The position numbers and the translations under genes are program-made. A DNA stretch of 63,512 nucleotides, the filler included. It is 12 parts of 12 records of this genome, joined end to end, with 100 filler letters (N's around TTAATTAATTAA, not from the genome) between each part and the next. Parts side by side here need not be neighbours in the genome. Positions count along the whole stretch, not along the records: positions 41,373 to 47,835 come from SRR7504441_6574; 11 more parts are not named here. The stretch is one strand, 5' to 3'. Position 1 is the stretch's first letter, and each line of letters begins with the position of its first letter. This document shows positions 1 through 63,512 of this stretch, one piece after another. Below the pieces are notes generated by a model. It did no database searches. It was not told where the DNA came from and worked only from the letters and a program-made list of their open reading frames with translations.

Positions 1-352
1 AGGGCTGGTCAGCGCGGTGGCCAGCTCCTCCAGCGTGGTCGGCCGCGGCTCGAGCTTGCGGCCCTGGCCGGGCAGTGGCACCTGGTCGGGGGTGAGCCCG
101 ACCAGCAGCACCGTCGAGTGCGGCTCAACGGTGGCCCGGGTGCCGTCGGTGAGGTTGAAGGCGGCAGAGGTGTTGTTGTACTGGCTCTGGAACGAGATGT
201 CGGTCGGGGCTCGAGCCAGCGGCCGCCCGGACATCGTGGGTGCCGCCGAGTGGGCAACCGGTCTAACGGAAGGATGCGTTGCGGGTTGAAGAAACTGCAT
301 GAAAGTGATTGAAAGAGTATAAAACAGTCGTCGGCTCGACCCGACAGCCACC

Positions 353-1042
353 ATGAAAATGCTCCGTCTCTTGCTGGTCGCTGCCATCGCCTCCGCTGCC
401 ATCGCTCGGCTGTCCGAGCACGAATGGAATGAGGACGAATGGGCGGAGGATGCCACTGTCCCGCCCCAATGCCAAGACAACGAACTCCGCGCCCGCGCCG
501 AGAGCGCCCAAGAGCCCCACGCGCAGGACGAGGTGTGCAACGCCAAGTCGCTGTGCCACGCGATGCAGCTGCTGGACGAGACCCGCCAGGACACGACCCT
601 CCCGTGCGAGGGGAGCTCCGAAGTGGAGAAGGCCAACTGCCAGCAGTCTTACTACTCTGGGTACAAGTGCAAGGCCTTGCTGGTGGACGCGTCGCAGGAC
701 GCCTCCGCTGAGACTGTCAAGAGCGGCACTGGAGCCATGTGTACCGCCAACTCTCCCGGCATGATCGCCAACACGACCACTGCGTGCGGTCGGATCCTCG
801 CCGCCCACAGAGGATCTGTCTCGCATGGGCAACTCTTCGACTGGATGACCAACACTGCTGGGCCCAAGATTTGGTCGAGGATTTCGCACGCCGCCATGTG
901 CTCGGTCACCCGGTCACGCCGAGGCAGGCCTCGGGTCAAGTACGCGCTCCTCGACTGCGATAATGCTGCAATTACTGCCATTCCACCCCCAGTTATCGAC
1001 CCCAACGCACCTTACGACCCCTATGCTGACAGTGGGCCGTAA
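353..1042 (+). CDS. Secreted cysteine-rich hypothetical protein
   Basis: 229-aa ORF with signal peptide MKMLRLLLVAAIASAAIA and many Cys; AT-rich 3' flank. Confidence 0.65.
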   Translation: MKMLRLLLVAAIASAAIARLSEHEWNEDEWAEDATVPPQCQDNELRARAESAQEPHAQDEVCNAKSLCHAMQLLDETRQDTTLPCEGSSEVEKANCQQSYYSGYKCKALLVDASQDASAETVKSGTGAMCTANSPGMIANTTTACGRILAAHRGSVSHGQLFDWMTNTAGPKIWSRISHAAMCSVTRSRRGRPRVKYALLDCDNAAITAIPPPVIDPNAPYDPYADSGP

Positions 1043-1463
1043 GTGCAACACCATCAGGGAACTTGGACTCCGTCGCGCCGAGAGCTTGGTTGTCTCTCGA
1101 GCCAACGTCATCAATCAACCGACAAGAACCGGTTTAACAATTGCCAAGTGAAATGATGTTGATTGTTGAATGATAGTTGATTGATTGAATATGTGAATCA
1201 AACACGGGCACTTTATCGGCCAAGGTAGTATTACGATACACGTCGGCCAGATGCGATCTCCCTTATTAATTAATTGTAGAAAATATATAGAAAACGGTTA
1301 CTTCAATACTTATAATTACGAGTATCTAAACGAGTACGAGTACGAGTACCAATACTTTGAGCAACAAGTCACGATGTCCGCATCGAACCACCAACTCCCC
1401 GCGCTCATTGCACAGCTGCTGAGGCGTTGGCAGATGCTGAGTTCCATCCCAAGGCAGCCCGTT

Positions 1464-1571
1464 TCATTTCAGGAGCACGTAGAGGCTTGAACCGTTCTTG
1501 AGTGTCACATTAGTAGCCACACAGCGCTCGTCCTCCAGCACTTTCCCCGCACCGAGCAGCCGGAGATCCTC
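1464..1571 (-). CDS. Ubiquitin-like domain C-terminal exon or pseudogene fragment
   Basis: Minus strand reads EDLRLLGAGKVLEDERCVATNVTLKNGSSLYVLLK*, resembling the ubiquitin fold (RLIFAGKQLED...STLHLVLR); upstream exons unresolved. Confidence 0.4.
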   Translation of the reverse strand, partial: EDLRLLGAGKVLEDERCVATNVTLKNGSSLYVLLK

Positions 1572-2327
1572 CTCTCATGGTCCCGGCACTGGCATTTCAT
1601 CGCCCATTTAGTGTCATTTAGAAGCGAGACACTGCATCCCCTGAACCCAAACGCTTTCTCATAGATCTGGTCGCATGCTGCCTCTCAGCCGGATGCGGTC
1701 ATGCCATGCCGCCTCTCAAACCGGACCAAGTGGATAACATGCTCGGACAACCGACGCTCCGCCGCAGCTCCGGCTGTCTCCGGGCTTCTACCTCGCCCCC
1801 GACCGGTCACCACAGTGCACGCCCCGCTCGCGCATACCCACACGGGCTATCAGCCAGTCAGCCCCTAAAATCCAAGCCATCGCGACTTCAGCCATCGCGC
1901 CGCAGCTATGATCACTAGTTTAGAGCCAGCCGGCGGCCGCGCAGCCCACTGGGCCACCGAGGGAGGCGGACGGCTGGCAGTCTAGGCCGGCGGGTCCGCT
2001 GTGTGTGGCCGGTGCTATGCTCGGGCCCGGGCTAACGGACCAGGGCTTCGCCATTTCACTGGCCGGACTGTAGCACTGTACCTTCGCCGCCGAGCGTTGC
2101 TTGAGCTCGGCAGTCTAAAGCAGCGCGGGCTATGCGGCGCCGTTTACCCCGAGGACCCAGTCTGGCGGGCCGCGGGAAGATAAGGCACCAGGAGGGCCGC
2201 GGCAGGCCGAGACGCTCGTCCCTTTTACGGACTCATCAGCCTGGCTAGACAGGAAGACCCACACGACCCACACAGCCGCACACCTGCTCCGCATCGTGTT
2301 TGTCGGGCCGACCGCGGCAAGCAGAAA

Positions 2328-3963
2328 ATGCGGGTCGCCAGTGTGGTGCTTGGCTGGTGCTGCGGGCTGGGCCTTGGGAGCGTATTCTACCCGGAGATCC
2401 CGGAGAGCGGGCAGCTGGTGTCGGTGTACGAGGCCGAGCAGTTTGTGCACGACTACGCCGACCGGTCCAACTTCTTCAACCCGACGAACCAGTTCAGGGC
2501 CCGCAAGTACCTCAAGCTGGCCCGCAAACACTTTGACGAGGCCTGCGCGGCTGGGGAGCAGCGCAACCGGGCGGAGGACCGGAGCAGTGGGATGCGGGAG
2601 GTCGATAGGCAGATTGCGCTCCAGAGGGATGTTTTCCTGCTGGTGTGGCTGGCCTCGCAGCACATCAACACCGCAGTGGCCTTCGGGGGCACGATGGCCG
2701 GGGTGCTGGCCGAAGCGAGCGACATGGCGCTCGGGCTGCACCAGATGCCGGGGGAGGTCGCGGTACAGGTGGAGCAGGCGCTGGCCTGGGCCAGCCGGTG
2801 AGCCCGAATGGCTGCCGGGGCCGAGCCGGCCGCAGGGCCTGCTCTCTGGACGGCAAGACGGTGAACGCCTGGCTCAGCGAGCGGCTGGCGTACTGGGCTG
2901 ACCGGAGCGACCTTACCCGGCACGACCGGTCAGTCCGCCCGCCGGGGTGTGCCTGCTCAGTGCCCTGCAGCAAACAAGTCCAGTCACTTGCCAAGGCGAT
3001 AGCAGCTGGCCGGTGCGGCTCCGCGAGGTCCGAGATCGAGCGGACGCCAGCCAGACAGCTGTGGCGGTCGATCGCAAATCCGAAGGTCGGGCCGGCTGCT
3101 GGGGCTGAGTGTGAGCTCGGTGGCAGCGGGATCCAGGGAGCCGGTGCGACGCTGCGAGCCACGAGTGTAACCCGGAGCTCAAGCTACAGCCGATGGATCT
3201 GTGGCCCACCCGGATGGCCACAGTGCACATGGACATGCCCCCGGAGTTCCACGAGAGACTCTCGCAGTTGGCCATTACCCGATACCTTAAGCACCAGAAG
3301 GCGCGCCCCCGCGCGCCACCGGGCTGCAATCGCTCACCAAGGTGCAGATGGTTCGGCGTCAGGACCCTCACAGCACACTCGAGTCGATCAACAACGGGTT
3401 CTTCAGCATACAGCAAGAGGCCGAGACTCACTGGCCTGAGCTGCCGCGGAGCCCAGAGTTTCGCAAGCTGCGGCAGCTCCTGGCCAAGGCAGCCTCGCCC
3501 AGAGCCTCAGCTAAGCCGAAGGCAGGTAGCGATAAATTACGCGCTGCAGATCGGCCATTTCCCGATGGGTCGGGACACGCCGGAGTTGGCAGAGCCGGAT
3601 TTGTTTGTGTGGACGGCGGTGTACACGGAGGGCACGCCGCACCTGACCCACTGCCACGACCAAGGGATCGTGAGTGGAGCGTACTACAGCAAGACGCCCA
3701 ACGGAACTTCCCCAATCGTGTTCACAGACCCACGCGGCGGCCAGCCGATGCACATCAACTCGACTGGCGAGGCCCCAGAGACCGAGCCGGAGGCGCCATT
3801 CCACCAGAATGCGGTGTTCTTCCCCAACGTCGGCGACCTTGTGCTTTTTCCGTCCTGGTTGCCGCACCGCGTGCCGCCCAGCACGAGCACGCGCACCCGG
3901 GTGGTGTGGTCTTTCAACCTGAATGGCCCGGTCAACAGCTGGGCACGGAGCACACACGCTTAG
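2328..3963 (+). CDS. Secreted putative 2OG-Fe(II) oxygenase (TIGR02466-like), multi-exon
   Basis: Signal peptide; motifs HCH..SGAYY, DPR, GDLVLFPSWLPHRV, RVVWSFN; introns 2798-2835, 2929-2970, 3086-3126, 3301-3341/3347 (GC-AG), 3489-3525 (GC-AG) join the ORF pieces. Confidence 0.75.
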
Positions 3964-4150
3964 AGAGACAATATGTCTTAGGCAATTTAGGCTCAAGCGC
4001 ACTGCATGTGCAAGGGCTCGCTATCGTTCTATGCTACTGTACGCACACACACTCTTTGGATACTCTTTGGACACAGTTAACTTTCCTTTACATGTTAGCG
4101 AATAAATCCAACAAGTATAGCATAAAACTATGTGAAACAAACGAGTTCGT

Positions 4151-5022
4151 TCAGTCGGCTTTGGCTCGACGAGCGAGTGCGGCCAGCACCATCGGATTGC
4201 TCACGTCAATCTCCGGCTCAGGCTCGGCAGTTTGGCGCTGCCGTGCTTGCCATGCCGCGAGCACAGCTGGGTCCATATCCTGGTCCTCCTGCTTAATTGT
4301 CTTGGCCCGCTTGATGCTGCGCAGCCCCCGCTTGTTGTTCCCCTGCACCGTCGGCTGCTCGGCCGGTGCAGCCGGCAAGTGATTGCCCGTCCTTGGCCAG
4401 TTGAGCTTGCGCTCCTCTGGCAGCCCAAATCGCTTCTTCTCCTCGAGCGGCAAGTTCCATAGCTCGAGACACTGCTGCTTGATCCCTGCCTGGTCACGGG
4501 CGGGCAAGTTCCGGTCCTCTATATACTGGACCAGCTCGGCCAGCGCCACACCCTGCGCCTTGGCCACCTCGATGTTGGACTTTTTGAGATAAGCCACAAA
4601 ATCCGGGTCCATATTGCCCCACTCCATCACCTCCCGCACGTCCTTGCCTGCTTCCATAAGCCGATTCACCTGCCACACAGCTCACCGGCCGCGCCACCCG
4701 GGCAGTCTGCCTCGAACATGCGTTCCACCACCGGCGGCCTCGCCTCGCGCAGCCCGACACACACCACGTACCTACCCAGACTCTCGAGCAGGGCCTGGGC
4801 AGCCAGCTGACCGCTCCGAGTTTGCAGGCCGCGAGGTGACCGGCTTGATGAGTGCGAACTGATTAAAGCTCGCGTACAGCATGTGCAGTAGCCCGGCCGT
4901 GAACGGCGTAAAAACCTGCAACCAATCAGCCGGCCGAGCGGCGGGCGCACGTCGAATAGCTTGCACAGAAACACGCCGCCAGGCCGGAGCAGCAGCAACC
5001 CCGTGAGGAACTGACAGAGAAC
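4151..5022 (-). CDS. CMTR1: Cap-specific mRNA 2'-O-methyltransferase (FtsJ-like), 3' part
   Basis: LRPGGVFLCKLFD / VFTPFTAGLLHMLY / KPVTSRPANSER / YVVC motifs; short introns such as 4916-4950; 5' end cut by contig edge. Confidence 0.85.
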
Positions 5023-5122
5023 NNNNNNNNNNNNNNNNNNNNNNNNNNNNNNNNNNNNNNNNNNNNTTAATTAATTAANNNNNNNNNNNNNNNNNNNNNN
5101 NNNNNNNNNNNNNNNNNNNNNN
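5023..5122. other. Artificial contig spacer (N44-TTAATTAATTAA-N44); also at 8254-8353, 12412-12511, 16496-16595, 20752-20851, 27648-27747, 37254-37353, 41273-41372, 47836-47935, 54979-55078, 59814-59913
   Basis: Identical 100-nt N-flanked six-frame-stop linker occurs 11 times; genes are cut at it. Confidence 0.98.
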
Positions 5123-5382
5123 GGGGACAGAAGCTCCACACAGTATGGCAGGGGGCGTCGACACGTTGCTGATGATCCAGATCGGGCGACGAAAGAGCAT
5201 CGATGCAACGAGCACCATTCGATGATCACACCACTCACCGTTGCTTGTCCGTCTCCAGATCCTCGTCCGAGTCGGAGTGGGATAGACTCTATGGGTGGCT
5301 CGCTCAATGTACGCTCAGTTAATCAGCGAATCAGTGCCTCTCCGGCGGAAGAGCTCGACAACAACAACAACTGAAACCGAGC

Positions 5383-6023
5383 ATGCCGCGGGTCCTGGTG
5401 TCTGTGTGTCGCTGGAGCTGAGCCGAGGGCAGATCAAATACGACAAGGTGGCCCCGGCGGATGAGGACGACGATCCGAACGCCCGTTCCCGCGACCCCGT
5501 GGCCATGCCAGCCATCGCCTTCCGCGCCCTCAGCCTCGGGCAGCTCGTGCTCGCCGCGGCGGTGCCCAATGCCCGGGCCTCATCAGCCGGGGGCAGCTGA
5601 TCTTCTCGCCGGCGTTCGGGGCGGCTGGTCTGGGGCTGGACGCGGTGGTCGGGCTGGCGATCCACCGGCACCTGCTGGCCTCGGACAGGCCGGCGGCCCT
5701 GGGGGTGCTCCGGTGGGCTCGGCCAGGGCCGGCGGCTAACCAACCGGGTGCAGCGCCTATTGGTGGTGCAAGCTGGCCGGGGTGCTGCTCAGCCTGGGGC
5801 TGGTGGTGCGTGCGCCTGACGAGGGCAGGCAGACGCCGGGCTTGGGCCGGGCTGACGGCCGGGCAGCTGGGGGCTGGGGGCGTGGGCCGCGGTTGGGGCG
5901 GTGGCGGCGCTGTCGGCTGGAGCTGCCGGGCTGGCTTGTGTGTTGAGCGGGCGGCTGCCGGAGGAGACCCAGAGCCTGCAGGAGCCGGTCCAAAGCTCGG
6001 TGGAGCAGTCTCTAGCAATCTGA
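5383..6023 (+). CDS. Hypothetical multi-exon membrane protein
   Basis: Hydrophobic segments in alternating frames separated by ~40-nt intron-like tracts; boundaries approximate. Confidence 0.3.
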
Positions 6024-6041
6024 GGAGCTGAGTGGGGGCAG

Positions 6042-6864
6042 ATGCCTCGGATCGCAGTGGTCACTGAGCAAGACGAGTGGGAGAAGGAGCAGCAGGCGCT
6101 CGAGCAGCAGCGGATCGCGCAGGAGGCCGAGCTGGAGGCCAAGCTGCAGCGGGCGGAGGCAGCAGCCGTGCCATAGATGGCGTGACTGGGGGGCAGCACA
6201 TGGAGGCCGAGCTCAAGCTCAAGGGAGAGCCGCAGCCAGCCGCGGAGCCCGTGCCCGCGGCCGGCTCGGAGAACGAGATGGTGCTCGCCTTGCAGCGGGA
6301 AGGCAGGATGGAGGAGGCGGCTCAGCTGGCTGCGATGATAGCTCCGGCCGCGCCAGCTCCGCCTGCCAAGAGCAAGAAGAAGAAGAAGAAGAAGAACCAG
6401 TGCCGGCCCCGTGCTGTCCGCCGGCTGAGACACGGCAGGGACGGCTCGCTGCTGGCTGAATTCGAGAGGGAGTGGACTGCGGCCCCACACTGGTGCCGAA
6501 TCTTGAGCCTCAGCCGCCAGCCGTGGGCAGTGAGGTGGTTGAACTGGAGATGGCGTTCGCACTCGAAGCGTCGGACGTCGAGTCCTTCCTGAAAGAGGTG
6601 CGGCCGGCCGGAGCCGTTGAGTCCGGGCAGGCCGACTTCCAGTGCGTGGCCTCGGGACTGGCCGAGCAGCAGGTGGTCAAGTCCTACTTTTGCATCAAGC
6701 TGGCGGCGCTGCCCGAGCTGCAGGACAGCCCAGCGGACGCCCGAGTGCTGCTCGAGACGATGCACGACCCGGCGGCGATGCAGATCAAGCTAACTTGCAA
6801 GAGCGGAGAGCCCGATGGGGCGAGGGCGGCAGCTCAGCTGGTGGAGAGTTTGTTTGCCATGTGA
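6042..6864 (+). CDS. Coiled-coil protein with beta-adaptin appendage (platform)-like C-terminal domain
   Basis: Exons joined via GC-AG intron 6159-6196; C-terminus AEFEREW...FQCVASG...KSYFC...VLLE...LTCKS resembles the AP4B1/beta2-adaptin appendage. Confidence 0.5.
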
Positions 6865-7076
6865 TCCAACTATTGATTGAATTAGGAACGAGTAAAGGGC
6901 TACAAGTAGGCTACAAGTCATGTAACCAGCCAACTGTAGAGCGAATAAAGGAAAAATAAAGGAACTTGTTATACAATACATGCCAGAATACATAAGCCTA
7001 TCTCCAGGGCTAGCTTAGTGCTCACTTAGTCTTTGCGTTTGCATGCAGCCTTGAGCAGTGGTCAACAGGTAAGCTC

Positions 7077-8253
7077 TCAGAAGTTGCGAGTGGCCAGGCT
7101 GAGCGTGGAGGCCGAGAGCAGCATGAATTGCTCGTCCTGGTTGTTGAGCCCCCAGGCCGCGTACAGTGCAGGCTGGGGCCCGCTCTCCAGGCTGGGCAGT
7201 CCGTGGTGCACCGCCACCGGCTGCAGCTGCCCGTTCAGGAATATCTTGAGCTGTCCTGTGATTAAATCGAGCTCGAGCCCCACTCTGTCGCCCTGCTGGA
7301 GAGGTCGCTCCAGGCTGCCAACCAGCTCGCCCTGGTGCGAGTCTTGACCAGTCACGCACACAAGCCCGTCGTAGTCCACAAACCAGGCAGCCCCGGCCGA
7401 AGGGTCGAATAGTCCACAGTCAAGCTGGTTGGCCCCTTCAGCCAACTGGAGCACCCCGAGCCTCATGTTGCCCACCTGGTCCAGGCGCGACTCCCAATAC
7501 GATGAAGCCCCCAGCAGCAGCGGCTGGCTGCCCAGCACCAGCGAGTACACCGGGCTCGTATCCGCGCTGCCCCCAGAGTCAGCAGGCCCAGCCGGTGGCC
7601 CGCACCGCTTGCGCGCCACGCAGTTATCCGCGAGCAGCTGCACGCCGGAGCCGTGTCGGCCGAGCACGAACTGCTTGACACAGGGCGAGCATGCGGGCAG
7701 CCCGGCCCGAAGCACAGTGAAGTAGAGCGGCTGGTCCGTCCGGACAGGGGCCCCGTGGCAGTGCACCACCAGCTTAGCTTTGACTGGCCCGCTCGGCTGG
7801 CCCTGCAGCACAGACTCGGGCACCGTGCACCAGACCTGCCCCGGTCTCAGCCCGCCCCGCGCAGCCCGGCACCGCCTCCGTCTCTCCAAGCGAGGAGAGC
7901 TGCAGGTCCGGGCATGCTCGCCCGTTGATCGTCACCAGCAGCGCCGGGAGTGGTCCGAGCCGTCGGCCCATTAGGCACACTGACGAGCCCACAGGCCCGC
8001 TGCTTGGGAGCAGGCTGTCGATCTCAGGCGGCTCCTCGAACAGGCTCGGCACGCGCGCGGGGGCCGGCCGGGGTGAGCTGGAGATGAGCTCGGCGGCTCT
8101 GGAGATCTCCTGCTCGGCTTGGAAGATCTGGTCTTCGATCGAGGGCTCGGCGGCCCAGCCCGGGGCCGTCGTGAAGATGCTCACTCGGTCGGTGGACTCC
8201 ACAGCACCGGCCTGCCTCGCAGCCTCCTCCTGAAGCCTCGCCTCTGCTGCTGC
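7077..8253 (-). CDS. IPT/TIG plus SPRY domain protein, 5' partial
   Basis: PEIDSLLPSSGPVGSSVCLMG (TIG) and GDRVGLELDLITGQLKIFLNG..LYAA (SPRY). Confidence 0.7.
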
Positions 8254-8553
8254 NNNNNNNNNNNNNNNNNNNNNNNNNNNNNNNNNNNNNNNNNNNNTTA
8301 ATTAATTAANNNNNNNNNNNNNNNNNNNNNNNNNNNNNNNNNNNNNNNNNNNNTTGGGGGGTGGTACGCGGCGTACACCACATACCAGTAACTAATAGAC
8401 AAGCATGTTAAGCCTGTCAAATGACGTGCCATTATTATGACCACTTGGCGCGAATTACACAGCAAGTAGCACCGTAACGCTGCATAGTAAGTAGTATGCG
8501 CCTATGTGTCCGCATCAGCCAGCGGTGTGCGGTGGCCAGCGTGGTTAGGCCAG

Positions 8554-9072
8554 CTACTCCCGGCTGGTCGGCTCGGCCTCCCCCGGTCTAGGCGGGGCGG
8601 TCAGCTCTCTCACCAGCCTCACATACCGCTCAGGCAGCCGCTTGCCCCTCGGCCCGTCCAGCCCCACCAGCCGCGGCCGGTGCGTCACGCACCCGCGCGA
8701 GTAGTCCTTGCACCGCCGCCGCGGGCTTGGCTCTGCCGGCCGGCCCCACCGCCAGGGCGGCCTGTCATCTTTCGGCTCGTCTTTCGGCTCGGCTGGCGGG
8801 CTGGCAGGGCGAGGCGTGGCGAGCGGCGGGAGGCGACGGGCGGCGAGCTTTGTCTTGGCCCGCCTGGTGGTTGAGAAGGCCAGGTGCCGGGTGTTGGTCA
8901 GGAAGGTAGTGACCTGCCGCTTGGGCGGGCCCGCCGGCGGCTGCGGCTGGTACGGCCGGCGGTGCACGTTGGAGAGGATGGCCGCGCACACGGCGGCGTA
9001 GTCCAGCCCGCCCGGCTCCTCCTCCGCGAAACGGGCGGTCTTTAGCCCGCCCGCCCGCTCGGGGCTCGGCAT
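8554..9072 (-). CDS. Hypothetical protein
   Basis: Open frame from ATG 9072, divergent from the next gene; no recognised domain. Confidence 0.4.
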   Translation of the reverse strand: MPSPERAGGLKTARFAEEEPGGLDYAAVCAAILSNVHRRPYQPQPPAGPPKRQVTTFLTNTRHLAFSTTRRAKTKLAARRLPPLATPRPASPPAEPKDEPKDDRPPWRWGRPAEPSPRRRCKDYSRGCVTHRPRLVGLDGPRGKRLPERYVRLVRELTAPPRPGEAEPTSRE

Positions 9073-9177
9073 CAGCCCCTGCGAACCAAAGTGATCCAGT
9101 TCATCGACCTGTGGGAGCTCAAGGCTCTCTTCGAGCCGCCCGAGATAGCTCTCCTCCGGGCTGCAGTGGCTGGCACC

Positions 9178-10534
9178 ATGCCGGACCGGCCTGACGCGCT
9201 CAAGCCTCCAGTTGACGAGGCTGCCATTTTTGAGGCGTCTGAGGCCGCTCCTTCGGTACAGCCCGGGCCGAGTGCCGAAGCGGCTGCAGCTGAGCCGCCT
9301 GGACCGTCTGAGTCTGCTGCGAGGGGTGAGCAGCAGGGTAGTGCGATGCTTCAGAAGATGAAAGATGAAGCTCTCAGTGAGATCCGACAAATTTCAGTCG
9401 GGCTCAGCTTTGTCTCCCGGCGAGCTGAGGTTCGTCCTATCTCGCAGGAATTTCGGCAGCTGGCAGCCGACCGGCAGTACGGGGAGGAGCGTGAACTGGC
9501 TGCCATAGCTATTCAACGTTGGTTCCGAGCTGTGGTGTGGTTGCGAGCTCAGCTGAAGAAGCAGGAAGCCGCAGACAGAAACAAGCGGCAGGCCAACATG
9601 ATTGCAGAACATGCTGAGCTACAGGAGAAGATGCTGGCAGAGCGGGACTGGATGCGGAAAGCCCCAAGCTTTGGCGGAGGTGCCAAGGAGCTTAAGAAGT
9701 TCCAAGAGTTGCCACTGAATCTCAGGGTCGTGGAGCCAGTTTACTCTAATCGGCGGTCTTTGGCTCCTCTGGGTAGAGAGCGGACCCCATACTTTCCGGA
9801 ATTCATTCCTCACCTCCATCCCCTGTTCCGCAAGGCTCAGCAGGGCTTTGTTTACTGGACCTGGCGCACCAATTACCGGGTCGCTAGAAGAGCAAGTGTC
9901 GTAATACAGAACCTGTGGCCTTCTTCAGATCCTAGAAAACTGCACCACAGTTGCCGTGAAAGATACCATTGCGTTTACCGAAGGTGAAATATTGCGGTGG
10001 CGTATTCGCAGCAAGCGAGTGCATTGCGAGGTTTATGGGCATGATCTATCCTTGTCTGTTTGCCAGCATCTATTCACTGGCGGAACCACGGAATTTGTGA
10101 GTTGCCGCGGGGGTGGTCGGTCGACCGTCCCGCACTATGAGTTGCTGACACCGGTAGCTCTCCGTCACTTCGTCAGTAAACGGTGGCGAGGCAGCCGTGG
10201 GCTTCTTAGAGCTGGATCAATGGGAGGTGCAGAGAGGGTATTTGTGGCGTTCGATTTTACCGGGAAGCAAGTTGCTGTTCAGCATTGTCCGGACGGTGGG
10301 GCCCCGAGCCAAGAAACGCGTGTTATGGCAATGCGCATGTGTCTGGAGATTGAACGCCACTTTGCCTCGTCGGGTTTTGTCCTCAAACGGATCGCATTGG
10401 TGGTTCAATTTGAAAACACCAATCAGCCTCTTTCAGATGGCTTTCTGCAAGAAGGCGTTCTTGTCGAGTGCACACACCTTGACTTCAAGCCTAGCGACAT
10501 GTCCTTAGTCTCGATTCGAGTTCCAGCCGACTAA
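9178..10534 (+). CDS. IQ-motif-containing hypothetical protein
   Basis: AAIAIQRWFR IQ motif; two long ORFs probably joined by an intron near 9900-9950. Confidence 0.55.
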
Positions 10535-10596
10535 ATCCAGTTTAAATTAAGCGCTAGCTAGTCTTACTAGTGGCCAAATTCAATTCTGCCTGCTGG

Positions 10597-12411
10597 TTAC
10601 GCAAATGATTCATTACGGCAGCATGGGCTGACTGCATCGCTCACATCGTCAACCACAAACGAGCCATGCCGTCCACCTTGCTCGTTCAGCGTGTCATAGT
10701 TGGCCAAATGAGGGAGGCTGGGCTCTGTCGTCATGCGCTGCTTGTTCTTCTTCATAGTCTGTAGAGCAGCAAACCCGACATGACCCATCACTAGCCCCAA
10801 GATTGCACACGCGAACAGAGGCACAGAGTAGGTCATCACAACAAGCATAAGGAAGTAACCCACAGTGAGCTGCGAGGCGTACAGCAGCCCCGGCACCAGC
10901 TGGGCCGCCAGAATGCTTACGCCGTGCGCATCACGAGCCATGCTCCGTGCCCACACCCTCCTCGTGTAGATTAGCGTCTCTAGTAAGATCCCCAGCAGCA
11001 AAGTGCCCACGCACCCCAATCCAAACTTGAGCTCGCTGTCAAGGGTCCAGGATGTGAACAGCAGATTCACGCATTGCTCGGTGGCTTCGCCCTGGCCCGG
11101 CCACACAAACCCCTTCATGTACATTGTTGTGCCTGACTCGCCACAATATCCCAGATCCTCGGGAGGAGACGGCGGAGACGGCGCCACGCAATGGACCTTG
11201 CACTCCGGGCTCATTTTAAACCCGGGTCTGCCGTTGTCGGCACAGGCCTCCTGCTTCTGCTCGAGGTTGCCTGGGCCCTGATCCTTGATGCACATCGCCT
11301 GCGTGCCAGCCCCGCATTGCTGCTTGGTGGTGGCGTCTATTGCTGCTTCACAATTCATCCAGCAGCGGATCATACCGGCCGCACAGGTCCCATTCTGCAC
11401 ACGGGCCCGCCGACCGTGTCCACAGCCTGCCGCCACCGAGCCTGTCAGAGACGCCTCCCGAACTGCCTCGCTATAGCTCCAATGGCCCTCAGCGGAGCTC
11501 GAAGGCACCAGCAGCGCGGCATCCCTAGGAGGGAGCTGCATAGAGCCGTACCACACACGTGAGCGGCTGCCCGAGAGCCACAGGGCGTGCGGCGTGGCCC
11601 GAAGCTGGGGACCCTCGCTCAGCCACTGCTCTGCACCGACGCCCATCATGAAGACAACACTGTCTCGTGAGCCGAATCTGGCCCGCTGCACCCTCCCATC
11701 CACCTGCACGAAGAAGCCATCCTCCTCCTCCAGCTTCCCGCCTTCGTGACGGGTCGCCAGCGCCGGGGTGAAGGCCAGGTACAGCCCCATGTCCTGATGC
11801 AGATCAAGCGCCCATTCCGCCGCCTCGTCCGCGGAGGAGCCATCACTCCTATTGGAGGGCGTATACCGGTGCAAGTGCTGCAGCCGTTCGCCCTGGTTGA
11901 TCAGCCCGGTCAGGCTCGGGCCCGCCCCGTGGCTGGCAGTCTCAAACCCCTCGGCCAGCCGGGCGGCGAACAGCTGATTCTCATTGCCGATCGCGGTGCG
12001 TAGCGCCTGGATCGCCGCACTCCCGTCGCAATGATCTATCAGTTCTCGGGGCAGACCGTCTGTATCTGTGAGCTCGAGCGACATCCGGCCGGCCCCGTCC
12101 TCCATCGTGGCCGTGAGGAGGCCTTTCGCGGCCCCGGGGCGGAGGCACGCCTCGGCGGCGGAGAGCCCCTCGGCCCGAGTGGCGGCGAAGCCTGCACCGA
12201 CCGGTTGGGCTGACCAGGCGGCGGGGGACATACCTGGGATGTGGCTCACGGCTATGATCCCGTACGATGTGAGCGCGTGTCGGAAAGCCTGGGCGGCCGA
12301 GGGATCGAGCGGTTCGGACAGCTCCGAGTGCGCAAAGGTTGGGACCTGCTCCCGGGCGTTGGACAATGGGCAGGACGGAGGGTGCCTGGAAGTGCGGTTC
12401 GTGCCCCTTGG
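10597..12411 (-). CDS. Ctr-family copper transporter fused to an N-terminal 2OG-oxygenase-like fold and a Cys-rich linker, 5' partial
   Basis: C-terminal three TMs with YFLMLVVMTY (MxxxM) and GLVMG (GxxxG); N-terminal HQDMG...TPHAL...SRVW. Confidence 0.75.
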   Translation of the reverse strand, partial: PRGTNRTSRHPPSCPLSNAREQVPTFAHSELSEPLDPSAAQAFRHALTSYGIIAVSHIPGMSPAAWSAQPVGAGFAATRAEGLSAAEACLRPGAAKGLLTATMEDGAGRMSLELTDTDGLPRELIDHCDGSAAIQALRTAIGNENQLFAARLAEGFETASHGAGPSLTGLINQGERLQHLHRYTPSNRSDGSSADEAAEWALDLHQDMGLYLAFTPALATRHEGGKLEEEDGFFVQVDGRVQRARFGSRDSVVFMMGVGAEQWLSEGPQLRATPHALWLSGSRSRVWYGSMQLPPRDAALLVPSSSAEGHWSYSEAVREASLTGSVAAGCGHGRRARVQNGTCAAGMIRCWMNCEAAIDATTKQQCGAGTQAMCIKDQGPGNLEQKQEACADNGRPGFKMSPECKVHCVAPSPPSPPEDLGYCGESGTTMYMKGFVWPGQGEATEQCVNLLFTSWTLDSELKFGLGCVGTLLLGILLETLIYTRRVWARSMARDAHGVSILAAQLVPGLLYASQLTVGYFLMLVVMTYSVPLFACAILGLVMGHVGFAALQTMKKNKQRMTTEPSLPHLANYDTLNEQGGRHGSFVVDDVSDAVSPCCRNESFA

Positions 12412-12697
12412 NNNNNNNNNNNNNNNNNNNNNNNNNNNNNNNNNNNNNNNNNNNNTTAATTAATTAANNNNNNNNNNNNNNNNNNNNNNNNNNNNNNNNN
12501 NNNNNNNNNNNCTATTGATAAATCCTATGTATATCAGATGCCATTGACTCGTCTCAGAAGTATGTACATCAATTGTGACTTCACAGTTGCGACTAACTCA
12601 CTTGCGCGCTTGCGACTCGGCGGACTCGTGGCTCATGATCACGACGACGTGTGCTCACGCTGATCAACGAGTAACGGACAAACTCGGGGTGTGCGCG

Positions 12698-14394
12698 ATG
12701 TGGGCGAGAGCGGTCTCTCCCTGGGCTGGCCGTCATCTGATGAAGCCATCTTCTCTGGCCAGGGCGCCGCGCGCGTGTGCTGCCGCCTTCTGCACGGCGG
12801 ATGGTGAGCGGGGCGGGCTGTTCAAGGCCGGCGGCCGGTTCACGGGCGCCACCGACCCGATCATGGACCGATTCAACGCCTCGATCGGGTACGACCAGCG
12901 CATGTGGCGGCAGGATATCGCCGGGAGCGCAGCATACGCCCGGGCGCTCGGGCGGTGCGGGATCATCAGCACGGCGGAGGCCGCGAAGATCTGCGACGGG
13001 CTCGAGCTGGTGAAGCAAGAGTGGGCGGCTGGCGGATTTGAAATCCAGCCGGCCGACGAGGACATCCACACCGCGAACGAGCGGCGGCTGACCGAGCTGA
13101 TCGGCCCGGTGGCGGGCAAGCTGCACACTGGTCGGAGCCGCAACGACCAGGTGGCCACAGACATGCGGCTGTGGCTGGCCGATCAGGCGACCGAGCTGCG
13201 CGCTCAGCTGCAAGGGCTGATCGTCACGGCCGTAAGCCGGGCCGAGGCCGAGGTCGAGTATGTGATGCCTGGGTACACCCACCTGCAGAAGGCCCAGCCG
13301 GTCCGCTGGTCGCATTGGGTGCTCAGCCACGCCGCCGCCTGGCATCGCGACATGCAGCGGCTAGACGATATGTGCAAACGGGTCAAGGTGCCGCCCGCGG
13401 CCGCCAGCCCGGACCGTCGGGCAGGTGATGCCGCTCGGGAGCGGGGCGCTGGCGGGCAATCCGTTCGGGATCGACCGTGCAGCGCTGGGGGCCGAGCTAG
13501 GGTTTGACCAGATCTCGACCAACTCGATGGACGCAGTGTCGGATCGCGACTTCGTTGCCGAGTTCCTGTTCTGGTGCCCCGGCGGCCGGAGCCGGCCCAG
13601 CGGGCGCAGGTCCTCGATGACGATGGTGCACCTGAGCCGATGGGCCGAGGATCTGATCATCTACTCGTCCGGGGAGTTCAAGTACGTGACCATGGCCGAC
13701 GCTTACTCGACAGGCTCGTCGCTGATGCCCCAGAAGAAGAACCCGGACGCGCTCGAGCTGCTTCGGGGCAAGTGCGGCCGGACCACGGGCTCTCTGTCCG
13801 GCTTCCTCACCGTGCTCAAGGGCACCCCATCCACTTACAACAAGGACATGCAGGAGGACAAGGAGGTGTCCCGCCCCCCAACGCGACTCATTGACCGCAG
13901 ATGATGTTCGACGCAATGGACACGCTGCAGGCCGCCCTCCCCATCGCCACAGGCGTGCTCTCGACTCTAACAGTTCACCCGGACAAAATGGCCGCCGCGC
14001 TACAGTACGAGATGCTTGCTACCGGTGGCTGCCGCGGGCTGATGTATGGCGCATGGTCGGGCAGATCTGGCCGAGTACCTCGTGCGGAAGGGCGTGCCGT
14101 TCAGACAGACGCACCACACAGCCGGGCAGGCGGTCAGGCTGGCCGAGGAGCAGGGCATCTCGATCAGCCAGCTCAGCCTGCACGATCTGCAGAAGCTGGA
14201 AAGCGCGTTTGAGGCCGATGTGGCGGCTGTGTGGGACTTTCAGGCCTCAGTGGAGACGAGGGATGTTGTGGGCGGTGGGCGGCTGCTGGGGCTGCTGGTG
14301 ATTGGCCGCAGGCACCTCGAGGCGAGCGGTGCTGGAGCAAGTGCAGACTATCCGCAGCCAAATGGACAACGGACAACCAGCCTCAAAACTTTAA
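12698..14394 (+). CDS. argH: Argininosuccinate lyase with N-terminal targeting-like extension
   Basis: [45 protein letters not shown]; introns 13388-13424, 13574-13609, 13866-13900, 14025-14064, 14275-14311. Confidence 0.97.
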
Positions 14395-14511
14395 TTGCTA
14401 CCCGATGGAAGTTTACTTAGCTTGCCAGCCGCCTACGCCGGTGCCACGTTAGCTATTACTTACATGAATGTATCGATACGTACCTCGGACATTTAAAAGT
14501 AGCACTTTATA

Positions 14512-15548
14512 TCATAAAACTTCATCACTTGTGGCTCTAGTTGTATTCTCACAATTCCGTAATCTGCGATTTTCGCTCTGCTGGAGTAATCCCCGGTCCC
14601 CGGTCGGTTGAGCGTGGTCGGCTGTATGAGCTCTGCGTCTTGTCGTTATCTTGCTGTCATCTACCTGCGCCGGGGGGCGCAAGCTAGCTGTTCTTCTAGC
14701 GCGCAGTAGCTTCTCTCGTTCAGCGTGCCTGTTCATGCACTGCTGCAGCAGCTGGAACGCTGCCTCAGACTTGCCAAAGAACGAGTAGAACTCGACTTTG
14801 GACCCGTCGCGCAGCACCAGCCTAAACCCCTTATTGATCAGCGTCGAGCGGCTCGGCGTGGCGTGCGCTATGCTCCCGTAAGGCACACGGCGTTTGGCCG
14901 CAGTGAGCACCAGCCCGCCGTCAAAGTAGCAGGCCTCGCTGGTCAGGTAAAGCCTCCCCTGCCCCCCGGCGGTCGGCCCTGGGCTTGCCCGGGCCCACCA
15001 GCGAGTGCAGCACCGCCAGCTCTAGCGAACACTTGAAGTCGCCCAGCACCTGCCCCGCGCTCGCCCCGGCTGCCACCCCGCGGGCACCGGCTCGTCCCGG
15101 CCCATCCGGTCAAAGTGCCGCATCAGCTCGAGGTGCTTCGGGTGATTCGCGCACAGCTGCTCGTGCTGCTGCTCATCGGCCGTCTCCTCGGACTCCTCCG
15201 GCTCCTCCGGCCCTGCGCTCTCGCCACAGCGCGGGCTAGCCTGCTCGGCTGCGGGCTGGCCTGCTCGGCTGGCCTGCTCGGCTGCTCGGTGCGGGCTGGC
15301 CAGGTCTGCGTCGCCCCTCAGCTGCACCGCTCGAGCAGCCGGGGCGCGGGGCGAGTGGGCCGGGCTGCGAGAGCGGCTGCGGGCTTGCTGCAGCCGTTCG
15401 GCCAGCTGCCGGTCGGCCTCGAGCCAGTCCTCGGTGTACGCATCGAGTGGGTCCTCCTCGTCCTCCTGCTCCCAACTCGGCACCGCGCCCCCCGGCCCGG
15501 CACCGGACGCTCCCCGCCCTCGCAGATCGCCTGCAGCGCCTGGCCCAT
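14512..15548 (-). CDS. GRAM domain protein
   Basis: EQVLGDFKCSL / GRLYLTSEACYF / KVEFYSFF; multi-exon; start MGQ inferred. Confidence 0.7.
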
Positions 15549-15597
15549 TGGTGGCGGGAAGTGCCGTGTCGATGGAGTTGCCGTTATCGTACGCCCA

Positions 15598-16398
15598 ATG
15601 GGGCGCCCGACAGGCGCCGGCATGTGGGTCGCAAACTCCGACGGAATGCAGCCCCCGTGGCCCTTCACCCTCACTGTGGAGGTCGTGTTCGAGTCAGATC
15701 TGCCCAGTGGTCCTTACGCAGAGTGGTCCTCCGCCTCTCAAGCAAAGCTGATGCTGGCCGCTGGAAGTGATTTCAACACGATGGGCAGGGCCACACTCGA
15801 CACGCTGGCGGAGAGAAACTCTTATGACGAATCCACGGCACAGCAGCTGCGCATCCTACATATCAAGTTCAAGGGTGGCGAGGTTCAGCCGGCACAGCAA
15901 GTCCAGGAGGGCGCGCACAACGTGATGGTCGGCGCGCTGTCCCCTGGTGGCTGTGTTTTGAGCGGAGGCAGTGGGCAGTCAGTCAAATTAATGGACAGAG
16001 CCACCTCCACGCCTGGCGGCGGGCCGACCATCACAACTGGCGCCAGTCTGTGGGTTGCAGACGCTAGCCAAATGCGTCCCCCATGGCCCATGGCACTCAG
16101 CATGGAGGTCGTTTTGGAGGCGGATCTGCCCCACGGTCCTTACGCGGAGTGGACCTCTGAGTCAAGTGGAAAGTTGATGCTGGCTGCTGGTAGCGATGCC
16201 GACACAATGGGCAGGGCCACACTTGACGCCATGGCGGAGAGGCACTCTTATGATGAGTCCTCAGTGAAGCGCATGAGACTCCTGCATATCAAGTTCAAGG
16301 GTGGGAAAGTGCAGCCGGCGCAGGCAGTGAAAGATGGGGTGCACGAGGTGAAGTTTGGGATCCTGGAACCTCTTGCCGGTTGTTGCACCGTGTTGTGA
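15598..16398 (+). CDS. Protein made of two tandem ~120-aa repeats with a C-terminal CaaX box
   Basis: WVA..MxPPWP..EVV.E.DLP.GPYAEW..KLMLAAGSD..TMGRATLD..SYDES..LHIKFKGG.VQPAQ occurs twice; ends CCTVL. Confidence 0.75.
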   Translation: MGRPTGAGMWVANSDGMQPPWPFTLTVEVVFESDLPSGPYAEWSSASQAKLMLAAGSDFNTMGRATLDTLAERNSYDESTAQQLRILHIKFKGGEVQPAQQVQEGAHNVMVGALSPGGCVLSGGSGQSVKLMDRATSTPGGGPTITTGASLWVADASQMRPPWPMALSMEVVLEADLPHGPYAEWTSESSGKLMLAAGSDADTMGRATLDAMAERHSYDESSVKRMRLLHIKFKGGKVQPAQAVKDGVHEVKFGILEPLAGCCTVL

Positions 16399-16647
16399 GC
16401 GTTCGATGCTCGCAACCCCTCAAGTGAACAAAATTTTGTACTTTTATGATATTTATGTATATATATATTAGAAAGTCGGAGCCCTAGGGCCCACANNNNN
16501 NNNNNNNNNNNNNNNNNNNNNNNNNNNNNNNNNNNNNNNTTAATTAATTAANNNNNNNNNNNNNNNNNNNNNNNNNNNNNNNNNNNNNNNNNNNNATACT
16601 TGTGTATAGTAATACTTGTATAAAATCACATTTCTATCGCATGATTA

Positions 16648-18987
16648 TCATCGAAGCAAATCGCATATCAAGTCATCGAGTTTGCTTACGACTTGTTCCC
16701 GTTTATCTATCCTGGTCTGTAATGCTTGTATCTTCTCCTCACTTGCGCCAGTGCGCTTTAGCTGGCTCATTTTGGAGCGCCAGATTTCGAGCTGCTCCTC
16801 GTGCATCTGTTGCTCTCTTTGATATTCTTGCCGCCGCTTCGACTGGAGCACAATGTCATCATCTGGTTGGTGGCCCACCTCAACTGGTGGCGCTGCCGAG
16901 ACTGACGAGTTTGCATCTGTGCATGCCATAGCAATGCCCTTATGGTGGTGCAGGTGGCAACACAAAGTGTGTGCATTGCACTTCGTGCAACACTCTACCC
17001 TCTTCTTGTTGCGTATGCGCAACAGTTTCAACGGTATGGGTAGGTCCACACTCTCAGGCAAGCCCAGTTCCTGCTTGAGTGCACTGTCGAGGCCGTTAAT
17101 AGTCTGCTGAAGTCCACGCCACATTTCTTGAGTGTGTTTGCACGAACTCCACCACCCCTGGGCACGAACTCCGCTCATGAAGAGTTTGACTTCCTCACTT
17201 GCCTTCACCTTGCTCCTCGGCACTCGTGCTTTGACCGTAAGGCCTTGGCGTGTCCTGGCCCTTGACAGCGCAACGTAAACCTGCAATAGCAGTCAAATAC
17301 GAACTACATCAAGCCCAGCAGCAACCAATCAAGCACACTACCTACCTGCCCGTCGTCCCAACAATTGCTGAGGTCCACCTCCAGCTCCTCTATTGTCATC
17401 CCTTGACTCTTGTGGATCGTGATGGCCCAGGCCAGACACAGCGGAATCTGTGCGCGGATACACGTCCCGATCCCGGCAACATCGGCTTTGAACTCGGCAG
17501 GCATCACCGGCATTCTGGTGCCGTTCCTAAATTGCACTATCGGAGCTCTCTCCGCGCCTGACTCCTGGAGCCGTTCGAGTTGTTTCTGGAGACGATCAAA
17601 CTTCGACTTCGCCTCGCGATCAAACCTCTTGGCCTCATCGCGCTTTTCCTGGGCCATCAAGCTGAGAGAAACTTGTTCATCTTTTGCCCGAAGCTTGTCG
17701 ATCTCCACAGCCAGTTCGTCGGCGGAAGCAAAGCCATCCACAACGCCTCGCGAGCCGTTCACCAGTCCTTCGCAGAAATTGACCATCAGCATCACCTGGG
17801 CTCCCTGTTTCAGGCGCAAGTGCTTTTGAGCTCTGCAATCCCTGGATAGGTCTCTAGACCATCGCTGGTGCAGCTCCACCTCGGCGTGCTCACGAGTTGT
17901 CTCTGGATCGACCTCCACTCGATCACGGCAGTCCCACGACCACTCCTCGCCTGCCAGCTTGCCGTACTCGCCTTCATTGATCCGGGAAACTTCTTGTTTC
18001 CTGGAACGAAGTCGAGTCCGCTCGACCCCATGCCGAGCACTCGCTTTGTCCCCCCCCCACCGTTTCATCCATAAATTCATCCCACTCCAAGGTTGATACA
18101 TCGTTAAATCTGACTGCGTTGAGGAACTTAGCGAATGCTTTATCTTGCTGCCGGTAAACCTCCGTGAGCTCCTTGATTTGAAGGTCGAGCTGCGCCCATG
18201 CCTTGGATTGAAAGGCATAGCCTCGGGCGAAGAACTTTGCAGGGCACGGCCCATTGTCCTTGTTGAAATCCTTGGCCGGGTTAACTGGTTTGAGCTGTAA
18301 AAAGTCGCCGAAGAAGATGACTTGGAGCCCTCCGAACGGGCTCTTGCCTCGGATCTGGGACACAAGCTCGGCCAACCCGTCTAGCAGCTCTCCAGACACC
18401 ATCGAGATTTCGTCAACTATCAACACATCGTCATCCCTAATCTCGAGCTGACTCAGCATTTTAAATATCTTATCCACCGTCTCGGGCACCCCGCACCCTG
18501 CCCACTTGTGCAGCGTCATCCCCTGCACGTTGTCGGCCGCCACCCCAGTTGATCCAGTCACCGCAACCCGCTTCCCTCGGGCCTTAAGCTGAGCCACTAT
18601 CGACCGCAGCGTGACAGATTTTCCCACCCCGGCCCCACCCGTCACAAACAGGTTCCGGCCGGCCAGCGCCGCCTGCACCACCTGCTGCTGCTCCGAGCTG
18701 AGCGGCGGCAGCCGCTCCTGAACATCGATCAAACGGAACTGGGCACACAGCTCGGCTTCCTCGGCTGCGCTCAGCCGGGGCCGCTTTGCGGGCGGCTCGT
18801 GCGTATCGCTCCGTCGGAGCTCGGCGGGAGGTGTTTCGCCGACGAAGGCGACGGCCTCGGCTTCTGTGCGGAAGCTCTGGTGGACAGCACCAGGAAAGCC
18901 GGAGATCTGGACCTTGCACTCCTCCCAGCTGGCGTATACCCCGAGCTGCCGGCCGCGTCGAACTGCATAAAACTTCTTGGGGGGCAT
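16648..18987 (-). CDS. PIF1: PIF1-family helicase with N-terminal RNase H1 hybrid-binding (Cauli_VI-like) domain
   Basis: FYAVRRGR..GVYASWEECK (HBD); TGGAGVGKS, VDEISM, FGGLQVIFFGDFLQL, QIPLCLAWAITIHKSQG, QVYVALSRAR; intron 17281-17345; frame change at the G9 run near 18050-18058. Confidence 0.9.
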
Positions 18988-19069
18988 CACGAAGCACCAG
19001 CCCCGGGACCTGGAGAAGCAGCCCTGCCGCCCTGCCGGAAGGTCTTCAACGGATTGTCGTTTAGGATCG

Positions 19070-20751
19070 ATGGTGACTAGTTCGTACCGCCGTCCTAGGC
19101 CATCGGGCGACCTGGCTCCGATCGACCAGCCGCCGGTGCCGGCTGGTCAGAGCAGCGAGGCCAGCCGGCAGACGCACATACAGCTGGGCGGCCGGGGCGA
19201 GATGGTCGTGGTGTGGGCGAGGAACGCCAGCCAGCTGCCGTGCCAAGTGCGGTACGCGGCGCGAGCGGAGCGAGAGGGGCGAGCTGGCGCACACCCACCA
19301 ACAAGCGGGCCGGTGGTGGTGGGGGTGGAGGGCGAGGCGAGGTGCGCCCCCCCCATGGCCTAGCTGAGCTTGTACAGGTCTTATGACGCCACGCTGATGT
19401 TCGGTTTCCCATTGCTGGCGCATCCGAGCATGGGCTACCCCACTAAAGGCGGCAGCGAGGAGGACCAGAAGGTGGGGGCAGCGGGGACGGGGCCGATGCG
19501 GGGGCAGGCTAGGCTGAACACGAGCTGGTGGGCGGTGAAGGAGTACAACGGTGGAATGGAGCCGCTGTCAGCCGGCACTGCGCGCCGCCGTCGACTTTAC
19601 ACCAAGGCGGATACCTTGACTGAGGAGCCCGGACCCTATAATAACCCACAGAGCTATTACAAGAGCCCGCAGTTCTGCATTGTGCGGCTGGGCGGGCTGC
19701 GGGCTGGAGTGGTGTACGACTACTCTACATTCCCAGCTAACGACCCCGACTGTGGAGAGTGGCCTAGCACACAATCAGCGCCCTGCGGGTTCAGCTTCAA
19801 AATGACGCACGACTGGCAAGCCAAGCCGCCGGAGAAGATGGTGCTCGGACTCACCGCAGATCTGGGCCAGACGCAGGTGTCAAAAGCGAGCATGCATGCC
19901 CTGCGCGAGATGGATCCCGACGCTGTGCTGCTGGCGGGCGACTTGAGCTACGCTGATGGCTGGTTTTGGCGGTGGGACTTCTTTGGGGCTATAATGGAGC
20001 CGCTGGGGGCAAATTATCCGGTGATGGTGGTGCCGGGCGATCACGAGGTCTGGATGGGCGAGCAGTTTGTTAGCTTCAAAACCCGGTACCCAATGCCGGG
20101 TGGGAGCAACATGTATTGGAGCCGCGACATAAACTCAGCGCACGTGATCGCTATCAACGCCTACACCAATGTAGACGGGCTGTCAGAGCAGTGCGAGTGG
20201 GTCCGCCGGGATGCCGAAGCAATCAACAGGACGCGAACGCCCTGGGTGATTGTGATGGTCCACACCCCGTTTTATAATTCCAACACGGCGCACCAAGGCG
20301 AGGCAATTTTGCTGCAGAACCTTTGCGAGCGCAGCCTGTATGATATTGGAGTGGACCTGGTGCTGGCGGGTCACGTCCACTCGTACGAAAGAATGCACCC
20401 AGTGCTCCAGTGGGAGCGTAATGACTGCGGGCCGGTGTACGTTAATCTCGGGGACGGAGGGAACCGCGAGGGTACAAACGCCGAGTGGATTACACCGCAA
20501 CCCAAATGGTCTGCGTTCAGGGAGAACTCATTTGGCGTTGGCTCTCTACGGATTCGAAACAGTACTCATGCGGAGTTTATCTGGCAACGAGTGGCCTGTG
20601 AGAACCAGACTGCCCCGGGTAACATGCAGATAGAGCCGGATTGCCAGCCGGGAAGCGCTCAAGGCTTAGCATCTACCACAAAAAGCGACAGCACTTGGCT
20701 TGTCAGAAACGTTGCTTCTTGCCCGAACAAGAATTTCACCGGAGGCACACC
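19070..20751 (+). CDS. Purple acid phosphatase (metallophosphoesterase), 3' end at contig edge
   Basis: ADLGQ, GDLSY, GDHE, VMVHTP, GHVHSYER, GDGGNREG; start approximate because 5' introns are unresolved. Confidence 0.88.
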
Positions 20752-21010
20752 NNNNNNNNNNNNNNNNNNNNNNNNNNNNNNNNNNNNNNNNNNNNTTAAT
20801 TAATTAANNNNNNNNNNNNNNNNNNNNNNNNNNNNNNNNNNNNNNNNNNNNCTTGTCCCACAGGCCGTCACGCAGCTCTGTGTTCCCAAGTTTCGCTCTG
20901 ATCAACAACGGAAATCAGAGCCTTCAAGCACCGGAGGGCGGGGGTGAGTAGAACCACCGCGCAGCTCGGCTCCGCAGCGCAGTGCGCCCAGCTTGGTCAC
21001 CCGCAAGGGG

Positions 21011-27647
<6,637 letters not shown>

Positions 27648-27998
27648 NNNNNNNNNNNNNNNNNNNNNNNNNNNNNNNNNNNNNNNNNNNNTTAATTAAT
27701 TAANNNNNNNNNNNNNNNNNNNNNNNNNNNNNNNNNNNNNNNNNNNNGCTCAGGAGGTTACAGGATCGTGGGATGTTCGAAGCGGTCTCTGCACCCTGGA
27801 AGCCGACCGAGATCAGATGGATCGAGATATAGATTCGGAGCCTAAACGTAACATGCGGTGTTGACTCGTAGTACGTACTCAATAGTCAATAAGCAACATT
27901 TATTGCATCGCAAGTTAACCAGTAACGGCATGCGCTCCAGTGCTGTATCGAAACTACTACGCTAGTGACTACTACAGTATTAAAACTAGATTTCATTG

Positions 27999-29176
27999 TC
28001 AGCCATCTTCACAATTGATATGCACCAACGCCTGTGGGGACGTAAAGAACGGTAGCTCATGCGTGCCGCGCTTGGCAAACTCATCGCGGTACGGCTTATA
28101 GACCGAAGGGTATCGGTAGAAAGGAAGCGCGGGGAATAAGTGGTGGATGTTGTGGTAGTTCTGCATCAGCATTCCTGCCGTGAACCAGTTCTCACTGAGA
28201 CCAAACGGTGCCAGCGCAACATGTGTTGCTGCGAACTGGCTGTGCGCGCGGGGCACCAAGTGCGGCCGGTGTGGGACGTAATCAAACACGTACATAAGGT
28301 ACATAGAGCTAGTCATGAACGGAGCCACGTACAGCGCCCACACACCGGATCCAAGAGCCGCCCACAGCGCATACGCCGTCAGCAGCGACGGCAGCAGCTC
28401 TAGGAACACAGGGCCATAGCACGTCTTCCCGAGCCTGGCTCTGCCCCACCTCATCTCCCAATCTTCGCACTGGACAGCATAGTACAAATAATAGAAATAG
28501 ACAGTCGCCCACCGGAGCGGGAGCAGCGCGGGCGGACCCTCTCCCGCCCAGTGGTCCGGGTCGAGAGAACTGCCGTCGGGCGCGCCGCTGAGGTCGTTGG
28601 TGTGTCGGTGATGGAGTAAGTGGATCATTCTAAAGGTCCGGTACATCCCGAGGAAGCAGCTGGACGAGAGGTGGCCAACTAGGCTGTTCAAATAGCGATG
28701 GCGCGGGGCCGCCGAGCCGTGTGCCGCCTCGTGCATTGGCGTGAAGGCCGCGAACCCGCAGGCAGAGCCCAGCACGAAAGCGGCTGCCGACTGGGCACAG
28801 CTGGTGCTCCTGTGGCCGAGGTAGACCGACCCCCAGAAGCCACCCACCTGACACCGACTCTCAATCGCCACCAGGGCTGACAGCCTACCGAACCGGCCGC
28901 CAGCCACAGCGTCGGCCAGGCGATGCTGGGCCTTTGCAAGAGCCGCCGGTCTACAAACGCCGGCGGGGGCGGCAGCTGGGCTAGCTTGGGCGGGGCCAGC
29001 GCGGCGGTTGAGCCTCGGTGCAGCTCCAACAGATATCCGGGGATCAGGATCAGCAGAAACAAGTAGTGCAGCTCGAATAGGGTGCGCGCCCCGGCCAAGC
29101 CGGCACAGAGGCTCCGCGCAGCCGCCAGCGAGGTCCCGAACACGGCGGCGATCTGAAGCCAAGTGCGCAGAGCCAT
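27999..29176 (-). CDS. Membrane fatty-acid desaturase superfamily, CrtR (beta-carotene hydroxylase)-like
   Basis: His boxes HEAAH, HLLHHRH, QNYHNIHHLFP, plus FDYVPHRP; one intron near 28850-28885. Confidence 0.8.
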
Positions 29177-29255
29177 GCAGCCAGCTCCCGGCCTTATTAG
29201 CCGGTCATCCAGCTGTCCACGTGGAGCTGAGCAACAACGGATTCTAACGGCCGCG

Positions 29256-30083
29256 ATGCCGCGACGGGGTCGGGCTCGAGAGCCCCGGCAAGCTGCGGCG
29301 CCGAGCGAGCACTCCTCGCTGGAGGTGAGCGCCGGGCCCGGGCGGCGTTCTCGGTGGTGGGACGCGCCGCTCCCGCCGGGGCACCCGTTGTATCAATGGG
29401 TGATGGAGGGCCTGGCGCAGGAGGAGCGCGCTCTCCGGCAGGGCGACGTCCAGCTGCTGGTGGACTCGCAGCTCCACCTTGGGGGGTACAGGGGGCACCA
29501 GCGCGGGTATGGCTGCAGCCTGACGTTCGGCCCTCGCAAGATAGTGGTCTCGGTGAAAAACACAGGCCGGAAGCTCTACGTGGAGCTGTCAGCCATCGTG
29601 CACGGCTACGATGCGCTGGCGTGGAAGCTAGACATGGGGCGCCAGATACTGGACATCCGAGAGGGTGTCATCCGGGGCTGCGGCGGCAAGCTGCAGGTGA
29701 CGGGACGGGTCCAGGCGCCACTCTGCGCAACGGGCAAGCTGCGGCTCGAGGCCGACGCTGTGCTCATGCCGTTTGTGGAGTCGTTGCGAGTGCCTGAGTG
29801 CTCCTCTGGGGGTGGCCCAGCCGCTCGGAGACCGTGCGCTTCGGGGCTGTACAGGCAATGGGATCTTCAGGAAGAAAAGCGTGCCATCGTGTGGAGTGTG
29901 ATGCTGTGCCGGCAACGGACGAGAGGCTTGGGTAGAGGCTTGGGCACGTTGCCCGATTGCCTAATGGCGCGCATATTTAGTTTCGCCTTCCCACCGGGAG
30001 ATGTATATCCGTTCTGTCCTGCGCAGCCGCAAGATACGAGTAGCTTTTCAAGCTACGAACTTTTCGAGCTTTACAAACCTTGA
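29256..30083 (+). CDS. Hypothetical protein
   Basis: Long ORF; AACGG motifs directly before the ATG; AT-rich 3' flank. Confidence 0.55.
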   Translation: MPRRGRAREPRQAAAPSEHSSLEVSAGPGRRSRWWDAPLPPGHPLYQWVMEGLAQEERALRQGDVQLLVDSQLHLGGYRGHQRGYGCSLTFGPRKIVVSVKNTGRKLYVELSAIVHGYDALAWKLDMGRQILDIREGVIRGCGGKLQVTGRVQAPLCATGKLRLEADAVLMPFVESLRVPECSSGGGPAARRPCASGLYRQWDLQEEKRAIVWSVMLCRQRTRGLGRGLGTLPDCLMARIFSFAFPPGDVYPFCPAQPQDTSSFSSYELFELYKP

Positions 30084-30833
30084 TCATACTTAATTATCAT
30101 AAACAAACATTCCCTAGCGTTGGTTCTATACAAGGCCAACTGGATAATTTTGAAACAAGCACACATGCCCTAGCACTCGAGCTCTGTGCGTGCTGATAGC
30201 TAAACACGGAACCGCTATGCAACAGGTTGTGGCTTTGCAACCGGCTCGTCTGCTTTTAACGTCGTTGCTCCCCGGGCCCGTTTCATGAAGTCATTGCCCT
30301 TGGCCCACATTTGCTCCCTAGATAATGGCTCACGGCTGGATGCAACCGTCCGGTCAGCACAGACACAAACGCTTGCCGAGTGAGCTACCTGGTGCATGGC
30401 CGATCGACAACCTTTGAGCCGCGAAAGCTTTCACCACCTTTCACATGTGCCAGTGGATACCTGTTTCCTCTAGAGCATGCTGGTTGCTGACACCCACGCG
30501 ATCAGACATTATAGTATGCAATGCTATCCTCACTTGGCATAAGCGCAGCACCAGTAATACTGCCCAATGCCTAGAGCCCGCACTCTATGATGCGCCCTCA
30601 CTGCCTGCACAAAGTGGGCATACTGGCATGCATCGGCTCATGGAACAACCGGCCGACTCGGGCTGACCAACCAGTGCCCAGCTCCGCACTGGGCCGGTAC
30701 CGATCGCTGCAGCAGTAGCAGTTGCATTCCGACGGCGCGCAGAGCCTAAAGTCCCACGGGCAGCAGCAGCATGCCATCCGCTCGGCCCCGCAGAGGCCGC
30801 AGTTATTATTATTTTACCGTTAAAATTCCGTCT

Positions 30834-33716
30834 ATGGTGCACCGGTGTGCCCTGGCCGGATTGCTGGTGGCCCTGGCGGCGGGCCAGCTGCCGCCGCAGC
30901 TGCCGGCCTGGTACGAGGTGCGCAACATGACCCAACCGGTCGACCACTTCAACGCCGAGCGCAACGAGACCTTCGACCAGCGCTACCTGCTCAACGCAAC
31001 CCACTGGCGCGGCCCGCCCTACCCTATCGTGTTCTACACCGGGGCCGAGGGCACCGGGGTCGAGGCCATCTTCGGCCATTCGGGCTGGGTGCTCGCGCTG
31101 GCCGAGCAGCTCGGGGCTCTGGTCGTGTTCGCCGAGATGCGGTTCTTCGGGGCCTCACTCCCCTTCGGGGATCCGGGCTCGTTCGAGCGGTCGGCCGATC
31201 GGCTCGGGCTGCTGAGCATTGAGCAGACCATTGCCGACTACGCCAACCTGATCGCGACGGTGCGCGACGAGCACGGCGCCGCGCACAGCCCTGTGGTGTC
31301 CCTGGGCGGGTCGTTGGCTGGTTCGCTGTCCTTCTTCCTGCGGTCAAAATACCCCTCTGCGGCCGACATGGCGCTGGCCTCCTCGGCGCCGATCCTAGGG
31401 TACCCTGGGCTCACCTCCCCGTATGGCTGGTACAGAGTAGCCACCGCCACTTACGAGACTCAGGCGCCAGGCTGCCCAAACATGATCCGGGAGTGCTTCA
31501 CAGACCTGATGTCTGCCTCAGGGCCGCAGCTGTCCACCGCCTTCAACACCTGCACCCCAGTCCTGGACAGCACCCGGTTCGCGCAGGCGATGGCGTCACG
31601 CCTCACGGGGAGCCTCGCCGCGGCTGCTGAATCGTCCTACCCGCCCAGATTCTCGCCCGTGATCCAGCACTGCCAAGACATCAAGAGAGCCGGACCTGGA
31701 GCCAAGGGCCTGCGCCCTTTGGTGCTGCCGCCCGGTCAGTGCCTGCAAGTCCCGTCGGTGCTCGCCAGCCACCAGCCGGGCAGGCCGGGCCGCGAGGTGG
31801 GTGGGCGGTCGGATGATAGTTGGGATTATCTCGCCTGCACAGAGATCATCCACCCGATTGCAGCAAACAACCAGTCAGACATGTTCCCGCCCGCCGGCTG
31901 GAGCTTAGCCGGGCTGGCGGGCTGGTGCCGGCAGCTGTTCGGCGTGGAGCCCCGGCCCAGCTGGCTGCCTCTGAGCATGGGCATGGCACATCCTGAGCGA
32001 CTGGCCTCGTCTGTCAGCAGAGTGATCTTCAGCAACGGTCTGCTCGACCCATGGTCGGCCCAGTCAGTCACGCACAACCTGTCGGAGACGCTGATAGCTA
32101 TCAACATTGCGGACGGGTCGCATCACTCGGACCTTGGCGCACCATCAAACCCAACAGTCTCTGTAAACGACTCAGCCTCTCTGGTCGAGGCCCGAGCCAA
32201 GATCCTGAGCATTCTGAAGCAGTGGATAGCCGAAGCGCAGCAGCTGAGGGCACCGCCGCCCCAAGCTGGCCTGTGCGAGTTCCCTGGATCCAATGGGCCC
32301 GCTGTGCTTGACAGCCAGTTCACGTGCATGCCCGGCTCCCTAGAGAGTGCTGGCCAGCGCCTGACCACTCAGCTAACCGGCAGCGTTCCTCAGCACATGT
32401 ACGTCGACACAAAGCCGACGCTCTACGATATGAGTCCGGTCTCCACGTTTGTTGACTCTGAGACTGGGCGGGTTAAGGCCGCTGTGATTCCCCGCTGCAC
32501 CGATCTAAGCGCTGTGGTGACCTCCTTATGGCTGCCTGTTGCTGACGCCCTGCTCTGTGACAGAAAAGGATGCTCGAGCTAGCCAAGGCCGACGGTGCAG
32601 TGATCGCTCTGCTCACTGAGGAAGCCTTTGGAGCCGCTAAGCACGACGGCCCCGGCGAGGGCTTGACCGGTGGCAATATCAGCGCCGTCGCTGCGGCTGC
32701 CAAGTCGGTGGGAATCTACGTGGTCTGCCCGTTCAGGATTGCCGCTGCCCCTGGCGAGTCTTACAATGGTGCTGTCATCGTCGGTCGCAACGGCACCGTG
32801 CTGAGGGCTCGGTTTTCTGGGCTGGACAGCTACCAAAAGCTGTATCCAGTGCTAGGCTGGCCTCTAGGCCCCCTGACAACTGACCTGCCCGGCGGTGACA
32901 AGCCTGCCTTCTCCCTGCAATCGGGAGAGATCCCGGTGGTTCCTGGGCAGCGCGGCGTGCAGGTAGTTTCCTAGCCGAGCCGCGCTCTGACTGTCGGTTG
33001 GCGAGGTGTGGGACCTGCCCGAGATAGGCCGCGTGGCGGTGCTGATCTGCTTTGATGTCAATTTCTTCGAGGTGTGGCACCAAGCATACGCGCTGGGCGC
33101 AAGGGTGGTCTTTTGGCCGTCGATGATGAGTTCGGCTGACCGCGATGCGATGTCGCTGGCACGGCTGTTTCGGTATCACATTGTGGCAAACGGCAAACCT
33201 GGAGCGGTGTACGATACTACTGGTCGGCCAGTCCAGGACCAGAAGACCGTGCACTCTGGGGATGGCGATGTGGTGACTGGTACGATGGATCTCGACAGCG
33301 AGTGGCTGCACGGCAACGGGCCAGGCACCCTGATCTGCCCTGGGCTGACCGAAATGTGTCGCGAGCACCCTGGTGTGTTTGAGCTCAGCGTGGCTGGCTG
33401 TGGTGGGGCTGCAGCGACAGGCTGCAACAGTACGACGCCCGGACCGGAGGATCCCGAGGATAATCAAGTGTTTCTAGTCCGGTCGTTGAGACCTGACGTG
33501 ATGACGGTGCGGCAAGGCTTTGCGAAGTATGGGCTGGTAGCATACCGCGACTACATCTTCAAGAGCAGACAGGGGGTCAACTCCCTCCGACAGGCCAAGG
33601 CCGACATTCCCTCGCCAGACGCGCAACTGAAACCGCAGCACAGCGAAGAGCGAGCCCTTGAGCTGGAGATTGCCACGTTACAACGCCGACTAGATGCGTT
33701 GCGCGAATCCAACTAA
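30834..33716 (+). CDS. Secreted S28 serine peptidase (PRCP/DPP7-like) fused to a carbon-nitrogen hydrolase (nitrilase-fold) domain
   Basis: QPVDHF, YTGAEG, GGSLAG, NGLLDPW, HHSDL; then LLTEE, YQK, ICFD; introns 32517-32563 and 32963-33005 restore one frame. Confidence 0.8.
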
Positions 33717-33762
33717 CGTTAGGCTTATGTTGAACTCTAGTGTACGTCAATCGTGTATTCAA

Positions 33763-34689
33763 TTAGCTAATGAGCTGGCATATTAGGCCGCGACGGGCGT
33801 CGAGTTCGGTTCTCTTAGCTCTCTCTACCCCCCTCAGCATCTCGATGCGCTCCTCGGCTATTACAAGCTCGGCAGTATACTTCTCCAAGTCTCTCGCCAA
33901 TTCTGCCTGCTCCTCCGTCCGGATGCTGAGCTCAGTCATCACCGCCGCCAGCCGGGCCTTCTCAGCCGCTGCTTCCACCTCGACTGCTTGCAGCGCTGCC
34001 TCCTGTGCCCTCCTCAGCTCTTTCCACTCGCTCGCCTTGCCAGACGCTTCACTCTGCCATTTCTCATAGCTGGCCTCCGCGTCCGCCAGCCGCGCCTCGC
34101 ACAGCACCGCGCTGTCCATCGCCCCGCGCGCCGCCTCCCGCCGGATCCTGGTCACCCGCTCGAGCTCCGCAATAAACCGCTCCGCGTCGCCGGCCTCCTT
34201 GGCCGCCCGCGAGGCGGCCCCTTCGGCCCCGCGGAGCCGTCGCCGGGCATCCTCGCGCCGCTTGGTCGCTGCAGACAGCCTGCCCACCGGGCACTCCGCC
34301 GGCTCGGCGGCTGGAGGCTCGGGCTGCTCCGGTTGCACCACCGCGGCCAGCGCCGCCTCGAACAAGCTCGCCTCCCGTGCGCTGCCGGCCCACTCCTGCT
34401 TCCAGCCGGCGAACAGCTGCACCAGCTGCGCCAAGGCGATCCGGCCGTCGCCGTCCGGCCGAAGGCACCGCTCGGCCGCCTGGACGGCGTCAGGGGACTG
34501 GCCGAAGATCCTGTCGATCAGCAGGTGCTTGCTGACGGGGCCGGGCCCGACGTGTGCGTACACGGCGGTGACGGTGGCCAGCTCGCCCGCCGAGAGCACC
34601 GGCGGCGGCGGCGGGGCGGCAGGCGAGCGGGTGGGCCGCGGCTCCTCCTGCAGGACCTGGGTCATCACCACACCGAGCAGCTCTTCCAT
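33763..34689 (-). CDS. Coiled-coil hypothetical protein
   Basis: A/E/R-rich heptad C-terminal half; possible degenerate EF-hand DGDGRI. Confidence 0.6.
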   Translation of the reverse strand: MEELLGVVMTQVLQEEPRPTRSPAAPPPPPVLSAGELATVTAVYAHVGPGPVSKHLLIDRIFGQSPDAVQAAERCLRPDGDGRIALAQLVQLFAGWKQEWAGSAREASLFEAALAAVVQPEQPEPPAAEPAECPVGRLSAATKRREDARRRLRGAEGAASRAAKEAGDAERFIAELERVTRIRREAARGAMDSAVLCEARLADAEASYEKWQSEASGKASEWKELRRAQEAALQAVEVEAAAEKARLAAVMTELSIRTEEQAELARDLEKYTAELVIAEERIEMLRGVERAKRTELDARRGLICQLIS

Positions 34690-34781
34690 GTGAATCCGTC
34701 TCAAAATCTAACGGAATTCCCTACCACTGCGCAACGTGGGCACGAGCTTGACGAGAGTGTCGATGAGCCAGCTGAAGAGCC

Positions 34782-36869
34782 ATGACGCGGTGGCTCCTCG
34801 CTCTCCTGCCAGCGGCGGTCAGCGCGGCGACCTGGAGCGTCGAGCTTCGCCCCAACGGCGCGTTCGACCTGCTGCGGGACGGAATCCGTCTGCTCAAGGC
34901 CGGCTGCCCCAGCCTGGTGCCCGCCGGCCGGCCCGGCCCGGTCTCGCTGTGCGCCGGCTCGCTCTACGCCGCGCAGCTGGGCCCCGCCACCCGGGGGAAC
35001 GACAGCCGGCTGGGGCCGTACTGGCGGCACCGGCTGAGCTACACCCCGAGGGCGGGGGCGCCTACCGGGGCGGCTACGCTCGAGTTCCGGATGTTTGAAG
35101 AAGCGGCGCAGATCCAGCTCCAATTCGGATCCCCGGTGCTCACCAACTGGCTGGCCCCGGTGGCGGACGCCGTGTGGTCGCTCGGGGAGCCGTTGTGGGA
35201 TCGGACCGAGCTCCGGCTGCTGAACGTGCCGATGGACAACGACATCCAGTCCATGTACGCGAGCCTGCCGGTGGTTGAAGGCACCTCCATGTTCGTGACC
35301 AGCATCTACCACCCGCGCGCCCGGAAAGGGCTGGTGCTGGGCTTTCTGGAGCACAGGCTGTTCAAGAGCGGGATCAAGTACAGCCTGGACAGGCTCACGG
35401 CTGTCGCTGGAGTGAATGGCAATCTACTCACCAGGGATGCGCTGCCTCACGGGATGGCCAATGCGACCAGCAGCCCCTGGCTCTCGATCGGGCTGTACCA
35501 AGACTGGAGGGCGGGCATGGAGCACTATGCCGACATGCAAATCGAGAACAACGGCCGGCCTGTCGAGCGCCCTGACGGCTGGAGTGCGGCGCCGGTGGCA
35601 GGCTGGAACTCCTGGGCGATGGCCGCTCAAGGGGTTGGCCAGCCCAATCTGACAAACATGGTGGCCGTGTCTGACGTGCTGAGGCCGCTGAAGATGAATG
35701 GGTTCGGGTCGGAGGAGCAGCCGCAGGTGGTGACGAGGGACGCTGTGTATAATGTGAACGAGAGTGTGACCCGGGCCTGGGTGGCGCACGCCAAGCGGAA
35801 CGGGCAGCGCGTGGGCACATACAACGGCCCGTTTAATTGGTATGGCGGACTGACGCCTCAGAAGCTGAACGAGAAGATTGACTGCAATGACAAGCCTTGC
35901 AACAGCTCAGACCAGTGCTGGAGGGTGGGCGATGTCTTGCTTAAAGACACCGCTGGAGCTCCTGTCCTACCCCTTCAGCTGCGCATGGGCGTTGGAGGCG
36001 GTGGCATTCGAGACCCAACGCATCCGCAGACTGCGTGTATGCTCAAAGCGACAGTTGAGCAAGAGATTGCCAACGGCTACACATATTTCAAGTTTGATTT
36101 CCTCAACATGGCAGCGTACGAGGGCGAGCGATTCAACATGACCGCCGCCCCCACTGGCATGGCCGCCTACAACTACGGGCTCGCCCTACTGGCGGAGGCT
36201 GTCAACGGCCGTGCGATGATCGAGTATGCAATCTCGCTGCCACTGCCAGTTGGGCCCGCAGGGCATGCGCGGCACCAGGGATGCGAGCAGATGTACGGCG
36301 GCGTGGAGTACGGAATGAACGAATTTGCTGGCGGCTGGTGGCTGAATCGGCTCTACAGCTGGCTGGACCCAGACTTGGTCACGTTCCAAGGCGACTTTTG
36401 GTTCCGGCCCAAGTTTGGGAAGGTCTCTAAGAAGGTCTCAATGGACGCTGAGTCTCGCGTTGCCAAGGCGGTGGTGTACGGAGGACTTTTCAAGAACGGC
36501 GACGACCTGCTCAACTCTACCAATGCAGGCTTGGTGCAGCGGTACTTGGGGAACCCGATCGTGAATCAGATGTGGAGCACAGCCCGTGCTGGAGTGCCGG
36601 CCGCTGCCTTCCGGCCGGCCAGCTGGGGCGACGGAGTCATCTTTGCCCCCTCGGTGTTCATGCGGCTGAATGGCGATGTGGCGGTGTTCAACTATTTCCC
36701 GATCCGAAGAACTGTTCATGTGCAACTGGCTGAGACCAATCTCGATTGCAATGCGACGATCAGCTGTGTGAGCGCCTGGACAAACGAGTCGATTAGCGGG
36801 GTTTCAAAGGGCGCTGTGCAGGTAGAGCTCGAGCCGGCCACCTCGGCATTGCTAATGTGTCGCAACTGA
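34782..36869 (+). CDS. Secreted clan GH-D glycoside hydrolase (GH27/GH36 alpha-galactosidase-like)
   Basis: Signal peptide, GWNSW, DPTHP, YFKFDFL nucleophile motif, LDPD; intronless 695 aa. Confidence 0.8.
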   Translation: MTRWLLALLPAAVSAATWSVELRPNGAFDLLRDGIRLLKAGCPSLVPAGRPGPVSLCAGSLYAAQLGPATRGNDSRLGPYWRHRLSYTPRAGAPTGAATLEFRMFEEAAQIQLQFGSPVLTNWLAPVADAVWSLGEPLWDRTELRLLNVPMDNDIQSMYASLPVVEGTSMFVTSIYHPRARKGLVLGFLEHRLFKSGIKYSLDRLTAVAGVNGNLLTRDALPHGMANATSSPWLSIGLYQDWRAGMEHYADMQIENNGRPVERPDGWSAAPVAGWNSWAMAAQGVGQPNLTNMVAVSDVLRPLKMNGFGSEEQPQVVTRDAVYNVNESVTRAWVAHAKRNGQRVGTYNGPFNWYGGLTPQKLNEKIDCNDKPCNSSDQCWRVGDVLLKDTAGAPVLPLQLRMGVGGGGIRDPTHPQTACMLKATVEQEIANGYTYFKFDFLNMAAYEGERFNMTAAPTGMAAYNYGLALLAEAVNGRAMIEYAISLPLPVGPAGHARHQGCEQMYGGVEYGMNEFAGGWWLNRLYSWLDPDLVTFQGDFWFRPKFGKVSKKVSMDAESRVAKAVVYGGLFKNGDDLLNSTNAGLVQRYLGNPIVNQMWSTARAGVPAAAFRPASWGDGVIFAPSVFMRLNGDVAVFNYFPIRRTVHVQLAETNLDCNATISCVSAWTNESISGVSKGAVQVELEPATSALLMCRN

Positions 36870-37353
36870 TAAGCTTTAGATTCATTAGATGGGAGCACAC
36901 GACATTAAGGTCCAGAGCCCTAGTACATGACTAGTACATGACCGTGCATGACATTCATGATCATTGTAACCTAATTTCAATACTTAAATGTACATGTACC
37001 CACGTGTATTACAGACTAAGTGTGACCGGGCCGCGGCGCATGTACGCCTTCCGCCGTTTCACTACTAGCTTGCAGCTCATCGCGGCCAGTCGTTTCGGCG
37101 GCCAGCGGAGAGTCTCTGGTCAACCACTGCAGATCCTTGCTGCGGCGCTACTGCTGCTGCCAAACTCTCCCGAGGCGCCAGTGGCCACTGCCGTGGTTGC
37201 CTTAATCGCGGCGATCAGCGAATCCTGCGCCCCCCAGCCTGAGCGCTGCCCCCNNNNNNNNNNNNNNNNNNNNNNNNNNNNNNNNNNNNNNNNNNNNTTA
37301 ATTAATTAANNNNNNNNNNNNNNNNNNNNNNNNNNNNNNNNNNNNNNNNNNNN

Positions 37354-38529
37354 CCTGCAGCAGAAGAGGAAGCAGCCGCCGAGGAGGAGGAGGAGGAGGA
37401 GGAACCGGCAGGAGCAGAGCAGCAGCAGCCGGCAGCAGCCGCAGAAGTACCGGCGGCACCTGAGCCGCGGAAGCGGCGGAGGGACAACTCGCGGAGCGGC
37501 GGAGCTAGCGGGCAGTCGGCAGGGGAGAGCCGGCCGCGGCGGTTCCGAGTGGCCAGGCGGAGCCAGTCGGCTGACCGGAGCCCGGAGAAGGGTGCGGCGG
37601 CGGGGGAGGCGCCGGCCAAGCTGGCCAGGTTCGTGTCGCAGCCGGGCCAGGCCGGTGCCAAGCTGGTGCTCCGGCTGGAAGATGACCAGAGCTCGACCAT
37701 CTACGGGGCGGCCGGGAGCAAGGCGTGCGTGAGCATCGCGGTGCAGACCATATCCTGGTTCCTCAAGCACCCGTCGGCGCTGATGGAGCTGCGCGAACGG
37801 AACGCGGTGGGCGAGCTGCTCAAGTTGGAGGCCGAGCTGGCCTTCCAGTGCATAGAGTGCGGCGTGCAGAAACACATGGCACTCCCGACCTGGATCAAAT
37901 CCGGCCCGGACGGCACGGTGGTCAACTCCGAGGCGGTGCTGTACGCCGAGCTCAAGCCAGAGCAGGTCAAGTTCAGCTCTCAGACGCTCAAAGGCCAGCT
38001 CGGGCGCGGCCAGCCGCAGATAGCTGAGGCGGCCTGGGCGATGCGGTTGGGCGAGGGGGCGCTGCTGCTGTTCGAGCACTCGCCTGGGGTGGGGCACGCC
38101 CTGGCGCTGCTCAAGAACGGCCAGGAGGAGATTGTGTTGTTCGACAGTGCGGTCCAGACTTCAGCCGGCTGCCACGCGCTGCTGCTCGTGTGCAGCTCCG
38201 TTGGCGGGCTGGCCAGTCAGCTCGAGCAGCACCTGCGGGGATGCGCCGCCCAGAACGCCTGGCAGATGTTCTTCGTGGAGGCTGGGCCGGCCGTGCAGGA
38301 CGCGTCAAAGCTGCGACGCGAGCTAGACTGGTGGCGGGACAAGAGCAAGGAGTGGCTCAAGCGGGCGGCCTCGATGAGCCAGCAGATGCAGAAGCTGGAG
38401 CAACGGAACGCGGACCTGACCCTGCAGAACCAGAACTTGTCGGCGGAGAGGGATAGGGCGATGCGGATGCTGGTCGAGTCACTCAAACCAGAGCAGCCTA
38501 CACGGCTAGTCCGATCCAACTCATTCTGA
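37354..38529 (+). CDS. Hypothetical protein with possible papain-like/viral-tegument-DUB-like domain and coiled coil, 5' partial
   Basis: DQSS..GSKACVSIA, GHALAL, VLFDS; C-terminal coiled coil. Confidence 0.5.
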   Translation, partial: PAAEEEAAAEEEEEEEEPAGAEQQQPAAAAEVPAAPEPRKRRRDNSRSGGASGQSAGESRPRRFRVARRSQSADRSPEKGAAAGEAPAKLARFVSQPGQAGAKLVLRLEDDQSSTIYGAAGSKACVSIAVQTISWFLKHPSALMELRERNAVGELLKLEAELAFQCIECGVQKHMALPTWIKSGPDGTVVNSEAVLYAELKPEQVKFSSQTLKGQLGRGQPQIAEAAWAMRLGEGALLLFEHSPGVGHALALLKNGQEEIVLFDSAVQTSAGCHALLLVCSSVGGLASQLEQHLRGCAAQNAWQMFFVEAGPAVQDASKLRRELDWWRDKSKEWLKRAASMSQQMQKLEQRNADLTLQNQNLSAERDRAMRMLVESLKPEQPTRLVRSNSF

Positions 38530-38736
38530 GCCGCCGCAAAGCGTAATAATAAACCACCCGCCCGGGACGCGGTTGTAAAGACTTAGAGTGTTCAATACGT
38601 ACGAGTATAAGCGCTCAACGCCTAGAACGACTGAGAACCGATCGAACCGATTGCCCCAACCAAAGCACCTCGACACGAGCAGAAAGCGCAGCCGGCTCGG
38701 GCTGGCGGTGCCAGGTTTTGATCTTTTATTCTATTG

Positions 38737-39112
38737 TCAGCTCGGCGGGTCCACTAGCATCCACAGCACGTCCTCAGCCCGGACGAGCACCTCGCCGTAC
38801 GTGCCGAGCCCAGTCTCCAGCTGGGAGACCTGCCGCCCACTCAGCCGGCCCTCGCCGCCCGACCGGCCTGGAAGAATCCCTGCTTGCCGTCGGTGGCGCA
38901 CAGCAGCCCACGCACCTCCAGCCTGCCCCCGGGCGGTCGGCGGGCACAGCGCGGCCGGCACCCTTCGGTGGTGTGCAGGGTGATCCGCCGCCCGACTGCC
39001 GCCTCCCAGAAGCTGCCGACCGGCTGGCCCAACGCCCACAGCGCCCGCACCGGAGCGCCGCCAGCCGCTCAGCACTCAGCTGGCGTTGCTGCTCGTCCAG
39101 CTCTTCGGGCAT
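38737..39112 (-). CDS. GEMIN7: Gem-associated protein 7 (SMN complex, Sm-like fold)
   Basis: Spliced product ..AVGRRITLHTTEGLEVRGLLCATD..FFQVSQLETGLGTYGEVLVRAEDV matches Gemin7 (GATD..FYVSQLQTPIG..ALLRCSDI); 3 introns, one GC-AG (38830-38867). Confidence 0.75.
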
Positions 39113-39163
39113 CAGCTGGCTTTAACTTTCAACGGAACTCGTGCATCCATTTTCCCGGTTGCT

Positions 39164-39801
39164 ATGGCGTACACTATCCCGACCGCGGAGGGGGACACGG
39201 CGACGGCGATGGAAGTGTTCCATCTGTGCAAGGCCCACAACCCAGCCGCGGTCTTCTGCATCTTCCGGACCAAGAACACCAACACGGTGGTCTACAGCGC
39301 CGACGAGAACGACGCGGTGACGGTCGAGTGGCACGAGTAAGCCGCCTCCACCCCTCCCGACTGACTGAGCCGCGCAGCTACGAGAAAGCGGCCGACGGCT
39401 CGTCCCGAGCGGTTTCAATCGCACGCCAGTTCGCGTTCTGATTCCCTGCGGCCGGCAGGGACTCAACTTGATCGAGAGGAACACTGCGTTTGGCATCTCC
39501 ACGCAGGCTACCCCCGACGGCACCAAGGCGCAGCCGGTCCTCGCGGAATAGTGCTGACGTGCCTGTTGTTTTCGGTCAGGTTACGCTGACGTCGTTGAAA
39601 GACAGGGTGATTCTCGTCAAGGACGGCGTGGCCATCACCACCATCGGCGGCAATGAGGGCTGCCAATTGTTGTGTGTATATGTGATGCTAGGCTCGAGAT
39701 TGGGCATGCCCACGGTCCAGTATATCGAAATCTTTGGCCTGGGTCCAGACGGAAGCGAGGTGTATGAGAAAAAAGAACCGAGCCGCTGGAGCCTCAGGTG
39801 A
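39164..39801 (+). CDS. DUF4833-like protein
   Basis: FCIFRTKNTNTVVY, LNLIERNTAFG, PTVQYIEIFG; several short introns. Confidence 0.7.
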
Positions 39802-39959
39802 TCGACATATCTCGTACTCGTAAATCATGTGAGGTTTCAATAACATGCGGTCTCCATGATTATATTCATTTACAATGTTTATTACGACGTTATCCTGGTT
39901 GTGTCCATGCAGCCCCGTGATCAACCGAGGGCTGATATGAGGGAGCCTGAGGACTAATC

Positions 39960-40971
39960 TTAGACGTGTTTCTTTAATCCTTGCAATTGAGCCGTTGCAA
40001 GATTGGTCTTCTCGCCGACAGCCCCTCCAGTAATCGCTTGCTTGAGATTAGAGATGGCTGACGTTGCTCTTGCGATGTGATCGTTTGGATAGGGAGCCGA
40101 AGCCTCCAGCTGCACACTCTCGATATAGGTCAACAGTGAAGACGCAATCTGAACATTTGAAGGCATGGCCAGCAAACCAAGTCGCAACATTATCGTTTCG
40201 GCCACATCTGCGTGCAAGGCGGCCAGGGCTATGCTCAACTCGTCCTCCTCGAGACTGGTATCGCCTGCCCGCCGCCGTCAGTCACGAGCTGCTGGCACGT
40301 CACTCACCAACCAGCGCAAAGAATCGGTCGGTGCAGGTATGCAGGAAACTCGCCAGATCAAGCTCGTCCGAGACCGTGTTTTGGGGACATGTCAGCGCGA
40401 CGGCGCGCACTGAGGTGCACACTTGTCGCATGCGGAGCACGTGAAGTAAGGGGATCCTGTCCAGGACGAGCCTCAGCGCCTTCATCATCCGAATCCTGGG
40501 ACTCAGAGCGATGCGACTCGCCCGTCCAAACGCCATAGGTCGGCTTTGCGCCACCAGATACACGATTTCTACGGGGAGCTGATCCAGACCGACCGAGGGT
40601 CCAACCCATGTAGAGCCCGACGTGGAGACGGCATCCGAGTCTGGAGATCGGAGACGTTCACCGGTAGACACATCAGACGGCGACGTGGCGCACATGGCAT
40701 CAGACGCCCCGATGGCCGTGACAACATGGTCCTGTTCTCCGGGGCGCGCTTTGAGCGCCAGCGTCTGGTGGCGGCCATCCGAGTCCGACTGCCCGGGCTC
40801 CTGGTTGCATTTGCCCACATAGCGGACGGTGCAGGTGGCGCGGGGCGGGAAGAACCCGTCGGGCCTTGAGCTCCCAGTGCCCGCCAGCTCGCTCATCTCG
40901 AGCACGTCAAGTGCCCACGCTGGGGTCGCGGGCATATGACGTGCACACGTCTTAAAAACGGCTTGGATCAT
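39960..40971 (-). CDS. Hypothetical protein with F-box-like segment
   Basis: LDQLPVEIVYLV...LRMRQVC; two ORFs joined by a GTGAGT intron near 40307. Confidence 0.45.
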
Positions 40972-41372
40972 GATTAGCTTATGAGCTGACTGTGTAGATC
41001 TACACAGTCGTACGTATACGAGTACTACATAGCTACGATAGCTACCGGTACGTAATGTGTGTAGTAATGCGTCGATTCCTCAGGAATCGGGGTATTTAGA
41101 GTAACCAACATTTAGTCCCACGGAGGTCGTTTGGGCGCTTAAAACCTATGCGCGATAGCTCGGAAGCGCACCGGCACTACCTCGCACGGAACTCCTCGGT
41201 GTCGATCAGGTGAAAAGGAATGTTGGCGGGTCGAGGGACTGCTCATCAACCACATCCACCACACCGCCCGACNNNNNNNNNNNNNNNNNNNNNNNNNNNN
41301 NNNNNNNNNNNNNNNNTTAATTAATTAANNNNNNNNNNNNNNNNNNNNNNNNNNNNNNNNNNNNNNNNNNNN

Positions 41373-44300
41373 GCTCAGATTCGCCACGTCCGCCATCCGA
41401 ACTTAGCCGCAGAACCCTGCCCAAGGCTGCGACCAGGGTCCTCCCAGAAACGGCACAACTGCAACAACGGACAGACTGAAGCCTCTGTGGAGGGCACCGA
41501 GACGGACTGCCCAAGGCGACAGGGCACCGAGGTGGAGGCGCGTCCAGTCAAAAAGCAGAGGACACGGTTGGCAGAGGCCCCGATGGAGGTGCCCGGCCGG
41601 CCTGCCGCTCGGCCTGACCTGCCCGGGTGCCAGCCGCGCGCCGTGGCGGGTGCCAGCCCACAGTGCCCCAAGGCACGGCCGGTGTTGTGCTACGTCGGCG
41701 CCAAGGGCGAGCGGCAGATCGGGTCGGGCCGGCGGTTCGACTTCACGACAGTGATGACCGCGGTGCAGGATGCGGTGCAGTTGGAGTTTATCGTAAAGGT
41801 GATCGACGTTGACGACGTGGCCCGTCTCTTCGGCGGGGAGGCCAGCCCGGAAAAAGACCAGTGGCACACCGAGATTCAGAACTGTGACGTGCTGGTGTAC
41901 GACACCACCAGCGTGCACACCCAGTGCTGCCACCCGGCCCCGCCCATGTCACTGGCTTACTACATCGGGCTGCGCACCCCCAAACGGGACGACGACCATC
42001 AGTTGCGGGGCACGCGAGAGTTTCCCATCCCTTACCGGCTGTTCGGCCAGCTCTTCCGGCCGGTGCTCGAGAAGCACGACAGCGTTCCAGACGAGTTCAC
42101 TCAGTCGCTCGACCTTTTCGAGAAGTGGGCGCCGGTCACTGTTTTAAAGTACAGCGGAGACGACTCGCGCTGGCGGATCTGCAACGTGACGACGGCCGAC
42201 GCCGACTGCTGGAACATCCAGGACAGCGACCTGCGGGCCAACTACACGCTGCAGGAGCAGGCCAGGATAGGGGAGGCGGTGCTGTGCGCTGCAGACAGGG
42301 GCGCTTCGCTCAAGGAGCTGCTGAGGGAGTTCTTCCAGGGCGAGGAGCAACTAATGGGCGAGATCAACTGGGCAGACTTCCAGCTCTGCCTCAAGTTCGA
42401 GCGCGAGCGGGCCGCGGTCCAGACCGACTGGATCGTGGCCAAGCCGCGGAACATAGTGGCTGCGATCCCGATCACCCAGACCTTGCTCTCAGAGAGGACT
42501 AAGGCGCTCTGCGAGCCAGGCAGGGATGGGGCCGGGCTGGGGGCTGATGGGGGGGGCAGGGGCGCAGCACATTCCGGCGGCCCGGCGGCTGCACTGGAAC
42601 AATGTGCCGCTGACCAAGGCAAATGTCTACTACAGGCAGGAGACCTGGGGTGGGGAGGGCGCGCAGCCGTTCAGAGTGGGCGACTTTGTGGTGGCGGATG
42701 TGCTGATGAAAGACCCCGAGACCGGTGCCTGGCCGGAAGGGGTGGCGGTGCCGCACGATCTGACCAAGATTGATGAGAATTTTGCCTGGAAGCGGCTGCG
42801 GAAGGCCGAGGGAGGCAACAGGATCACCAGGACCATGAGCGACTCGGTCTTCTCTCGAACGTACCGCAACCTGCGATCCGGTGCCGGCCGCTCAGGCTGG
42901 ACTGACCCGCGCTGCAGGGGCGCTCGCGCTGACTAAAGCTTCGTCGCTAAACAATTTCGATAAAGACCAGGCAGCGCTGGTGAGCGTGCGGCTGCCGGGT
43001 GCAAAGCGAGCTAGGCAGGACAGGTGCGGACATACAGCGGGCTGCCAGATCTGCTCACCTCGACCGAGGAGGAGCCCACCCCGCGCCATCTGACCCGGGC
43101 CGCGTCAGTCGAGGAGGAGCAGAACGAGCAACAGAGTAAGCGGGTGCAGATCGCGCTGCAAGGGGCAGAGGAGGGCGAACAGATGCGTGCACACCCGCTC
43201 GCAAGCTATGCGCGCGAACTGATCCAGTATAGTCTGGGAGACACGCTGTCGCCCCAAAGAGGGCTGTCTCCGGAAGGTGTTGAGGCTCTGCAGAAGGCGC
43301 TTGAGCCGCTGCGGGAGGATGCGGAGAACATGGACGGCATGGTGGCGCTGAGGGAGATGTACAAGACCAAGATCCAGTCGGCCAGTCGGGCGCACGACGC
43401 CAAGAGCGAGCTGGATCGGTTGAGGGACGAGATCCTGAAGGAGACGTACAACGATCGAGCTCTCGTGCTGCATCTGATCAAGGCGTACCGAGAGGTGAAG
43501 GCGCCAGGGGGGGATGAGGAGGCAGTGAAGCTTATGGAAGCCTCGGCCAAGCTGCAGGACGTGGGGCTCGGAGACCATCGGGTGCAGATCCTGGTGGAGG
43601 GTGCCCAAGCACTCAAAAAGCTGGGGACGGATGCTGCCAAGAGCGATCTGCCTAAGGCAATAGAGTATTTGCAGCAGGCCACCAAGATTCTGGATGGCTG
43701 TGTGGAGCTCGTGCCGAATGATGAGACATTCGGAGTGCTGGGTGGGATCCACAAGAAGCTCAAGGGACTTTTTGAGAAGAAAGGGGATAAGATCAGCACT
43801 CAGACCCACTTCCTACGAGCGAGCGACTCGTATCGGAAGGGCGCCCGGGTAGATCCTGAGAAGTACTACTGTGGCATCAACTGGGCGATGCTGCTGCGCG
43901 AGCAGATTCAGGCGGAGGAGAACAGTCACATGAAGGAGACGCTCCAGGTCAGGTTTGACGACTTGATTCCAAGGCTGTGTGTGGCACTGGGCAAGTGTGC
44001 AGCGTTGGAGCCGACTCTGCACCACTCTAAGCTGATGGAAGAGTACTGGCAGGTGGCTACAGCAGTCGAATTGGCGGCGCAGACCCAGGAATGGGCAATG
44101 GGGAAGTCAGCGATGATGGTGTTATTAAAAGTGGTGCGCGAAATGCCAGTGAATGACTCGTGGATGATCAGCTCCACCTTTGAGCAGCTGCCCAATGTGT
44201 TAAGCGACCTGCAGAAAGATGAGATCCAGGTGGACGCCGTGTTCAGGTGGTGGGTGGACTTTTACTGTCAGATTTTCGATCAGAACCTCACGGAGAGGAA

Positions 44301-47249
44301 GAAGTTCCACGTGCTGCATGACGACACCAAGGCGCCTGCGATCCTGGAGATCGGAGACAACACGTTTGAGCATTCTCGGGTGTCGCTCTCTGGGGAAGAG
44401 GGGGACGCAGAAATATCTAGGGTCCAATTGCTGGTGCTCGGGGCGCTGGAAACAAAGAAGGATGATGCGAGGTGGCTGCGGATCAACTATATGGTGGGTG
44501 ATAACAAGCCCATCTCTGTCCTGTTCCCGAATGAAGCGCTGCGGATCCACTTCAGCAACAACCTGTCGAACGCTAAGGGCAAGCATCGAAGTCGCATGAT
44601 GTGCCGCGAATCCGAGAATTACTCGCATATCGACGAAGTCGACCATGCGGATCCTGGGCAACAGGGTGCAGAAGGCGCACCTTCAGTCGAGATAGACGAG
44701 CACGACCTGTCTCTGCGGAACAGGCAGAGGAAGGTGCTCGGGATGGGAACTTTCGCAAGCGTCTACCAGGCGACCAACAAAATAACGGGAAAACAGATCG
44801 CTGTGAAGGTGATGGACGCGAAGAAACTACTTAACATGTCGAATGAAGATGGCATTCGCTATGATCACTTGTTCCAAGAGATTCGAACCATGTCACAGCT
44901 GCAGCACAAGAACATTGTGCGTTACCTTGGTTGTCAGAAGGGCAAGAAGGCAACGGACTTCTACATATTCATGGAACACATGGTTGGGGGGTCTCTAAAG
45001 GATCTGCTGCAGAATAAGGGCGCGCTAGACGACAAGCTCATCGCTCGCTACACACACGACATGCTGCAGGCAATGTCGTACCTCCATTCTAACTCAATCA
45101 CTCACCGAGACATCAAAGCAGCCAATGTGCTGTTGGATGAGAACCTGACTACAGCCAAACTGGCCGACTTCGGGACTTCTCTGATCTGTGACCAGAAGCA
45201 AGGCGGTGATGATCAAATTGGAGGCAAAACTGGGGGGCTTCAGGGGTTCACACCTGCTTATGCTGCTCCTGAGGCTGTGCGTGGAGAGTGGAGTGTGGAG
45301 TCTCAGTGTGCAAACGCTGTCGACGTCTGGGCTTTAGGATGCACAGTGATTACGATGGTGACCAGCACAAGGGGCGAGGTAGCGGCAGATGCCTGGCAGC
45401 ACGCAGGTTGGTCTAGCATCAGTAAAATAGCCCACTGACCATTACGATACAGGTGATCAGATGCCAATTCATAAGGATTCGGATGACAACATGCTACAGG
45501 GGCAGCATCTGCACAAGGCAGAGGGCGAGCGTTGCTGGGTCTGCGCTCTGCAGCAAGCTCGACCACCAATGCTTCCACAGCACATGTCTCCGAGCTGCCA
45601 GGCATTCTGTGAACTATGTTTTGCACAAGATCCAGCCAAGCGGGCTAATGTTCACCGGCTGATCGACTCAATATACATTAGTACTGGTGGAGGAGTGCTC
45701 GTGCACGAGGTCCTGCGCCTTTCCATCCTCCTAGCACGGAGCCTGAGTCTCCTTGGGGCAGGGGCAAGACCAGGTCAAGCCGAACGAGGTTGGTCTGGTG
45801 AACATAAAGGGGAACTGGCATTGCGACGGACTGCTGGTGGCTGAGATCTGCGATAAGCTGCAGGAGAATCGTCTATTGAAGTCGTCGAGCGCATTCATGA
45901 TCTATTCACAGGCTGTCATCACTCGTAATGTGAAACGGCTCATAGAAAGCCTCCAGCACTCGCGATGCCAACATATATTGTTCAACATGGAGAGCAATCC
46001 ATCAGAGGATGTGCTCAAACACTTGGCTTTTCTGGGCGTTCACGTCAACCTGTCGAGAGGTAAGCATGTAAAGCTGGCACAGCAAGATGGGTTCGTACAG
46101 GTCAGCGCCTCTAGTAAACAGATGAGAAACGATGTTAATTTGTTGTTCGACAGAGTTATTGTGTTGTCGACGGCACAGCTCGCCTGTCGATGAATAAGCT
46201 TCAGGCTGCCCTGGCAGAGCATATGACGTTTAAGGTGCAAAATCTGGCCATTACTGAGCACTTGACCTGTCGAATCTGGCAGATTCATTCGAACCTCGAT
46301 TTAAAGAACCTGAAAGAGGCTATCGAAGCCAACGAGACGCGTTATGAAGCCAAGCTGCTCGTACCAGTCGAAAAGTGGAGACCGCTGGTGGAGGAAGCTC
46401 GAGCAAGTGGGCTGTTCAAGGTGAATTGCCGCACAAAACCCTCGGCCATGCCCAAAGCTTAGCCCTCGGGTCGGTTGCAGGTCACTGGACTGCACTGCCA
46501 CGTGGAGGACCCCGAGGAAGCTTTGGTCACACTCCAGAGCGAGCTGGCAGCAGTGAAGGAGGAGCTAAACCAGGACGCACCTCTCAGTGTCTGCCTGCGA
46601 GGCCTGGACGAGCACAACTGGAACAAACCGCTGTACAGCAGACTGGTGTACGAGATGGGCCAGATTTCGCACCCGATCCTAGAGGTGCTGCCACTCGCAT
46701 ATTGCTGCGGCTGAGGTGTCTGATGGGTGTGCAGATCTCACAGGATCTGTTGGAGGACGCTGCTCTTTTGATAGATCGTGTACTGCAAGTGCAGGGCTCA
46801 GCTGTTATCGTGCAGGCAAGCCAGACGCGGGCTGGGGCTAACAGTGTGAGCAGGAAGGGATGATGCATCCTGAGATGAAAGTCTGGCCATTATTTGACCC
46901 AGCTCACGTTAAGGCTGAGTCGTGTGCTGCTGAAGATGCGGACCTCGAAGAGCTGGAGGTGGAGGTGTACAGTCATCCTTCGGTGCATCATCAACAGCTG
47001 ACTATTTGCAAAAACTTTGTGAGAATGCCACACGAGGGCGACTACTTGGCATTCTATGAGCATTATCTAGCCACCTCGCAGTACATGCCTCTGTCCTCGA
47101 AGTTCCGGCAGTTCATGGTTAATGAGAACACCAAGGCTGTCGAGAAGATGCTGCCAACAAACATCGAGATGCGGCAGCCATCATCCTGGTTCCTGCGTGA
47201 TAGCGACGACCTGAGAACTTCCGGTGGTCTAAGATCTTCTGGTCGATAG
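41373..47249 (+). CDS. ASK1-like MAP3K (deoxyribohydrolase-like N-domain, TPR, PH, STE kinase) fused to a degenerate Orn/DAP/Arg decarboxylase fold; 5' possibly truncated
   Basis: CDVLVYD..SLAYYIGLR; YCGINWA; EYWQVAT; WWVDFY; VLGMGTFASVY, HRDIKAANVLL, ADFG, APE; introns 42520-42559, 42881-42917, ~42980-43023, 45407-45452, 45710-45761, 46101-46153, 46421-46480, 46685-46734, 46816-46853 give one frame. Confidence 0.85.
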
Positions 47250-47432
47250 AAGACCATGGTATAAGATCGTCACTATCGCATGGTGATACTCGTGCCTCAA
47301 CGGTGAGACCAACGATACTCGTACCTAAGCTCAATAATTACAATTATATCTAGGCATTCAAAATTACAACAAAAAGATAACTTAACGAATAAAACAGAAG
47401 TTGTAACAGGTTGTTATTGCGCCATAGGGGGT

Positions 47433-47835
47433 CTAAGAAGGAGTTACAAATTTCTCAATTAAGAAGATTCGCCTATGCGTCCTTGACACCATGCCCATAG
47501 TCGAAGGTCCTGCGCAACACATTAAATCAGCTCCCCAGCACAGGCTGCAAACTAGGATGCAGATCGCGCACCTCTTGGCATCGCTAAATCTGGCTGGCGT
47601 TAAGGTTTGCCCCGAGATATCCACAAACGCCGCCATCGCTCCGAATGCAAGCCCAGCTCCAATCCCTCGCATAGGTTTGAGAGCTGCCAGCCCAGAGCAT
47701 CAGAACCAGGGCCCGTCTCGAGCCGCTAGACAGCCGGCTAAAACGCCACAGAAGCGCACAGCCGCATACGACAGCCACTACAGGCCCTCGCCACTAGGTC
47801 GACAAGTTCAGGCGCGGTGGGTGGGGGGGGGGGGG
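47433..47835 (-). CDS. Tim17/Tim22/NDUFA11-like membrane protein, 3' fragment
   Basis: Gly/Ala-rich TM segments (GIGAGLAFGAMAAFVD); 5' truncated. Confidence 0.35.
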
Positions 47836-47935
47836 NNNNNNNNNNNNNNNNNNNNNNNNNNNNNNNNNNNNNNNNNNNNTTAATTAATTAANNNNNNNNN
47901 NNNNNNNNNNNNNNNNNNNNNNNNNNNNNNNNNNN

Positions 47936-48159
47936 GGCTTGGGCGACTCTGCCCGCGGCTTGGGCTCTGCCCGCGGCTTGGGCGACTCCTGGCGCGGGGT
48001 GGGGCCCGGTGAGGCTTCCGGGGTGGCGTAGCCGAGCGCAGGGTCTGCAGCGGCCTCGGAGCCGAAGTATTTTTCGATCTGGACCATCTCGTGGGCCGCT
48101 TGTTTCTTCTGCCGCGCCTTGTCGATCACCCCGCCCGGCTTCAAGCCCCGCTTGTACAT
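47936..48159 (-). CDS. Hypothetical protein, 3' truncated, with PKPRAE(S) repeats
   Basis: ATG 48159 preceded by AACGG motifs; coding tandem repeat at the contig edge. Confidence 0.4.
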
Positions 48160-48467
48160 GATTAGCGCTGCACCGGGCTCCCTTGCGGCTCCCCTTGCGC
48201 CAATGCGACCGTTACAACGGACAGCGCCTCAAAGATCGTTGTCAAAAGCGTGCAGGCCTAGGCCATACGTACATACTACACATATGCGTCAGTACGTGCG
48301 TGTCGCTTAATGTACTGAATCGCTACCTGCTACACGATGCTAGCGATGCAACACGGAATTCGATTGCGGCTCTAGGTCTCGCAACTTTTGAAAACTGTTT
48401 TTGTTTACATTGGATCGCTCGGAGGTAACGATCTAGGATCCAGTACTATATATAGGGATCCGGCTCA

Positions 48468-50194
48468 TCACTTGGCAATCGTGGGGATAGCCTCCGCGAG
48501 CTGCGGCGCGGCCTTCTGTGCGGCCTTGGCTTGCATTGACTGCGCGAGCCGCTTCATAACATTGCTAAATTCGCTAAAAACTCGCTTCTCCCTCGCCAGG
48601 AACCACGCACTAGGCCGGTATGGCGGTAATGTGAGTACCCCGTTGGCTTCTACTGGGGGCGAGGGCGAAGGGCCTAACGCCTGTAGCCCTGGGCTCGCAC
48701 CGGCAGCACGGCGGGGGATACCTCATCGCACAGCAGCTGTTCGGCTGCGGTGTTTGTTTCTAAAGCCTGCGCGCTCAGGCTGGGCAATTGCTCGCCCTCT
48801 GCGGCTGGCCAGCGCACAGTCGGCCCCGGCGCAGGCTGGCCAGCGCACCGTCTGCCCCGGTGCCATTCTCGTTGGTGGGTGGTTGGAGCACCGCTTGGAC
48901 TAGGCAGTTGCATACCTGCAGCCCCCATCGGCCTTCCCAAACAGCCAATCGCGACTCACATCCTGGACCATAGCGGGGGATATCAACTGGGCGGCGTGTG
49001 GGGTCAGCCCGCCGCCTTGCATGTCGCCAGGGGAGTTTCGCATCGCCGATATTTTCACCGGCGGCGGCATCGAAAGCAGTTGCTCCGCATACCCCAACTG
49101 ACGGCCCTCAGCCAGGCGCAGCGCGAGCCGGCACCCTCGGTTCGGGGACCCGAGCTCGCTTGGCGGGCGGGAGCATTGAATAGCCCACCGGGCCGGGCGT
49201 CCCCCGGCCCTGCTCGTCCGATCGCGGCGGCTGCCCTCCGTCGCCCTCCTGCCACACATTCTGACCCCCGCACTCGTCAGAGCGCAGCGCGTGCTGTCGA
49301 TGCCTGAAAGTTTTTACAGTCGATACACCTGCCCCCAGCGCTCGGCCCGGCCAACCGGGGGGCGGCTCACTTGCAATTTTCGGAGCACAGAATCCCAGCC
49401 TGCCATCACCCGAGATCACTCTCCAGAGCGGTGCGGAGAGCGGACCTGATAGCATTCGCAGTACCTCTTGAGGCAGAACGAGCGCTTGCACGCACAGCCC
49501 TTGTTGTGCTTCCCGCCGTCCTCCTGGCCAGCCGCCGTCAGCCACCCGTACAGCAGGCCGCTACAACCCTCCCGTCGCCTCCAATTTTGGGCCTGAAGGC
49601 GTCCGGATTCCTATCGAGAATCGACTCTATCGCTTCCTTCCTTATATCGTCGTTGATCTGACCGGAGCGGCTTGTCGACGGCCGGGCGGCGGGGCACCTC
49701 GTTGTTGCAGCAATTGGAGCAGTTGCAATTGGGGTTACAGTACACGCCCGACGCGAAGCACTCGCAGTACAGCTTTAGGCAGCGGGAGTTCTTGCAATTG
49801 CACTGCTTGTTCTTGCGAGGGGTGCCGTCCTTGTCCCCGAAACGCGACCCGCCCATCACCACCGGGGAGGCCGCGGCCGAGATCGGGCGGCGCGCCACCC
49901 TGCTGCACCGCCGGTCAGCTGGAGGCGGACGGGCCAAGAATGGCACCGGGCCTGTGGCTGCGAGGGCGGGACAGAGGCCGCGGACTCGGCGGCCATCATC
50001 GACATCATCAGCAGCCCGGGCGAGGCTGGCTGGGTCCCTCGAGCCGAGCTGAGCCCGGTCAGCCGCGCCCGGCCGGCGGGGCACCCGGCGGGCTTGGGAG
50101 CCGGTGAGATCTCGGTAGCGATGGGCAAGCCGTCGGCGGAGGAGTCTGTAGGGCGGGTGAGCGGCAGCCGCTGGCCCGGGCTGCCTGGCTGCAT
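48468..50194 (-). CDS. LIN54: Tesmin/TSO1-like CXC (CRC) domain protein, DREAM subunit
   Basis: [26 protein letters not shown] linker, [19 protein letters not shown]; multi-exon, ends approximate. Confidence 0.88.
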
Positions 50195-50320
50195 GGTCGC
50201 GCCAACTTGAGCGGCCCTGATCTCAGCGCGCCAAGACAATGGAGCGAGCCGCGCCAACTGACTCGAAAACAAACTTTGGAACTGCCAGGCGACTTCTTCC
50301 GTTGGAACTGCCTGCACGCA

Positions 50321-51354
50321 ATGCAGTGGACCGCGGTGCCGGGGGACGCGAGCTGGCTGGACGAGGCGCTGAGCATAACCTGCAACCCGACGCACACCCG
50401 GCCGGTCCCGGCGCCCGCCAGTTTTAGCTTTTTCCTAGTCCCGGATCCCGCCCGCTCGCGCAAGGCGGTCGGCTGCGCGATCTTCTTCCCAATGCCCCAC
50501 CGCGCCGGTCCCCGGGCATCCGACCCTTCGGAGCCGCGCTGATCCGGCCGGCAGCTATGGCTGGACAACATTGTCACCCGCCCGGCCCACCGCCGCCGCG
50601 GCGTCGCCCGAGCCCTGATGGGTCGGCTGGCCGCCGCAGGGCGCGAGAGCGGCCTGCCGCTGCGCTGGAAGGCGGGCCGACGGGGGCGCCGGGCTGATTG
50701 TGCCGGCAGGTTCCGGCTGACTACGCGGGGGCGATCGCACTTTACGAGTCCCTCGGGGCGCGGCGGGTGGACAAGGAAGAGCTGAGGATGGTGTGGGACT
50801 TCGGGCAGTACCGCCGGCTGGCGGCCGGTCAGCCGACAGAGGCCAGTGCTCTGGGCGGGCGGCGCGGAGGCTGGGGGCAGTGGGCGTGCCGGGAGCTCCA
50901 GCCGGGAGATTTGCGGGGGCTGGACGGGATCTGCTGGATGGAGCAAGCTGATCTGGCGCGGCTGGTGTCTGGCCGGTCGGGTGGCCTGGAGCCGAGCGGC
51001 AGGGGGCGGAGGCCTGGGTGGTGGTGCTGGGAGAGACGCCGGTCGGCTGGATGCTGCTCTGCGCTAGGTGCGGCTGGGCCGGCCGGCGAGTGATTGAATT
51101 TAAGGCATTCGACTTGGGCCGGTCGCCGACTGGTGGTTGGGCACCTGGAAGTGCTCCCGGAGTGGCGGGAGCGCGGGGCCGGCCAGGCCATGCTCCGGCA
51201 CGCGGCGTCGGCTGCCAAGCGGTTTGGGGCCGAGGCGATTGAGTTCGAAGCGCCGCGGGGGGATGCTGAAGCGGGCCTGGGGTTTCTGAGGCGGTTTGGG
51301 GCGACCCCGGACCCGGACGACGACTATATCGAGTTCAAGTGGGAACCGCCTTGA
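50321..51354 (+). CDS. Tandem GNAT acetyltransferase
   Basis: LDNIVTRPAHRRRGVARAL..AIALYESLG and LEVLPEWRERGAGQAML..FLRRFG; GC-AG intron 50672-50709. Confidence 0.8.
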
Positions 51355-51554
51355 TTAGATAAAATGCCAGCATTGCCGCTACTAGCTAGTGCGGGTTTAT
51401 AAACAGCGAAGCAGGCGAGCAGGCGCCCTCACGACCTCGCGGCACTGTCAGTCTTCTCTTCCGTTGAGGCGATCGCATGAATGGTTGCGGAGCGCTGTGT
51501 GGACTGGGCTGGGCTGACCTCTAGGACGAGTGGCGGGCCGTAGCGTCCAGGGAG

Positions 51555-53377
51555 ATGCCGCGTGGACGGCGCAAGGCCAACAACGGCTGGTCGAACAGCA
51601 AAGCTTTGCACGAGGAAGAGACTAAGTGGCTTATCCCGGCCGTCGCTTCCCTCATCCTGTTCCTGGCGCTATGGCTGGACCACGGGGGCATAGACGACAT
51701 GGCGGCCCTATCGGCCGAACGCGCCTGGCAAAGTACGGCGCGCGGGCGGCGGGGGGGGGGCTCACTGCTGCGGGCGGCAGGGTCTGGGTACGCCTCTAGA
51801 CTGCAGGCCCGCAAGCCAAAGCTGTCGACCGGCCAGCGAGACGAAGCAGCCCTCTTGCCTGTAGCGCGCCGGACCAAACTTGGCCTGAAGGACTTTGCAA
51901 AGCACTACGACGGCCAAAGGCGCCGGCAGCCGGCAGGCAGGGGCTGATCGGATGGGTGAAGGCCGGTGCTGGTCGACGGCGCGACGAGCAATTGGTCGGC
52001 GATGAAGGACTGGTCGCGCAAGCGGTTCGCCAACACGTACCGGAACGAGCTGCTCGTGCTGACTGTCACCCAATCCGGATTAGACAAAAGGGAAGTGATG
52101 ATAGCTCCGGTCAAAGAACTTAACTATTACGCAGCCAACACCAGCGTAGGTGCGGCCTGACTGGCGGCCCGAGGCTCATGCCGTGCGCGCAGAGTCGTGG
52201 GCCTTGGTAGAAGACGAGTATTTCCTTCCGATGAGGCCCAAGCTGGTTAAACAGCTCGGAGTTCTCAATCTGCTTCGAGACAACTGGTTCAAACACTTTC
52301 CGGAGAACTGCCGGCCGTCGGCGCACACGCTCATCTGGGTGGGTCTGCCGCCGGCTCGGTGCGATCCTGGTGACAGGGCTCGCTCTTCTCTCGCTCTGTG
52401 CTCCGCGTGGCTGCTTACAACTCGACTAGCGTGCACACTTTGGTCAGAGGGATGCGGAGCTGGAAGCTCTTTCCGCCCTCCCAGAGCAAATACCTGCACC
52501 TGCCCCCCAACGGCGTCCTCTCTGGCCTCACTCTCCAGGCGCCCGGCCCGCGCCCCGCCCACTCAGTCCGCGGCAGTTCCACGCATATGGCTCTCCAGTC
52601 GACGCCTTTATGCCCGACTCCGACCGGCACCCCCAGTTCCGGCACGCCAAACCACTCGTGTTCGAGCAGCACCCGGGAGAGGTCAGTCGGCCGCCTGGCG
52701 GCTGCTGAGCTGCCGGCAGGTGCTTGTTGTGCCGCCGGGATGGTTTGCACAGTGGTTTAGCGTGTCGGAGACGCTGGGCACTGCCACTCAGCTGCTAAAC
52801 GGAAAGAACTTTGATATGGTACTCTCGGAGGTGATGAAAGTGCGCGACCAGGTCCGCTGCCCTGCTGGGCCAGCCGAGAGCGCCGGTGGCAGGTTTTGTG
52901 GAATAAACTGCCTCTAGACCTCGAGAGCATGTCGCCTGTGCAGCAAGTGCGGAGCGGGCCGTGCAGGGCTGAGCGCTCGGGGCAGATCAAAGCTGTAATG
53001 GGCAACCTGGCCGAGTCAGTTCACTGGCGAGCCAACGTGACCAGATCCGCGATGCTCATGCAGTGCGCGCCCGCTCGCGGCCGGCCGGCGAGCCGCTGTC
53101 GGGCAGATTTGGTGGGAACCTAGATAAAAACAAAATGTCGGAGAGCGGTCCGTTAAAGATGCTCAAGGATGCGCTGCTGAGCAACCCGCAGCTGTTGATG
53201 GGACTGGCCTCGGAGGGTAAGCCGTCGTCGGCACGGGGAGGCCAGCAGTGCAGCCAGCAGATTCCTAGCTTGTCACAGATGGCAGAGCTTTTCCCTCAGG
53301 ATCCATCGGTCGGCCAGTCGATATTGGATCTGCCGCTCTTTGATACCAATCACGAAGTTTTGACTGACATGACTTAA
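51555..53377 (+). CDS. Membrane-anchored JmjC/cupin-like protein, probably inactive
   Basis: N-terminal TM; PVLVDG..WSAMKDW, VRGMRSWKLFPP, VVPPGWF; HxD..H ligands not seen; many introns. Confidence 0.7.
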
Positions 53378-53881
53378 AGAGCGGAATGCTCTTGTCTCAG
53401 TTCGAGCATGAGCTGACTCACCACTGGTCATGTGGGCACGGGGGTTGAGTGGTGAAACGTGACGACTGGTGCGTCATCTGTAGCGGGTGAGCGCCGGCAC
53501 GAGCACTTTAAGACCTCAAACAAGCATGTCCTGATGCTCTCCGGCTCGAGCTCGTGAACTCACATGACCAGCAACTGAAGTGAGCACAGGTCAAGAGATC
53601 CACATAGTTACAACTGATAGTTTATCTTAATAGTAAACGACGGAGAATCACACGGAATCAGTTTCGCCGCAAATTTCAAATGTTTTATAGTATTAACCGG
53701 TAAGCTGAACAAGCGTACTTTTTCGGGGCTTACGCGCAACGCAAATATGCATGCAAATACAATACAGCTGTAAATGAATTGTCAGAACTGAATGACCTTG
53801 ATGTCAGATGAGCTGACCGCGACGTCAACGGAACACACGTTCGCGAGCACAAGGCCTGGTGGGGTGGTGTGGGCGGGGCGA

Positions 53882-54330
53882 ATGGTGGCGTACGAGCTGA
53901 ATTGCCTGCTCTCGTGCAAGGTCCCGATCGCCAGCTCGGTCAACCTGTTCCGGGGCCTGGCCCGCGGGGTGGTCCGGAGCGGGGGTGTGGTCCGCAAGCT
54001 CACCAACCACGGGATTCGGCCACTCGGGTACAAAATCAGAAAATCACAGGCAACCGCCCGTCCCTGCCGGGCGAGCCGGCCGTGCAGGAGGCACACCAGC
54101 AGGCTCAGTTCATTGCGCTGGACATCGACATCGGGCCCAAGGTAGCACCGGGCCCGCGGCTCTCGAGGGCTGGCCTGCAGGTACTGGGAGAGTTGGAGCA
54201 CTCGCTTAGGGTAGACCCACACGTGCTCAGATTCATGACCCTGAACAAGGAGCGCTCGCTCCGGAAGGTCAGTCGCGACCTGTCCGAGGCTCAGCGCAAG
54301 GCGGCCGAAGTGCGCAACAGCAATAACTGA
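53882..54330 (+). CDS. MRPS6: Organellar (probably mitochondrial) ribosomal protein bS6
   Basis: MVAYEL, GGVVRKLTNHGIRPLGYKI, LRVDPHVLRF; introns 54050-54087 (GC-AG) and 54142-54180. Confidence 0.85.
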
Positions 54331-54717
54331 GCTGCGGGGACGGGGAGCGCGAGAGGCCGGCTCGCTGGTGGCCTCGCGCTGGTGGTGTCAATGCCGTCAG
54401 ACAGTACCATGGCAATCTAGAAGCCGAGTTACGGTGACGGCATTGTGTCAGATGCGTGCAGTATGATTGTACGCAGTGCATAGCTATGGGCTGCGGAGGC
54501 AGCGGAGCAACGCTAAATGTTAATGTTGTACGAGTAGTGCGTGAATCATGGATACGCATTCGACATCTAGGGATTCGAGCTTTAGTAAGTCTAGACTAAA
54601 CTTACGTAGACCTTCATTTAATTTCAAAACCAATCAGAAACTCGATTGACGCTGCCCCATCACGAAGCAGCCTAAAGTGCGCTACCGCCTAGCCTCCGCC
54701 CTTTAGCTAGCGTAGAG

Positions 54718-54978
54718 CTAGCGCCGCCTGGCCGGCTTCTTCTTCCGAGCCGGTGCATTAGGCGCTCTAGTGCGCCCGCCACTTCCAAAAATCCCACCGG
54801 GCGAGGCAGCTGCACCGAACATGCCTCCTCCTCCTGAAGCAGCCGGAGCAGCGCCAGCACCGAACGCGCCTCCTGAAGCAGCCGGCGCAGCGCCAGCACC
54901 GAACATGCCTCCTCCTGAACCAGCCGGTGCTGCTGCAGTCGAGGACGCTGCAGGTGCGCCGAAAAGCCCTCCAGACGC
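54718..54978 (-). CDS. FG-repeat nucleoporin C-terminus (Nup153/Nup1-like)
   Basis: GGMFGAGAAPAAS repeats and basic tail RKKKPARRR*. Confidence 0.65.
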   Translation of the reverse strand, partial: ASGGLFGAPAASSTAAAPAGSGGGMFGAGAAPAASGGAFGAGAAPAASGGGGMFGAAASPGGIFGSGGRTRAPNAPARKKKPARRR

Positions 54979-55078
54979 NNNNNNNNNNNNNNNNNNNNNN
55001 NNNNNNNNNNNNNNNNNNNNNNTTAATTAATTAANNNNNNNNNNNNNNNNNNNNNNNNNNNNNNNNNNNNNNNNNNNN

Positions 55079-55218
55079 CCATTGAACTCCCAAGTAGTCT
55101 GGTTGGTGCAGATCAAAAAGCTGTGGAAAACCAGCAGCGCTAGCGGGAGCCAGCCGACCACAGCCATCAGCAGCACCAGCAGCACCCCACACATGTTGAT
55201 CCTCACAAACTCATCCAC
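55079..55218 (-). CDS. zDHHC palmitoyltransferase-like TM plus TTxE exon (fragment)
   Basis: TM helix followed by FHSFLICTNQTTWEF; DHHC motif not located. Confidence 0.4.
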
Positions 55219-56148
55219 TGCGACCGGAGGGCAGGCCCGTATCTCATGACGGTGGTCTACCTGGCGTTTGTGCTCGCTGGCGGGTGACTCGGCCCAGCCA
55301 AGCCAGGCCGAGCGCCAAAGGACAGCTGGCTGTTTGTGTGGACTTCCTCGGCGGATCCGGGCAGGATCAAGTCGCCGGATCCAAAGGAGAAGTCAAGCGA
55401 GCCCGTGGACCCGTAGCCAAGGCTGCTTAAGTGCCCTCTCTCTCTGCCAACCGCTCATCCCAGCCGCAGGTAACGTCGAGCTCACTTGCTGCGACTATGA
55501 CCCAGAGCCCAAGGTGAGCAATAGCTCGCGGTCTCTTAAGGTATGGGCCGATTTGGTGCTTGGCAGTATTGGCGTCCATACATGAAGCCCCCGCCACCGC
55601 AGGCTGCGCAGACTCCTGCCAAAGCCAACGGCAAGCCTGCGTAGATCTCGAAATCGTGGCTTTCAAATTCAAAACAAGATTAGATGCTTGTAGTTACGAG
55701 TACGTACATGCATTGCATCGCTGTTTCATGATCACAATCGTGAAATTGTGGCGTAATTGTGGTATAATTGTGGCACGTACTCACGACAGTCAACCGGTTG
55801 TGACTGATTGACTAGCCGTCACTAGCGAGGCCAGCTAGAGGCCAGCGACAATTCTGCCCGATGAAAATAATTATGATACAGTAATGATTTATTGCATGCA
55901 CAATAATTATTGCAATCTGCCGTATCGCGATCGTATCGCGATCGCTTGTGAGCATGAGCTTCTGTTACATGTATGTAACGTGTCGGCATGTATGTTTTCT
56001 TCTCATAACAACTAATTGATTAAACTAAACTTACTTCCAATTCAGAAGAACAGAATTTAGAATTTACACACTATGATTTATATTAATTTTCATTGACACA
56101 CTATGATTACACTCGAGCTCCAATAACACTCCAACCACTCACATTCGG

Positions 56149-57837
56149 CTAATATTGGCGTGCTTTTGGCTCGAGCTCCTTCGAGGGTGCCGTCGGCGGC
56201 TCTGGTGCAACCGGATTTGGAGTTTCTTCATCATGGTCCATGGGCGCTACTGATGCGTGAGATGCCGTAGGCACGTCTTCTGTACCGGGGGATCCATGGC
56301 CAGGCTCGCAGATCACATTTTCTACCTCATTGTGGCTGTTGTCCATGGACTCGGGGCTATTTTGCTCGTGATCAACGGTTTGCATGGTTGGATGTGATGT
56401 ATCTTCTTGCGGCGCCGACGCATCTTCAGGTGCAACCGCTTCGTCATCTGATTCATCGTTGTCTTTGTCGTCATCGTCGTCGTCTTCTGGAGGCAGGAGA
56501 GAAGTGGTCACGCCCCTGCCGAGCTGAATCTTCGTGAGCACCAGCACAGTTATTATCGAGATGAGCTCGCCGGTCACAAACAGCCCCCAATTGAGCCCGT
56601 TGAACTTGGTGGAATCGCCAAAGAAAAACAGACCTCCCATCACCGCGATGCTCTCCTCGACCACCGACTGCGAAGGCACGAAGATCATGGCCGGGGTCTT
56701 CTTGAGTCCCACAGTCGTGAGCATCATTTGGGTAACATACAGAAACACGAGCGTGCCCCCCAGAATGTAAGACTCTCCGTAGGTAGTCAGGAACGCAACC
56801 AGGCCTTTCCCGACCGGCTCCCAGTCGATCGCACCGATCCACAGGAACATGGTCTTGCTCAGAGTAATACACAGCCCGCCGATTCCACCAGCTGTGGCAC
56901 CGTAGCTCGCGTTTCGAAACAGCCGCCGGACCCAGCCAGTGCAGCACAGGCAGCGCAGCGGCTCAGGTTCAGGCTCGGCCTCACCTGGTGCCAATATGGC
57001 ACAGGAGCCAGCACTGCCTCGCTGCGCCCAGTGGAGGCCGAGCACCCTTGGCTCACTTTCTCTTGACTCGTCTGTAGGAGTCACACACTCTTCCTCCATA
57101 GGCACGCCCACCCCACTCCCTATGGCCGGCCGGCCCGCAGGCACCGAAGTGTTTGAGTCGGCTTCGTCCGCTTCAACTGGCGTTTCCACTGCGCTGATCG
57201 CTTCGTCAGCGCCATCTGTGGTCGGGATAGACTTGGGTTGCGTGCAGTGCGCGGATCTCCAGCTCTCTTCTACAATGACCCTGAAGCTTGTCACAGGCTT
57301 GCCGTTGGCGACGGCCGGCTGCGGGTTCTTGTCCACGAGGAAGTAGCGGGGCAGCATGTATGCCGCCACGATCAGCGTGGTGGTGAGCACCAGGAACAAG
57401 ATCCCGCCTACCGTTATGAACAGCTCGCGCACCTCGGGCTCGGTCAGCTCTGGGTTGTCTTTGGGGGCCGAGATGACAACCATCACGGTGCCGGTCACAA
57501 TCGCCGCGATGCACAGCCCCTCTTTGAGCCACTCGAAGGGCTCGTCGTTCAGCCACCAGGCGAACACTACGTTGCTGGCGAAGATCATTGTGCCACACGG
57601 GGCCAATAATGTCGGGGAGGCGAAGATGAGCGCCAGCGAGAGGAAAAAGCCACTCCCGGTGTAGAGCACCACCCCAAACACCAGCCAGGGCTGCCGGCAG
57701 CGGCGGCGGCGGTCGCGCTTGGGCCTTTCGAACTCCTTGCGCATCGACCAGCGCTGCAGGTTGGCTCCGAGCGCCATGGTGGTCCGCCCGATCATGTAGA
57801 TCACCACACCGATCACCCATCCGGCTGGCAGCGACAT
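56149..57837 (-). CDS. NIPA-family magnesium transporter
   Basis: ALGANLQR, ALIFASPTLLAP, LNDE, ISAPK, IFVP, GGLFFFGD. Confidence 0.85.
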   Translation of the reverse strand: MSLPAGWVIGVVIYMIGRTTMALGANLQRWSMRKEFERPKRDRRRRCRQPWLVFGVVLYTGSGFFLSLALIFASPTLLAPCGTMIFASNVVFAWWLNDEPFEWLKEGLCIAAIVTGTVMVVISAPKDNPELTEPEVRELFITVGGILFLVLTTTLIVAAYMLPRYFLVDKNPQPAVANGKPVTSFRVIVEESWRSAHCTQPKSIPTTDGADEAISAVETPVEADEADSNTSVPAGRPAIGSGVGVPMEEECVTPTDESRESEPRVLGLHWAQRGSAGSCAILAPGEAEPEPEPLRCLCCTGWVRRLFRNASYGATAGGIGGLCITLSKTMFLWIGAIDWEPVGKGLVAFLTTYGESYILGGTLVFLYVTQMMLTTVGLKKTPAMIFVPSQSVVEESIAVMGGLFFFGDSTKFNGLNWGLFVTGELISIITVLVLTKIQLGRGVTTSLLPPEDDDDDDKDNDESDDEAVAPEDASAPQEDTSHPTMQTVDHEQNSPESMDNSHNEVENVICEPGHGSPGTEDVPTASHASVAPMDHDEETPNPVAPEPPTAPSKELEPKARQY

Positions 57838-58046
57838 GACCAGCTCCCACAAGGGCCGGTAACCCCCCAAGGACGTCGGCCGGGTCCAGTCGCGCGTAGA
57901 GTGCACAGTCGTCACCCGCCGAGGCCCGCTCAAGCTGCTTCACCCCTATCTCTCCTCCAACCCCAACCGCCTTCTTGACTTTCCCAGCTTGGCTCATCAA
58001 CAGCGAAGGCACAACCGGCCGCGGTGAGCGGTTTACCGGGGGATCC

Positions 58047-59139
58047 ATGGCGTGGTTTATTACCAGGAGATCCATCCCAGGGGTTTCGCGCAGCTTCATG
58101 AGTTTCCTCCGTTTCACCGCGGCCCAGCTGGCTCGCGCGGTCCCTTCCCAGCTCAAGCCGGCCGAGCAGCCCCAGCAACCCCAGCTTCAGCAGCCCCAGC
58201 CGAGGCCACAACAGCCCCAGCCGCGCCCGCAGCAGCCCCAGCTCCAGCCGAGGCCACAGCAACCCAAGCCGCAGCCGCACCAACCCAAGCCGCTGGCGAG
58301 CGCCGCGGCAGCACCGGGCACCTGCGACCGCTGCGACGGGCCGCACCCGTCGGCGTCCTGCCCGGTGTTCCGGCAGGCGCGCGGCAGCCACCCGGATGCC
58401 CAACGGAATTCGGGCCAGCGGGCTGGCGGGCTGGGCGGGCACGGGGGCAATCTGATGGTCCGGCGTGGCCGGGTCATCCGCCAGCCGGGCGACGGGAGCT
58501 GCCTGTTTCACTCGCTGCGATTCGGACTGCGACAACGGACGCAGCTGCAAGCCGGGCCCCTGCGGCGGCGGCTGTGTGAGTGGATCGGACGGAACGGTAA
58601 CCTGTTGGTGGCCGGCACCCCGCTGCATAAGTGGGTCAAATGGGACTCGGGACTAGACACGCGCGCTTACGTCAACCGGATGAGTCGCGGCGGCTGGGGT
58701 GGCTCCAGGCTCTCGCCTGCAGTAAGGCCGGGTGGCAGGCGGGGGGATCGAGCTGCTCGCTTGCGCCAAGTGCTTTCGAGTGAGCCTGCAAGTGTGGGAG
58801 CGCCGGCCGGGCGGATTCAAACGAATCTCAGCGTTCGAGCCGGGCGGGCAGCCGACCGGGTCTGTGCACGTGCTGTACTGCGGCGGGGTGCGTGCGGCTG
58901 GTGGCGCGGCTGATGCCCGGCAGGTGCACTATGACGGGTTTGAGCCGGACCTGGCCAGCGGGTACACAGTGCAGCCGTCGCCGCCCATACGGAGCACCCC
59001 GGCGCCTGCAGCCGGGCTAAACCGATTTAAGGTGAAAAAGCCCGAGCCACTCCGGCCGGGCTGGCGGGCGAGGCAGAGCGGGCAAGGAAAGTGGCATCGG
59101 AAGCGCGGCTGGCACAAAAATAACAAGTACCGGCGTTGA
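58047..59139 (+). CDS. OTU-domain deubiquitinase with PQ repeats and a CxxCx3Hx4C knuckle
   Basis: QPGDGSCLFHSL, WGGGIE (after intron 58699-58738), VHYD. Confidence 0.88.
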
Positions 59140-59326
59140 ATAAAGAATCGTCTAGCCGGCGCCGGATGAGCATGTGCATGCTCGGTACATGCTCGGATGA
59201 GTTGGCCAAATCAAAAGTTGTTGGTTTCCACCGCCGACGTTTGCGCGCGAAGCTACGGTATAAAATCATCTTTACGCACTCGTACATGCACGGTACAGTA
59301 CTGTATGTCAAGTATCGAGTACAAAA

Positions 59327-59813
59327 TTAGGCGCCTTTTAGGGCCAGGGTTAGTCGACGTCGTCGGGAGAATTTGGCCACGAGCGGCCTCTGGGGATCGC
59401 GCAGCCGCTGTACTATTACATCAAAGGTCATTAAGGCGGCGTCCTGGCCGTTGATCGACAAGAGCACCATCCCGGGCGCCAGCAGCTTGGCCAGCCTCTC
59501 TGTCCGCACCAGAGCGATCAGCGCGCCCATCTTAGAAGCCCGGGCCGCCAGCTGCAGCCCGAGCGGCCCCGGCTCTCGCCACGTCACCGCCACCGGCAGG
59601 TTGCCATCGGGCGGCGAGGGTCTCGGTTCGAACAGTCGCTGGAAACTGACGGGGCCCTGGGTGCACAGCTGGACCAGCTTGCCGTCCTCACGCACCCAGC
59701 GCTCGGTCACGTTGTCGGCCCGCTTGCCTGCCACGTCCCGCCCGGTGGTGACCAGCGCTCGGCCGCGCCACTCGCTGGACCGGCGCCACTTCTTGCCGTT
59801 CGGGTCCTTGTCC
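59327..59813 (-). CDS. PDZ domain protein, 3' fragment
   Basis: PGPLGLQL..LAPGMVLLSING..RPLVAKF. Confidence 0.7.
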
Positions 59814-60273
59814 NNNNNNNNNNNNNNNNNNNNNNNNNNNNNNNNNNNNNNNNNNNNTTAATTAATTAANNNNNNNNNNNNNNNNNNNNNNNNNNNNNNN
59901 NNNNNNNNNNNNNCATCGAGGCAAACCATACTCGTGAACATCCTTTGTGGAACTGCATGACTGCTGATGTTGCTTGTGCTCTTGACTGCCTCTGACTATC
60001 TTGTTTGGATTTCAGGATCTAGCACCTGGGAGCATCATAAGGATGGAATCAAGAGAGTCGTTTGCTGTGAAGTATCATTTTGAAGGCACGAGTCTTCTAG
60101 AGTTCCAATCGATATCGTTTGTACCAATAATACATAATTTTAGTGCTCAGTTAGGGTGAGTGAAGTTTCACATTAGTTCTACATGAGGCGTTGATCGTTG
60201 GCAACAATCCATGCATGCACATGAATATTTAAGTAGAGTACTCAGTATATGATGTGTGGGTATGTGTGGGATG

Positions 60274-61129
60274 TCAAAGCTTGCCCGGTACGCGGTTTCG
60301 AGAATAAAACTCCTGGAACGCCCTCACATTCCGATCTGGGTCGTCAGCTCTAACTCGTGAAGGCTCTTGAAGCGTGCTCTTCATACTCGCAAACGCCGCA
60401 ACCCCCGGCGGCGGCAGCGCCACCCGCTCGATGCACGCACTTAACACTGAGTCGTAGTTCGGCTCCACCCCGTCCAGCACTCCCATCTTAAGTGCAGCGT
60501 CAGGTGCGATGAACTGGCCTCCAAGCAGCAGCTGCTTGAGCGCCAGGACACCGATCGCATATCGGCAGACCTCAGTGGCCGCTAGCGGCAGGATTGCCGG
60601 CATTTGCACCTCGTTCATCCCTATCTGAAACTCTGTGCCCAGCGCCACCCTCCAGTCGGCCGCAGCCATCAGACAGAACCCACCCGCCATGGCGTGACCG
60701 GTGACCGCCGCCTGCCGCCCGGCTCGCATCACAGTCCACGCGGGGCCGGTCACCGCCACCGGTCGGGGCAGCTTCCACAGCCGCCAGATCAGTCGATCGA
60801 AGCGGTTCACATACTCTTGGAAGGACTGCTCGGTTAGCGAGGCCACGTGCTTCAGGTCCAGCCCAGCTGAGAAGACCCGGCGCTCACGCGGGACCGCGAG
60901 CACCAGTCCGCAGCCGGCCAGCTCTGGGTCCGTCTCGAGCCGTTCCAACGCCCGCTCCATCGCGTCCATGTTGGCCGGCGAGAAGAAGTTGGCTGCCGGG
61001 GCAGGCTCCTGCCGGCCACAGGCGGGTGATACCTTTGTTCACGCGCATTGTGCACAGTGCGACCTGTTCGCCCGCGTCCGATTCGACCAGCTCGATCGGC
61101 CAACCTTCCTCGGGAACCCCCTCGGCCAT
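60274..61129 (-). CDS. Enoyl-CoA hydratase/isomerase (crotonase family)
   Basis: FSAGLDL, AAVTGHAMAGG, ADWR, IGMNEV; short introns. Confidence 0.9.
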
Positions 61130-61163
61130 TTCAACTCACGCTGCGGTCGCGAGCGCTGCCGCA

Positions 61164-61211
61164 GTAACGGCAGCTCTGGAACGTCGCGTAACGGCAGCTC
61201 TGGAACGTCGC
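61164..61211. repeat. Perfect 24-bp tandem duplication in a divergent promoter
   Basis: GTAACGGCAGCTCTGGAACGTCGC x2. Confidence 0.95.
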
Positions 61212-61231
61212 GGCCGTGTCAGGCGTGTGTG

Positions 61232-62872
61232 ATGCCTTCCAGGCCCGCAGTGCTGGTGCTTTTGCTGGCTAGGCTTGGTGGTGCTGCCGCCACGTCGAGC
61301 TGTACCTCAGCGGGCGCTCCGGCCAGCTTCCAAGCAAACACGGCCAGACATGGCGGCTTGCACATCTCTGACCGAGTGATCCAAGGGGACACTGTAGCTG
61401 CAGCAGCCGAATGCGCTGCGGACTGCTGTCGGGCGCAGACTGGAGCCACACTGTGCAAGTCGTGGAACCTGGAAAGGATCACGGGGGGCGAGTCCGTCGC
61501 TGCGTACAACTGCTCATTGCGAGGCCTGTACTCCTCCCCGACTGTGGCCAAGGACACTGTCAGTGGGGTGGTATACCGCACTGGCATTCAGCCGGACCCA
61601 GACATCGCAGACATCCGTGGATTCAACTATGTGCCCACCAGTGCCCCCAGCTCGCTGGCCATGTGGCGGGACTATGATCCTGCAGTGATCCAGCGAGACA
61701 TGACATACGCCCAGCGTGCCGGGTTCAACTTCGCGCGTGTCTTCTTGTCCTTCACCGTGTACGATCACGACCCTCCAGCATTCATTCACCGGTTGGGTGA
61801 TCTCATAGCCACTGCGTGGTCGCATGGGGTTCGAACCATGCCGGTGATTTTCGATCCTTGCTATGATGGTTGCCAGAACGAGAACATTACTATTGAAAGC
61901 AATGGCTCGTGCTGGTACCCATCGCCTCGTCCGCAGGATATGAGGAGTCGCCAATGGTGGGAAGGCCCAGGCAAAGCGTTCGTGGGTGCCCTACTGGCTG
62001 CTTTCCCTCCGGCTACTCCAGGGCTCGCCCTGTGGGATGCTGTGAACGAGCCGGAGCACGGCAATTCAGGGCTGCCGTTTGCCATGGCAGTCGCCAGCCA
62101 CATCCGCAATGTCTCGCAGCACTCGCGAGTCACCATCGGGTTGGCGAGTTACCTTAACCTGAGGGCAGTGGCACCAGCAGTGAACGTGCTCTCGTTTCAC
62201 AGCTACCACGACAGTTGGGAGTTGGGTCTCATGATCTCTGAATCGGCCCTCTCGGTGGCCAGGGAAACAGGATTGTCGGTCTTCAACTCAGAGACAGGCT
62301 GCATCGCAAGGGCCAGCGCTTACGACCAGACCATGGAACTAGCCGCCCGGAACGGGATCGGGTTTGCAGTGTGGGAGCTCATGATCAGCGACTGCACTGA
62401 CTGTGCAGACACGAGACGGTGGAAGCACGGCCTGCTATATGCTGATGGTACCACCCGTGACCCTGCCGCCATCGCTGCTGTGCGAGGGATCTATCTAGGC
62501 CGAGGCGATGCAGAAAACTCCCGGGTTGCAGTGCCAAGGCCAGGGGTGGAGAGAAAGCCTGCGCTGCTGGCGGAATCCATCTCGAAGTGGCTGCAAAATG
62601 CCACAGACCATGGCCGTGGCGACTTCATGCTCGGTTGCGAGTTACTCGATGGAGTGGCGAGTCTCCTGGAGAGCGCGGGATTGAGCACTACCACTGTCGC
62701 ACTGTCGCAGGTGGCGAGGAGGCTGGCGGCAGCGGGGGACACGGAGGCATCACAACAGGAACTGGCAGGGATACTGAAGGCACAAGTGGCACCGGGCGCA
62801 CCGCTACTCGGTACGAAGCAAGGTGCCGAGGACGCGCCTGCAACGTGCGTGTTTGCGCCGCCCCAGGTATAG
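61232..62872 (+). CDS. Secreted PAN/apple domain plus clan GH-A (GH5-like) glycoside hydrolase
   Basis: Signal peptide; C..CC..CKSW..C PAN pattern; RGFNYVP, GFNFARVF, WDAVNEP, SFHSY, NSETG. Confidence 0.8.
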   Translation: MPSRPAVLVLLLARLGGAAATSSCTSAGAPASFQANTARHGGLHISDRVIQGDTVAAAAECAADCCRAQTGATLCKSWNLERITGGESVAAYNCSLRGLYSSPTVAKDTVSGVVYRTGIQPDPDIADIRGFNYVPTSAPSSLAMWRDYDPAVIQRDMTYAQRAGFNFARVFLSFTVYDHDPPAFIHRLGDLIATAWSHGVRTMPVIFDPCYDGCQNENITIESNGSCWYPSPRPQDMRSRQWWEGPGKAFVGALLAAFPPATPGLALWDAVNEPEHGNSGLPFAMAVASHIRNVSQHSRVTIGLASYLNLRAVAPAVNVLSFHSYHDSWELGLMISESALSVARETGLSVFNSETGCIARASAYDQTMELAARNGIGFAVWELMISDCTDCADTRRWKHGLLYADGTTRDPAAIAAVRGIYLGRGDAENSRVAVPRPGVERKPALLAESISKWLQNATDHGRGDFMLGCELLDGVASLLESAGLSTTTVALSQVARRLAAAGDTEASQQELAGILKAQVAPGAPLLGTKQGAEDAPATCVFAPPQV

Positions 62873-63113
62873 ACTAGGTATAGACATGGGTATAGACCGC
62901 GTAGACCGGCTAAAACATCAGCTGATTCGGTCTTGCCACGCAAGTACCACGCAAGCATAATTATAGCAAGCATGAAGTGAATGATAATCATGATTGTACG
63001 TACAGAGATCTTATTACTCAGGTTCCCGTGTTTGAAAAGATCTGTAACCGGCCTGCCTATGGGAGACCTATGGTTAATCTACCCTTTTGAAGTGATTGAC
63101 ATACGACGCTCCA

Positions 63114-63512
63114 TTACATTGCTGAAGAAGACAGGTCTGATTTAGGCAGCTCGACTTGCTTTGGCTGGGGCGAGGCTTCCTCCTCGGCCGGGACAGACCC
63201 CGCCCAGAACTGCTTGGTCCACCACTTGTGCCCGTGGCAGAACAGCGTCCGAGCGCCATAGATCAACAGCATCGCCGATACAATCAGCGCCACCATCGCA
63301 TCCAGCCACCAGAGCTGCTCGTCTGCCCGATGCGCCAGTATGCTCACCACCAGCCCGAAAGACATCACCGAGACAGCCACAGAGCAGATGGCGTCCTTCT
63401 TCATCGAGCTGCTGCCCAGTCTGTCTGCGATCACCCACTTGGCTGATCCAAGCAGCAGGAACACGCCAGCTGACGCGGCCACAAACCCGAGCAGACCGAG
63501 CGACTTATCCGG
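63114..63512 (-). CDS. TMEM163: TMEM163-like cation-efflux family protein, 3' part
   Basis: K..IA..LGSSSMKKDAICS, WWLDAMVAL. Confidence 0.75.
   Translation of the reverse strand, partial: PDKSLGLLGFVAASAGVFLLLGSAKWVIADRLGSSSMKKDAICSVAVSVMSFGLVVSILAHRADEQLWWLDAMVALIVSAMLLIYGARTLFCHGHKWWTKQFWAGSVPAEEEASPQPKQVELPKSDLSSSAM

Follow-up and report, generated by a model that had tools for sequence, protein, structure and literature searches.

One spliced gene for a kinase and a decarboxylase-like domain

The plus strand of the window (the whole stretch of DNA analysed, 63,512 nucleotides, filler included) carries one spliced gene of a marine protist at 41583-47249, coding for a protein of about 1732-1748 amino acids. 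The first-pass annotation described a single frame after removal of nine introns of 37-60 nt, two of them GC-AG, and this is reproduced: the frame runs for 5247 nt from the ATG at 41583 to the stop at 47247-47249 (1748 aa), its sole stop codon being the terminal one. Furthermore, the gene model is colinear from end to end with P0001, a relative's transcript ORF that is complete at 1753 aa, with which it shares identical residues in 861 of 1657 aligned columns (52%), and all the C-terminal strings quoted from the earlier translation are found in it. Since no stop interrupts the frame between the N gap (41273-41373) and the ATG, the true start is uncertain. The coding span and its introns are as follows.

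41583..47249, +, coding span: 10 exons and 1748 aa in the earlier model, 11 exons and 1732 aa with an extra intron
42520..42559, +, intron 1, 40 nt, GC-AG: the frame needs its removal; homology resumes on both sides
42881..42917, +, intron 2, 37 nt, GT-AG: frame; homology across the junction
42980..43023, +, intron 3, 44 nt, GT-AG: frame; homology across the junction
45407..45452, +, intron 4, 46 nt, GT-AG, inside the kinase: top-scoring junction against P0001; frame
45710..45761, +, intron 5, 52 nt, GT-AG, phase 0: joins the kinase exon to the first decarboxylase-like exon; RNA contig
46101..46153, +, intron 6, 53 nt, GT-AG: loose end of a contig from run X1
46235..46282, +, probable tenth intron, 48 nt, GT-AG: multiple of three, stop-free; homolog comparison
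46421..46480, +, intron 7, 60 nt, GT-AG: top-scoring junction against P0001; frame
46685..46734, +, intron 8, 50 nt, GT-AG: top-scoring junction against P0001; frame
46816..46853, +, intron 9, 38 nt, GC-AG: homology unbroken at the junction, which reads VQ|EG in the gene model and in P0001

The nine introns thus stand, but the list was incomplete. The 16 residues encoded by 46235-46282 are absent from all five homologs compared, and their removal raises each score by 18-25 points; on this comparison the segment, where the RNA contigs give no cover, is probably a tenth, in-frame intron that had been overlooked. RNA bears on the junctions from 45407-45452 to 46816-46853 at two places, introns 5 and 6, including the decisive passage from kinase to decarboxylase. 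At intron 5, a metatranscriptome contig (run X3, n = 1) aligns to 45481-45707 and 45760-45800, leaving out 52 nt bounded by GT..AG, so that the last kinase exon is spliced in frame to the first decarboxylase-like exon. At intron 6, a contig from run X1 stops at 46100 with a 13-letter loose end identical to the first 13 bases of the exon at 46154. An X1 contig also begins at 46850, in intron 9, where it is compatible with spliced and unspliced forms alike.

Could the locus nevertheless hold two adjacent genes, a kinase and a decarboxylase-like part, joined only by an artefact of the gene model? The RNA contigs leave 46144-46815 uncovered, no single contig spans the gene, and transcript ends are invisible in contigs. 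However, the X3 contig bridges the junction, no stop lies between the two parts and an ATG-led restart is not needed. Eight relatives (P0001, P0030, P0033, P0036, P0051, P0058, P0065 and P0074), among them the complete P0001 ORF and a Telonema subtile transcript, likewise have the decarboxylase-like domain and kinase sequence within a single ORF, several of them in transcript assemblies. A pair of separate genes is thus extremely improbable, and the earlier claim of one gene holds. In addition, a Pkinase match lies upstream of the domain in seven of nine database proteins scanned. The architecture that emerges, to which we assign a probability of about 0.9, is an ASK-type MAP3K kinase followed by a linker of some 15-20 residues and a complete decarboxylase fold (fold type III) that descends from diaminopimelate decarboxylase (DAPDC, LysA). 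It had been put forward as lacking any known precedent, and the literature searched indeed gave no account of a kinase-decarboxylase architecture and no DAPDC-derived pseudoenzyme.

The ASK-type regulatory region and kinase

Upstream of the linker, three regions follow one another.

41679..42880, +, conserved N-terminal region, exons 1-2, with the SLAYYIGLR string: about 57% identical to P0001 aa 13-281
43285..44262, +, ASK-type central regulatory region, MAP3K_TRAF_bd / TPR-S: Pfam PF13281 and PF20308
44728..45676, +, protein kinase domain, split by intron 4: Pfam Pkinase and motifs

The central region matches PF13281 (MAP3K_TRAF_bd; E 7.1e-10, 38.9 bits against a cut-off of 24.1) and PF20308 (TPR-S; E 2.5e-11, 44.5 bits against 27.6), and P0001 likewise exceeds both cut-offs. 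The kinase is recognised by Pkinase at E 4.1e-47, with IAVK, HRDIK, DFG and APE motifs visible in the translation. When the profile includes the full kinase of a relative, every one of the 12 PDB sequences reaching E<=1e-28 is ASK1/MAP3K5; a search with only the first kinase exon places MAP3K2 at rank 1 and ASK1 at rank 2.

The first-pass annotation had read this part of the protein as an ASK1-type N-domain, TPR, PH and intact kinase. The TPR and kinase are borne out by Pfam and motifs, whereas the other two went unrecognised. For the N-terminal region there is no Pfam family at E<=1 with the exon and none at E<=10 with the corresponding region of P0001, and no PDB sequence match at E<=1, although an 896-residue ASK1 chain was present in the set. 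Its sole match among 4142 candidates is P0001, with no Atlas lead, and its AF2 model (pLDDT 46) is too low for use. No PH-type Pfam family is matched at E<=1 on the exon, where about 150 residues of room lie between the TPR and kinase matches.

The protein thus resembles the animal kinases ASK1/MAP3K5, ASK2 and ASK3 in its order of a long N-terminal region, a regulatory region of MAP3K_TRAF_bd/TPR type and a kinase, the last being closest to human ASK1 among solved structures. Neither a thioredoxin-binding N-domain nor a PH domain was recognised by the searches run. Pfam scans of the window exons and of P0001 show no SAM family either, the C-terminus after the kinase being wholly DAPDC-like.

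A DAPDC-derived domain that has lost its PLP site

45795..47138, +, diaminopimelate-decarboxylase-like pseudoenzyme domain, exons 6-10/11: family HMM, profile, Foldseek
45990..45992, +, GAG (Glu) codon at the PLP-lysine column: NMESN opposite AIKAN/AVKAN of lysine-bearing matches

The family HMM spans aa 1332-1712 of the gene model. The equivalent part of P0001 matches Arabidopsis DAPDC at E 1.3e-8 (phmmer), and a profile built from the family only reaches Arabidopsis DAPDC at E 9e-18. The structure modelled was that of the relative (P0001 aa 1280-1700) rather than the window's own protein. This AF2 model (pLDDT 76.6) returned Arabidopsis DAPDC structures (e.g. 6n2a/6n2f) as the top four Foldseek matches, with E values between 3.9e-18 and 1.3e-17 and TM scores of 0.62-0.66 across some 400 columns; the input alignment held lysine-bearing DAPDC-like sequences, of which the fold result is thus not fully independent. 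Between residues 11 and 280 the barrel is modelled with pLDDT 86-96 in most 10-residue blocks, and the C-terminal sheet part falls below 50 at residues 314-344 and 370-421. Members of the P0033 group carry large insertions in this sheet part. The fold is retained in a family whose members are only 27-60% identical.

Judged by sequence and modelled structure, the C-terminal domain of about 400 aa is a LysA homologue with a predicted fold-type III PLP decarboxylase fold. This upholds its earlier placement in the DAP/ornithine decarboxylase superfamily and the expectation of an ODC/LysA-like structure; of the Pfam families anticipated with it, PF02784 appears only below its cut-off of 23.4 bits (19.2 in the P0001 part, 18.2 in P0030, 22.7 in P0074) and PF00278 is undetected, both being absent from scans of the window's single exons. 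Since the domain lies below the Pfam cut-offs, the architecture is invisible to routine annotation.

An origin from ornithine decarboxylase (ODC) was considered and rejected, the family profile matching lysine/ornithine decarboxylase only at 2.8e-3 against 9e-18 for DAPDC. The antizyme inhibitors AZIN1/2 are ODC-derived pseudoenzymes, free-standing ODC paralogs that bind antizyme. The protist domain resembles them in keeping a fold-type III decarboxylase fold without PLP catalysis and perhaps in being regulatory, as AZIN is; it differs in being part of a kinase and in descending from DAPDC. Because of this descent the analogy with antizyme inhibitor drawn in the first-pass annotation is weak, and its idea of a link to polyamines or antizyme found no specific support.

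With real DAPDC (Arabidopsis 6n2a/6n2f) the domain shares the fold, clear sequence homology including the N-terminal strand, and several barrel motifs (among them the xYS strand, CxxDG/NG turn and GxHC). What sets it apart, besides fusion to a kinase and sub-threshold Pfam scores, is the PLP site. The column of the PLP lysine, already read as Glu for the window in the first-pass annotation, has Lys in none of 20 kinase-linked sequences (N in 12, G in 6, E and V in one each), whereas 13 of 14 other matches do carry it. Three further motifs of the PLP decarboxylase site, the GGG phosphate-binding loop, HxGS and EPGR, read RGL, HV-ED and EISQ in the window and are likewise degenerate in relatives: no family sequence that covers the columns concerned retains the GGG loop or the Arg of EPGR, and all six fused members in the MAFFT alignment have lost the Gly-Ser of HxGS. 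The loss of the Schiff-base lysine together with GGG, Gly-Ser and Arg argues that the domain is very probably incapable of PLP chemistry, as had been expected from the Glu codon.

It could be argued that activity persists by means of another lysine or without PLP, and the P0033, P0035 and P0036 subgroup does have a Lys two residues past the canonical column, in PLNAKHS. That Lys is missing from the window, P0001, P0030 and P0074, however, the phosphate-binding and Arg motifs are lost as described, and PF02784 stays under its cut-off in every fused protein where it is seen. A working enzyme is therefore highly improbable.

Possible roles of the dead domain

What might such a domain do behind a stress kinase? 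Fold-type III decarboxylases are known as obligate dimers. With so short a tether to the kinase, the domain would keep two kinase domains within reach of each other, allowing trans-autophosphorylation, possibly in a regulated manner; the kinase family leads us to assume a MAPK cascade downstream. In human ASK1 the C-terminus consists of a coiled coil and a SAM domain, according to PMC10972558, where the protist protein has some 400 aa of DAPDC-like domain, and bioRxiv 10.1101/693663 attributes ASK oligomerisation to the SAM domain. The reading that we favour, at slightly less than even odds, is that the dead domain would be a structural and regulatory module standing in the place of the coiled coil and SAM of animal ASKs. 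PMC10972558 also describes the kinase and PH parts of ASK1 as dimerising on their own, and an extra dimeriser may therefore be unneeded.

In real decarboxylases the C-terminal sheet part helps to form the dimer contact. Within the domain of the protist family, conservation and model confidence are both lowest in this part, an observation that runs against a dimeriser.

The main rival, compatible with dimerisation although we consider it unlikely, is a metabolite sensor, in which the dead domain would bind a small molecule (for instance a polyamine, a D-amino acid, lysine or meso-diaminopimelate) and thereby switch the kinase allosterically. Its model would be GCN2, whose HisRS-like pseudoenzyme domain senses uncharged tRNA. 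In GCN2 and the protist protein alike, a dead metabolic-enzyme domain follows a stress kinase on its C-terminal side; the two differ in kinase family and enzyme fold, and the ligand is known for GCN2 whereas the protist domain has only candidates. The sensor reading is consistent with a well-conserved and confidently modelled barrel that keeps several DAPDC motifs, and with long retention of so divergent a family. On the other hand, real DAPDC holds its substrate via PLP, whose site is destroyed here, and the replacements of the lysine vary by subgroup (E, G, N, V), unlike what one conserved ligand site would give. Still more speculative, and in our view improbable, is that the LysA-derived pseudoenzyme acts as a cytosolic receptor for meso-diaminopimelate or lysine, coupling the detection of peptidoglycan breakdown products, or lysine status, directly to a MAPK cascade in a bacterivorous marine protist. 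If true, evolution outside animals would have arrived at a single-protein equivalent of the NOD1-to-MAP3K route or of GCN2-type sensing.

ASK kinases hold a central place in stress sensing, and current research asks how their C-terminal parts govern oligomerisation and activation. In a protist lineage that includes Telonema, the C-terminal part of an ASK appears to have been swapped for a whole dead metabolic enzyme, kept over deep divergence. With no DAPDC-derived counterpart in the literature searched, the domain would represent a new type of pseudoenzyme, and its natural fusion to the kinase makes it possible to test directly whether the tail works through dimerisation or through ligand sensing.

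Gene model and transcript evidence

The DNA is eukaryotic, with a G+C content of about 0.6 over the window, and the gene under study (41583-47249, + strand) lies on a chain of overlapping stop-to-stop open frames that extends along the + strand from 41325 to 47249. As the first-pass annotation had proposed, splicing out nine introns, all very short (37-60 nt; 7 GT-AG and 2 GC-AG, junctions placed by homology guidance), yields a single frame of 5247 nt from the ATG at 41583 to the stop at 47247-47249. It encodes 1748 aa without an internal stop, and the translation contains all of the peptide strings previously quoted.

Introns of the gene (window coordinates)
42520-42559, + strand, intron, GC-AG
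42881-42917, + strand, intron, GT-AG
42980-43023, + strand, intron, GT-AG
45407-45452, + strand, intron, GT-AG
45710-45761, + strand, intron, GT-AG, separates the last kinase exon from the first decarboxylase-like one; bridged by an X3 contig
46101-46153, + strand, intron, GT-AG, supported by the loose end of an X1 contig
46421-46480, + strand, intron, GT-AG
46685-46734, + strand, intron, GT-AG
46816-46853, + strand, intron, GC-AG
46235-46282, + strand, probable tenth intron, GT-AG, 48 nt, from homolog alignment

The nine introns keep the frame, but the original count probably missed a tenth. Sixteen window residues, corresponding to 46235-46282, are absent from every relative in the domain alignment. 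This stretch of 48 nt starts with GT and ends with AG; because it is a multiple of three without a stop, its retention adds 16 residues and leaves the frame intact. Excising it raises the alignment score by 18-25 points against each of the five homologs compared and gives a seamless alignment with P0074, a database protein 66% identical to the window's protein (545/826 columns). These comparisons point to 46235-46282 as probably an intron inside the decarboxylase-like domain, and to a protein that is probably of 1732 aa, with ten introns.

The N gap at 41273-41373, which ends 210 nt before the proposed ATG, contains a linker between two N runs, TTAATTAATTAA, that has stops in each of the six frames. 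Since no stop interrupts the coding frame between the gap and this ATG, the 5' end of the gene may be incomplete in the assembly. A Pfam scan of six neighbouring open frames returned no families.

Part of the window is present in 12 of the 13 public runs listed, always in small shares. RNA contigs were taken from four marine or seawater metatranscriptome runs belonging to four studies; all four runs provided contigs at least 95% alike, so that the RNA evidence is from the same kind of organism as the window. One contig from run X3 aligns to 45481-45707 and 45760-45800, omitting 52 nt with GT..AG ends; the omitted stretch is intron 45710-45761, whose removal joins the last kinase exon in frame to the first decarboxylase-like exon. 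A contig from run X1 breaks off at 46100, leaving a loose end whose 13 letters are those that open the exon at 46154, which supports intron 46101-46153. Transcripts ending near 45440-45850, named in the first-pass annotation as what would separate the two parts, are thus not what the data show. Within the 3' half, contigs cover 45472-46143 and 46816-47300, and upstream of that they reach 44800-44967 only. They are absent over 44968-45471 and 46144-46815, including the probable intron 46235-46282, gaps that carry no evidential weight, and no contig spans the entire gene.

The kinase half and the spread of the fusion

On the large exon, Pfam recognizes Pkinase (E 4.1e-47), the MAP3K_TRAF_bd region (PF13281, E 7.1e-10, 38.9 bits against a cut-off of 24.1) and TPR-S (PF20308, E 2.5e-11, 44.5 bits against a cut-off of 27.6), and the translation carries the kinase catalytic motifs IAVK, HRDIK, DFG and APE. 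The first kinase exon alone, compared with solved structures, matches MAP3K2 best (1.7e-31) and ASK1 second (2.6e-26). With a profile including the relative's whole kinase, all 12 PDB sequences at E<=1e-28 are ASK1/MAP3K5, and ASK1 is also the top match of the kinase tail within the family profile. The Pfam regions and the ASK1 matches justify calling both regulatory region and kinase “ASK-type”. Pfam found no PH domain, so that the one proposed in the first-pass annotation is a candidate at most.

The N-terminal region, in which the first-pass annotation saw an ASK1-type N-domain, is well conserved, with 57% identity to P0001, a relative described below, but the searches gave that assignment no backing and it is at most a candidate. 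No Pfam family was found on the window exon (E<=1) or on the corresponding region of P0001 (E<=10), no PDB sequence matched at E<=1 in a set that includes an 896-residue ASK1 chain, and the ESM Atlas gave no usable match. A word-based search for relatives returned P0001 alone among 4142 candidates, and the AF2 model of the window's N-terminal exon, built on a two-sequence alignment, has a pLDDT of 46, too low to be of use.

With the large exon as query against longer proteins, 29 matches at E<=1e-3 were obtained among 7998 scored candidates. Among them P0001 alone is a true full-length relative: an ORF of 1753 aa, marked “complete”, in a EukProt transcriptome assembly (51% identity over 100% of the large exon, E 2.6e-227). 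Its tblastn alignment to the window consists of seven colinear pieces that begin with aa 13 at 41679, end with aa 1679 at 47171 and span the kinase and the entire C-terminal region. Identity to the window model is 52% in global alignment (861/1657 columns) and 39% in the C-terminal part (168/428 columns). The precomputed domains of P0001 are the kinase, PF13281 and PF20308 only.

A further, weak tblastn match of P0001, at 26049-26270 (E 0.004), is probably due to chance: it falls inside a ligase frame and none of six other queries matches there. That frame (21726-27695, + strand) stays open for almost 2000 codons and encodes DUF913 (E 1e-50), UBA and PUB, domains that identify it as the N-terminal portion of an E3 ubiquitin ligase of the HUWE1/UPL type; a long poly-Asp run closes it, followed by an N gap.

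Pkinase lies upstream of the decarboxylase-like domain in seven of the nine proteins scanned with Pfam (P0030, P0033, P0036, P0051, P0058, P0065 and P0074); the other two are P0035, whose sequence begins within the kinase tail, and the stand-alone protein P0042. P0030 is, according to one source, a Telonema subtile transcript, and the other fusion-family members in the scanned set come from environmental assemblies. No family-type member turned up that is demonstrably both complete and stand-alone, though this is tentative, the short members being fragments. A profile search for longer fused relatives, covering proteins of 1785-5000 aa, found none, a result of little weight.

A dead relative of diaminopimelate decarboxylase

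The window's single exons match no decarboxylase family in Pfam. The equivalent part of P0001 (aa 1280-1700) reaches PF02784 with an E-value of 8.6e-4, its 19.2 bits lying below the cut-off of 23.4. In a phmmer search of PDB sequences the same part has five matches at E<=10, four of which are diaminopimelate decarboxylases (DAPDC, or LysA): Arabidopsis 6n2a (1.3e-8) and 6n2f (1.8e-8), then 4xg1 and 3n2b (both about 2.5e-4). The fifth is weak and unrelated. A profile whose sequences were the window's exons and kinase-linked family members, true decarboxylases being left out, matches Arabidopsis DAPDC at 9e-18 and 1.3e-17 and bacterial DAPDCs at 2.5e-8 to 1.8e-6, against only 2.8e-3 for lysine/ornithine decarboxylase.

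The fold was modelled for the P0001 domain, and the structure is thus the relative's and not that of the window's own protein (AF2, 24 alignment rows including the window's exons and some lysine-bearing matches). The model (mean pLDDT 76.6, pTM 0.76) forms an alternating strand-helix barrel with 188 residues at a pLDDT of at least 90; its definition is poor at residues 314-344 and 370-421. Foldseek against the PDB places Arabidopsis DAPDC on top (E 3.9e-18 to 1.3e-17, TM 0.62-0.66, about 400 aligned columns), followed by D-ornithine/D-lysine decarboxylase and other DAPDCs. Together, the phmmer, profile and structural results confirm the fold claimed earlier, albeit below the Pfam cut-off, and make the ancestor DAPDC rather than ornithine decarboxylase; the link to ornithine decarboxylase and antizyme made in the first proposal is not supported. 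Antizyme inhibitor is a fold-type III pseudoenzyme as well, but the DAPDC-derived domain is of a distinct kind.

Searched exhaustively by HMMER with the P0001 part, 1.84 billion representatives yielded only 26 proteins at E<=1e-3; by alignment, 12 are family-type, 13 are lysine-bearing and DAPDC-like, and the last, which stands alone, carries Gln at the PLP-lysine column. Adding 90%-cluster mates gave 20 kinase-linked sequences over this column, none with Lys (N in 12, G in 6, V in one and E in one, the window), many being near-duplicates, so that independent lineages number nearer six. Lys is present in 13 of the 14 other matches. The other PLP-site motifs, GGG, HxGS and EPGR, read RGL, HV-ED and EISQ in the window and are degenerate in its relatives too. 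In the P0033/35/36 group a Lys stands two positions after the column; the window's group lacks it.

P0042, a 480-aa DAPDC-like protein of the hemichordate Glandiceps talaboti (“uncharacterized protein” at NCBI), has full PF02784 (1e-38) and PF00278 (3e-21) matches; the Gln at its PLP-lysine column marks it as a second, independent-looking dead LysA relative. P0039 and P0040, in which the N-terminal LysA segment with its lysine motif is repeated three or four times in tandem, look like assembly or annotation oddities and not fusion relatives.

Possible roles of the pseudoenzyme module

The analysis shows a single polypeptide in which an ASK-type regulatory region and an intact kinase are followed, after a short linker, by a DAPDC fold that is conserved but catalytically dead. 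The initial observation was essentially right, and its reading as a fusion to a dead decarboxylase is right, given the in-frame RNA splice, the relatives with an upstream Pkinase and the Glu at the PLP-lysine column; any function of the module is putative.

What might the domain do? Dimerisation is obligate in fold-type III decarboxylases. A coiled coil and a SAM domain form the C-terminal end of human ASK1 (PMC10972558), and ASK oligomerisation is driven by the SAM domain (bioRxiv 10.1101/693663). On these grounds the dead domain would serve as an oligomerisation and regulatory module of the kinase, the reading we prefer at a probability somewhat under one half (about 0.45). Against dimerisation, the kinase and PH parts of ASK1 already dimerise without other parts (PMC10972558). 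The C-terminal sheet part is, moreover, the least conserved part of the domain. Alternatively, the domain could bind a metabolite, by analogy with the HisRS-like domain of GCN2, which binds uncharged tRNA; we give this main rival a lower probability, a little under one third. Against it, the PLP site, through which the real enzyme holds its substrate, is lost, and the residues replacing it differ among subgroups. Oligomerisation and ligand binding can be combined, as dimerisation under ligand control.

In literature outside subscription journals and supplements, “diaminopimelate decarboxylase” and MAP3K were not found together, and, among the listed papers on at least two of DAPDC, ASK1 and pseudoenzymes, titles and abstract openings point to no such protein. 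Since the domain falls under the Pfam cut-off, routine annotation would not reveal the architecture. We rate the gene as a multidomain MAP3K whose pseudoenzyme module is new.
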